A stretch of 64,000 nucleotides of DNA, from NCBI RefSeq assembly GCF_041956535.1, contig NW_027192207.1, positions 529,374 through 593,373 of the forward strand, given 5' to 3'. The position numbers and the translations under genes were made by a program. The notes beneath the pieces were generated by a model. That model was not told the origin of the DNA and did not search any database. It worked only from the letters and a program-made list of their open reading frames with translations. How positions within the stretch are numbered: the stretch's first letter is position 1; every line of letters starts with the position of its first letter. This document shows, one piece after another, positions 1-64,000 of the stretch. This stretch comes from Calcarisporiella thermophila CBS 279.70. Lineage: Eukaryota > Fungi > Calcarisporiellomycota.

Positions 1-477
1 TGGGACCAAGACTATTCCGTGGCCGACCTGTCCCGCGACTACCCCACCCATCTTCCTTCCCCCCACCACAGCCCCCTCGCGACGGGGGCGGGGATGTACC
101 CGCACTCGCCGTCGCCGAGAGGCGGGTATCTCTCCGTCCGAAAGGATTCACTATTCTCGTCGTCGGGCGTGTCCGCCGCCTCCTCCTCCGCGACGGACTC
201 CCAACTCGCCACCAAGATCAAAATCAAGTGTATACCCACGTCCCAGCCGGACCAGATGCGAGTCCTCCTTCTCGACAAAGAGGGGCTGACGTTCAGGGAA
301 TTGATGCGTCGGGTGCAAGAGAAGTTCCGGATCGATGATCGCGTCGTGCTCCGATATCGCGATGAGGATGGCATGATGGTTATCATGGCCGACGACGAGG
401 ATCTGGACTGCGCGAGGACGCTCTCCTGCAACTCCAAGCCGGGGAGGATGGAGCGACTGGAGATCTGGGTTTCCTAG
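1..477 (+). CDS. CDC24: 3' end of a PB1-domain protein, probably the Cdc24/Scd1 Rho-GEF (5' truncated by window edge)
   Basis: C-terminal PB1 domain with acidic OPCA motif (LRYRDEDGMMVIMADDEDLD) after an S/P-rich linker, ending ...LEIWVS*. DH/PH domains lie outside the window, so orthology is not proven. Confidence 0.6.
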   Translation, partial: WDQDYSVADLSRDYPTHLPSPHHSPLATGAGMYPHSPSPRGGYLSVRKDSLFSSSGVSAASSSATDSQLATKIKIKCIPTSQPDQMRVLLLDKEGLTFRELMRRVQEKFRIDDRVVLRYRDEDGMMVIMADDEDLDCARTLSCNSKPGRMERLEIWVS

Positions 478-1025
478 CCCTCACTCCCTCCTCCTCCTCC
501 TCCTCCTCCTCCTCCTCTTCCCCGAATAGCCCCACCTCCGATCTTGCCGTTTATCCACTGTTGCATACTCTGAAAATTATTTATTTCCCTCCACCTATTT
601 CATGCTTGTAATTACTAAAATCGAAGAGGGTTAGAGGGGAGGGGGGGGAAGCTAGATCCCCCTCCTCTCCCCCTTAATAGTCAGTTTCCTTTACCTCTTG
701 TTCTAATCATTTCATTTCCTCGTGGACCTATTTCTCCTTTAATGTAGATATTTCATGTTTATTTCGTTGCTTTCCACTTTTCATTTTCCTATTCGCCCTT
801 TGATTTCGCTGCATCATTAAAATATTCAATAAAGCATTTCCAAGATACGAGATCCTTTATTTTTGAGTGACGTTGAATACTCCGCGTCCCCGATTTCGTG
901 TTTTTTCGCGTTCCAACCAAAGTAAGATTCAGGTTGAGATCGCTCCAAGGATCTTCCCGTTGTATTGGATTGAAGAGGCTAACCGCAACCCCCCCCCCTC
1001 TCTCAGAAGGTCGCCCATATCGATC

Positions 1026-2518
1026 ATGCTTTCCACCCAAGCATCCAGTTCGACCTCGTCTGCATGGTAAATCTCTCACCTCTTCCCCCTCTTCTCTGTG
1101 AAATTTCAATGAAGGATGGAAACCTAACCCCTTCCCCCCGTTTTGAATTGGAAGGATCACGAATTCCAGCGAGGCCATCGAGATCCAGTTCCTTCCCGCT
1201 CAAGATCCTGAGGAGCAGGAGAGCTTCCATCCGGAATTTACCTACCCCATCTTTGGGACGCATGAGCAGATCTACGGCTACAAGGACCTGCGCATTCAGC
1301 TGCTCTACGCATGCGGCTCCCTCACGACCTATCTCTCCATCGACCACTCCGCCGTCGCTGGCTCGAATGCGGACGATGTCATCGGAACCCTAAAGAAATT
1401 CATGCCCGATGATTTCCTGACGAACCGGGACGTGTTCGAGGAGAGAGTGCAGAAGGAAGCCAAGGAATTCCGGCCGATGGGCGAGAAGATCGCAGAGTAT
1501 CGGGTGAGCGAGGACGGCGGCGACGATCGGGTGTACGAGATATTCAAGGCGAGCTTTGTGACGCCTCGCTTCAAGGCGTACCACCGGCGGCTCCAGATAT
1601 TCATGCTCTTGTTTGTGGAGGGGGCGAGCTACATCGATGAGGAGGATGAGCGATGGGAGATCGCGCTAGTGTGAGGATCGCAGGGCATTCCCACTCGCAT
1701 TTGCCCCCGCCCCTATTGACTGTATTCGTGTTTGGCTTAGGTTCGAGAGGTCCGGGGGCGGCAGCGAGCCGCTGTACCGGATTGTCGGCTACGCTACCAT
1801 GTACCCCTATTTCCACTATCCGGACAAGCTGCGCATGCGCATCAGCCAATTTCTGATCCTGCCCCCATTCTCGAACAAGGGTCACGGGAACCGGCTGTAC
1901 CAGACCCTGTACCAAGAGTTCCTGTCGCGCGAGCAGATAGTCGAGATCACGGGTGAGTGGTGTGTTAGGCTGCTGCGGCGCCTCTCCCTCCCTATCAGCC
2001 CCGCTTTCTAACCCCCGCGAGGGATGCCCTTTTGGTTATAGTGGAGGGGCCGAATGACGCCTTTAGCGACTTGCGTGACAAGAACGACCTCCGTTACCTA
2101 ATATCGCAGAATGCCCTCAAGGAATTGGAGGCCCCCGTCCCAAAGGAGACGGTGGCCGAATTGCGCAGGAAATACAAGTTGACCAAGGTAGGCGGAAAAA
2201 GGAAACCGTTTTTTTTATGAACCCGTCACCCCCCCCCCCTTCCCCAAAAACGGTGACAGGGAATCAGGCTAGGGACTAAGCTTAAATTATGGACTGCAGA
2301 GGCAGACGCAGCGGTGCATTGAAATCTGGCTTCTCAAGAACCTTAACAAGACGGATCCGGATCAGATCAAGAGGTATCGGTTGCAGGTGAAGGAGCGGCT
2401 GTATCGGTTCAACCTGGACGCTCTGTCGCAGATGGAGCGCCACGAGCGGCTGGAGAAGCTGGAGGAGACCTACCGCAACGTCGAGGAGGATTACCATAGG
2501 ATTTTAAACCTGTTATAA
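1026..2518 (+). CDS. HAT1: Histone acetyltransferase type B catalytic subunit (spliced, ~5 exons)
   Basis: Spliced translation gives FHPEFTYPIFGTHEQIYGYKDL, HRRLQIFMLLFVEGASYI, RMRISQFLILPPFSNKGHG and VEITVEGPNDAFSDLRD, all typical Hat1 motifs. Confidence 0.93.
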
Positions 2519-3385
2519 CACAAAGTCTTGTCATAAAATCTTCTTCTTCCTCTTCTTCTTCTTCCACAAACGTCATGATCACACTGGATCTTTTCCTCCC
2601 TGTTCTGTTTGACTCTCGCTTGAGCCCGCAGGTTTAATGGGGGTCCGCTTTTGGGAGAGTCCTTGTTCCCCCTCCCTCTTATTTGCGGGAGCATGTGCGT
2701 GTGAGCATGTGTTTTTTTCTGATAAAGTAATATGCCTTTTGAAACCAGCTTTGTTTTTTATTTTTCCCCTTCGCGCCCGCCTGCCCTCCAAGCTTTTCGC
2801 CCGCGGCCCACTCTGTGCTCTTGCTCTCTTGCCCTTAATTATCCGCCACCATGCAACCTTTGGTAAGGGCCTTGTCTTACCGCTTCGGGCAAGCGAGCAC
2901 ATGGTTGCTCAGGAGGATGTTTTGCGCGAGCGTCAAACCCTAGGCCCGCCGCCGCGGTGCTTAGCGGCGCGCCGGCTGCTGTACAAGAGCAAAAGCGACC
3001 GGAGAGGTTGCGAATGAGGTTAGGCCCGCACAAGAACCACGTCAGTAGCGCGAGTTCCCTGCGTTTGGAACCGCACGGCTGTGCGAGCCTGGTTCAATCC
3101 TGACCCGCTTCATAATGCCCGCGGCCCGACGGCTGGATTGGCCGGAGCTGGCTTTTCGCGGTCTCCCAAATGCCTCTGGAACCTGTGTCTGGGTGGCAAG
3201 AACGGTTCTTCTTCAAGTCCGTTTTTTTTTGCGGGTCGGCCAATGGCAGCCGAGCGTGAGTTGTGCTGCATTTTAATGTAGCAAGCTGCCTCTTAAATTT
3301 TGCTTTTTTGCCCTCTTCTCTCCTCTGTCAGTCTTCCCTGCTTTATTCTCGCCGCCTGGGACGCTTCTGGCCCTCTTGTTTCGCT

Positions 3386-3470
3386 GCTTCTCCTCCCTCT
3401 CCTCCCCCCTCCTCCTCTCCTCTCCTCTCCTCTCCTCTCCTCTCTCTCTCTCTTTCTCTCTTTCTCTCCC
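3386..3470. repeat. Polypyrimidine (CTCCT/CT)n simple repeat upstream of the homeobox gene
   Basis: Seen directly in the sequence. Confidence 0.85.
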
Positions 3471-3694
3471 GTTGCGGCTGCCGTCGTCTTTATCCGCGCG
3501 CTCTCGTGCTCTTGCTTGCGTCGTCTCTCTCCTCTCTCCTTCCTGCCTCGGCTTTCCTGTTTCCCCGGGCCCTTTCCCCTCCATTGCACCCGCCGCTCTC
3601 GTTCTGCATTCTGGCCATCTGGCTCTAGCCTCCATTCTCCCCTCTAACACTCTGCATCCTCTCGAAGGCGGTTGATAGATGCCTGCATCTGTCG

Positions 3695-5292
3695 ATGCAT
3701 GAGAAAGACTACGCTTCCTACTCGCTCATAATGGACACCACTTCATACGCCCCACTCTATCCCGCACAGCCAATCACCTCCATGGGCTACGCTCCCCCCA
3801 TGCCCGAGGCAGGGGAGCCTCCGGCCTACTTTCCATCCCACGACGAGCTCTACTCGCCATTCGGGCACGCGTCCGATTTCCCCCACCATCCCCATCCTCA
3901 CTTCCTGGCCCTAGCAAAGGACTCGCTGGCATCGGTGGTCGACCGGCCCAAGAAGCGCACGCGCGCTAATCCCGAGCAGCTCGCGGTGCTCGAGGAGGTC
4001 TTTGCAAACAACCCCTCGCCAAACAGCAAGCTGCGCGAGCTTCTCGCCGAGCGCCTCGGCATGTCGGAGCGCTCGGTGCAAATCTGGTTCCAGAACCGTC
4101 GGGCCAAGACAAAGCTGCTGCAGAAGCGAGCCCTGGTCATGCACCAGGAGGCCCTGCGGTCGCACCAGATGTTCACCGCAATGGCCCATGGGAGCTCGTA
4201 CAGCCCCTACTATCGCCCTCAGGGAAGACGCGGAAGCGGAAAAGGCGACGACACCATGGGGCTGTCCCCCTGCGCAAGCCCAATGGCCGACCAGCTGTCT
4301 GCAAGTTCGGGTAAATATAGCGCCGTCACTCCCTCTCCCCCTCCCCTCTCCCGCCTCTTCTCACCTATGCGTGCCTCTCTAAAATAGCATCCAAATCCGC
4401 GCTCCTGGACCCCACCCAGTTCGATCCCGTCTGGGGCCACCTGCTCGCCGTGGACACGCTCACCATCGGAACGTGGCGCAGAATGGTCATCAACCCCAAC
4501 GACCTGCTCTGCTACTTCAACCCGTCGCGTCGCTGCCTGTCCTGGAGAATACAGGACAGCCACAACCACTTCAAGATGGAGTTCCCCTTCTCGGCCGTCA
4601 CCTCGCTCGAGTTCGTCACCCTCGACGCGGTCTTCGCCCAGATGACCTTCGATCTGAAGGCGCCCCCCGTCTTCTACATGGGGCGCGCATCGTCCTCCAC
4701 GGGCAGCGGCGCCAGCGCAAATTCCAGCCAAGGCGGTGGCGAGGAGCCCTCCTGGCAGCAGTGTAGCGACTTCACCGAGGGCAAACAGGCCTCCTACCGA
4801 CTTCGCCACACCCTGCGCGGAATGGCGCTCTCTCTCAAGCAACAGCTGAGCGAGCTGTATGCCACCGAGCTTCAGCCCGTCATCAAGTTCGAGCCGCATC
4901 TCCTCAATCACATCAGGAGGCTGAGCGCACCGCCCACTCAACAGCAACAGCCGCCACCTCAGCCCCCCCAACAGCAACCGCAGCAGGGCTCCATGCCCCC
5001 GCCCTCATCCACTGCGGCCAACCCCTCGTCGGCTCCCCCCGCCCCCCCAAACAACGTGGCTAGCGCCGCTGTGGACGATGCCGGAAGGGTGAAGCGGTCT
5101 GCCAGCGTGCCCGCCTATGCCCAGCAGCTGCAGCTGCAACAGCTTCAGCAACAACACATGCAGCAAAGAATCGCCACCGTTTCGATGGCGGCGGGAGGCG
5201 ATGAAAAGACTCCGCACCTCTTGTCGGGCTTCCAAATGTCTCAGCACTTCCCCCCACAAAAGCCGCAACAGCAACAACAACAACAACAACAA

Positions 5293-5327
<35 letters not shown>

Positions 5328-5592
5328 ATCGCAGTCCCAACAACAGCAATCGCAACCCCCGCCACCACCGCCTCAGCAGCAGCAGAACTACGTAAAGTCT
5401 TCAGCAATACCGGCCGGGTCTGGGGATGGATTTGCACTGTCCTCCAAAGCGATGAGATGGAACACTCCCGGGGAAGTGGCGGAGGGCGAGGTGAAGGGAG
5501 ACGGAGCCACTCTTCCCCCTGCTGACGAGAAGATGTACCATCCATTGTCCATGGGGCTGGGTTTCGACGGTATCGAAACGTCCGAAAACTAG
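3695..5592 (+). CDS. Homeodomain transcription factor (HOY1/Phx1/Pah1-like) with a PH-like domain and poly-Gln; intron ~4311-4387
   Basis: Homeodomain RPKKRTRANPEQLAVLEEVF...SVQIWFQNRRAK, followed by a TLTIGTWRR...FKMEFPFS..F domain typical of fungal HOY1-type proteins, then a Q-rich C-terminus. Confidence 0.88.
5267..5345 (+). repeat. CAA/CAG trinucleotide repeat encoding poly-Gln
   Basis: Seen directly within the homeobox CDS. Confidence 0.9.
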
Positions 5593-6238
5593 AGATATAT
5601 TTACCGTTTTTGTGCCCATTGGCTTTATTGTTGTTATTTTTTCGCATAGAATATTTTATGTTTTCTTTCTTGTCACACGGTCCTTTTCAGCATCCCCCCT
5701 CTCCTCTTGCAATCCCACTTTGCATCCATTGTTCACAGTCATTTTATTTTTTCACGCTCATTTGTCATACTGTTTCTCTGCATTGAACACCAGCACATTA
5801 TCTCATTTGAAAACCTTTTGTGTTTTTGTCTTTTTTTTTTTTGTCTATTTTCTTTTCTCTTCTACTCTTTTTCTTTTATTAGCATTTTAATCCTTCCAAT
5901 ACTTTTTTTTTTCATATGTATCATCTTAATGCCTTTTTGGATTCTTTAGATTTTTTTTCTCCTTTTTTATGAAGCATCTTCTTGTTTATGTGTGAGTAGT
6001 TGTGCAAAATTTAAAGAGCTGATTTTCATGACCCCCGTGAACCCGAATGAATGGACTCGAGTGTCAATGGAGGATGTGTGCAGGGTTCTTGTCTCGGCAC
6101 TACCATGGCCGTGAAAGGGTGAAGGGACTACTATTCTTAGTGGGCCAATCGATTTGGATCAAAAGTCCCTTTCTGAAGGATCCACTCCCCCAAGGGAAAT
6201 ATCCCCTATTCCGTACCCAACGCGTGTCGGTCACAACT

Positions 6239-6916
6239 ATGGCTACCTCCGAGACATCGATGAAGGAGGCGCCAAGCGACCTGATGGCAGGCGACTTCAT
6301 CTCCCAAGTGGCTCCCGTCATCGAGGAATTGGATCAGCAATTGCGTCAGCTCGTGTAAGCTAATCTGGCTAAGAGGCTTGATCTTGTCTCCTATAACTGA
6401 TCGCCCTCTTTCAATATTGGTGTTTAGCGAAGAGCAAGAGCTTCTTCTCGCCAAAGTCTCTCACATTGACGTCAATGACATTTCGCATTTAGAATCCACG
6501 GTAATCCCCGCTCTCCTCTCGTCTCCCTCTTTCTGTCCCCACCCCCTCTCTCGCCCACTGCTTCCAGCGACATTCACTAATTTCTTATTTCTACTCTACC
6601 CATTTCTACACCCTACTGTGCTCTCCGTGTTATACAGTTCTCCAAGATACCATTCTACACTTCCAAGCTCCAGTCATATCGCTCACAGATGCAGAATATC
6701 ATTCAACGCAGTGCCCAGCTGAAAAGGCGCGCTAGGGCTCTCAAAGAGCAACGGATGCAGCAGCTAGAGGCTATCCGAGATGGCATGGAGAAAGAAAAGG
6801 AAAGAGACGTATTGGTGGCCGCCAAAGTGGTGCAGCAGAAGGCGCCGGTCTTGGTGAAGAAGCGACCGAAGAAGAAGCCGGAGACTGAGAAAAAAGGCAA
6901 GTCGCGAGAGAACTGA
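6239..6916 (+). CDS. Snapin/Pallidin-family BLOC-1 subunit (3 exons)
   Basis: Short coiled-coil protein: APVIEELDQQLRQLV|EEQELLL...FSKIPFYTSKLQSYRSQMQNIIQRSAQLKRRARALK, resembling Pallidin. Confidence 0.65.
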
Positions 6917-7252
6917 CGGGTGTGGCCGAGAGGACTCGAAGGGAGCAATCTACGCAGTCCTTACCAGAGGAAGGAGGTAGGATTTTGATCCGTGGGGATT
7001 GGTATAGGGGGGGGAGAGATGAACCATCATCATGGATACGGTTCTAAAGATTGACTCTCCTAAATGGATATCATGTTCTGTTTATTTGTTCTTTCTCGTG
7101 TGTATATATCTTTTAACCTCCCCCTCGAAAACACTTGTTTATCCTTCTTCACGCACACTTATCTTTAATACAGTCACCTCCTTCGGGATGGGACCCTCTG
7201 TTTCCTATGATGACTCTTCCTACCGAAGCTCGCTGAAAATCGGTTGCAAGAT

Positions 7253-7273
7253 TGACGTCACACCTAACCCTAA
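7253..7273 (+). promoter_or_regulatory. CRE (TGACGTCA) next to a telobox-like CCTAACCCTAA in the ATP1 promoter
   Basis: Exact motifs ~150-170 bp upstream of the ATG. TGACGTCA also occurs at 24833 (NOT2 upstream) and 63543 (SNP1/ERV1 promoter). Confidence 0.4.
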
Positions 7274-7425
7274 TTTCTCTCCTGATGTTTACACGACCCC
7301 CTGTTTGTTATTACTTCAACACTTTTTTTTTCGCAGCTATTTTTCTTCTCTCCCTACTCTTCTTTCCCAATCCGTTTTCACTACACTTTATCTCCGGAAG
7401 GAGGATTAGCTGAAGATTATATACA

Positions 7426-8359
7426 ATGTTGAGGACTGCTGCACGCCTTGTTGCTAAAGCCCCCGTGGCCACTGTACGTATTTTTTGCTTCGATTGTTAG
7501 TTTTGTCGGGCCCTTCGATTGCATTTTCTTAATGCTTGCTTGCGAGCATAGCAAGATGAGATGCGACCCATTTCTTCTTCCCCCCTTTTGTTCTCGTCTC
7601 TTGTTTACCCTTTATCTGCCAAATGAGTTACCGTTTTAGCTGCTATTATTAATCTGCTTTTTTTTTTGATGCTCCGGGACGGCCTAGATCAAATTGTTTA
7701 CTAATTTTCGCCTGTTATTTTTTATTTTTTTTTCCCGTAGATCCGCCCAAATGTAGGTGTTCTTGGCGTTGCAGCCCGCACCTTCGCCAGTGCCAAGGCA
7801 TCAACCTCGGAAGTCTCTTCCATCCTTGAGCAGCGCATCATTGGCTCCTCTGCTGACATTGATGTGCAGGAAACCGGTCGTGTGTTGACCATTGGTGACG
7901 GTATCGCACGTGTCTATGGTTTGAAGAACTGCCAGGCCGAAGAGATGGTTGAATTCTCTAGCGGTCTCAAGGTGAGTTTCCCGAGATGGCCTCCACCCAT
8001 CTTGACTCGCTATTTTTGCTGCCTTTGCTGACTTTGCACTGGGTTACGTTTCACTACGCTAGGGTATGGCTCTCAACTTGGAACCCGACAATGTTGGTAT
8101 TGTTGTGTTCGGTAACGATCGTCTCATCAAGGAGGGCGACACTGTGAAGCGTACTGGAGCTATTGTGGACGTTCCCGTCGGTGAGGGTCTGCTTGGCCGT
8201 GTGGTCGATGCTCTCGGTAACCCCATCGATGGCAAGGGTCCCATCAAATCCAGCGAGCGCCGCCGTGTCCAGGTCAAGGCCCCCGGTATTCTTCCCCGTC
8301 GCTCCGTGCACGAGCCCATGCAGACTGGTTTGAAGTCCATCGACTCCATGGTCCCCATT

Positions 8360-8391
<32 letters not shown>

Positions 8392-9561
8392 TCGTCAGAC
8401 CGGTAAGACCGCCGTCGCCCTCGACACCATCCTCAACCAGCGCCGCTGGAACGATGGCAACGATGAGACCAAGAAGCTGTACTGTGTGTACGTGGCCGTC
8501 GGTCAGAAGCGTTCCACCGTCGCCCAGCTCGTGAACACCCTTGAGGCCAACGGTAATTCTTCGCTTTGGCCCTCGCTCTCTTTGGTCTGGTGTCTAACCG
8601 AATGGTGATCCCCCCTCCTATAGATGCCCTCAAGTACTCCGTCGTCGTGGCTGCCACCGCCTCTGAGGCCGCCCCCCTTCAATACCTCGCTCCCTTCTCC
8701 GGCTGTGCCATGGGTGAATGGTTCCGTGACAACAGCAAGCACGCCTTGATCGTGTACGACGATTTGTCCAAGCAGGCCGTTGCCTACCGTCAAATGTCTC
8801 TCCTTCTCCGTCGTCCCCCTGGTCGTGAGGCCTACCCTGGTGACGTCTTCTACCTTCACTCCCGTCTCTTGGAGCGTGCCGCCAAGATGAACAAGGACCA
8901 CGGTGCCGGTTCCCTCACCGCCCTCCCCATCATCGAGACCCAGGGTGGTGATGTGTCCGCATACATTCCCACCAACGTCATTTCCATCACCGACGGTCAG
9001 ATCTTCTTGGAGGCTGAGCTGTTCTTCCGTGGTATCCGCCCTGCCATCAACGTCGGGTAAAGTTTTGCTTTTCGGCCGAAACCAAACCCCCCGCCCCACG
9101 ACTAACCATGCCCTCTCTTCCCACCCCTTAGTCTCTCCGTGTCTCGTGTCGGATCTGCCGCCCAGAACAAGAGCATGAAGCAGGTCGCCGGTTCCCTCAA
9201 GCTCTTCCTTGCCCAGTACCGTGAGGTTGCTGCCTTCGCCCAGTTCGGTTCCGACTTGGACGCCTCGACCCGCTTCCTCCTCAACCGTGGTGCCCGCTTG
9301 ACCGAGTTGTTGAAGCAGCCCCAGTACTCGCCCATGCCCGTGGAGCAGCAGGTGGCCATCATCTTCGCCGGTGTCAACGGTTTCCTGGACCGCATCCCCG
9401 TCAACAAGGTCACCGAGTTCGAGGGTGCCTTCCTTCCCTACATGACCTCCAACCACGCCGACTTGTTGGACACCATCCGCACCGAGGGCAAGCTTTCCGA
9501 GGATTCCGAGGCTAAGCTCAAGAAGATCACCGGTGACTTTGTGAACAACTTCAATGCGTAA
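7426..9561 (+). CDS. ATP1: Mitochondrial F1 ATP synthase alpha subunit, nuclear-encoded (5 exons)
   Basis: Presequence MLRTAAR..., [18 protein letters not shown], Walker A GDRQTGKT and [26 protein letters not shown]. Confidence 0.98.
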
Positions 9562-10116
9562 AGACTGTTTTATGTAGAGTAAAAAAAATAAGAGGGGTGT
9601 GATGTTTGTGTTTTTTTTTTCTTTTCCATTTCCTTTTAAATTATACACATAAAGAAATATTACTTTTATTCTTTTACTAGACAATGAAAATGGACGCTCA
9701 CTTCCTCACGAAACATTTTTGCCCCCCCAAAAGTGTACATTATCCATCTCAGTTAAAAGCGAATCTACACAGAATTCTATTCTAGAGCAAACCTCCCTCC
9801 CTCCCTGGCGAAACTAACAAGCACAAGCTTAAACAATAGAAATAAATAGGCTCTGCCCCATTCTATTAAATGAAATGCAGCCGAACTAATATAATAAGGA
9901 ATGCATGAGGGGCGGGGAGATATTAGTACACAGGAATTAATTTGCAAAGGAAAAGAAATAAAAGGAGGGTTGAGAGGGGCATTCATTGTAATTTGTCGTT
10001 TCTTCAGAACCATTAGCGTCCCAAGAGTCGTCCAAACTGGCTCAGCTGCCCTCCAAAATGGCCCCTTCCGTCCCCTCCTCTGAAACCTCCTTAATACCGC
10101 GGCGATTCCGCCATAG

Positions 10117-11793
10117 TTAACGCTTGCCCTTGTGGCTACCCTTCTTCTTGTCCTTCTTCTTGTCCTTCTTGTCCTTCTTGTCCTTCTTGCCCTTGCTCTT
10201 CTTGCCTTTGTAATCGTCCTTGTCGTCTTTATCATCATCTTTATCATTGTCATCATCATCATCTTTATCATCACCGTCATCATCATCATCTTTATCATCA
10301 CCGTCATCATCGTCGTCGTCGTCTTTGTCGTTATCATCGTCACCATCGTCATCATCCTTCTCGTCATCGTCGTCATCGTCGTCTTTATCATTGTCATCGC
10401 CATCGTCTTCATCATCCTCATCCTCATCTTCATCATCCTCATCATCATCGTCATCGTCATCATCATCATCCTTGTCGTCGTCTTTATCATCATCATCGTC
10501 ATCATCCTTATCATCGTCGTCGTCATCATCATCACCATCCTCGTCGTCATCTTCATCATCTTTATCATCCTTATCATCATCATCGTCATTATCGTCATTA
10601 TCGTCATCATCGTCATTATCGTCATCATCGTCATTATCGTCATCATCGTCATCATCCTTATTGTCATCATCGTCATCGTCGTCATCATCCTTACCGTCAT
10701 CGTCATCTTCGTCATCTTCGTCGTCTTTCTTATTTTTATCTCCTTTGTCATCCTTGCCGTTTTCCTTCTTTCTTTTCTTCTTCTTCTCGTCTTCTTCTTG
10801 TTTGTTGCCTTTTTGCTTGTCCTTGTTTGCATCCTTTTCTTCTGGTTTTGCATGAGATTTCGTTTTGTCACTCTCAACCCCTTTGTCGCTTTTCAGCATG
10901 GCCATCTTTTTAAGGGGAGCCGCTTTTCTGAAAGCGAGCGACTGGGAGTTGTTTTCCGGCGCTGAAGTGGTTCCTTGACGAGTGACCGTGATGATCCTTC
11001 GGTTATTGAACGCTTTGCGGCCGTGGTTTTTATCCACCGTGAACTCCTTCATTTGCGGATATCCTTTCACGTTCACCACCAGCAGCTCCGGGCCGGTGAT
11101 TGAGCCCGCCTCGTTGCTATCGTTCTCAATGGTGATATCCGCGCAGTTCTATTGACGTGGAGATAGTGAGCATGCATGAAGAGACGCCCTCTATTTTTCA
11201 ATCCCCGAGAAGCACTTCCGAGCTTACCATGTAATATTCCCGGTTGCCCTCGGCGTTCACCCATGTCCACGCAAAAGTTGCGTTGCCTGCCGGTGCACTG
11301 GCGGGGATGGTGATGTCGTATTTCTTCTTGGTCGGGCAAGTCTCCATCTCATCGTGGATGACGACAAAGGTCTTGTCGCCATCGTATGAAAGCGCCCACT
11401 GGCAATTGCCGCCCTTATGCGTCGCTGGGCCGGCATACTTTGTGTGGAGCGTTTCACCCGCTTTCACCTTGGTAAGCGCAGGACCTGCCGGGTACTTGCA
11501 AGGAAACTTGGTACCCTTATAGCCCACAAATGCTATGGAATGCCAGAGGGGGGGGGGGTCAGTACGTCGTCCAGAACAGCATGATTGAAAATTTGAAAGG
11601 GAGGAAGGAGGGGGTGGGGGAGAAAAGCAACTCTGTAGGACATCATACCTATATTGTCGTAGTCGACTTTGTTTTTCTTTTGATAATACTTGGAGAATTG
11701 AGACCGCCGTGGCTCTGGAAAACTCATTTCCATATGCGCCGTGCATAGCGTGCTGATGCCTAGCGCCGCGGCAATGGCAAGGAAATTCTTCAT
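10117..11793 (-). CDS. Secreted AA11-family lytic polysaccharide monooxygenase (copy A) with a very long poly-Asp tail; introns 11533-11648 and 11149-11227
   Basis: Signal peptide followed by His1 (HMEMSFPEPR), FPC, ATHKGGNCQ (second His) and FAWTWVNAEGNREYYMNCAD (axial Tyr), which is the AA11 histidine-brace signature. Confidence 0.88.
10220..10725 (-). repeat. GAT/GAC trinucleotide low-complexity tract encoding poly-Asp
   Basis: Seen directly; it also produces the spurious poly-Ser, poly-Ile and poly-Met ORFs in other frames. Confidence 0.95.
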
Positions 11794-12397
11794 TATAATT
11801 AGGAGGGGTAGGATAGATTGGCTTGACCAGCAAGTGTGTTATCGAGTTGCGAGAGAAGAGGAAAAGGAGCGTGAGGAAGAATGGTTGAAAATGGAAAAGG
11901 CTTTCTATAGCATAGCACTAGGTGAGGCTTTTTTAGGACTCGAAAGCATTTTCCCTCGCGGGGGGGATATATTAGTTTGGGTAACTTGATCTTTGAAATC
12001 TTCCATATTGAGGCATGGTGAGAGATCAGCCAATGGGTGGACGAGGAAATGAGATTCGAAACAAAGATAATTACTTTCCTAGTCGGATCCGGCGGGGATA
12101 GCTTCGAGATGGTTGCGCTTGGTTTCCCCCTTTGTGCAGTTGCTTGGAGGAGACGTAGGGGCAGTTGCCATTGTTGGAATCGTGCACGGGCATCACAAAG
12201 TCTCACCGTGAGCAAGATCCGACCCCATTGAATCAATTTCATTTTTTTCATGTCAACCTGCCAAGGAAGCTTAAAATGAAATTTGCTGTGCTCAATGAGC
12301 CCAAAAGATGAAATTATTCAGGCAGGCTTTAGGGCGATTGCATATTGACCGCAATGGTCATTCCGGAGAGGGCTTTATTTAGACTTGTGCACACGTA

Positions 12398-13303
12398 TTA
12401 CAAATTACACTCGGCAATGATCTTGGCCAGCTTCCTAAGCTCTTCTCCCTCCAGCGGAACCATTGGGCTCCTGGGCACTCCCCCGTACCCCAGCACCATC
12501 TCCATGGCCGCTTTTAGGCCGGGCACGGAGTACGTCGTCGTCACCATTGCATTGGGCTCCACGAGGCGGGCCTGCAGTGCCCGTGCCTCCTCCAACTTGC
12601 CCTCCTTGAAGAGCGCATGGACGCGGCAAACTGGATCCGGATACACATTCGCTAGGGCCGGAACGCATCCCACCGCACCAACGCACAGGGCGGGCAAGAA
12701 GAAACTTGCACTACCGGCCAGGAGGTGAAAGGAGGACGAGCCCACCTCGCCAAAGATGCGGTTCAGCTTGGCAATGTTTCCCGAGCTATCCTTCAGGCCC
12801 ACGATATTGTCGTGCGCCGCCAATGAGCAAATGAATCCCGCGTCTAAATCGAGCCCTGCTGTCGCAGCCGGCATATTGTAGATAATGACGGGCACAGGGC
12901 TGGAATCCGCCACGACCTGGTAATGCCTCTCCAGCGCCTTCGCCGTCATTCTCCCTTTGAAGTAACTCGGCGGCAGCACCAGCACGAAATCCGCGCCCTC
13001 CTCGGCCGCTTCCTTGCAGAGCTGCAGAGTTTCGCGTGTGGAGGCGGCTCCGCAGCCAGCAATGAGGGTGAGGGGCCGCGGGTACGATCCGAGGATCTTC
13101 TTTGCAGTGCGAATAAGCAGACGTCGTTCATCATGGCTAAGATGCACTGCCTCTCCGTTCGTCCCCATCACTACAACGCCCGCAATGGGAGTACCGAGAA
13201 GCCGATGCAGATGTTGAGTGAAGGTGTCGAGGTCAAGATCCTCGGTGGGAGAGGCGAAAAAGGTAGGTACCGGGGGAAATACGCCGTCGAGTGGTTTGGA
13301 CAT
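12398..13303 (-). CDS. DHDPS/NAL-family aldolase (4-hydroxy-2-oxoglutarate aldolase-like), intronless
   Basis: GVFPPVPTFF, GTNGEA, IIYNMP and the Schiff-base Lys in GLKDSSGN. Confidence 0.9.
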   Translation of the reverse strand: MSKPLDGVFPPVPTFFASPTEDLDLDTFTQHLHRLLGTPIAGVVVMGTNGEAVHLSHDERRLLIRTAKKILGSYPRPLTLIAGCGAASTRETLQLCKEAAEEGADFVLVLPPSYFKGRMTAKALERHYQVVADSSPVPVIIYNMPAATAGLDLDAGFICSLAAHDNIVGLKDSSGNIAKLNRIFGEVGSSSFHLLAGSASFFLPALCVGAVGCVPALANVYPDPVCRVHALFKEGKLEEARALQARLVEPNAMVTTTYSVPGLKAAMEMVLGYGGVPRSPMVPLEGEELRKLAKIIAECNL

Positions 13304-13601
13304 GGTCGAGATCGAGGGGCGGGATGGATGTATGCTGCACGAGGATTAAATTAATTCTCTTCAAGAGCCTTCAATGCGGAAGGGTTCGCGTTTTAAAAGT
13401 CCGTTTTCCAGGTCCCCCCAATTTCTCACGAGTCAATTTTTATGGCCAGGGAAAATCTAGAGAATGAGCTTGGTGTATTGTACAATCAAAAACGAAGGGA
13501 AAACAATAAAATAAAAATGAAATAATGAGGAGGAGGGGGAAGGGGAAAGAAGAAATAACAATAACAAGTGAAATAGCATTAGGAAAATAAAAAGTAATAG
13601 G

Positions 13602-15064
13602 TTAACCAACTAGATGATGCTCTCCTGATGGAGGCGGCTGCACATGCTTGATATGTTTCAACATCAACACGGGATTCTCCTTCGCCTCTTTCAGCTTTTG
13701 GATGATTATCAGCGGTTTCTCGTCGTACCCTAAGCATCGTTCTTCAATAAAAAGAGGTTAGCCCCCACTGACTCCAGTAATGCGCACAGCATCTTCCTTA
13801 ATACACATACGCAAATTGTTCCCGTACGCAATCACCAATGCATATTGTCGCCAGTCGTCGCTGATGCGATACTTTTTCAACACCGCTGGAAGCACCTTGT
13901 AGCATGGGTCGTCCGCGGTGATGCGGAAATTCTTGAAGGTCTCCACCTCTCGGTTGTCCCGGTTGGAAGGCTTATCCCCATAGACCCTGATCGCATCGCT
14001 GGCGCCGTCGGATCGTTCTCCTCCTCCACCCGACACCGGAAACTCGAGATGATGTCGTGCTCGGCCTGATCGCGGGGTTTGTTCTGCCGGTGAGTGGGGT
14101 GACCCTGGTGCACTCGAAGACTCGCCCCCTCCGCTCCCATGTCCTGGTGACGCGACCACGGTGGGAGATCGTGCATTGAGAAGGAGATCGGCCGGCCGTG
14201 GTGGCCTTTGTATCGGATGGAGATTTGCCGGGAAGCGATCCGACTTTTCCGGATCCGGAAGCGGCTAGAGTGCAAGGGAGATAAATAAGAGAGTGGATGC
14301 CTGGTTCCTCTTCACGGTTACCTTGTATTCCTTAGCCAACTTCCAAAATGGCATCAACTCCTCTCGAGTTCTCGCTAGCTCTGAAGACAGCTTTGATATC
14401 TCCTTTGAAAGATGCTGGATCGTTGTATCTAAAGAGAACGGGTTGCATGCAGTGATAAACTACAGGAGATAGTACAGAATGGAGTATACCTCTCTCTTGA
14501 AGCGCCGTCTCGATCCTGCGCAAATCCAAGTATCCATTTGCGTAGCAGAATTCCTAGCGAGGAGAGTCAAAAGCCACTAAATCACTCATCCATGGACGAA
14601 AGTAATAGAGAAAACCATAACTTACATTCTCGAATTCTACGGCTTGAAAAAAAAAAGAATGGAAGCAGCAGTCAATTAACTCGATTGGTGATCAAAATAT
14701 CCCTTTATTTATCAAACTTACATGGAGGAACATAGTCACCATCGAAGATAGGAATGTTGTGCTGATTTTTTAATTGAAATATAGCCTTAAGAATCGATGT
14801 GCGCTCGCCGACCGATCTAACCGAAAGATCCTTGAGCGCATCGTGGTCGAGGTTGATGAGAACATCGCCTGTGATCCCATTTTCTATTGGACCATAAATG
14901 GGATCAAAATAATAGGGTTCATTAAACCATGCATCATCTTGCTTTATTATCTCCATAATCACAAGAGAACACTTACCTCTGAGTTGTCGTTCGTAGCCTC
15001 CAAATCCTTTTGATGACATCCACTTCTGAACTTTGTCAACATCCCAATGCAATACGTGATCCAT
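13602..15064 (-). CDS. STE50: MAPK adaptor Ste50 (SAM + Ras-association domains), spliced
   Basis: N-terminal SAM (WDVDKVQKWM...ENGITGDVLINLDHDALKDL) and C-terminal RA domain (FKNFRITADDPCYKVLPAVLKKYRISDDWRQYAL...RCLGYDEKPLIIIQKL). Confidence 0.9.
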
Positions 15065-15629
15065 TGTCCCCTCTCTTTCTCATCACCCCACCGGAGGGAT
15101 ATAAAAAAGTGCAAGAGGGAGAGTGGATCCGATTTGTCGTAAAAGGGCTCGCAGATCTTCTTCTGCAATATCCCCCGATCTTTGCTCTTCGCTTTGATTA
15201 GTGTGTGTAGACCCGAATCCCGCGATCCTTGTGAAGGAGGTTTTATTTTTGTACCAGAGCCTTGCCCGCAACTCAGTTGTACTACGCTGGAAGAGCCTCA
15301 CCGACACCGGAAAATTGGAGATTCCAATTAGGCAATCGATCCTGCGGTCTTCACGGCTGGAAATTCGAGACGTGCAAACTTCTGGTCAACCGGATTCATC
15401 GTCGAACCATAGGGTAACCAAGATTCCTGTCCACATGAGCACCTTCTCTTTCTTGGGGTTAGAGGCACTTGATGTAAAGAGAGGAAGAGCAACTGAACAT
15501 TCAATTCACATATACACAAAATTGATATAAAGTAACGGCACAAAAAATGTTATCCACGTAGATATAAATGAAGGGCTAATAGAGAAAATGCAACCTAATT
15601 AATCATGTATTCTACAAGATGCTCCTATA

Positions 15630-16611
15630 TTATATTGTTCGAGGCTTGCGTGTAATACACCGTACTCCACTGGCACTCTCCTGACATGCCAGCGCCATTG
15701 GGCAAACGACATCCTGACATGAGGGCGCGGAGTGCTTTTCCTGCTCATACTCGTATTCCTCGCCGTCGGCATTGTCGCCGCCTACATTGCCATGATCCTC
15801 GTCTTCATCTTCCGCGTGCTTGTCAACTGCATCGCTGTTCTCATTGGACTCGGCCTTAGCCTTTTTCAGCGATGGACTGCCACTGCTGCTGCCGCTGCCA
15901 CTCGCTTCATTCACGCCAGTGCTTGTTATGGTAATAGTTTTTCGATTTCTAAATGCCTTACGACCGTGGTCCTTGTCTTGAGAGAATTCCTCCATTTTCG
16001 GGTGGTTCGGGACATTGACCACGAGCAGCTCTGGACCGGTCACTTCCCCGCCGGCGGCCGGCCCACCCTCGATTTTAACATCGGCGCAGTTCATATAGTA
16101 TTCGCGATTCCCCTCCGCATTGACCCATGTCCATGCAAAGACGGCATCGCCCGATGGGGCACTTTCAGGAATGGTGACCGAATATTGCTTGGCTGTCGGG
16201 CAAGTCTCCATTTCATCCTTGATGACGGCGAAATTTACTCCGTCGTAACTTAATGCCCATTGACAGTGTCCCCCTTTGTGTGTGGCTGGTCCGGTGTATT
16301 TTGTATTGATGGTCTGACCTGCTTTGAGAGTGGTAAGCGCTGGACCCTTGGGGTGCTTGCAGGGATATTTTGTTCCCTTGAAGCCGACAGGTGCTAGAGA
16401 GCATAAAGATTGGCAAACAGTTCGCTAGAAAAGCAGAGAGAATAGTGGGAAACTCACCCGTATTGTCATAGTCGACGTTGTTTTTCTTCTTGTAATAATC
16501 GGAGAACTGTGAACGTCTTGGGAGTGGGAAGGTCATCTCCATGTGAGCATCGACGACCACCGAAGAGGCAAAGAAGGCGAGGGCGAAGAGGAGGGTGAGT
16601 TTCGGAGGCAT
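15630..16611 (-). CDS. Secreted AA11-family LPMO (copy B) with an acidic linker and a short Cys-rich C-terminal module; intron 16394-16457
   Basis: Signal peptide MPPKLTLLFALAFFASSVVVDA then HMEM; ATHKGGHCQ; FAWTWVNAEGNREYYMNCAD. Confidence 0.88.
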
Positions 16612-17547
16612 GTGCGGTTCGGGGAAGAGGAGGAGGAAGAGTGGAGCGTTGGAGATGCTTTGAAGAACGCTTCGAGCGAATTCTTGAGCTGGAAGTAAGG
16701 ACAAGAGCCTTGACCAGCAAGGGAATACAACGAGGCCAAGAAGACTTGGGGGTTGGTGGGGGGGAGCAGAGGGCAAGAGGTTTGCTGTGCAAGGTGCAAC
16801 GGTGTGTTGATATATATATATATACATTTGCCGCAGGAGATTGAAAATATAATAAATAGAGCATGATGCATGGGGGCACGAGAAAGCGGGTTGTGGCCGT
16901 GTCTTCATCTTAAAGTGTTGGTGAAGGGCTCATAGGCGCTCGCCCGCTGTTCAAGGCGAGTTTTGTTACTTGTGCCACCTTAACCTTGGAAGGTAGGGGT
17001 GGTTGGGCTTGAATTCGCGATTTCGTTAATTAAGCGAGTGATGAAATAGGCCAAAGGGTGAAACATTCTTCTAGAAAAATTCTTCTGCAAGATGGAAGCT
17101 CCACCCAAGTTCTCTTATCGCCTATGCCCGTCCACGACGTTAGCAACGGCTGCGCTTTTCGCTCTGAAAATAGAAGCAATTTCCGGTGGAGGATAGCGAG
17201 GGTAGTGCTATTTTTGATAGAGCCGAATCCCATAAATGGTGCGAGGAACTCCAAACTTAGTGACGTATTAGGGGGGGGGGGGAAGAAGCTGTCAATAACC
17301 CATTATTAGTTTTAGGAAAAGTCCTGAGCCGCTGTCCTTTGAGCTCGAGGTATTCGAGAGAATGGCTCTCTAAGTGTTACATTGGTGCTCTTATTCAAAG
17401 AGCCACCAAAGGCACTCTCTTATGTATTTGTTCAGCAATGTCTGGAGTAATTGGATCAAGGAGATATTGGTGTATTCTCCTCTGGAGTTCTCTGCTTATA
17501 TAATAAAGGGGGTATAGAAAGCACCATCAAACCATATGGCAAGCCAT

Positions 17548-18480
17548 TTATATTTTCTCGCGTAAATGATTTCGTATACAAGAGATGTGCTCTGGCCCCG
17601 TGCGACAACAGCCTCCCACCATCACCCGCCCCCCAAATTCATCAAAAAGCTGGGAGGCCATCTCCCCAAATACTTCACATCCCGCGGCTGTCTCATCCTG
17701 CCATTTTCCAGCTAAAGAGTTCCATTCCTCGCCCGCATTTGGGTAGGCAACTAGGCGTTTCTCCCGTGGAATGACCGAGTCCACCTCCCGGAGGAGCGCG
17801 TATATCCACCGGGGTTTAGTGCAATTGACTCCAACCCCGAATATGTTAGGTATGCTGGCAAACATCTGCGCTGCCTCGCGGAGAGAGTTGCCGTCATTTA
17901 GGCTCTTCGTGTCCTTGCACGCAAAGGTGATCCAAGCAGGTCCAATAGCTTCAGTACGTGCCAGGCGGGCAAGGGCTTCGGCCTCTTGGAGCGATGGAAT
18001 GGTTTCAAATGCTATTGCGTCATGGCCGGAGACCATTTGAATCCGTCTCCTGTGGAAATCCATTAATCCCTCTACAGTGACTGCACCATACTCGCCCGTG
18101 TACTCTGTGCCATTAGCGAGGAATGCCCCATAACAGCCCGACGAGAACACTACACTTAAATCTCGGCTATTACTGGGACCTTCTTTCAAATAAATCTCCC
18201 TAGCTTCCCGTGCAATGTCTACCCCTCTTTGCATCAGCATCTGCACCTCGTGCGTTCCATATCCGGCGCGCAAGAAGCCCTCCTCTGTGGCTTGATATGT
18301 GCACGTGGTGGCAACATCGGCACCTGCGCGGAAATAGGAGAGATGGGTCTGCCGGATGGCATCGGGATCCTCCTTGAGGCATTGAGCAGACCATAGATGG
18401 GACCGGAGCGATTTGCCATGAGTGCGCTCGAGCTCGGTAGCTAAGCCTCCGTCAAGGATCGCGGGGAACGGGACCAGCAT
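17548..18480 (-). CDS. Homocysteine S-methyltransferase (Sam4/Mht1/MmuM family), intronless
   Basis: LDGGLATELER, LWSA, AFETIP, and Zn-binding motifs GVNC and GGCCRT. Confidence 0.93.
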   Translation of the reverse strand: MLVPFPAILDGGLATELERTHGKSLRSHLWSAQCLKEDPDAIRQTHLSYFRAGADVATTCTYQATEEGFLRAGYGTHEVQMLMQRGVDIAREAREIYLKEGPSNSRDLSVVFSSGCYGAFLANGTEYTGEYGAVTVEGLMDFHRRRIQMVSGHDAIAFETIPSLQEAEALARLARTEAIGPAWITFACKDTKSLNDGNSLREAAQMFASIPNIFGVGVNCTKPRWIYALLREVDSVIPREKRLVAYPNAGEEWNSLAGKWQDETAAGCEVFGEMASQLFDEFGGRVMVGGCCRTGPEHISCIRNHLREKI

Positions 18481-18583
18481 TTTAGGAGAAAAAACATTAA
18501 ATAAAATATATTTGAAATAATAAACGGAAATACGTATTAAAGCACAAGAGTAGTTTTTCAAGCATCTAAATAAGAGCGAATTT

Positions 18584-20008
18584 CTAGTTCAGCTCGTTCT
18601 CTAATTTTTTTAATTCGCCAGGCAGTAGCTCCTCGATCTCGGCATCCCCAACTCCAAGCATATAGAGCACATTGTGCAATGACCGCTGATCAATCCTCGC
18701 GCGTGCCTGGGCCTTCACATGGGGTTTTGCATTGAATGCAATGCCTAGCCCGGCTTTCCGAAGCATCGGTAAATCGTTGGCGCCGTCTCCAACTGCGACC
18801 ACTTGGCCAAGCGCCACCCCCTCCGCCTGTGCAATGGTTTCCAAAAGCTCTGCCTTGCGTGAAGAATCGACTATGGGGCCGGTGGTTTCGCCGGTCAGCA
18901 CCAGGCCATCCGGGGAGGTTTCAAGCTAGAAAGAACGCCCGTTGCCATGGAGTTAGTGGGTTGACTTAACGCCTAAAGACAATGGATTTACCTGGTTGGC
19001 GAACGCATAGTCGAGCCCAAGTTCCTGCTTTACGTAGGATGCCAATGGGATAAATCCTCCTGATAACATAATAGGTATTAAGGGCCCAACAAACACAGCA
19101 GAGAAAATAACGTGTGCTCCATACCAGAGATGACAGCAAGTTTGTAGCCGAGGCGCTTCAGCACTCTGCACAATAGTTTGGCTCCAGGGGTGAAAACAAT
19201 ATTATCACGAACTCGCTGTAGTACATTTGCCGGCGTGCCATCAAGTAGCCTAACACGTCTTCTAAGGGACTCCTTGAAATCGATTTCCCCGTTCATGGCT
19301 GCTTCAGTGATTTTCTGTACAAATGGGGACTTAGCGCCGGGATATTAAGATTGGATTTAATTCATCACAACTCACCGCCACTTGGTCGACTACCCCGGCA
19401 TAACGTGCAATCTCGTCGATGACCTCCTGCTGTATCAGCGTCGAATCCATATCAAAGATCACAAGCCTTCTGTGTCGACCTAGAACACTATCCTTTTGTA
19501 GCGTGATATTTATCCCGCTCTCCTCATTAGCAGCTTCAATTCGCTGCAATGCATTTTGAAGTGCCTCAACCCGGTCACACTCTATTCTGAACCGCATCTC
19601 AAGAGCTTTCATTCCTTTTTCGGCAGAGCCTGGGCTCAGTGTTCGTATCCCCTCGTGTAGGGCATGAGCCTTTGATAGCTGAGCACATACTTGTTCTAGA
19701 ACAGCAGGCCTAACTCCATCTTGAGCACACACGGTCACCACTCCGAAAAATGGATTTCGAATTCCCTTTAGTATGTCTGTTATTCCGTTACTTTGGGTGG
19801 GCTTTATAGCTTCATAGATGTCATGGGTGTCGGGCGGATTTGCAAGCTCAATAAACCCATTTTCAATGCGTTGAATCTCGGAAGTACCATTGTGTGTGCG
19901 CAAGTTGGCAAGATGGTCTTGCAACCAATGAAAATGATTGACATGGGAAATGTTTATTCGTATGGAGGCATGTGCTCCATTGGTATTGACTCCATTTTGC
20001 TCGCCCAT
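18584..20008 (-). CDS. SER2: Phosphoserine phosphatase (HAD family, ACT-like N-terminal region), spliced
   Basis: FDMDSTLIQQEVIDE, AMNGEIDFKESLRRRV, VISGGF and VGDGANDLPML. Confidence 0.93.
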
Positions 20009-20176
20009 AATGTAACGTTATCGACCTCTTATCAAATAAAGAAAATGCACGAGCTAATATGATAAAATATGACTGCTTAACTGTCTGATATTGGCGCAGC
20101 AATTGTTTATTCGCTCTTGTAAATCTCTTCCTAAAATTCTTCTGACAATAAGATACGCTCGACATCGTAGGGAAGG

Positions 20177-22039
20177 ATGTACGAGGAGGATTATCAGAGT
20201 GATCTATTGCGTCAGTACGAAGATGAACTATATAAAAGCGATTCTGAACAATCCAATATCAGGTACTATGCTTCTTTTCTTCCATAGCAGTAGGGTACAC
20301 CTTTCTAATTGAGGGTTGACTTATAGTGAGGTCGACAGTGAGGTGGAAGATAAACTCCTCTCTCGTTTGAACTACTCTTCGAAACCTCTATCCGTCTCCA
20401 TTTCTTCATCAGGTGCCTCAGCCTATGCGACTCCAAAATCAGATTCTCCGGAGCCGCCACATGTACAAAGTTGTAGCCCGAAATCTTGCACCGATATTAA
20501 GAACAATGAAATGCCAGGATTAGCCGCGGAAACAGTGCAACCTGGTGCATCTTCTATGAGTATCGCTATGGATGAAAACATGCAAATACCACACTCCAAT
20601 ACCCTGGTGACGTCCCTCAAAGATAATGCGGTGAATGGGACTCCTTATATCGACCAGAATCAAGCAATAGCAAGCCCTGCATTTCCCCTCCGGACTCAGG
20701 TTATAGATATAGATGAAGAGCCAACCCCCGATAATTCCGAAGCTGAACGTTCCGGGAACGAGTTTGACGATAACGTGGAGTTTGGTAGAAAGCGCCGCTC
20801 TATAAGATATTATGTTACCCCCGAGGATGAGAAATTCCGTAAAGCCAAAGTGTGCTTCACTTGTGGTGGAGAGGGACATGATTCGCTAGAATGTACTTTA
20901 TGCAAGCGATGCGGAGCTTCAGGTCATAACGTGAAGAACTGTCCCTACTCAGCACGTACTTGCTATCGATGCTTGCGTCGGGGTCACGAGTCAGCGGTAA
21001 TTGGCCCAACCATTTTCTGCTCTTATCCGTATACCGGTGGATGCTGAACCTGCTGCTTTCTCTCTTTTATTGTTATAAGGATTGTCCCGAGGATCGTCGT
21101 TCATCCAAGTGTGCTCGCTGTGGTTCCTATCAGCATCATTCTGACGTAAAAAAATTTAGATTTAACTTCTCTTTGTTGCTCTTTATTCTGACTTTTTTTT
21201 TCCCTACTGCTTATCTGCAGGAATGCCATTATATTTGGCGCGATTATACTTTCACCCCTACTGAGACCCCCACAGAACCTGTTGTGCGCTGGTGCTACAA
21301 TTGTGCTCAATCGGGTCATTATGGCGACCATTGTCCAGACTCGTCCAGATTTATGTATCGTAGTGATGTGACCATTGTCACTGCCTTTAGCGAAGAAAAT
21401 CTAATGCGTTCTGGAAGATATACCAAAGAGGTGGATCGCAAAGCTTCGACGCAACGAATTGAAATTCGCCTGAATCATAGATCGGGAAGAAACGATGCAT
21501 CCAATATGGTATATATCTCTTCACCCCTTCTCTATGTGAACATGTACAAGTATATTCTAACGAATAATTTGGATACCTTTTATTAGGAGTATTTGAGGCA
21601 AAATTACGTTCCGGAAAAGAATAGGGGCGCCAAACGCTCGCCTCAATACGAGGATAGAAGTCCTGTTCATAAGCGGAGAAGGCGCTGGGATGGGATTTCC
21701 TCTAGCGGAGAAGAGGACTCTGAGAGTGACCGGATAGAGCGAAGAAGCGCATCGAAGTCAGCTAAGCGTAGAGAGAATAACAGGGAGAGATGGGATAGAA
21801 AAAGGTGGGAGAAGGAGCACGAGCAGGGTGAGAGCAAACATTCCAATGAGAAGCGCAAAAAAAGAAAACGAGAGAGATCGGACGAGAAAAGAAGAGTGGA
21901 AAAGAGATTGGGGAGGGCGCCTCCGAACCCGATCCATTTCCCGCGAGGTTCGAACCGACTAGAGGACCAGATGGGCAGGGCTGAGGAGCGGGGGTCAGCT
22001 GCAAGACCCATGTACAGGGGAGGGTATTCGAGGCGTTAA
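20177..22039 (+). CDS. AIR2: TRAMP complex zinc-knuckle protein Air1/2 (ZCCHC7-like), spliced
   Basis: Five CCHC knuckles and the IWRDY motif before the last knuckle (WCYNCAQSGHYGDHC). Confidence 0.85.
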
Positions 22040-22507
22040 CAGTTGAACGGGGTCCTCGTGTAGTCGGGGGCAGTAGTTTGCCTCCCAGGATGTTATTTTC
22101 TCTTTAATTCAATGCATTCATTGTCTGATCTATTTTCCTTGTACTATTAGACATATTGCTTCTGGTTTGCTTTTCTTGTTTCAATTTTCTTGTTTGTTGA
22201 TGTATTTCCCCACCCCTGACTCCCCTCCACTTTTCTCTTACGGGGGAATTCAAATCCATAATGCGAGTGAGATTTGCCCGTCCCCCAAGGATGGTTTTCA
22301 TCTACTGAGAGAAGCACCCTTCATCGATTTATGAGAAAGAAAGAAAAAGACATAATACGTAAAAACAAACAATACATAATATCCATTCCACTATATATAA
22401 AAAGTCAAGACGAAACGAAAGGAAAGGCTTTTCAAGAAAACCGAAAGGGATTTTAATTATTATCAGTGAAGGATAATGAACAAAGAGAAAAATGCCGTGG
22501 CGCAGAG

Positions 22508-24435
22508 TTATTGTAGAGCTGTGGCTGAAAGCGCAGGATGGAGCAACCCTCTTGCCCCCATCCCTGCGCCTCCCGTGCTACTTGCGCTTCCATGCCCCAT
22601 CATTCCCATGCCTGAGCCTCCCTGCATTCCCTGCCCCCCAATGGCCCCTCCCCCGACCAGTCCTGTTGCGCCTAAACTGCCCACTCCTCCCGCAAGTGAT
22701 GGGAACGCCCCTAAGCCACCAACTCCTGCTGTCGACGTCGAGACTCGGCTCTCCAGCGCATCGTACACTAGCACGTATTCCTTCTCGACCTTTTCCCACG
22801 TTGCAGGGTCAAAAAAGATGAAGAGTCCTCGCTCGAATGCCTGGGTTTTGACATAAGGCTCCTGGCCTTGCTTGCGAGTAAGCCACAACCGCAGATCCTT
22901 ATGATATCTCCAGTTGCGATTATACCTATCCATGTGGCGGAGGGATTTGTCAGCCATTATCCTCAAAATGTCGAGAAAACATGATTTGTTCTCTTGTTCG
23001 TTGCAATACTTACAGCTCTTGTGCGGCCGCCTCCTGTAACATATCTCTTGGCATACTATAGAATATGTAAAAAAGCGTTTCGTCTGAAAAAGAGGCCATT
23101 TTTGTATGTGCCGGAGGAGGCGTTTGCACATTGTAACAAGACGGCAGTGAATATAATGGCTCGATCTGTAAGCTGTTGACGTTTTGTTTATCTGCCCACG
23201 GAACTACAAATCCGGAATAAAGTGGCCTAATGCGTTCCAAGAGATCGTGTAAGTGAACGGATTGGAGGTTTGAAAAATAATGAGGGAATATTTACTCCGA
23301 TGAATTTAGTTGTAGGCCGAGGTTGGTAAGATCGCACCCAACCGTCAACGCACTCATGTCAGGATCTGTGATACGTATCAAGGAGAGTAAGCCTTGTGCG
23401 CCAAATTGTTTATCTGCTGATGGTTGGCTTGATGGATCCTGCTGCGACCCTGTCGCAGAACCTGCGGATAATTGGCCTGCCTTGGTTGCGTAGCTCTAAT
23501 GAAAATAAACAGATGCCATTTATAATTCCGCGAAAACCATTGCAAAAAATTAACACGTCCTCACTTTTGTCTCTTGCTGGGTTGGGGCTGAAATGGAACC
23601 TACTCTTGCCTGCTGTCCCTGCTGTTGAGTTTGCTGCTGCCCTGGTGGTGCTTGCTGTTGCTGGGGCTGCTGCTGTGATTGTTGTTGTACTTGCCGATGC
23701 TGTTGTGAAATACCAAATCCCATGATACCGTTTTGCATTGTCCCTTGTCCTATGGCACTCGGCGTTTGCGGCTGGCTCTGTCCCTGTTGTCCCTGTTGCT
23801 GTGAGCCTGGACTTCGAGCCCCTGGGAGTGCAGGGAAATCGTCGATGCTTAACTGCGATGACTGGTGATGTGACGGTCGCCCATCCGACGCGGTACTTGC
23901 ATAGTTCATCCCCGTTGTTGTGCCATTCCCGCCTGCGTTCCCTGCACCACCGGGTGCAGAAGTACTCCCAAGTGCAGGAAATTCTGACATATCTAGAACT
24001 TCACCCTGCGAATTTGTTGTCCCAGGACCAAATGGAGATGATAATGATGGCCGTGATTGTTGTGATGGAAGAGAGGATGTTTGAAAATTCCAAGATGGTG
24101 CGTTGCTCCCTAATTTTCCAAGCTCGCGTTAGGATCGAACCGCATTTAACTATAGAAAAAAAATTAATTCACCTATTCTACCGTTCACCATTCGAGGCAT
24201 CATCGGACTTCCTGCTAGCCCACGCTGTCCATTCAATGTTGAATTCATAGGAGGTAGGCCTGATGTGTTACCGATCTGCGGTGGTAACCGATTTGGTGGT
24301 TGTGCGGGATTCATTGCTATAGATATAGTGGATTAATATTAATTTCCCCAAAAAAGATATCAGGATCACTAGAGAAACGACGAGCGTTATACCTCCGCGA
24401 TTCAACAACCCTCCTGTCGGTCCGTATCGATTCAT
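22508..24435 (-). CDS. NOT2: CCR4-NOT subunit Not2 (NOT-box), spliced
   Basis: EFPAL/DFPAL motifs, FSDETLFYIFYSMPRD, YNRNWRYHKDLRLWL and FFDPATWEK. Confidence 0.92.
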
Positions 24436-25099
24436 GATTTAGAAATGGATTAGATTGCTATCTCAGATAGGAAAAGAATAAAAATATGTTAATTGTTGGG
24501 TAAATGATAGATCACCATGCGGCAAGCTTGGGAATAGAAGTGATTAAGCAGGAGTAGAGAGGATCAAGGTCAAAAGGAAGATAACAGGACCCAGAGGGCA
24601 TGTTCTCCCATCTCCATTCTCAACTCAACTTTACATCTCACGAATACACGTAAAATCTGCTTAATCTCTCTTTTTTCCACCCCACCAAAAAGATAGAGCA
24701 AAAAGACAATGAAGCAATACGTACGTTCTCCAATTTGTTTATTGTGAAGATGAGTACGCACAAGAGTTATCCTTTAACTGCTGTAAGAGATGAACTAGGA
24801 ACTTATGTCTTTCAATATCGAGTGTTTGTGAGTGACGTCATCAAATTTATAAGAAGAATCGAGCTTTTGGGCTGTAGCACCGAAACCTGATCACAATTAG
24901 CAAAATGACAATTTTTCAGAAATAAAAATCCCCTTCGATCCACCTTTGTTATTCGAGGTTGGCTATTATCTGTCTAATTTGCTCGTTCCAATCACAAAAA
25001 CTAGTTATTATTGAAGGGATATGCCTTAGGCATAGTTGACACACTAAGTATAAGTTAAATAAGGTCGCACATGTTTATTGGTATGAAATGATAAAAAGA

Positions 25100-27708
25100 T
25101 TATCTCGGCTCTGAATTTATCACATCTTGCAAATTTAATGCTGCCATATTTTCGGGCGACAAAAACCGTCGCCAATTCTCGATATTGGCGTGCAATCTTC
25201 GCACTCTTAAGAAATAATTCGCACGAGCTCTAACCCCCTCGTCGACCACGTAATCCATCCATACTCTCCCGATATCCACTTTCAGCTTTTCCACTTCAAC
25301 ACGTAAGCATTCCACGATCCGAGTCTCAAGATTTCTATAATGCTTCCCCTCCCGCTCTGTGTAGTCCAGTACTTGGTTCACGACTCTGGTCAATGTTTTT
25401 GTTTGCAAAGTTGAATAGATATCGTACATGGGGATCATATCCGCTAGCTTAGGAATAACAACTTTCTCAACCGTTCGGTTTAGAATCGTCAAATCTCCGC
25501 TTTCATCACCCTCTTCTTCATGCGTCTCCGTCATGCTTTCGGAGCCAAATGTCGTGAGAGCTCTATGCCACGCCATTTCCTCGAAATCTAAATACTCCTC
25601 GAAGGGAACCCAGGAAAGCATCTCGCATCTGACATAAAACGCAAACACATCTGGCAAGCTTAAACCTCCAAAAGCCTTGCGGTAATCCTCCATATATAGA
25701 AGGCGCCATTTTTCAAAGCGCGATTTTATAGTGAAAATATCGCGGAACTCATCGGCAACATCGTCAAATAGGCGATCCCGTTGGTTTGGCAGGACATCTA
25801 AAGTTAATGATTAAACAATCGGAACCACTTTTTTGAGCTATTAAATTAAGACGTACTTCTTTTCCTCAAGTATTCTGCATTCATCCAATCATCCACCTCT
25901 TCATCCGATAAACCAATTGCCTCTTTCTCACTTTCTAACCCATTATCTCCGTTCGTCTCGTCCTCGGTCTCTTGTATGTCTAAAAGAAAATTATCACACA
26001 ATATCAAACGGTGGCAATAAAAATGTCTGTATACCTTCAATAAACAACTTCAGCTCTTTTAGTTGATTTCTCCGTCTTCTTCGTCGTACCTTCTCGATTC
26101 TCTGCCGCATAATCTCGTAAAATTCGTTCTCAATCTTTTCTAATTCGACAAACTGAGAAAGAGAACAATTATTTTAGATCATTATCAAGAGAAGTTGTAA
26201 ACATGCAATTTTGTTTTACCTTTATATCTAGAAAATCGGCTAAATTATCTACATAGGTTCTTAGCTCTTGGAAGAAAGTGTATCGACTCGAAGCAGCTGT
26301 GAGTTCAGCCTGAATGTCTGCAGCCTGCTTATCGACATTGGCCAATTCCTGCTGGTAATGAGCCAATTGGCTAATATGGGCTTCATGATCCGACTGTAAT
26401 GCGTCGTGGGTGCCGGTGAGATTTTTAATTACGTCAGAGATATTTGGGATAGGTGTTGCAGTTGGAACTAATAAATGCGGTTAGATGAACAAATAAAAGA
26501 AACACATGGTGTTAATGGGGATAGGTACTCATAGCAGCGACTCGTTGTCGACTTGCGAGGCTTAAACGACGTGTTTCGTTTTCGTTATCGGGTTTGAATT
26601 TAACGCGACCTTTTCTAATTTGCTCGAGCTCCCAATTTCGTAGCTCGTCCAAATCGTCGTCATCCTCACTAGCCAAACGTCCATGTTGATTAGTAGGTTA
26701 AAGCGATATAGCTAAACTCAAATTTGGCATATTTACTATGTATTTTCAATTGCTTCTTGTAATTCTAGCCTTCTCTGTCTCTCCTTTTCCAGCCTCTCCT
26801 TTTTAGAAAATATTAGCTTTTCTCCCACCATCCCCTCGTCCTCCTCGTTACCATCCCCAAATTCATCTTCCTCTCGCACAAGTCTCGACTCGTTTTCTTC
26901 ATAGCCTTCAACTTCTTCCGATAGTGAAATGAAATCTTCGCCGTTCTCTGCTCGCTGGCGGAGTAGCTCACGACGTTTTTTAGCGGCATAAATAGTAGCA
27001 GCATCTGGTATTTCCGTGGAAGCTGTCGAAAGATAGAACTATAAGTTGGAGTGAAAAAGTGGGTATGTAATATTAAAATGACTGACCTGCTTTCAAAGAG
27101 GGAAACTTTTCTTCGACAAGGCTATGGGTTGACCGAGGAGCGCTTGGGGTATTGCGTTTTAATTCTGAAAGCATCTCAGTTGTGTAGATTTTTTCGCTGA
27201 TCGAAGCTTGTTCCAGCGTATCCGGCAGCTTGTCACTACGGAATTATGAATTTATCTATTAAAATTGTTCTAAATGATAAAAAAATTCAAAAAAATATAC
27301 TCTGCAATTTTTATGGATCGTGTCTCAGCAAGACGCTGGCTGGCCATACTTTTTTTTACTTTAAACGTTTCGCCACTCTCATCTCCTTGCTACAAAAAAT
27401 AATACATCATATTATTATCTACTTGTCAAAATCTGGCAAAGAAAAGAGCTCTCACCTCGTCGTCGAAACTTAATGCAACAGATTTTGGCTTCTTTTGTTT
27501 CTTTTCAAGTTTGCTAGATGTTAACGTGGGTAGCGCGACTTCTCCAGGCGTTTCCTTGACAAGATCTTTGATCCGAAACAAAAAAATTATGAATTATTGA
27601 TGATCGTAGGGAAATGTGCTTTAACATACCCGATCCAATAGGAAGGACATCCTCGGAATCGTCCTTTTTACGTATATTACGGATTTTGGTTGATTTTCTG
27701 AATGACAT
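25100..27708 (-). CDS. GCFC2/PAXBP1 (Ntr2-like) spliceosome disassembly factor, multi-exon
   Basis: MSFRKSTKIRNIRKK start, IPDAATIYAAKKRRE, WELEQIRKG, YTFFQELRTYV and the GCFC domain (FDDVADEF...FEKWRLLYMEDYRKAFGGLSLP). Confidence 0.85.
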
Positions 27709-27933
27709 TAACGTTGAGATCTACTATAATATATTGCTATTCACTTAAATGCTGCGTCATGTTATTATTGACTTGGTGGCAAACCCCTTTTCACCACAGG
27801 GAATGCATATACAACTAGCAGTCACAACGTAAACAAGCCATATACATTTATTAATACCTCGCTTTCTATTTATTTGATATAACCCAACGTAGCATTTTCT
27901 CCCTTCTTGTGTTCTATAAACTTTTTTAAAGCA

Positions 27934-29500
27934 ATGAGCTCCAAGAAGGCAGTTATTGCTGACAGCAAAGTCGCGCAAGAGCAGCAGCAGAATGATTTTG
28001 TAATCAAATCTGAAAGGTAAATTTACAGATATAAATTCAATCCAAGTTTCAACTTACCTAAATCTTTTGTAATTTTATAGCACTAAACCCACCCTTGATA
28101 CCAGCAAGTGGCCTCTTCTTCTTAAAAACTATGATCGCCTTAATGTTCGCACTGGTCATTATACCCCTATTCCCGCTGGATGCTCTCCTCTCAAACGTCC
28201 ACTTAATGAATATATCCGTACTGGTGTGATAAATTTGGATAAGCCAGCCAATCCCTCATCACATGAAGTAGTTGCCTGGGTGAAGCGCATTCTTCGTGTA
28301 GAAAAAACTGGACATAGCGGCACCCTTGATCCTAAGGTGACAGGATGCTTAATTGTTTGCATTGACCGCGCAACAAGATTAGTGAAAAGCCAACAAAGCG
28401 CTGGGAAGGAGTATGTGTGCGTGGTGCGATTACACGACGCCGTTGAATCAGAAAAAAAGCTTTCATCTGCACTCGAAACTTTGACAGGTGCCCTTTTCCA
28501 GCGACCGCCTTTGATCTCAGCAGTAAAACGACAACTCCGTGTTCGCACCATCCACGAAAGTAAACTCATAGAATTTGATAATGAACGACATCTAGGAGTT
28601 TTCTGGGTAAGCTGTGAGGCCGGCACCTATATCCGCACACTGTGTGTACACCTCGGTTTATTACTGGGAGTTGGAGGCCACATGCAAGAACTGAGACGTG
28701 TGCGAAGTGGAGCTTTGTCGGAGAATGATGACATGGTGACCATGCATGATGTTTTGGATGCCCAATGGGTGTACGATAATACGAAGGATGAATCCTATCT
28801 CCGTCGCGTGATTCGACCACTCGAATCGCTTCTCACTGGATATAAGCGCATTGTAGTCAAGGACAGCGCTGTAAATGCACTCTGCTATGGCGCAAAAATG
28901 ATGATTCCTGGTCTATTACGATATGACTCAGGTATTGAGATCGGCGAGGAGGTTGTATTGATGACGACCAAGGGAGAAGCAATTTGCATTGCCATTGCCC
29001 AGATGTCCACTGCTGAGCTTGCCACTTGTGAACATGGTGTCGTTGCAAAAATCAAGCGGTGTATTATGGAAAGGGATACCTATCCTCGGAAGTGGGGACT
29101 TGGGCCCAAAGCGATGGAAAAGAAGAAGCTGATCAGCGAAGGCAAGCTTGATAAATATGGAAGAAAGACCGACGCCACTCCGAAGGAATGGAAGAACAAC
29201 TACGTAGAATATGGAAATGAGACACGGACCAAAGACCAAGCCGAGATGGAAATAGATGTGAAATCGCCCGTAAAGCAGCCGCTTATCGAAGAAGTGCAGG
29301 AAAAGACAAAGAAGCGGAAAGCATCCGAGGTGAGCTCTGAAGAAGAAGAGGAACCGAAAGAGTCAAAGAAGGAAAAGAAGGAGAAGAAGGAAGATACCGA
29401 TACTCCTAAGAAGTCGAAGAAGGCGAAATTCGAGGAGAAAGGAAGCGAGAAGAAGAAGAAGAAGAAGAAGAAGAAGGAGAAGCAGGCTGATGAAGAATAA
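27934..29500 (+). CDS. CBF5: H/ACA snoRNP pseudouridine synthase (dyskerin); intron ~28017-28080
   Basis: [26 protein letters not shown] domain and a KKE-rich tail. Confidence 0.98.
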
Positions 29501-29752
29501 AGCGACTAATTATTTATCTCCTACTCTTTTGTAGCATTTTTCCTACTCTTTTATAATTCTTATTACTCCTTGTCAAATGTGCTTATAGAAAACAGAGTTT
29601 TTTTCGAATTTTATTTGATTTTATCAAGCTCTCGACAGAATGAGAAATCAGACCATATTTCAGACGTAATTAAGATGTAGTGACAAAATATTCAAAAATG
29701 GAAATTAAATGGAATACACCAGTTCTCTTGATGACATTTATATTATTTTCTG

Positions 29753-31087
29753 TCAGCTACTAGCCTCCTTCGATAACGGCGATGGTTGATGTATTCCAGC
29801 CGCTACTCTCGAGCTCGGCAGAGGCCAATGGTACGCCCCTACTACATTAGCCGTTGTAGGAGTATTTAACAAGTTAAATGGCGAAGGTAGCTCGTTATTT
29901 TGATAGAATTCAGAGTAAAATCCGGAAGGGGAAGAAATATCTTGTGCAAACTGTGAGTATGAAGAGCTTTCCATCCCGGTGGTGGAAGGTGCAACTGTTG
30001 TTCTTGGAGTTGCCATAGATGACGTCGTTGCCGAGGTGGATGTGGAGGTAGAATTAGTGGATGCAGAAGCTGAGGGTCTAGGGATTAAAATAGGCGTTTC
30101 TGTAAGATTGATATGAACATCCTCGTTTGATATCTTCACTGCTTCGTCTAACACTGGGTTACTATCATTTGGAATAGTAAGACGCAGCCTAGGTCGTTTA
30201 AATGGGGGTTGTGGTGCGGTGAATTGATAGGTGCTATTTGAATGATCGTTTAATGGGTGAGGGAAAATAGTCGCTTCGCCAGTAGTAGCAGGCGCAGAAA
30301 AGGATGGGGAGTAATTTCTGCTCGATTGAATATTATAGTCACTTGGTGTGTTCTGCGTATAATGGTGGGGCTTGAGTGCGGATTGTGTGGGCAATGTGGG
30401 TAGTGCGACTGGCGGTTGAGGCGACGGGGTTAACTACATATACATTAGAAGTGTCCAAAAACTGGCAACCACAGATATAAGGAAAAAGGATATCTATTTT
30501 ACGTTTTTCGAGACATTATTGGATGCGTAAATAGAGCCCTCCTCGTCATCCAACTCATCATCCTTTTCTCCGTCTTTATCAACCCCTATATCCTCAAACT
30601 ATATAATGCATTAACAAAATGAAATTATTCGATCAAGATAAATTTAAATAGGCTACATCAGCATTTGTACGACTTTCAACAGCACCCTTATACTATTTAA
30701 AGGAGACGGCTCATTTTGTTAGTATATGCATGCCAAACAGTTCGTCCACGAAACTAACCTCGGTGTATCGGTAGAGCACCTTGTCGACATTCGTACTTGC
30801 ATATTGCACCACTTTGTCATTTGGTCCAAAAATAATTAGACCGATCTCACAATCACAAAGCACACTATAGCATATATCTCAGTATTGATGGACGAGCTTC
30901 AAGTTAAAAGAAATAATACCTGAGCTCGTACGCTTTCTTCAGAAGGCCTATCTTGCGCTTTAAGAAGGTGACCTATTGAATAAAAGCAGTTGAAGTACTC
31001 GAGAATATAAGGCCCGGAGAATAGTGCACTTGCTTGTCGGTTTCGCTCGTCCTTCAGCTTTTCAATACGTATCTTGCGACGTCCCAT
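29753..31087 (-). CDS. MEF2-type MADS-box transcription factor (Rlm1-like), multi-exon; first intron is GC-AG
   Basis: [18 protein letters not shown]|[18 protein letters not shown]|[12 protein letters not shown]...[10 protein letters not shown], with the C-terminal RPRLRLTIP and ELPSP motifs seen in Rlm1-like proteins. Confidence 0.9.
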
Positions 31088-31414
31088 AACGACTAATGCG
31101 GCTCCGAATGTCAAAAATGTCAAATAGAAGAGAGGAGTATAGGCCGGATAGCAGGCGGGATGTTCAGAAGAGACGATTAACGGGGAATTTCAGAGGATAT
31201 TAAGGAGGAGGAAGAATCTTGAGCGGAAGAAATGCAACCAAGCAACGCCCGAAGGTGGAGAGTAGAAGTGGTGAATAAGCACGAAGCAAAAATAAAGCCT
31301 GGCGGCAAACCCCTCCAGTCAAACCACCAAGTGCAATGAGGCTTTGTTGCTGGTCTCAAATTTCCATAGCCTTCAGATTCCAAAATCAGTAACTAGCTTA
31401 AAACAGATTCCAGA

Positions 31415-32539
31415 ATGGACGACGAAACTAATCTCGTGCTCCAACGAGAAGAGCAAGATGTGCTTGCCGCCATTTTTGACGCCAATTTTACTCCACACAA
31501 CTCGACCATCTACTTTGTCCTATCGCTCTCGTCTGCTGACAATGAAGGCGCTAATTCGGCAACGACTCCGCGCGAATTGCATCTTGCCTTTCACCTGCCA
31601 TCAACCTACCCTACGCACGATCCTCCAATAATGGAGATCGAAAATGTGTACTGCGGACCCTTGCGAGTAACAGATGCCATTCGCGAAGAAGTTGCAGTCA
31701 ATCTACCACCATTTGTTGCCGGAGAAGTGATTCTATATGAATGGATAATGTGGTTGAAGGATCATTTTGAGCAAAAACTTTCTGAATTCGATTCTTTGCA
31801 GCCACCTACTGTACCTGATGACCAAGGCAGAGCTATCGATCTTGATGGAGATATAGAAGAAGAAAAAGCTCTCGCCGTAGGTGGTGAAAGAGGCATATCT
31901 GATAGTTTTAACTCGGACCGGGTGAAATGTGATATAGATATCATACATGGCGAAGCTATTATAGATAGAAAAAGCGTGTTCGTCGCACATTTAGCGGAGG
32001 TTAAGAGTTTAGAAGAAGTTGAGGCAGTCAAAGAGACATTATTAAGGGATAAACGAATAGCTCGAGCTACACATAATATTTCAGCATTTAGAATAATACA
32101 GTCGAACAATGGAGTTTTACAAGGTTGAAATAGAAAGCATTGTTCGACAAGATATTCCGTTTGGACAAGTATTTTAACATTTAGAATCATTTATAGATCA
32201 GGATGATGATGGCGAGACAGCTGCAGGTACAATTTGATTTAACTCCTTTTTCTATGTACCATTGCATTAACAGCTATGATAAAGGCGGCAGGCTCCTTCA
32301 CCTACTTCAGATTCTCGATGCAAAAAACGTACTTGTTGTGGTGAGTCGGTGGTATGGAGGTAATAAATAATACTGTAATATTCAGAAATGAGACAAACAA
32401 TGATGACTTTCTCTTCACAGGAATTCCACTTGGTCCAAATCGTTTCAAGCACATTTCCAATGCCGCGCGCCAAATCCTCGATGAATGTGGATACATTAAT
32501 CAAGACAAAGGGAAAAAGAAAAAAGTAGGGAAAAAATAG
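31415..32539 (+). CDS. YIH1: IMPACT/Yih1 protein (RWD + ancient domain), spliced
   Basis: RWD motif LPSTYPTHDPP; DRKSVFVAH, ATHNISAFRI, DDDGETAAG, VVVSRWYGG and LGPNRFKHI. Confidence 0.92.
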
Positions 32540-32700
32540 AAAATTGCATTTTCATAGAGAAGATTATTTAAAAAAAAATCAACAAATTTACCAAAAAATA
32601 TCCAAGGATAGAACGATTGTAGATAACATTGGAGAGTGAGTGAAATAAAATTTCAATACTATAATTAGACAAGTTGGTCTTGAAGTAGCTGCTCGATCTC

Positions 32701-33695
32701 TCACTCTCGTCTCAAATTGTCAAGTCTTGCTTGTAATGCTGCATCATCTGAGACCATTTCAAGTTGTGCAACCCGCTCTGTTCCGGCTGAAGCCTTTTGA
32801 GCAATCGTTGAGGGTGCCGTAGCCAGCTTGGTTGAGATTAAAGTATAGGGTGAGATTTCAAGATAAGAAGAAGTAAAATGACGATTATAAATACCTCTTG
32901 ATTTAGAGTAACGCCGATCTCATCAAGCACTTGGTTGACCACTTCCTCGCTCTCTTCCTCATCAGCTTCTTCTTCCATCACATCGTCAATCGCGTCATTC
33001 ATCATTTCATCTTTCATATCCATTAGCTCGGATTCACGTTCAAACTCCATCATTATCTTCTGGATCGAAGGAAGATTCATTTGACGATTCATGGACTGCA
33101 TAGCCTAATAGTAAAATATAATACAGGTTAATAAATGCAAAATATAAATTTTATCGCCCACTAATTACCTTGGTTGCTCCACGCATGGCTTCAGCCATTT
33201 GTTGGTTAGATCGCAGCGTTTGAATTCGTAAACCAACCGCTTGTAGTTGCGTTTTCATTTGGTAGAATTTCTGTACATAGCGGCGTGTGCGAACCAAATC
33301 TTTAGCCATGACCTTGCACGCATTCTAACCATTATTTTTTTTTTCAAAACTATTCATTAGCCTTTCACGGTTTGGAGGAGAAATACGGGAATATATAATA
33401 AATAGCCTAGCTAGCCTGTATTATTAGTTGTACCATTTGATTTGCCTTAGCAGATCGCTTTATGTCAGCCACTAGTTTTTTCTCCTGTTGTTCAAGACGA
33501 GATCTCTCCCGATCGAGCTCACGCTGCGCCTTATTAAGCGAGCGCTGGTGCTGTCTGAGCATCTCTGCAGGCGTTTTGCGACGGCCAAAAAGAAAATCCT
33601 ACATTCCCATGATGAAGAATCATTTAGACAATCATCCACTAACAATTGGGAGATGAAAACAAAAAATAACGCGAAATATAAATAGGTACCAGCAT
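32701..33695 (-). CDS. DID4: ESCRT-III subunit Vps2/Did4 (CHMP2A), spliced, with a 6-nt first coding exon
   Basis: ML|DFLFGRRKTPAEMLRQHQR...CKVMAKDLVRTRRYVQKFYQMKTQLQAV...MNLPSIQKIMMEFE...LQARLDNLRRE*. Confidence 0.93.
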
Positions 33696-34312
33696 GGTGG
33701 CCGTAATTATTATACGATGGAAATACTAAAAAAAGTCAATTTATGTGAAAAGGGATATAGATGTTTGCCAAGAATGAGATTGTCTTGAAGTGATATTCTA
33801 TCTTGGTTCGAGCAGTCACTCTACGCGAAGTTCATTTAATTCGAACGGCTCTGTTATGCCTTTAAAGCTATACTAGTACAGAAATTTACAACCAAACAAA
33901 GATACGATGTAGGCAATACAGTGAGATACCAAGTTAGTTCAACACTCCATCAATAATCTCACCTGAAAATTGTAAGTGAATTCCCTTCAATATCACTATG
34001 AAAGGCACCCTACAATGATGTTTAAGTTTTTCTATTAAATGATATACTAAATTCGATTTTTCTGATATACCTTTTTCTCATCACATGCTTTCACATCCGA
34101 AAACTGATACAATTGTCTGAAAGGGGTCTACCAACTTTTTTAGCACTGGTACTCTCGTGGATAAAACTGAGGAACTAGATTACTTAAGGAATTAGAGGAA
34201 ATACATCTTTTACAAATATGCAGTCATTGTGACAGTCACAAAGAGAAGTAAACACTTAGGCTTTTCTCGGAATTTTATATTATGGAGAGATTTTTGATAA
34301 ATTTAATTCAAC

Positions 34313-34900
34313 ATGTCTAAAGACACTATTCTTTTCTCTGATGTCTTTGACGTGAAAGACATTGACCGCGATGGAAAGTTCTTTGACCGATGTAAGTATA
34401 AATTTATAGAAATCGCACATTTTCGTCTGCCAGATCCTGATTGGGATTGCATATTAAAACTAGGCTCACGGATCAACGCCCGATCTGAAAACTATGAAAT
34501 GGATCTCACTATGGACATTAATTCCGAAATTTATCCACTTGACATCGGTGACAAATTCTCACTCGTTCTTGCATCCAGTCTTGAAGTGGATGCATCCTCT
34601 GCAACAAAGAGCCAGTCTGATGTACTATATGATGTAATCGGTGACAAACGGACACTTGCAAGCGATTATGAATATGTGGTGCTAGGAAAATGCTTTAAAT
34701 ATGATGAAGGGCAGGGAAATAAAGTGTAATTGGCCTATACAATTCCGTTAGTATTGGTATCGATTGCATTTCTAACCTATTGACTATATAGTTCTGTTCT
34801 TATTTCGTACGGAGGGCTTCTCGTTTGTCTCGAGGGCGATTTCAGGCACTTGCAGAATTTGACAGTTGGCGAGAACATCTACATTCTTATTCGCAAATAA
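34313..34900 (+). CDS. RPB8: RNA polymerase I/II/III shared subunit Rpb8 (3 exons)
   Basis: LFSDVFDVKDIDRDGKFFDR, DINSEIYPL, DYEYV and SYGGLL. Confidence 0.95.
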
Positions 34901-35318
34901 ACTGATAGAATGTTTTGCAATTGTTGTTATATCATATCCTTTACTCATTATAAGCTTGCAATCTCTTTAAATAATTGACCAGTTTTCATTGTTTTATTCA
35001 AATGTTCCTACAAGACAAGTGGAAGAGAAAAAAAACTCTTTGACATCTATTATCCATTGTAAGCGAGATAATAAGAATATATATATTTATATATATATAA
35101 AGGAAATGCGATGTGTAAAAAGAGTAGAGGAGAAGAGAGAAAATATTTTAAGAAAATTTCATTTTTAAAAATAAAAACATGAAACAAGAGAATAAAAAGG
35201 AGTCCACAGTTGAAAACAGATAATTATTCCCACAAAAAAAAACGACACCCATACAAAGCAAAATCAAAAGAGAACAATTTTCAATAAACACAACACAATA
35301 GAATAAAATTAATTGAAG

Positions 35319-36976
35319 TTAAAATTCTTCCAATGCAGGAGGGCCTTGTTTCCATCCGTATACACCCTCAATCCATTTTGCTAAATCTACCGAACGAGCA
35401 GATGATGCCTTAATCCACGGATGCATAAGCAGTGCTTCTGGAGAAGGCCGCAATTTTGGATCCTTTGTTAGACAAGCTCGCACGAAACTTCGCGCTTCTT
35501 CGCTCCTATCACTAGGAAGCTCGGGGGCGGGCATCTTCACAATACATACTAGTAATTCGACAATGGGGAGTGGGGGAAATGCTGGTTTGTTTTGTGCGAC
35601 TTCTATTATTGTCACTCCAAGAGACCAGATGTCAGATTGGACGGTGTATGGCGAAGCCTCAATTCGCTCAGGCTGATAAAAAAAAGGGTGTTAAGTTCGA
35701 ATTTTAAAATAGGCAAAGAAAAAAATGAAAAATTACCGCCATATAATACTTTGTTCCGGTGAAAGTTTGCGCCATAGAGTTGACAAGCTCTCCACTTACG
35801 CTGAAATCACAGAGCTTAATATCTCCATTACGCGTTACAAGAATATTAGAAGGTTTGATATCTTGATTCGAAAAGAAAGTAAAATATAAATTCAATTCAT
35901 TTAAACCGTTTTTTATACACTTTATAGCTTACCTCGATGAATAACCTTCCGCTCATGTAAGTATACGATTCCTTTACATACCTTGCAAAATAAATAGAGG
36001 TTAGAGAAATTCTTTAAAAATTGGCCAAAAAACACTTACTGCCTCTGCAATTTTCCCCAAAATCTCCTCTCCAATCACTTGACCTGTCTTTGCACACTGT
36101 TTGTATACTGTTTCAAGAGAGCCACCCTCGCAGTACTCTGTGCAAATTTCGATTGTTTGATCAGAGTCGTCAATAAATGCTCCTAAATAAGAGACAATAT
36201 AGGGAGATTTGCAATTTCGAAGCGAACTTAGTTCTCGAAGCACTTGTTTTCTCAGTTCTGGATTCGGATCGGCAGTTATGGACTATGCAAAAATCATCAG
36301 AAGAAGTGTGATATTGATTTAGTGTACTATTTGTATTTTGAAAACCCATAACATGAGATAATAATACCTTCTTTGCCATAATCGTCTTACTTGGCAAATG
36401 TTCCACCAGCATCACAACACCTGCTGATCCTTCACCAAGTTTTCGAATCGCTCGAAATTCCGAGGGCTTTGCATCTCCATGTATGATGGTAGTAGTTGTA
36501 ACCCTTAAGGTCTTCTCACCATGGCTAAGACCCTCCCTGTTATCATTATTACTTTGATTTCTTTCCTCGCAGCTGTCATTTTTTGTCTCGCTTTTACACA
36601 GATCGTCCTCGATGCCCTCGCTGGCCGAGGAAAAAGATTTTTGACCAGATGTCTGACTACTTGACGACGGAGAGTTCAATGTCACCCTAGATCCAGTTGT
36701 TATTGAATTAATTCCGGATGTTAATGATTGAGGTGACACATTTGCTGGTTGATTTTGGCCACTTGTCCAAAATTGCGCAAATTCATCTGTGCGATATGAA
36801 TCGGTTACGGCTGCACATCCTCCACCAATAGATGTGACATAAGGCGAAGGTACGCCCCCTCCCTGACCAGGGGGTGCAAGACCAGGTAAGCGCAATTTCT
36901 CCTTATTTCGATTTTTCTTTGTAGCGGTGGCCTTGAGCGCGTTAGAGCGCGATAATCCTGCAGATGGTTGAGACAT
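35319..36976 (-). CDS. MKK1: MAP kinase kinase, cell-wall-integrity type (Mkk1/Pek1-like), spliced
   Basis: [58 protein letters not shown] and QSDIWSLG. Confidence 0.85.
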
Positions 36977-37496
36977 TTGGTAGTGTATAGGTAAAATTAG
37001 ATGTAAAGGAATTGAAAAGTGTCTGTAAAGATATGTGGAAAACTGGTGTAGGAAAATTAAGAGTGCATTATCAAAGATCTTTGGCTTGTAAGATTTGTTG
37101 CAATGTTGATCCGTGACAATGGCAAATAAAAATAAAGTAGAAGCATCAAAATGTAAGGGAGGTTCGAAGGGGGAAGGGGTTGAGTCGCGAGGAAACAAAA
37201 GGTTTGAATTCAGTTATAATGCAGCTCAACCATTTATAGTAATTCGGATTCTTCTAAAAGGAAAATCCATTCCGAAACCCATATTCATATTATTTGCAAA
37301 TAGCAACGACATGCAAATTTACGGATTCAGATACACGTATAAAGCTTACTTTCGAAGCTAGCGCTGAATTGAGAGAAAAGCGTTCTTTATCTGAATTTTC
37401 TGCCCATTAAATTTTCCAATTATGCAAATGTTGTTATGTTTTCAATAAAAATACGTTACAACATCAATGAAGCTTTAAGGGGCATTCTTTAAAATG

Positions 37497-37677
37497 CCCT
37501 ACAAAAATGGCCATAAAGAAAACATGAGGAAAACACAAGAGAGCATGCAGAAAGAGTGGAGGTTGTCCAAGTTTCCGTATATTTTCACAATTGCTCTTCA
37601 GTGCTAGGAATTTAAAAATTATTGAAAAAAATATGGAACATACCCTTATGTTTTCCTTATGACTACTTTTTGTAGGG
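37497..37677. mobile_element. Non-autonomous CACTA/CMC-type MITE (181 bp)
   Basis: Imperfect ~33-bp TIRs: CCCTACAAAAATGGCCATAAAGAAAACATGAGG versus (reverse complement) CCCTACAAAAAGTAGTCATAAGGAAAACATAAGG. Termini match CMCWR, and ATG flanks both sides (3-bp TSD). Confidence 0.7.
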
Positions 37678-37972
37678 ATGTTGGAAGTAAACTCAAGTAA
37701 TTTATAGGCTCAAGATTTGCGCAAGCATAAAAAGTGTATTCTTTTGAATGAGAGCAAGAAGTCATAGTAACCTCCTAATAAAATACCCTAAATACAACGA
37801 CTTATTAATAATTATTCTAACAAGGTATAATTAAGATATCAATAATAAATAGTATAATGCGAAGGGATATACAAAGATTTATAATAAAATAAATATAAAA
37901 ATATAAGACCAAGGGAAAGAAATAGGATTAAAGGATTGACTATAATAACCATACAAATCATTCGACATTCCA

Positions 37973-38545
37973 CTATCGCTGTAGCCGCCGTTCTTGTCTG
38001 CCATATATCTCAGCATCAGTCGCTCGTGCATGTTGAGGGGTTAAAGTTAATCGAAGTGTTTCAAGCCGCTTATCTATTTTTCCAGCTCCTTTATTATCGT
38101 CCGAGGGGAGTGGGAAACCCCAGCGTACTACCTCATCAAAGGTTCTACGAAGCATGTCTCTGACTTGAGGATGTTGGTAGTAGACCGCACGGTTACCAAC
38201 ATCTTGCATTGCTTCATCAAATGCACGAGTCTCATAGGTTGTATGACGGCCACCTCTTTTTTTCTTAAAAACATTAGGCGAGAGAAATGGGAAGGCATCT
38301 CCCTGTTCAAGATCAGGTCGAGGTGCAGGTGAGGTGTATCTACGCGGCAGGCTTTTCTTCTTTTTAGTCGAAGAAAATAGGTCATGAGAGGGAAGCGGGA
38401 TCTCGGAAGGGAGAAGGGTGGGAGCATTTTTTCGTACACGTTTCAGGGGGACGGGCGAAGTTGCTTGTTCATAAGTGTAATACGAGCAGAGTTCCTCTAC
38501 AAAGTTTGCAAGCTCATCGTCTTCATATATCTGCGGCATTGTCAT
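37973..38545 (-). CDS. Hypothetical protein (190 aa, intronless)
   Basis: Intact ORF containing YYQHPQVRDMLR...FDEVVRWGFP...TLRLTLTP, resembling a conserved uncharacterised fungal family. Confidence 0.6.
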   Translation of the reverse strand: MTMPQIYEDDELANFVEELCSYYTYEQATSPVPLKRVRKNAPTLLPSEIPLPSHDLFSSTKKKKSLPRRYTSPAPRPDLEQGDAFPFLSPNVFKKKRGGRHTTYETRAFDEAMQDVGNRAVYYQHPQVRDMLRRTFDEVVRWGFPLPSDDNKGAGKIDKRLETLRLTLTPQHARATDAEIYGRQERRLQR

Positions 38546-38971
38546 TAAGGTATTAAAGAATGGAAGGATTAATTAGGTGTAGGTATTATGCTGGTATCGA
38601 AAGAGGAAAGAGCGTGAAAAAACAAACAGATGTCAACAAGTATTTGTCAGGCGTATGGAAATTAAGTACACCAATGAGACACAAAGTATTTCCATTTTCA
38701 AAGAACGACTCTTCCAAATCACACGTAAGCATATATAGCATGTACAAGTGAATTTAATCCGTCTTCACTGGATATGCTAGAAAATAATTGTATATTCAAT
38801 CCTCGCTAATCATAAGAGAAAAAGATCCCAGTAAACAGGAAAATAAAAGAGGCAAGTTTACACCAACACATGTACTAATGAGAAAAACCTAGAAGAAAAC
38901 AAAACTGAGAATTGTTGAAGCTAAAAGAAAAAAAGAAAAGGACAGGGATTCAATGATTCATGAGTCCACTA

Positions 38972-39849
38972 CTAGTGGCGTATCATTTTCTCCCTGTATT
39001 TGGCCATTTCTTTATTGTATCGCTCAAGGTCGGCACTCGCCTTATTCAAGAAAGGCTAAGTTCAGAAAACCGTTAAATTTAGATCCTATAATTCAAAGAA
39101 TAAGAATATTTCAGCATTACCCTCTTCTCTTCATCCGATAACTTCCGCCATTTCTCTCCGGCAAATTTCGCCTGCTCTGCGACTTTTCCAGCACGCGCTA
39201 GCTGCTCTTGTCCCTCTGCAGTAGAGCGGAGTTGTTGATAAAAGTACATATATCCGGACAAGGGACGCTTGGGGCGACTAGGATCGTGCAGTGGAGGGAG
39301 ATCCTTTTTGCCAGACTTGCGCAAAAGACTGCGATATTCATTTTCGCGTGCAAAATCTGCGGGAGTCAGTCTTGAATAGAGTGCATCAAGTTCTTTTTTG
39401 TATTTAGCACGCGCTTTCTCTGCTTCTGCCTCAAAAGACTAGGAAGAGGAATATTAGACACAAAGAGTTAGAAAATAATGCAACATCGAATAGGCTGATA
39501 AGACAGATCGCCATTTCCCAATAAAAATCGCAATTATGTTCAAATAACATGAAAAAATAATCACCTTCTTCTCCTGTTCACTCATCATTCTCCATTTAGC
39601 TCCCAGATCTTTCGTTGCCTTAACAATATCGATCTTGCCATCAGTTTTGTAATCATTTAGGTGCTCTACCATGTAAAATTGATACGCGTTTTTTGGGCGT
39701 GGAGGAAGTTTGATTCGTTCAGGCTGAGGAAGTTTTGCCTTAATTGCTGGCGATGCCTTCTTCTTTGCCGCAGAAGTGGCAGCGGAGGCAAATTGACGAT
39801 ATTGCTGGAAGGAGAGTTTAAATGAGGACAGATGCGTAAGTGACAACAT
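38972..39849 (-). CDS. Tandem HMG-box protein with a mitochondrial presequence (Abf2/TFAM-like), 3 exons
   Basis: Basic, Ser-rich N-terminus MLSLTHLSSFKLSFQQYRQFASAA; two HMG boxes (PPRPKNAYQFY...GAKWRMMSEQEK and PKRPLSGYMYF...GEKWRKLSDEEK) joined by a LHDPSRP linker. Confidence 0.8.
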
Positions 39850-39934
39850 AGCAGCTGGATTGCTTAGATGCACAGATCTATATAATATTTAGATCGAGAC
39901 GAAATTTATTTCCCTAGAGATAATTAATTGAATG

Positions 39935-40032
39935 ACGCGCGTGGGGACGTGAGCAAATTCTTTGGTAACCTATTTTCTAACCTAATTTAATAGTAGAAAT
40001 TAAAACAATGGTAAAATCGCGAAATCGCGAAA
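39935..40032. promoter_or_regulatory. G1/S (MCB/SCB/E2F-like) elements in the ABF2/ORC2 bidirectional promoter
   Basis: ACGCGCGT at 39935 and tandem CGCGAAA at 40018 and 40026. Confidence 0.5.
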
Positions 40033-40062
40033 AAAAATTTGATGTAATAATAACGATTCAAC

Positions 40063-41958
40063 ATGGTTAAAGAGATTCTCATTAAAACACAGACAGATGA
40101 TCAAATTCCTATTCATATCCTTCATAATGTATCTGCACAGTCTCAAAGTATGGAATCAGATCTCGCAAGAAGTCGAGGTCCACGCCCACGTCTACTCGCT
40201 GACACACGTCGCCGGAAGATTCCAAAGACACCTTCAAAAAGTACTTCAAAAGCTAACAATTCAAATACGCCAGGTAGAACTCCGAGCACTAAAATGGCTG
40301 CTGCACGTCAAATGTTCGATTCTGCTCTCACTGTGACCGGGAGATCGAAATTTAAGCATAAAGAGGATGCAGAAGCAAATGTAGAGGAAGACTGGAATCA
40401 TTTGAGAAATAAGAAAATCAAAGATCGCGAAGATTCTGTACTTGAGGATGAGGAAGAGGAGAGGGATAAGGAGAATAGACACGATACCGTTGCGGGGAGA
40501 GATCTATATGGGTTTGTCGGGAGAAAGAAGAATAGACTAGAAGAGATGTTAAAGGATTTGGTCGAGTCTGCGAAAACCGAGGAGGGTGTTTCCCCTGTGA
40601 CAACTCCAAGTAGAAGACATAAAATAAACGACAAATTGACATATACCGATCCGGATCGAGTTGCAAAACGGAGACGAATAACGCAGCAAGTTAACAAGTT
40701 AAACAGAATAGAAAGCGAAGAGGAAGACGAAGGAGACGAGGAAGAAAATGAAGTGGACGATGAGGCAAGCGATGGCGAAGAGGATCTTGTAAGAAGAGAG
40801 GAACTCGATGAGCGGATATTCGATTCAGATAACGAGAAGAGCAGTGAAGATGAAGGGAGTACAGGGATCCGTTTAGGCGGTGGGAAAATTCCGATTGCTT
40901 TCGAAGATTCAGCAGGATATGAAAGTTATTTTCGTGATTTACATGGTCGTTCGCTCACATCCAACCGCACACTTTCAAAGCTACCGACTCTAGAGCAGCA
41001 CGAATTTCTCGATCTGATTGCTAAAGCACCAAGAAAACATGCCGAAGAACTGACTATCCTTCGCAACCTCCATAAGATGCAGTTTCAACAATGGTATTTT
41101 GAGCTGAGTTGCGGATTCAATTTGCTTTTTTATGGATATGGTTCAAAACGAAAATTATTACTGGAGTTTGCGAAGCAATACTGCACGGACGGAGTGATGC
41201 TGGTAGTCAATGGTTATTTTCCTACCGTGAGTGCCCGTGATATACTGCGAAAAATTATCGAAGGGGTGGTGAGAAAGGAGGAATATGGGACTTCTATGGG
41301 GGGCTCCTTACAAGAACAAGTTCGTATGCTAAGGGAATTTCTGGCCGATCCAGAACGCGAATTCCGATACCTCTATCTTATTGTACATAATATAGATGGA
41401 GCCGCTCTACGATCTGAGAAAAGCCAACTGATGTTGAGCCAACTAGCAGCAATTCCTGGAGTACGTGTCATTGCTTCAGTTGATCATATTAACGCTGGAT
41501 TGTTATGGGACAGTGTGAAACGGGCGCGGTTTAATTGGATATGGCATGACGCAACAACATATGAGGATTATTTGGCTGAAACGAGTTATGAAGGCTCACT
41601 ACTTATGGTGCGCGGAGAAGAGCTAGGAGTGCGTGGTGCTCGACATGTGCTCATGAGCTTGACAACAAATGCGCGTGGTGTATTCCGCGTTCTGGCCGAG
41701 CATCAGATTGCGTCTGCCAAAGAAGCGGGTAACGGGAGAGAAAACAAATTGCCTCAAAACCAGGCTGTGGCTCAAGATCAACTTTTCCAATGGTGCCGAG
41801 AGCGGTTCTTGGTAAGCACCCAACTTACCTTCGAGACCCAATTGACTGAGTTCCGTGATCACAAGCTAATAATGTTCAAAACGGTTGATGGAGTGCGCAT
41901 GTTATGGATTCCACTAACGGTGCCAATATTAGAGTCAATATTAGAAGGGATAGATTAA
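40063..41958 (+). CDS. ORC2: Origin recognition complex subunit 2, intronless
   Basis: QWYFELSCGFNLLFYGYGSKRKLL, VVNGYFP, IVHNIDG, IASVDHINA, WHDATT and LTEFRDHKL. Confidence 0.96.
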   Translation: MVKEILIKTQTDDQIPIHILHNVSAQSQSMESDLARSRGPRPRLLADTRRRKIPKTPSKSTSKANNSNTPGRTPSTKMAAARQMFDSALTVTGRSKFKHKEDAEANVEEDWNHLRNKKIKDREDSVLEDEEEERDKENRHDTVAGRDLYGFVGRKKNRLEEMLKDLVESAKTEEGVSPVTTPSRRHKINDKLTYTDPDRVAKRRRITQQVNKLNRIESEEEDEGDEEENEVDDEASDGEEDLVRREELDERIFDSDNEKSSEDEGSTGIRLGGGKIPIAFEDSAGYESYFRDLHGRSLTSNRTLSKLPTLEQHEFLDLIAKAPRKHAEELTILRNLHKMQFQQWYFELSCGFNLLFYGYGSKRKLLLEFAKQYCTDGVMLVVNGYFPTVSARDILRKIIEGVVRKEEYGTSMGGSLQEQVRMLREFLADPEREFRYLYLIVHNIDGAALRSEKSQLMLSQLAAIPGVRVIASVDHINAGLLWDSVKRARFNWIWHDATTYEDYLAETSYEGSLLMVRGEELGVRGARHVLMSLTTNARGVFRVLAEHQIASAKEAGNGRENKLPQNQAVAQDQLFQWCRERFLVSTQLTFETQLTEFRDHKLIMFKTVDGVRMLWIPLTVPILESILEGID

Positions 41959-42417
41959 CATTAACTATATGTGTAATATTCTTCATAATAATAAACCAAA
42001 AAGGTTCAGTTAGTAACTCACATGGACAGTCACATGATAGAAATTTCATTTTGGTGTAAAAGGAAAGTGCACTATATCCCAAATCTGAACATTCCTATTG
42101 AATTTTCGTTGGGGTGCATTGAAAAGATAACTGCAGGACTCTCACCTAGTGAATAGGGGGGCGGGCATTAGCTAAGTTTTTTCTATATTTTTAAAACTCA
42201 TCCTGGGCTAGAATAGAAATATATATGTGGACCAGCCTGCAAGTGCCAGTTTACTATTGAATTTTATTTATCTTTGCAACTTTTTTCTTTTTCTTCCATT
42301 TCATTTGTTTTAGAATTAGGAATCGTTTGTTTGTTGAGCAGCGAAAGTTTATGAGAGTTTGATACGGGTGCAAAGGAAAGAGAAGAATTCAATTCTTTTT
42401 CTCCTTCTCCTCATCCA

Positions 42418-45247
<2,830 letters not shown>

Positions 45248-45776
45248 CTATCCCTTTTTTTTCTATGTAATTATGGGGTCCATTATATTTCCCTTTGTTC
45301 ATACACATAGTTTGTAATGTTGCAGTCTTCTAATTATTTCATTGTTTCTATCGGGCGTTCATATTAACTAAGAAAGGAAACCAGAAAAAGACCAACATTA
45401 TTTTCTTATTGTAATGTAACTTATATTTCTCTTTGTTCAATTAATTTTTCTTTTTCACTTTGATTTTACTAACCATATTGTATTTTAACAGAATAACGAT
45501 TTTCTTTAATGAATTGAATCACAGATTCATGAAATTGGATCACGCAGAGAATTTTCAAATTAGCTGCTCATTCCAGATATTCCGCAAAAAGAATTTACGT
45601 TCCAACCGACAGAAATACTTTAATGCACGATTTATATAAAATAACTAGAAATCATGAAAAGAGTATCTACAATTTTCATATTTTTTTTTCTTATTAAACT
45701 GTGAATTGAGCCTTAAGACGGTAAAAGTTTTCAAGAACGTACTCTATTGAACTAAAACCATAGGTTCTTTGCAATT

Positions 45777-47473
45777 ATGCCATGCTTTGGTTCTCGACAA
45801 CGAAATACCAAGCGCACTATCAGTTCTCCTTCTGGAACTCTTCTTTCGCCGTTTTCCTCTTATAAAGATCATATCACTCTACCAAGTCAACTATCTAACC
45901 AGCGATTTAGGCCATCCTCATTTGAATGGAAAAGTGAAGTGAGAAATAGGCCAAGATTGAGTGCTCCAGCTTTGGCTGCTCAAACTTTATCCCGAGGATC
46001 ATATTCTGTCAAAGGCCCAATGACGACCCTACAAGCAGAGTTTGAGGAATTAAAGCTCAAAGTAAATATATCCTTTTATTTGTATAAATACATTTATGTA
46101 AGTCTAAACAATGACTATAGAACGAAGAAACACTACAGCGCCTGCGAGATAGCGAATCATTACTTCGCAATCAAGAAACTGAACTAGATGCTCTGAGGAG
46201 GCGCTTGGACTTAGAACATAGGGAGCAAAAAGCTCATGAATTACAGATTGTATCAAACTGCGTAAGATTATTTTACTTTTTGAATATTTTCTGTTCAGTT
46301 CACTCAATAACCCACTATCTTCCTAGGAACCCGAAGTTAAGAAAAAGCTACATGAACGTGATATATTGCTTCAGATTCAAACCGATCAACTTGTCGAGCT
46401 ACAACGGAAAATTGAAGGTCTGACACAAAAATCGAAAACTCGCCATAATTTGGAAGAATTGCAGAGAAAGGTGAATATTTACTGTTTTATTTAAAACTTT
46501 TCAAAATCATACACATATATCTACACGTTTTAGAATGAAGACACCCTAAGACAACTTCAAGAAAAAGAATTAGCATTGGCTGCTTGCAAGGATGAATTAA
46601 ATCGTCTATATACTCGACTGAAGATTCAGCGTCGTCGCGCAGAAGTATGCACTAGTGATAGCGGTGCATATATATTTGGCCTGGGAGATAAACAGATATC
46701 AAATGTGGAATTTAATCAGATTTTTAACCCTGAATCTACAAGCTCAATTGACAACTTGTCAAGAGGCAACTCTTCAATAGATCTCATCTCAGATCTGGAG
46801 TTTCTAACACCCTTGGAGCAACAGGAATGTGACGCACATGGCATTATTGAGAAGGAGAAACTCGTCGAAACCTTACAAGTTGGGCATAATCGTGTTAGAT
46901 CAGAAAGCGAAGTAGAAGAGTTATTAAAAGAGGAAACAGAAAAGCTTGATGAGCTTGTTTCTCAACTGGCAGATCAGCGAGTTTGCACTCAACAAGCTAT
47001 TGACTCTCACCAACAAGCTTTAGCAGAGAAAGATTCCCTTATACAGGCACATCAGCGCCATATAGGCCTGCTTGCACTTGCACAAGATCAGGAAATCAAG
47101 TTGTTGGTGGCTAAACAAAATGAATTTATAGAAGAAGCTGAGAAACGATTTGAGGAGGATAAAATGGAGCTAAAGAGGAAGGCAATAATATCTGAGGAGC
47201 GCGCGTTGGGGGAAAAGTTCGAGCAGATCATTAACGAAATTGAAGTAATATAATTATTTACCGAATATTTTTAACTTCTTTGCATTGAAATAAACCATTG
47301 TATTTTGTATTTCTTCTATCAAGCAACTGCGGCATGGGGATTATATTAAAAACAGCGTGTTCAATAACAGCATTCGCTCGGATAACTGGGAACGTGCACC
47401 CTTAGCAACATTAAAGAAATCGTTCTCGGCCGCTCGCATAAAGAAGCTGGAGCGAAGTCTTCTGCACAATTAA
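45777..47473 (+). CDS. Hypothetical coiled-coil protein, multi-exon
   Basis: E/K/Q-rich heptad-like ORF segments joined by GT-AG introns; no recognised domain. Confidence 0.65.
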
Positions 47474-48280
47474 CGCAATTCGTTTTAAGGAAGAGATATA
47501 ATACCCAATGCTCACAATGTTTTATAAATTCAATGTTTGATTGTCTTGAGTATTTATGGAATAGTGTAGTAACCAATAGACAATTGCAATTTCAATATCA
47601 CTGAAATAAACACTGCACTTGTTGTAATTTCTAGTTATTGAAGTCTTTTGATGATAACCTATGGATTACTGGTATGAAGCTACTCTTTTTTTGGGGATAA
47701 TACGACTATTTGGATGCGGACCAACTCACTTTCCTAAACCATTGATTCCCTCAATAACCCTAATTCTCCACCATTTTCGGTCCAATCTTGGATGTGTACG
47801 GTTTTTAGCGAAATTTTCATTTGCCATGTTCTCGATCATTTTCGGTTTATTTTTAATTCGATTTAGGGAAAAGGAATTGCACAAGTATTAGCAAAATAAT
47901 AACGGGAGTTTATATTTGAGGAAGGTAGGAAACTTACAAAAAATATATTCCATTAGGTGGGTATTAAAGTTCCGAAAGGAACTTTTTATGACTATTGTTT
48001 CATTTTGCTATTATTGCAAAAGTTTATCGCTACTAAGTAAGCGAAATTACCAGTAGTTGCCTCTACTACCGGGAGAAAAATGTTCGGTACTTTTCCCATT
48101 AACGTTCGGCTAATAATAATGACCCCATGAAAGTAGAAAGTAGCCGTTATTCCAAATAGCTCGTGTAAAGTATAAAAGCTCGTCCTCCCAGATTCCAAAC
48201 TCATTAACATACAATCCATTTACCTTCATTCACTTAAATATACAGTAATCTTTTTCTTATATAACTTCATATAAATTACA

Positions 48281-49261
48281 ATGAAACCCGTTATCTTTGC
48301 TACTCTTGCTCTCATTGGCCTTGCCTCTCTCACTCAGGCAAATCCTATTAGCGTTCCCGTCAAGGAATTGCAGACCACTGAGAAGAAAACTGCTGTCTCG
48401 ACCAATTCGATCAAAAATGTACTGGAGAAGCGGTGGGACTGCAGACGTCACCGTTGTCACCACAGGCACTGCAACCACCCATGCCACCACTACTACGATG
48501 ATGACCACCACGGTGATCTCCAAGATAACGTCGAAGCCTCTGTAGATGACTGGCTCGACAATTCCTTTGACGGCTACAAGCGTGACTTGCAGGCTGTTGA
48601 AGCCACTGGCGTGACCCCTAAGGAAAACGTTTTGGAGAAGCGATGGGACTGCAGACGTCACCGCTGCCACCACAGGCACTGCAATCACCCATGCCACCAC
48701 TACTACTATGACGACCATCACGGTGATCTCCAAGACAACGTCGAAGCCTCTGTAGATGACTGGCTTGACAATTCCTTCGATGGCTACAAGCGTGACTTGC
48801 AGGCTGTCGAAGACACTGGTGTAACCCCTAAGGAAAACGTTTTGGAGAAGCGATGGGATTGCAAACGTCACCGTTGCCACCACAGGCACTGCAATCACCC
48901 ATGCCACCACTACTACGATGACGACCACCACGGCGATCTTCAAGACAACGTCGAAGCCTCTGTAGATGACTGGCTCGACAATTCCTTTGACGGCTACAAG
49001 CGTGATCTGTCGAGCCTCTTCGGGAAAAAGAAGAAGAAGAAGTCTCTCCTCAAGAAGAAGAAGAATAACATCTTCAACGAGAGAACCGCTGAGGATGACG
49101 ACGAAGATATGGAAGATGAGGATATGGAAGTCAAGAAGAAGCAAAAGAAGGGAAAGAAGAAGAACGAGATGAAGGCAATGAATGAGGAGGATGAGGAGGA
49201 TGAGGATCTTCAAGAAGAAGAGTATTTCGATGGTGAGGAAGAGGAAGAGGATGACGAGTGA
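48281..49261 (+). CDS. Secreted Kex2-processed repeat protein (KEP): signal peptide, 3x 48-aa His/Cys-rich core and a block-charged tail
   Basis: Hydrophobic signal peptide MKPVIFATLALIGLASLTQA; three 70-aa units, each core bounded by KR; intronless. Confidence 0.9.
   Translation: MKPVIFATLALIGLASLTQANPISVPVKELQTTEKKTAVSTNSIKNVLEKRWDCRRHRCHHRHCNHPCHHYYDDDHHGDLQDNVEASVDDWLDNSFDGYKRDLQAVEATGVTPKENVLEKRWDCRRHRCHHRHCNHPCHHYYYDDHHGDLQDNVEASVDDWLDNSFDGYKRDLQAVEDTGVTPKENVLEKRWDCKRHRCHHRHCNHPCHHYYDDDHHGDLQDNVEASVDDWLDNSFDGYKRDLSSLFGKKKKKKSLLKKKKNNIFNERTAEDDDEDMEDEDMEVKKKQKKGKKKNEMKAMNEEDEEDEDLQEEEYFDGEEEEEDDE
48418..49003 (+). repeat. Tandem coding repeat, 210-nt period, 3 copies
   Basis: The TGGGA(C/T)TGC core start recurs at 48434, 48644 and 48854; differences between copies are mostly synonymous. 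Confidence 0.95.
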
Positions 49262-49489
49262 ATTAGATGAGTGTATTTGATTTGATTGGTGTAAAAATTT
49301 CCCCCTTATATTACTTGGAGAAAACTTAGGCTATTAGACCTCATTTATCATAATGAACTTATAATCTTTACTTTCATAATAAAAATCTGTGATATATTAC
49401 TAATATGATTGAGTATCGCTGAAATGAAATTACTTATGCTAATGTCACGTTAAGGGTAAGAGTAATGCAAACACTAAGTAAATGAAATT

Positions 49490-49850
49490 TCAGAAAGATT
49501 CAGGTACTCCAACACTTGATCTATATTTTCGGCCTTTCTCTATCCATTCATAATTATACGGCATTCCAAGGCGAAGCATTGCGTTTTCTCCAATACGTTT
49601 CAGTACATTTCGTCTAAAGAATAGAGGTTGGAAAATACATGTAACAATCTAAGAGAAAGATCACTTACGCATTTTCCGCGAGGCCGTCAAGATATAAATG
49701 CTGTCCCTGTATATCCACGTCGCTTTCAACCCTGCGCATTTTTTGGTGTGTATTTGTGTAAAGGTTTATATCACCGTTCCCATTTACAGGGATGCCATTG
49801 CAAAAGGTAGGCAAGACTATAATTGACACTACAATGACGAGGCACTTCAT
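49490..49850 (-). CDS. Small secreted prepropeptide (101 aa, 2 exons; intron 49614-49668)
   Basis: Signal peptide MKCLVIVVSIIVLPTFCNG. A canonical GTAAGT...TTTAG 55-nt intron restores an open frame ...GLAENARNVLKRIGENAMLRLGMPYNYEWIEKGRKYRSSVGVPESF*. Confidence 0.6.
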
Positions 49851-51464
49851 ATGATGCGATAGAGGGAAGTGGAACAAACACAAAGTGAAACCCAAAACTT
49901 ATTGAACAATCTATAATGAAATGCGCTTATGCAAAATATAAGTGCAATTGTATAGTGAAAGTGTAGTGAGGATGAGAGTTCAAGTGATGGTTGAATACTA
50001 CAGTAGTGGGAGGGAAAAAAATTTGCGGAAAGGGTGGAAATGAAGAAAAAAATAAGACCTTTAAATAAGAATCGAATAGTTTAGCATACAATAAAAAATT
50101 AAAGAAGAAAATCAAGAAAAGTGTCCCTGCGTTTGTCTTTGCGCATTTTTAATTTTTTTGAGTATTTAATGTAGAAATCAGAAGTCATCCAGAGATCATT
50201 TACCTTTTTAAGATATATGAAATAATCATCAATCCTTAGATTATTAAAATCAATTGTACTCTAAATTTAATTTTGTTAAAATTATGTTGGTGGTTGACTA
50301 AGAGAAAAAGAACATTTAGATATTGAAATGAAGCTTCTAGGAAAACTCAAAACAATGAAATGAAAACGACTAGAATAAATCGATTAAGGACTGAATTGTA
50401 TTATATCTTTATTAATATAAATCGAAAGAGATTATTTGTCCCAATATTTGATCTTATCTATTTAAGTATTAAGACAGGGAAAGGTATAAATTCCCCCATT
50501 AAATAAGCTCAAGAAGATTTTGTAATTGCTTTCACGGACATGAAAAAGTGGCGATATAATAATTGTTCACGAAAACTTCGATTTCAATAATTGCTGGTTC
50601 CCTCTCCACATTTCATATTACAGGTATGAAATATAACACAAATACAAACTTTATCATTAAGGATGAGATAGCATTATTCATATGTGCAGCTGGAACTAGA
50701 GTAATGCATGCTATGGCATATTAGAGTTCAGATAATTTTGAACCAGAGAGGCTGAGGTGTCTAAGGATGTGAATAGGATGATGAAAGTTACTTTGCGCAA
50801 TCGCATATTGTATTGTTTATAATATACTATTTATTTGCGATTGGGATTATTCTAGTTCAAAAGAAAGAATAAAGAGCTCAAAAAAACAAGCCTTTAAAGT
50901 TGAATATTTTCATTCGGATTTTAGTTATATAATGTCTTTGGAGGCAATTGCCACCATTTTAACGAGAGAATTTCCAATGCACACACACACGTTTTAAACA
51001 ATTGACAAGGTTTATTTTTATGAAATAACTCATTTAAGGGCAAATTTAGACTGCGATTATTGTACAAATAAACACCATAAGTTTCATGACAATAATTATT
51101 TTTTGGAGACAAAGGGTATCCAACCTAAAATGACTTCAGCTAAGAAAGAACAATAGAACACTAACAAGCAAGTATTAATCAGGTGTTTAAAAGGAAAACT
51201 ATGCGCATGAAGATGTGAGCTTTGATCAAAACCTCTTTTGGTCGCTCCTATTCCTTGGAACAATTGAAGGCCAAAATTTTGATCCAGTTCCGAGTCGAAT
51301 CTTGAATTATTTCCCTTTATAAACTACCATTATTTTTTTTACAATCAGCCGTTAGAAATTTCTTGGTTGTATTCCTCGTCATATACACATCGCTTTGTGA
51401 ATATTAAATTCGGGCAGGCGAATTATATTAGACCTAATATTCCCAAAGGATACCATACCATCAA

Positions 51465-51537
51465 ACGCGTGATTTCTCACGCTTATTTTGTTCTATTCCC
51501 CTACTTTGTATATTAGTTCACAAATTACGCGTCGCGT
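51465..51537 (+). promoter_or_regulatory. MCB-like elements upstream of CYK3
   Basis: ACGCGT at 51465 and ACGCGTCGCGT at 51527, in AT-rich DNA 30-100 bp before the ATG. Confidence 0.5.
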
Positions 51538-51564
51538 CATGCTTTTCATTTCAATTTATTAACA

Positions 51565-54500
51565 ATGGCAACATCTTTTTCTCCTACTTATTCGACCGCT
51601 TACTTGGTTGGTATGCAGGCTATCTATAAATGGCCAGGACAAAATACAGGCGATCTGATTTTCGATGCCGGTAAATTTTAACGTAGAAATTATTGCTAAC
51701 GCCATCGCTAATGCATCTTCTGTTTAATTTCGCTTCCAAGGGGATATAATTGATGTTTTCGATACTTGTAAGAAATTTTGGTTGATTAATCGCTCCCATT
51801 ATCACTGTGATTAATATTCTATGTTAAAAATAGCTGATCCAATATGGTGGAAAGGGATTTTGAGAAATTCGGGGGCGATTGGCACATTTCCAGCAAATTA
51901 TGTTACCACAGTGTAAATGGAATAACAATAATTTTAATATGTCAAGTTTATCTCACTCTTTGTCTTCATTTTATTAGAGAGCAGGGGAGATGGATACCAC
52001 TCGCTCACTCCGCCCACTCGCTTAACATACCTCCTTTGCATGCTAACATCGTCCTTCCTTCCTCAACACCTTTCATGGTGCCTACCTCTCTTGAACATTC
52101 TCAGGCAATAGGAGCAGCGGTAGGAAGTACCGGAAATAATTCCGATTCTGGTTACGGCACGGATCCTTTGTCGTGGTATGCTCTTGCAGCGCGCTCCACC
52201 AGCCCCGCCATGTTTAGTAGTGTCTCTATTTCTCCTACCCCTTCCACCACACAAAGATTATCACCCTCTCCGCGTCGTAAACCAGTTGATCGGTCCCTAC
52301 GGTCCACTCCTAAAACAGAGAAAGAATTAGATGCGAATTATCGAGTATCTCGGGTTCCCGTCTCCAGAACATTAGCTAAGCTGGTACAAGGCAAGTTTCA
52401 AAAGATAGAGCAACTCAAACATCAAGTATCGGCACGGAAAAAGAGTGCAGAGGACAATGAGTTGGTGAATAGCGAGCGTTCCTTGAGTCCAAAAGTAGGT
52501 GCAAAGGATAAAGCTCGACCTGTCTCAAACCCACCGGCTGTTGCATTAAAAGGCGTATTGAAGAAAACGTTGCCACTCCCAACGAATGTTGAGACGTTGC
52601 CTGTGGGTTCCTTTGAAAATGAAGAGAAGAAAATGTATATCGAGAAGCGCGCAAAGAAAAGTCCCAAAGCAAAAACGAAGACGAAGAAAAAGGACCAAAC
52701 CTCCAACTATCAACGTAGGAGAGCGTATAGTGTTTGCGAGGACCAGGCAAAGGAGGCCAACCCATATGCAAACCAAAATCTGTATCGTCTTTCTGTTCAA
52801 GAGTTACATTCAGAGGATATACTTCAAGAAGGGACTCATTCAATTGACTATCGAGATGATAGCGAGGATGAAGAAAGTGATCATGCAGATGGAGTTGAAT
52901 GGGAGAGCGCTATTGAGACAGCCATAAATACGGCACATCCGCACGATTTTGCCCAGAAATTATCCCATGTTTCAAGGCTTGAACAACGGACCAAATCGTC
53001 GGCTTTACGTGCAAAATCTGTGCCTCGTGCGCAAATTATAGATGACTCACCAAACAGGGAAGATACTGATGGTGTACGCTCACACCGTAAGCCAACTAGA
53101 ACACGCAAAGTTACTCCTGGGAACCGTCTCCTACACTCTCGCTCCGAAAGCAATGTAGCCGAAAAGTACTATGCCGAAACCAGAAAACTTAATGAGGATA
53201 GAGGTACGTTTCTTTTTTTCTAATTATCAATAAAATAACCCTGGCAAAGCAGCTACTGATTCTTCATTTCTTTGACTATATAGGATCGGCAATGACTCTA
53301 TCAGCATCCACAGCATCCCCTCTTTCTTCTCTCTCTTCAGCAAGTAGACATTCGAGCCGACGAAGTAATTCTAACGGGCTTCTACCCAATCTCCTGGGAC
53401 GCAATAGTGCCGTGATAGCTCCAGATGATAGCACAAGTAGTATTGCTACTCCTTCTTCCACCTCGTGTTCAGATCCTGATTGCAGAGATGAGAAGGCTCT
53501 TCGAAGACGCTCTACTGGAGGACTTAGCCATCAATTTAAAAAGATCTTCAATCCTACAAAAGCCCTACACGACGAAGCTCAACAACAGCAGCGAGCGGAG
53601 GCAAAAGTACGCAGCGTGCTTCGGGCTCTCTCTCCGGATCCAGAAAGTATTGCCGAGTGGCGCACAAATTTCAACCCTTTTGCGGTGCTGGAAAATTCAA
53701 TTGATATTATGGAACCGGGAAGTTGCTTGCAAATAAGGGGGGTCGATTTTACTCAAATTGACATATACGCGCGGAATATAAAACATCGTGCCTCGCTTCT
53801 AACCCCCGAAGTACTGGCGTGCAAATATCTTGTTCGGCCATATCGAAGAGATATCGAAAAGGCCCGGGTGCTTTTCACTTGGGTCGCCGAAAATATTCGG
53901 TATGATGACTCTGCTGAGGTGGAGGATGCGGCCTCAGAGAAGATTCCCACCAAACAAGCAGGAAAAGGAGGGCTGAAAAAACATTCTTCTATGGTACCCT
54001 ATTCTGAACGAGCTGACGCGGTATTGCAACGCAGAACGAGTCGTGAAGAAGGCTATGCTCGACTGTTCCATGCGTTAGCATTGGCTGTTGGGTTAGAGGA
54101 TCCGACCATTGTGCATGGGCATCGTAAACTTGAGCCAGGGGATCTCATAGAAGAAGACTGTGTACCTGCGATCGAGCATTATTGGAATGCAGGCAAGTAT
54201 ATATTTCACCCCAAGGAGTGGACACCGCATCATTATCCATTAATTAACGCTTCTGCCACTTTTTACATTTACCTGTACAGTGAAAATCGATGGTGAATAT
54301 CGGTTCATCGACTGCGCACTCGCTTCCCCAACACACCCATGTAACCGCAGAAAGAGTGAACTTGAGAATTACTATTTTCTCACTCGACCCTCGGGCCTCA
54401 TTTATACGCATTTTGCTTCCATGCCTGATCACCAATTCCTTGATCCACCGGTTGCTCCGGAAGTATTTTCAACCCTTCCGTATGTCACGCCTGCATTTTT

Positions 54501-55329
54501 CCGCTGCGGGTTGGAGGTGCTCGATTTTGAGCAGACATCGGTGGCATTGAAGGATGATGAGATATGCCATTTGAATATTGGATTACCAGAAATCGGAAAG
54601 GACGAAGTCGTGGACGTTTGGGCAGAGGTAGTGGTAGCACGATACGAATCGCAGCAGGACCAAGCGAGTCAAAATGGTGTTAAGGATGGAAAGGCTACGG
54701 TGCGCAAACGAGCGCTCTCTCAGTACCTGTACGTGATGGACCGGCGAGTGTGTAAAATTAAGGCCGTAATGCCAAATGCGAATGAACTGGGCCTCGTGAA
54801 AGTGTATACTGTGAAACGAAAACTGGGTGCTGCCTCTGACTCTTCCTCTAGCAGCACCTCTAGCAATAATATTACCTCCTTATTGCACAAGAACCAACAT
54901 TGGCACCACCATGGCAAACACACACATCATCCTTATCCGGGAGGAGAGCTCGCTCTGGTACTACAGATCTCGCATCGAGGAGAGCTTCAACCATTCAATT
55001 TCTTTATCCAGCATCGGCCGGCGGCGGATGATTTTTATGTGCGAGAGCCTGTGTGTCGCCGGCTCTATGCATTCCAACCCTATCGCTTCCATGTCGTGTC
55101 TAATGTGACACGGCATCGAAAGTTACAGCTGCGATCGCCCAACGGGAAAATGCACAAGTTTATCTATTTCCCTCAGGAATTTGCCTATGAGCTAGAGATA
55201 TCCTTGCAGCAACTAGGTGCGTGGGACCTGGTGTGTGCCCCCGATCCTCTTTCAGCGACTGGATCTGGAGGGGGTGTGAAAGTAAAGGGAGGAGTAGTAG
55301 TGTTAGCAACGTGGATTTGTGAGGTGTGA
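51565..55329 (+). CDS. CYK3: Cytokinesis protein Cyk3 (N-terminal SH3 + transglutaminase-like domain), multi-exon
   Basis: Spliced SH3 domain AIYKWPGQNTGDLIFDAGDIIDVFDTSDPIWWKG...GTFPANYV; TGase-like KARVLFTWVAENI, EGYARLF, HYWNA|VKIDGEYRFID; YFLTRP...YTHF. Confidence 0.88.
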
Positions 55330-56075
55330 ATATACCTTAGCTTTATAAATTGATGACATGTTAAGATTATCGCAAATTATATTTTCTTTTCACTCGCTAT
55401 GCTATATCCTTGATCTTGACATCATTATATGTTTGTATTTTTTTCCCGCTCTCTTCGTTTTCTTTATCTTTCAATTGAGGAATGTATATGTTTGTCTACT
55501 TACATAGCGTCGCAGAAGAATACATCGATGTCTATTGCTAATTATTATTGAGGGCAGATAGCAGCGTCAGAGTAGGCAGAATAGGCCGATGATGCGGCAC
55601 CTAATCCTACCGCTAGACTAGTCTTGGGTTAACCGTGGCGCAATTTTATTTTACCGCATACTGTCGAATGAAAAGCTCGTATTGTTTTGCCGAGATCGTT
55701 AAGTGGAATATTCACTTAACACTCACATACTTTTGATACGTTCGCATACAACCTGAAAATATACTATATGAAGCTCGCTCGCAACAATGCCATCCACCGT
55801 GGATCTAATCCACTGGTTGCGCCCATTGACAGAAGCTAGTATATCGGGATATATCTGGAAAAAGGAGCCAAGAAGCACTATGCTAACTCAAGTACAAATT
55901 CGATGCACTTAAAATAATATCCCAAAAAAAAACGCTTAGTCCTGTCAACCTATTCCCGGCTCCAAACTTCTATGGTAACAGTCGTTACACTTTCTACAAG
56001 AAATTCGCATAAGGCTAAACTAGCGTTAATAAAATCAAGGGTCTGCGGGTAAGCTTTGTTTGGTCCTTAAGAGGT

Positions 56076-56099
56076 TAGAGCAATAGAGCAATAGAGCAA
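56076..56099. repeat. Perfect 8-mer tandem repeat (TAGAGCAA)x3
   Basis: Seen directly in the sequence. Confidence 0.9.
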
Positions 56100-56446
56100 T
56101 GGGATTGTTCTCAGGGACTCCTTATACCAGCACGAGGGCCCGTTACTTGCGCAAAGGAGCAGGCCAGGTAGTGCGATGAAGCATCACAGTACCTCCGTGG
56201 ATAGCCCTCTGAAGAGAAACTGAAAAGCGGGCCCTGACAACAATGCAAATGTTTGGCCACAACTTCGCCCCTAATTAATCTTGCTTGGTTGGTCACCAAA
56301 ATTCATTTTCGAAATATTTGTGTCTGATTATTCCTGAAAAAGAAAGCGACGAAAAATAATTCTCTTTGCCTTTTCTCACTTCATCTCATCCCCCTGCATT
56401 TCTGGTATTGCATTCATTCTCATTGGCATTACATACTTAATTCATC

Positions 56447-57128
56447 ATGGCAGAATCTGTAAGTGTCTTCGCCGATGCTCATGTACTCGTGCACTCTCTG
56501 CACCTCCTTTGGAAAAGTGATTAGAGTGTGGATTGATGTCTTGAGCCACGGACGGATGAGGGCTAGGATTAGTATATGAATCATAGCCTGTGGCTCTTTC
56601 TTCTCTGCCGATCCTATATAATTGTGCTAATCCTGTTTATAAATAATACAGAAAGTCAAAAGTGACAAGCAGTTAGCTGAAGAGAAGGTATTGATAATAG
56701 CATTCAACGTGGATTTATAAGAATTTGACTTAATGTCCTGTACAATATAGGAAAAACTCAAGGAGGAGATTAAGGCCCTCGAGCAGGAGCTCGAGAGTTT
56801 ACAAAACAAAGAACAGCAGGTCAAGGCTGCTCTACTGTGAGTTGCTCAATTCATACTTCCTGCTATGAATGCATTGTGCTAATCTGAAAGCGATACAGCG
56901 ATAAATCCGATAAAGCAAATGAGGTCGTTGATAATCATATTAAGCAACTCCATGAATATAACGACGTTAAAGATTCTGGTCAGTTGTTGATTGGAAAGGT
57001 TGAAACCTTACATCATTGTCCGTAATCACAGCAATATTGATCTTAATTCTCTATTTTAGTGCGCTGAACTGGAGGGTTCAACTACTAAAGAGATATATGC
57101 ACGATTTGGGTTGCAGGTCGATGATTAA
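56447..57128 (+). CDS. SWI5: Recombination mediator Swi5/Sae3, 5 short exons
   Basis: VVDNHIKQLHEYNDVKDSGQLLIGK|CAELEGSTTKEIYARFGL matches the Swi5 family motif (S. pombe nomenclature). Confidence 0.88.
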
Positions 57129-57727
57129 AATGCCTGCTCTCCCATTAAAAGTATTTTTTTTAATCCTTTATAAACTCTTGGGCGCGACTATTTTGTAACT
57201 ATTGATGTCGCGTTAACCCAGAACTCTTTTTTTTTTTCCACCTTGCACTATTAATTCTTTTTTCATAATTAACAAAGATGTCATTGAAATGGCTTTACCT
57301 CACTTCGTATCTAATATTCAAAGACTCTCTATGTATAAAAAAGGAATGAAATTCATACACATACATTAGTATGGGAAATCTTTTGAATGCTTCGAAGTTT
57401 CAACAAAAGAGTGTCATCTATAATTTCACTATTATTTTGATAAAATTGGGGTTCATAATGAGAAAGGAAATTATATAGGTTCCCGCCACTTCTCTTTCTA
57501 AACCTAGTTATCATTTTAAGCTTGGCACGGAAACTGCGAGAATACCTCCAGCTCATACATGCCTATTAAAAAAAACCATTCTCCGAGAGTATATCAATTT
57601 AAATATCCATTATGGATGAGCCGAAAGGATCAAATTTTTCAGCAGAAAAAATAGCTGTCACTTGTGACTGACTATTTGAATTTGTTTGCTTCTCAGCTTC
57701 GAGTATACTACGAAAAGTTCAGTAAAC

Positions 57728-59726
57728 ATGACGCATCAACCTGATTCACAGCCTAGTTTACCTACCCTATCTCTTGCCGAAGAGAAGCCATCAGAAACTC
57801 TCCAGGAGAACAAAAACTCAATACCTCAACCTGCTCATCCAGAAGGCTCACCTGCCGATAAGGAGGAAGAACAGGAGAATGTTGATACCCGGGAAGGGCT
57901 AAAATCTGAAAACAATTCTTCCAGCGAGCTTAACAAAAAGGGCAAGCCGAAACGCGAACGTGGTCCAGGTCGAAAGCGCAAACGTAATGATGCTGAAAAT
58001 GAGGAAGCAGATAATGAAGACCAAGAGGGAGAAGATGCAGAGGATGAATCTCGCAAGAAACAGCAGCGATTGCCGAAACGCAAAGTTGCACTTTTATTGG
58101 GTTACTGTGGTACGGGATACCAAGGGCTTCAAGCGTGAGCACGTTTTTTCTACATTCTGTAAGCTGGATCGAATTCACTTATTAGGAATGCTTTCTTTAT
58201 AGTAACCCCAATGCAAAGACAATCGAGGGGGATTTATTTAAAGCTTTAGCTGCAGCTGGGGCCGTCTCGCAGGATAATGCGGATGATCCAAAGAAGGTGA
58301 GCCTATTGCGGTGTGCGCGCACAGATAAGGGGGTTCACGCAGCTGGGAACATTCTCTCTTTGAAAATGATCATCGAGGACTCAGATATTGTAGCAAAAGT
58401 AAATGAGTGTTTGCCAGAGCAAATCAGAGTATGGGGTTTGTATGGTTGCTTGTATTTGATGAGCTGTATTTATGCTGGACATGTTTGTCGATGTTTTCTC
58501 CAGGTTTCACAAGAGTGATCAAGTCCTTTAACCCCAAACAACTTTGCGATTCCCGTATGTACGAATATCTCCTTCCAACCTACATCCTTCGTCCTCAGAG
58601 CTCAGAAGAACTCGCTCGTGCCCAGTCGATTGCATCTCGAGCGAGTCAGGCCGCTGAAGTTAACGAGGCATTCATGCATCCAAAGCCGGTACCCGAGGAC
58701 ATCGCAGAGATGAGAAAGTACCGGATACCTGCTGAAACCTTGGAGAAAGTGCGACAAGGGTTTGAGATGTATCTAGGGACGCATAATTTCCACAACTTTA
58801 CCGTGGGCAAGAAGCCTGAGGACAGAAGCTGTAAGAGGCATATGATCAAAATCGAAGTAAGCTAAAGAAAAATATGAGGCTAAAGTTCATCATATACCTT
58901 ATCCTATCAATGCTCTTTATCAGATAAGCGACCCAATGATCATACGCGACACGGAATGGCTAAGTCTAAAAATCCACGGGCAATCTTTCATGCTTCATCA
59001 GATTCGCAAAATGGTTGGTGGGTAGCAAAAGGTGCATTTTTAGATTAGATGGAAAGCTTAATCTCTTCTTCCACGTGAATAGGCCTGATTATCCTACTTA
59101 TTCGCTCGGGCAGCCCCCTGGACCTGATACCTCGAACATTCCAGCATGACAGAATCAATATCCCCAAAGCGCCAGGAATCGGGCTCCTTCTTGAGCGGGT
59201 ACGAGTTTACTGTTAATTACTCTTGTCCTTTTTCATTGCTCTAATCACTATTCCCTTCTTTGCCAGCCCGTCTTCTCCTCATTCAACAAGAAGTGTAAGG
59301 AAAATGGCCGAGAGCAAATCGATTTTGATGTATACAAGGTATTACATTGCAAATAAGCTCGGCTATTGCAAAGGTGTGCTGATGGTCAATTCAACTTAGG
59401 ATGAAATTGAGGCGTTTAAGCAGAAATACATATATAACCAAATCATCGACGTGGAACTGGAAACGAACGCGTACATATCTTCTCATGTACCATTTTCAAC
59501 CATTCCCATGATATGCTAATGGTTTCCTTGTTAATTGAACAGGTTTGCGGCGTGGGTTCAGAGCATCGAAGTGCTTGCTGTTCAATCGCGGGCGGCCCTA
59601 TCGTATCTCAATAAAGAGGGCGTCATTCCTGCGGAGGCCATTGTCAAAGTGGGCCAAAAGATCGTCGAGCCGACGCTTGGCGGGGAGGAGGATGGGGAAG
59701 AAGCTGCCGAGAACGAGGACTGCTGA
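57728..59726 (+). CDS. PUS1: tRNA pseudouridine synthase 1 (TruA family), multi-exon
   Basis: PKRKVALLLGYCGTGYQGLQ, RCARTDKGVHA, GTHNFHNFT, GQSFMLHQIRKM and IPKAPGIGLLLE. Confidence 0.95.
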
Positions 59727-60012
59727 GGTTGGGATTGAACATTGCAGGATATGTCAAATAATAAAATCGAATTTCGTCAATTGTATGGGCTGAGTCACGT
59801 TTTTGTTTTTGGGCTTTCACGAAGATGTGGCACGGGTATGAATTTGAGTTCAGCCGTGAAAGCAATCCATATTCATAATCTCTCAGCATAGGCATAAAGC
59901 AACTAAGAAAAATAAATTTTGGCATCTGCTTTTCTCACTTTTCCCCTGCCTCACTTATCAATCTCTCATAGCTCATTCAGCCATTTCCCCCATTGTAATT
60001 CTATTTCAACCT

Positions 60013-60906
60013 ATGGAGGTCAAACCGCTCCACAATGAACTTGACCTGGAAAGAGTAAGCAAAATGGACAAGCGATTACTTGGTAAGTGTTATTTAACCG
60101 CCGTCACTAGATAAATAAACATCGGTTGGCGATAAGGGAATCTTTAGGGCCTAATGTAGCTTACTTTTGCTCTTCCTAATTTTCTTTATACTGTTTTTCC
60201 AAACGCAAGCACGATTACCCACGGTACTTCTCCGGGATCTGGATCCATTATTGCACCGAAAAAGACGCAGTTCGCAAGTAGAGCCTATACCGCTCAGACC
60301 TTGCACATCGCATGAAGACGGGAATTTCATTGAGCAACAGCAATTCGAAAACCATCAAGAAGTCGATCGTACAGCAATAGCAGACGGAAAAGAGACGCTA
60401 TCAAAAGTAAACAATGGGCTTTTTTATACATGCCTGATAATTACCTAACAAGAAAATGTTCAGTTTTTCTCGCAATGGTTCTCGCAATACTTCTTCGGCG
60501 TAGTGACACAGCTTTTCAAACCGCGGAATTTAAATGAACCTTTGATGAGCAACGGGCAAATGCAGTTGGAAGAATTGCATCTAAAGTATGGATTTACAAA
60601 ATAGCAATCATATTACTAAGATTCTCATGTTCCCATCTCTTCGCTAGAAAACCCGAGCAACAAGAGCAAGATGAACATATACCCCTCGCTGACTCATCCC
60701 TGTCAGAACCTAACGGCACCATCAGCTCCACTTCGATACGAACCGTTGATATGCTTGCCTCCCAGATGATTTCCTCTATGCGAGAAGATGAGCCCATTTC
60801 ACTGGATAAATATGAAGATGATGAGCGTGAAGATAGTGGAATTGAAATGGAGAACTACTCGGGACATGACTTAGAACTTGAAGGAGTCAATGGGGACGAG
60901 TATTGA
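60013..60906 (+). CDS. Hypothetical protein (4 exons, acidic C-terminus)
   Basis: ATG followed by exons joined by plausible GT-AG introns into an open frame ending ...GVNGDEY*; no recognised domain. Confidence 0.55.
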
Positions 60907-61142
60907 GAGTCGTATATATTTATTGTTTTCCTCGTACTTAATTAATTACCTATTCCCAACGTTTAATCACAAGCCTTGATTTCCCTTTTTTTTTTCCAGA
61001 CTTTTTCTTTTCATTATATGTATTTTTGTACGTTTGCTATTGCATTTTCTATCTCTCATTACTCTCTTGGATTTTTTTTCTTTTTTCCTAGAACTTCTCC
61101 TACATTTTGTATTATTTTCCTTCCATATATAACCAAAATACG

Positions 61143-61741
61143 TTAATCATTTTTCTTTTGCTTTTGCTGTCTGGCCCGAAGTTGCTGTCTCTTCACCTTC
61201 ACCATAAGTTTAGCGACGTTGCGGAGAAGCAGCATCTATACAAATGGATTAGTTAGTCAACCCCTCTCCAAAAACTCAGATTCAGAACTAATACCAGTGT
61301 CATCAGAATATTAAAGATTAAGGGCCCCGCCCATACGGTCGAAATGAACAAGCCTTCGTCGTCAAAATAGTTTGTGGAAGCAAACTCTCTCCAATACATT
61401 CTACCGACTGCATTCAAAGGCTGGGTCAAAGCGGCTAAGAAAAGAAAGAGAAAAAAGAGCGCAACGAGACTCTCAGTGTGATTCCGTGATACGACGACAG
61501 AAAGGAAGGAGAGAAAGTGAAAGGCGAGAATGCTGAGGAGCCAAGGCTGTTGCCAATCAACCTATGGAGTTGCAAGCCATTAGAAACTAGAGATGTGTGT
61601 GATAGCAAAGATTAGAGGTACAGCATTGATAAACTCTTTCATGTCATGAGTAAATTGAAACCAGGCCTTCTGTGGGTCAGGCCATGTCCAGGCACCATCC
61701 TTGAACACCAATGAAATCGGTCGTGAAGATGAGGTATCCAT
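61143..61741 (-). CDS. TMEM18: Transmembrane protein 18 homolog (3 exons)
   Basis: FINA|VDWQQPWLLSILAFH...LNAVGRMYWREFASTNYFDDEGLFISTVWAGPLI and a basic C-terminus KVKRQQLR. Confidence 0.85.
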
Positions 61742-62077
61742 TTCTTTCTGCTCTATATGCCATGTAGAGTGGTCAACTAGAATACAATTTAAGTAGATTA
61801 AAATGCGCCACAATTAAGTTTAGTATACCATGGATCTAGCTTTTGCTAGCAACATGTTTTATGCTGAATCCCTCTCGAGACAATATATAGGTTATTGATA
61901 TTATTGAGATTATGTGGCACAGAAATAAAAAGAGAATCAAGGAAAAAAAAAAAGGAACAAGAAATAAAAACTTGCCAAGAGCTTTTGAAGTGGCGAAGAG
62001 TGCTTTTCAACCCCTTTATTTCATCGTGCCATCGCATTGTTTGAACTGAAGGTGCACACAGCAACTCAATCCTTTCA

Positions 62078-63467
62078 TTAATAACGACGATACCTCTGAT
62101 CTCTCGACCGCTCTCGCCTCCCCCCACCAGAATATCCATCATAGCGGTCCCGATCTCTATCTCTCTCGCGATATCCACGGCCACCTGTCGGGCTCCTTGA
62201 GCGGCTTCTGTAATCTCTCCTTCGGGAATCGCGATACCCACCATATCGTCGATCATCGTATCTTCCTCCTCCATACCCTCCCCCCCCACCATAACGGTCG
62301 CGGCGATCGTATGAGGACCGGCTGCTATTGTGGCTAGCATAAGAGGAGTTGTCGTTCGAAGGGCCGTATGATTCGCGACCAGAATAACGCAGATTCTGTG
62401 AAGCCGAGCCGATTCGTGTGCCACCACCAAGGCCACCACCTAGAGAGAGTACCCACCCGAACAGAGCACACAAAATAGAAAAGAGAAAATATACAAACCG
62501 TTACGGATTTGGAAAGAAAACGTCGAATAACACGAAAGAAACAAAAATCCCATAACACTCTTTTTTTATCTCCGGAACTCCAAAATAAAAAAAGGAATGG
62601 GATGCGAAAAATAGTATTTTACCTAATCTCCGCGGCTTCCAACCTTTTACAGTGCGTCCGCGCTCCACATCCACCAGAATTCGCCTGCCCTTTAACTTGA
62701 GGCCATCGGCGTCTTTGTACGCGGCTTTCATATCCTTCTCACGCTCGAACTCAATAAAAGCGTATCCACGCGATTTGTTGTCTTGGTCTCTGACCAGGCG
62801 TATCTAGTAAACAAAATGCGTCTTCAATACATGAACTCCTCTCCAAATACTTCGAGCGAATGGTAAGACTTACACGGGCAATTGGTCCATATACCTCAAA
62901 CTCCCGTGCCAGATCCTTTTCAGTTAATTCATAGCTCTAAAATGTAGATGCATGAGCTCACACAAATGCTATCAAAACAAGACATAGATCGCAAAGACAC
63001 TCACCAATCGTGAGACAAAAATCGTTTTATAGGGATCGCCAGTGGCATTCGGATCGTTATTAGGATCCCCTGTAAAAAAAAGTAGACAATGATGAATAGT
63101 CGATAAAATAGAAATGAAAAGAAATGCCCTATACATTTTTCCAATGCCTCCTTTAAATTAATCTCGGCTCGCTTTTTCCTCTCCTCCAGCTAAAATTATT
63201 AAGAAAATAAAATAATGTGAGTCGCTTGGTCATCGTGTAACGATGGACATTTCTGCTCTTTCGCACCCTCTGTTTTCGCTTTTCTTCCGCAGTTGGGGTC
63301 GGAACATAATCTGGATCGTAATCTTTCAGCATAGACACATATTGAGCAATCCCAGTGATGGTCGGACCCCGTCTCGCTGATGGCTCTCTGTCTAGTGGAG
63401 GTGCATAAGGTAGAGGCGGGCGAGGCGCAAAGAGTTTCAAGAGACTAGGCGGAAGTTTATCTGTCAT
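62078..63467 (-). CDS. SNP1: U1 snRNP 70 kDa protein, multi-exon
   Basis: [67 protein letters not shown] and an RS/RD-rich tail. Confidence 0.96.
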
Positions 63468-63623
63468 TGGCTCTTAAGAGAACAACTGAAAATCGCAAGT
63501 TCCTTAGGCCGTGTTCATATTTCTTTTACAAAAAAAAAATTGTGACGTCACCGAGATTTTTTAGTTTTTATAATTTTTTAAGAGTTTGACATTATAAATG
63601 AAAAGTGGTTCCCATTCATAACA

Positions 63624-64000
63624 ATGCCTGTCGAAGAGCAGCCGGCAATCAAAACAGAGCCAGGCAAACCATGCCGCGTGTGCACTGATTTCAAATCATG
63701 GACCAAGCAGAAGAAACAAGAGACTGCCAAAGACTCGCCTAGCAATGCTCCCGCCAAGCCTTCCATAACTCCGGCACCCCTCCCCTCCAATCCCCCTACA
63801 TGCCCTCCTGATGCCGAGCAACTGGGTGCTGCAACCTGGACCTTTTTGCACACTATGGCGGCCTATTATCCAGACACGCCTACTCCTCCTCAGCAGGAAG
63901 GCATGACATCTATGCTCCGACATTTTTCATGGTTTTACCCATGCGGCCATTGTGCCGACCACTTGCGCAAAGAAATGAAGACACGGCCACCTAGAGTTGA
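63624..64000 (+). CDS. ERV1: FAD-linked sulfhydryl oxidase Erv1/ALR (3' truncated)
   Basis: KPCRVCTDFKSW, CPPDAEQLGAATWTFLHTMAAYYP and YPCGHCADHL. Confidence 0.95.
   Translation, partial: MPVEEQPAIKTEPGKPCRVCTDFKSWTKQKKQETAKDSPSNAPAKPSITPAPLPSNPPTCPPDAEQLGAATWTFLHTMAAYYPDTPTPPQQEGMTSMLRHFSWFYPCGHCADHLRKEMKTRPPRV

Follow-up and report, generated by a model that had tools for sequence, protein, structure and literature searches.

The gene at 48281-49261 on the forward strand of the window analysed here, the whole 64,000-nucleotide stretch of DNA from the thermophilic soil fungus Calcarisporiella thermophila, is a real coding gene, and it probably specifies a secreted precursor of the Kex2-processed repeat protein (KEP) type, in which three near-identical units each carry a 48-residue core dense in His and Cys. 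We infer secretion, cleavage, the boundaries of the released peptides and metal binding from features of the sequence. The more complete reading, in which this is a single-copy, lineage-restricted KEP gene of C. thermophila with metal binding as the preferred function of its product, appears to us evenly balanced between right and wrong. KEPs are a large, for the most part uncharacterised source of peptides secreted by fungi, and those with a known function from early-diverging fungi are almost nil; the early-diverging origin given in a preliminary description of this DNA agrees with the placement of C. thermophila in Calcarisporiellomycota. The species was confirmed through Hsp104: the open frame of this protein in the genome is nearly identical to C. 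thermophila Hsp104 (PDB 6d00), at 1338 bits over 612 residues, and the next homologue, from outside Calcarisporiella, reaches 732 bits. For this KEP, the evidence of selection on the peptide is unusually clear, and the composition suggests a specific chemistry.

Gene Structure and Precursor Layout

The coding sequence is complete and intron-less (326 aa plus the stop codon), and the sole database entry, P0001, is an identical 326-aa protein from a public gene model. The following features were read along it:

48172..48179, forward strand: TATA box TATAAAAG, 109 bp 5' of the ATG, read from the DNA
48281..48340, forward strand: signal peptide, residues 1-20, predicted from sequence features to be cut after T-Q-A
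48341..48433, forward strand: pro-region, residues 21-51, basic, finishing NVLEKR
48434..48577, forward strand: core 1, residues 52-99, with an internal RR at residues 55-56
48578..48643, forward strand: KR and spacer 1 (residues 100-121), finishing LEKR
48644..48787, forward strand: core 2, residues 122-169, the YYYDD variant
48788..48853, forward strand: KR and spacer 2 (residues 170-191), finishing LEKR
48854..48997, forward strand: core 3, residues 192-239, in which the internal dibasic site is KR
48998..49258, forward strand: last KR and the 85-residue tail (tail 49004-49258)

The ATG has A at position -3. The predicted signal peptide consists of MK, a 15-residue hydrophobic stretch and T-Q-A before N, with a GRAVY of 1.44, as judged by eye and by the (-3,-1) rule. 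At 48423-49005, Tandem Repeats Finder detected a repeat far beyond chance, with 2.8 copies of a 210-nt period that are free of indels and match at 93%, and translation resolved it into three 70-aa units whose first residues are 52, 122 and 192. Each unit comprises the 48-aa core (reference P0001:52-99), KR, and an 18-aa acidic spacer finishing LEKR, and the end of the pro-region is a diverged copy of the spacer. The ORF, the signal peptide features, the three near-identical units and the KR and LEKR sites reported in the preliminary description were thus borne out by translation and by Tandem Repeats Finder, as were its variants YYDDD/YYYDD and CRR/CKR, beyond which the only difference between units is an A/D exchange in the spacer. 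In the tail, poly-Lys alternates with blocks of Asp and Glu (net charge about -14 at pH 6.5), and neither a hydrophobic GPI-type end nor an ER-retention motif was found there; the entire 326-aa protein is devoid of N-glycosylation sequons.

Selection on the Peptide Sequence

The differences between the units show selection on the peptide sequence. Among the variable columns, 16 of 20 fall at codon position 3 and the other four elsewhere, dS between units is 0.43-0.62 against a dN of 0.007-0.014, and any two units differ by only 1-2 amino acids. Because dS is high and dN near nil, the duplications are considered old and the peptide sequence kept by selection. Summed over the unit pairs, pN/pS is 0.024 in the frame of the ORF; of the five alternative frames, four give 2.0-5.5 and the last gives 0.11 but holds a stop. 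For a single unit pair, finding at most one non-synonymous change among 14 has a binomial P of about 2e-9. A 318-aa antisense ORF (48257-49213, reverse strand) was rejected as a gene, since its pN/pS of 2.1 between units marks it as a by-product of the stop-free repeat.

Codon use in the 326-aa ORF is biased: GC3 is 0.62, and His is encoded by CAC at 26 of 27 positions, Cys by TGC at 11 of 12 and Lys by AAG at 28 of 33. It is similar to that of GAPDH and Hsp104 in the same genome, with a GC3 of 0.75 and 0.70, and unlike that of its neighbours: in the adjacent ORC2 (40063-41958) and Cyk3 (53292-55329) genes it is 0.39, with CAT and GAT preferred. As GC3 thus changes from 0.62 to 0.39 within 15 kb, the bias is specific to the gene and not regional, and it may be taken as an indirect sign that the repeat gene is appreciably expressed. 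The protein was found in one contig, and no transcript-derived contig bearing it was detected.

Predicted Cleavage Sites and Kexins

Nine dibasic sites are present in the precursor, namely three LEKR followed by W, three YKR followed by D, and three internal C(R/K)R followed by H, one in each core. The internal site reads C-R-R before H in units 1 and 2 and C-K-R before H in unit 3, where the substitution leaves the site dibasic and makes it a canonical KR. At the P4 position, Leu is found in the LEKR sites, Gly in the YKR sites and Asp in the C(R/K)R sites. Kex2 prefers Leu at P4, Lys or Arg at P2, and Arg at P1 (10.1101/2020.05.27.120113); the three LEKR sites fit this preference, and the YKR sites are canonical dibasic sites that lack the preferred P4 residue. 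All nine sites have been kept across units with a synonymous divergence of 0.4-0.6. No Ste13 signature follows KR, which is succeeded by WD or DL. NVLEKR was also considered as a recurrent processing site in the genome and rejected, with 3 further DNA matches against 4 in a reversed control.

The proprotein-convertase P domain (P_proprotein) was detected at six loci of the genome with 76-104 bits, and at all six the kexin catalytic-serine motif HGGTSAAAP lies directly upstream in the same open frame; kexin-type proteases are therefore present, and proprotein convertases appear to be expanded in C. thermophila. Four of these kexin-like loci are arranged as two convergent adjoining pairs, at C5:1110032-1112179 (L011/L012) and at C7:757755-759762 (L013/L015); the remaining two are L014 and L016, and the match at L016 holds two stops.

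These features are consistent with a pathway in which the signal peptide would carry the precursor into the ER, Golgi kexins would cleave on the C-terminal side of each of the three optimal LEKR motifs and probably also of the three YKR motifs, and a Kex1-type carboxypeptidase would trim the basic residues. The predicted products are three copies of a peptide of ~5.9 kDa, three short acidic spacer or pro-peptides, and the charged tail. If the internal C(R/K)R site were cut as well, each core may be shortened to a 43-aa peptide starting with His, with the release of a tripeptide, and if cutting took place at the LEKR sites alone, a 68-mer would result.

Composition, Charge, and Structure of the Core Peptide

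The core contains 4 Cys (C-x4-C-x4-C-x3-C), 9 His, 4 Arg, 10 Asp, 3 Tyr and 2 Trp. Its N-terminal half is rich in His, Cys and Arg, such that 11 of the 17 positions from core residue 3 to 19 are Cys or His (4 Cys and 7 His), and its C-terminal half is rich in Asp and also carries Trp, Leu and Phe. All nine His had been assigned to the cationic N-half in the preliminary description; this holds for seven of them, and the other two are sited in the acidic half. The computed net charge of the N-half is +10 at pH 4.5 and +3 at pH 7.5, that of the C-half is -6 and -10, and that of the whole 48-mer is +4 and -7, respectively, with a pI of about 5.5. The predicted 48-mer (computed mass about 5930 Da when reduced) is zwitterionic, switches its charge strongly with pH, and contains a dense cluster of Cys and His. 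The earlier suggestion of a histatin-like peptide does not agree with these values: because its computed net charge is acidic, the 48-mer cannot be classed at neutral pH with cations of the histatin type. With a GRAVY of -1.6, it is very hydrophilic. AF2 predicted no secondary structure for a single core (pLDDT 56), and the ESM Atlas model of the whole protein has a pLDDT of 0.38. The acidic half of the core and the spacer, which both begin with DLQ, were compared as possible old duplicates; their alignment score of 17 is matched by 13% of shuffles, and the candidate was rejected.

Search for Relatives

Both a full-length search of 5.8 billion clusters and an exhaustive phmmer search of 1.84 billion representative proteins matched the protein itself and nothing else. 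A mimic with a single unit (residues 1-121) gave zero matches at E <= 10, as did the core against PDB sequences at the same threshold, and Pfam at E <= 10 returned only rows at chance level, nothing near the cut-offs. In JGI metagenome contigs, none of 104 pattern matches was confirmed. In the ESM Atlas, shuffled proteins attain higher feature scores than the 0.79 and 0.77 obtained for this protein, and the structure rows carry no meaning at a model pLDDT of 0.38. As a diverged lone core of 48 residues is hard to detect at the database sizes searched, "no detectable relative" is the accurate wording.

In its own genome the repeat gene appears to be single copy, the sole other match in a protein search being a weak one to the low-complexity tail on contig C31 (L002, E 0.12). 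Matches to the back-translated motif C-H-H-x-H-C at six other places were considered as paralogues, and none is an established one; the five that were translated are stop-filled, and the sixth lies on contig C23. The search for homologues and paralogues that had been proposed beforehand thus demonstrated neither, and its expectation that no characterised family would be matched was upheld in clusters, representative proteins, PDB, Pfam and metagenomes, which were blank beyond the protein itself. In particular, no homology to known metal-binding families (metallothioneins, Pra1/Zps1 and histatins) was detectable by Pfam, by PDB at E <= 10 or by phmmer, and our literature search on His-rich Kex2-derived or secreted fungal metal peptides found no precedent.

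Comparison with Known Systems

KEPs have been defined by an ER signal peptide and at least three near-identical repeats separated by KR or RR (Le Marquer et al., 2019, PMC6339444; Umemura, 2020, PMC7329392). The Calcarisporiella protein has an N-terminal ER signal peptide (by inspection), three near-identical tandem units of 70 aa, and Kex2 sites between them, with LEKR before and YKR after each core, and kexin-like proteases are encoded at six loci or more in the organism; together with the pro-region, these are features that it shares with catalogued KEPs (at least three tandem units, KR/RR sites and kexin genes). About nine KEPs are found per Mucoromycota strain, and the size classes of the peptides include 25-50 aa and >51 aa, the larger ones occurring in Mucoromycota and Chytridiomycota (Le Marquer et al., 2019, PMC6339444; Umemura, 2020, PMC7329392). 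The length of the core, which had been put forward as a distinguishing mark, was therefore overstated, given these classes and the 37-aa peptides of Rep1 (see below). Di-His motifs and Tyr beside Asp are recurrent in KEPs (Umemura, 2020, PMC7329392). Moreover, most KEP types are unique at the genus level and 2560 of 7878 KEPs stand alone without homologues (PMC6339444; PMC7329392), and the Calcarisporiella precursor resembles this third of the catalogue in having none. It differs from other KEPs in its core, which combines an unusually high density of His and Cys with a poly-Asp half, in the lack of a STE13 signature, and in the long Lys/acid tail after the last unit. As Calcarisporiella is absent from the main text and the text supplements of both surveys (PMC6339444; PMC7329392), the protein seems to be uncatalogued. 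The predicted product is a new stand-alone KEP of a known class, with a core sequence that is new and chemically striking.

Rep1 of Ustilago maydis is a KEP that yields 37-aa wall peptides (PMC6339444). The two precursors have in common many copies of a medium-sized, unmodified extracellular peptide (37 aa in Rep1), which in Calcarisporiella is predicted from the sequence. There is no sequence similarity between them, and the Rep1 peptides are surface-active and amphipathic, whereas a high charge and many His and Cys residues characterise the Calcarisporiella core.

The precursor also shares with the alpha-factor precursor of Saccharomyces (MFalpha1) the order of signal peptide, pro-region and KR-flanked repeats, and the LEKR site closely resembles the junction of the alpha-factor leader. 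In contrast, alpha-factor is 13 aa long and is accompanied by EA/DA dipeptides for Ste13, and the Calcarisporiella core has 48 aa and no such dipeptides. Similarly, alpha-type pheromones are marked by repeats of 9-24 aa and by the Ste13 signature XA or XP after KR, and neither was seen in the precursor, with its 48-aa cores and with WD or DL after KR.

Histatins, Helicobacter Hpn and the fungal zincophore Pra1/Zps1 resemble the Calcarisporiella core in composition only, through clustered His, to which the core adds Cys; in these proteins the clustered His binds Zn, Cu or Ni. Metal binding by histatins appears in PMC12787115. No sequence relationship to the core was found with Pfam, phmmer or PDB. 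Other differences are the cationic character of histatins, in which Cys is absent, the cytoplasmic location of Hpn, and the size and folded state of Pra1 (about 300 aa); none of these proteins originates from a Kex2 repeat precursor.

Possible Functions of the Predicted Peptide

Clusters of Cys and His bind Zn, Cu and Ni as a matter of general coordination chemistry, and for this reason we take metal binding as the likeliest function of the core peptide. We propose that the Cys/His cluster may bind extracellular soft or borderline metals (Zn, Cu, Ni) for scavenging or buffering, and that the charge of the peptide would switch strongly between pH 4.5 and 7.5. That metal binding is its main function has, in our estimate, somewhat less than an even chance. 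The narrower proposal, that the three cores are copies of a Kex2-amplified ribosomal metallophore, an extracellular peptide that scavenges or detoxifies Zn, Cu or Ni, is possible but doubtful; such a metallophore might pair the Cys/His cluster with the His that cutting at the internal RR/KR site would leave at the N-terminus. Several observations weigh against metal binding. Under the oxidising conditions of the secretory pathway, the four Cys may do no more than pair as two disulfides, the genes beside the repeat gene are not metal-related, and no fold was predicted (AF2 pLDDT 56; ESM Atlas pLDDT 0.38). As no relatives were detected, there is also no pattern of conservation to point at the ligand residues. 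To our knowledge, the metal scavengers described in fungi are small-molecule siderophores and the folded zincophore Pra1, and peptides derived from KEPs are not among them. If metal binding is true, the gene would represent a gene-encoded, copy-amplified peptide route to metal acquisition or tolerance in fungi, and it would provide a metal-binding peptide of about 5.9 kDa derived from a thermophile. If the peptide binds no metal, it would be one more orphan KEP, the ordinary outcome for this class.

Other readings of the same precursor have to be weighed against metal binding. The released peptides may be structural components of the wall or surface like those of Ustilago Rep1, with the charged halves and the Lys/acid tail binding wall polymers (chitosan, polyanions) or, alternatively, with cross-linking through Tyr, His or Cys. 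Rep1, itself a KEP giving 37-aa wall peptides, is a precedent for such a role, and KEPs of stress-tolerant fungi have been suggested to act as structural components (Le Marquer et al., 2019, PMC6339444); the block-zwitterionic layout of charge in core and tail and the YY(Y) motif of the core would also suit it. However, a GRAVY of -1.6 is accompanied by none of the amphipathic or amyloid-prone character of repellents, and phmmer matched neither Rep1 nor any protein but the query itself, so that we consider a wall peptide rather unlikely. An antimicrobial or signalling peptide switched by pH or metal, in which an N-half of ~+10 at acid pH would act on the membranes of competitors or on a receptor and the acidic half would serve as its neutraliser, is distinctly unlikely. 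Between pH 4.5 and 7.5 the computed charge falls from +10 to +3 in the N-half and from +4 to -7 in the core as a whole, which speaks for such a switch, and both pheromones and the toxin candidalysin are counted among KEPs (PMC6339444). Of the ESM feature clusters, the nearest is "Pheromone 1", at a score of 0.77 that is chance level. Against this, there is no cleavage site between the halves of the core, whose net charge is negative at neutral pH and whose length exceeds the 9-24 aa of the pheromone class; it lacks a STE13 signature, and no receptor or mating context is visible.

It is also conceivable that the precursor is secreted but incompletely cut, either remaining an intact repeat protein or giving 68-aa units through cuts at LEKR only. 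The preferred Leu at P4 occurs at the LEKR sites only (Gly at YKR, Asp at C(R/K)R), and the spacers, on the few changes there are, appear as conserved as the cores. Yet KR is the canonical Kex2 dipeptide and the nine sites have been kept despite a synonymous divergence of 0.4-0.6, which makes incomplete cutting very unlikely. Finally, the Tyr run beside Asp (YYDDD), a combination frequent among KEP types (Umemura, 2020, PMC7329392), would fit a precursor of a ustiloxin/dikaritin-type RiPP, made by cyclising a short stretch of the unit that contains Tyr. We regard this as extremely improbable: it is the entire 70-aa unit that is conserved, not a short core alone, and no family of tailoring-type enzymes was matched by the ORFs examined nearby. 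The preliminary description had seen no UstYa/DUF3328 gene, and the same was found genome-wide with the PF11807 HMM, which gave no match, in a search whose control genomes were prokaryotic, with no eukaryotic positive control, and whose sensitivity is unproven.

Neighboring Genes

The neighbours of the repeat gene encode a kinase, a coiled-coil protein, a small prepropeptide in convergent orientation, a disordered protein and Cyk3. The small convergent gene (49490-49850, reverse strand), whose end lies about 230 bp from the stop codon of the repeat gene, was read exon by exon. Exon 1 (49850-49669) has a signal-peptide-like start, the intron (49668-49614) is 55 nt long and of the form GTAAGT...AG, and exon 2 (49613-49490) opens on an NVLKR dibasic site, after which it encodes a peptide of ~34 aa.
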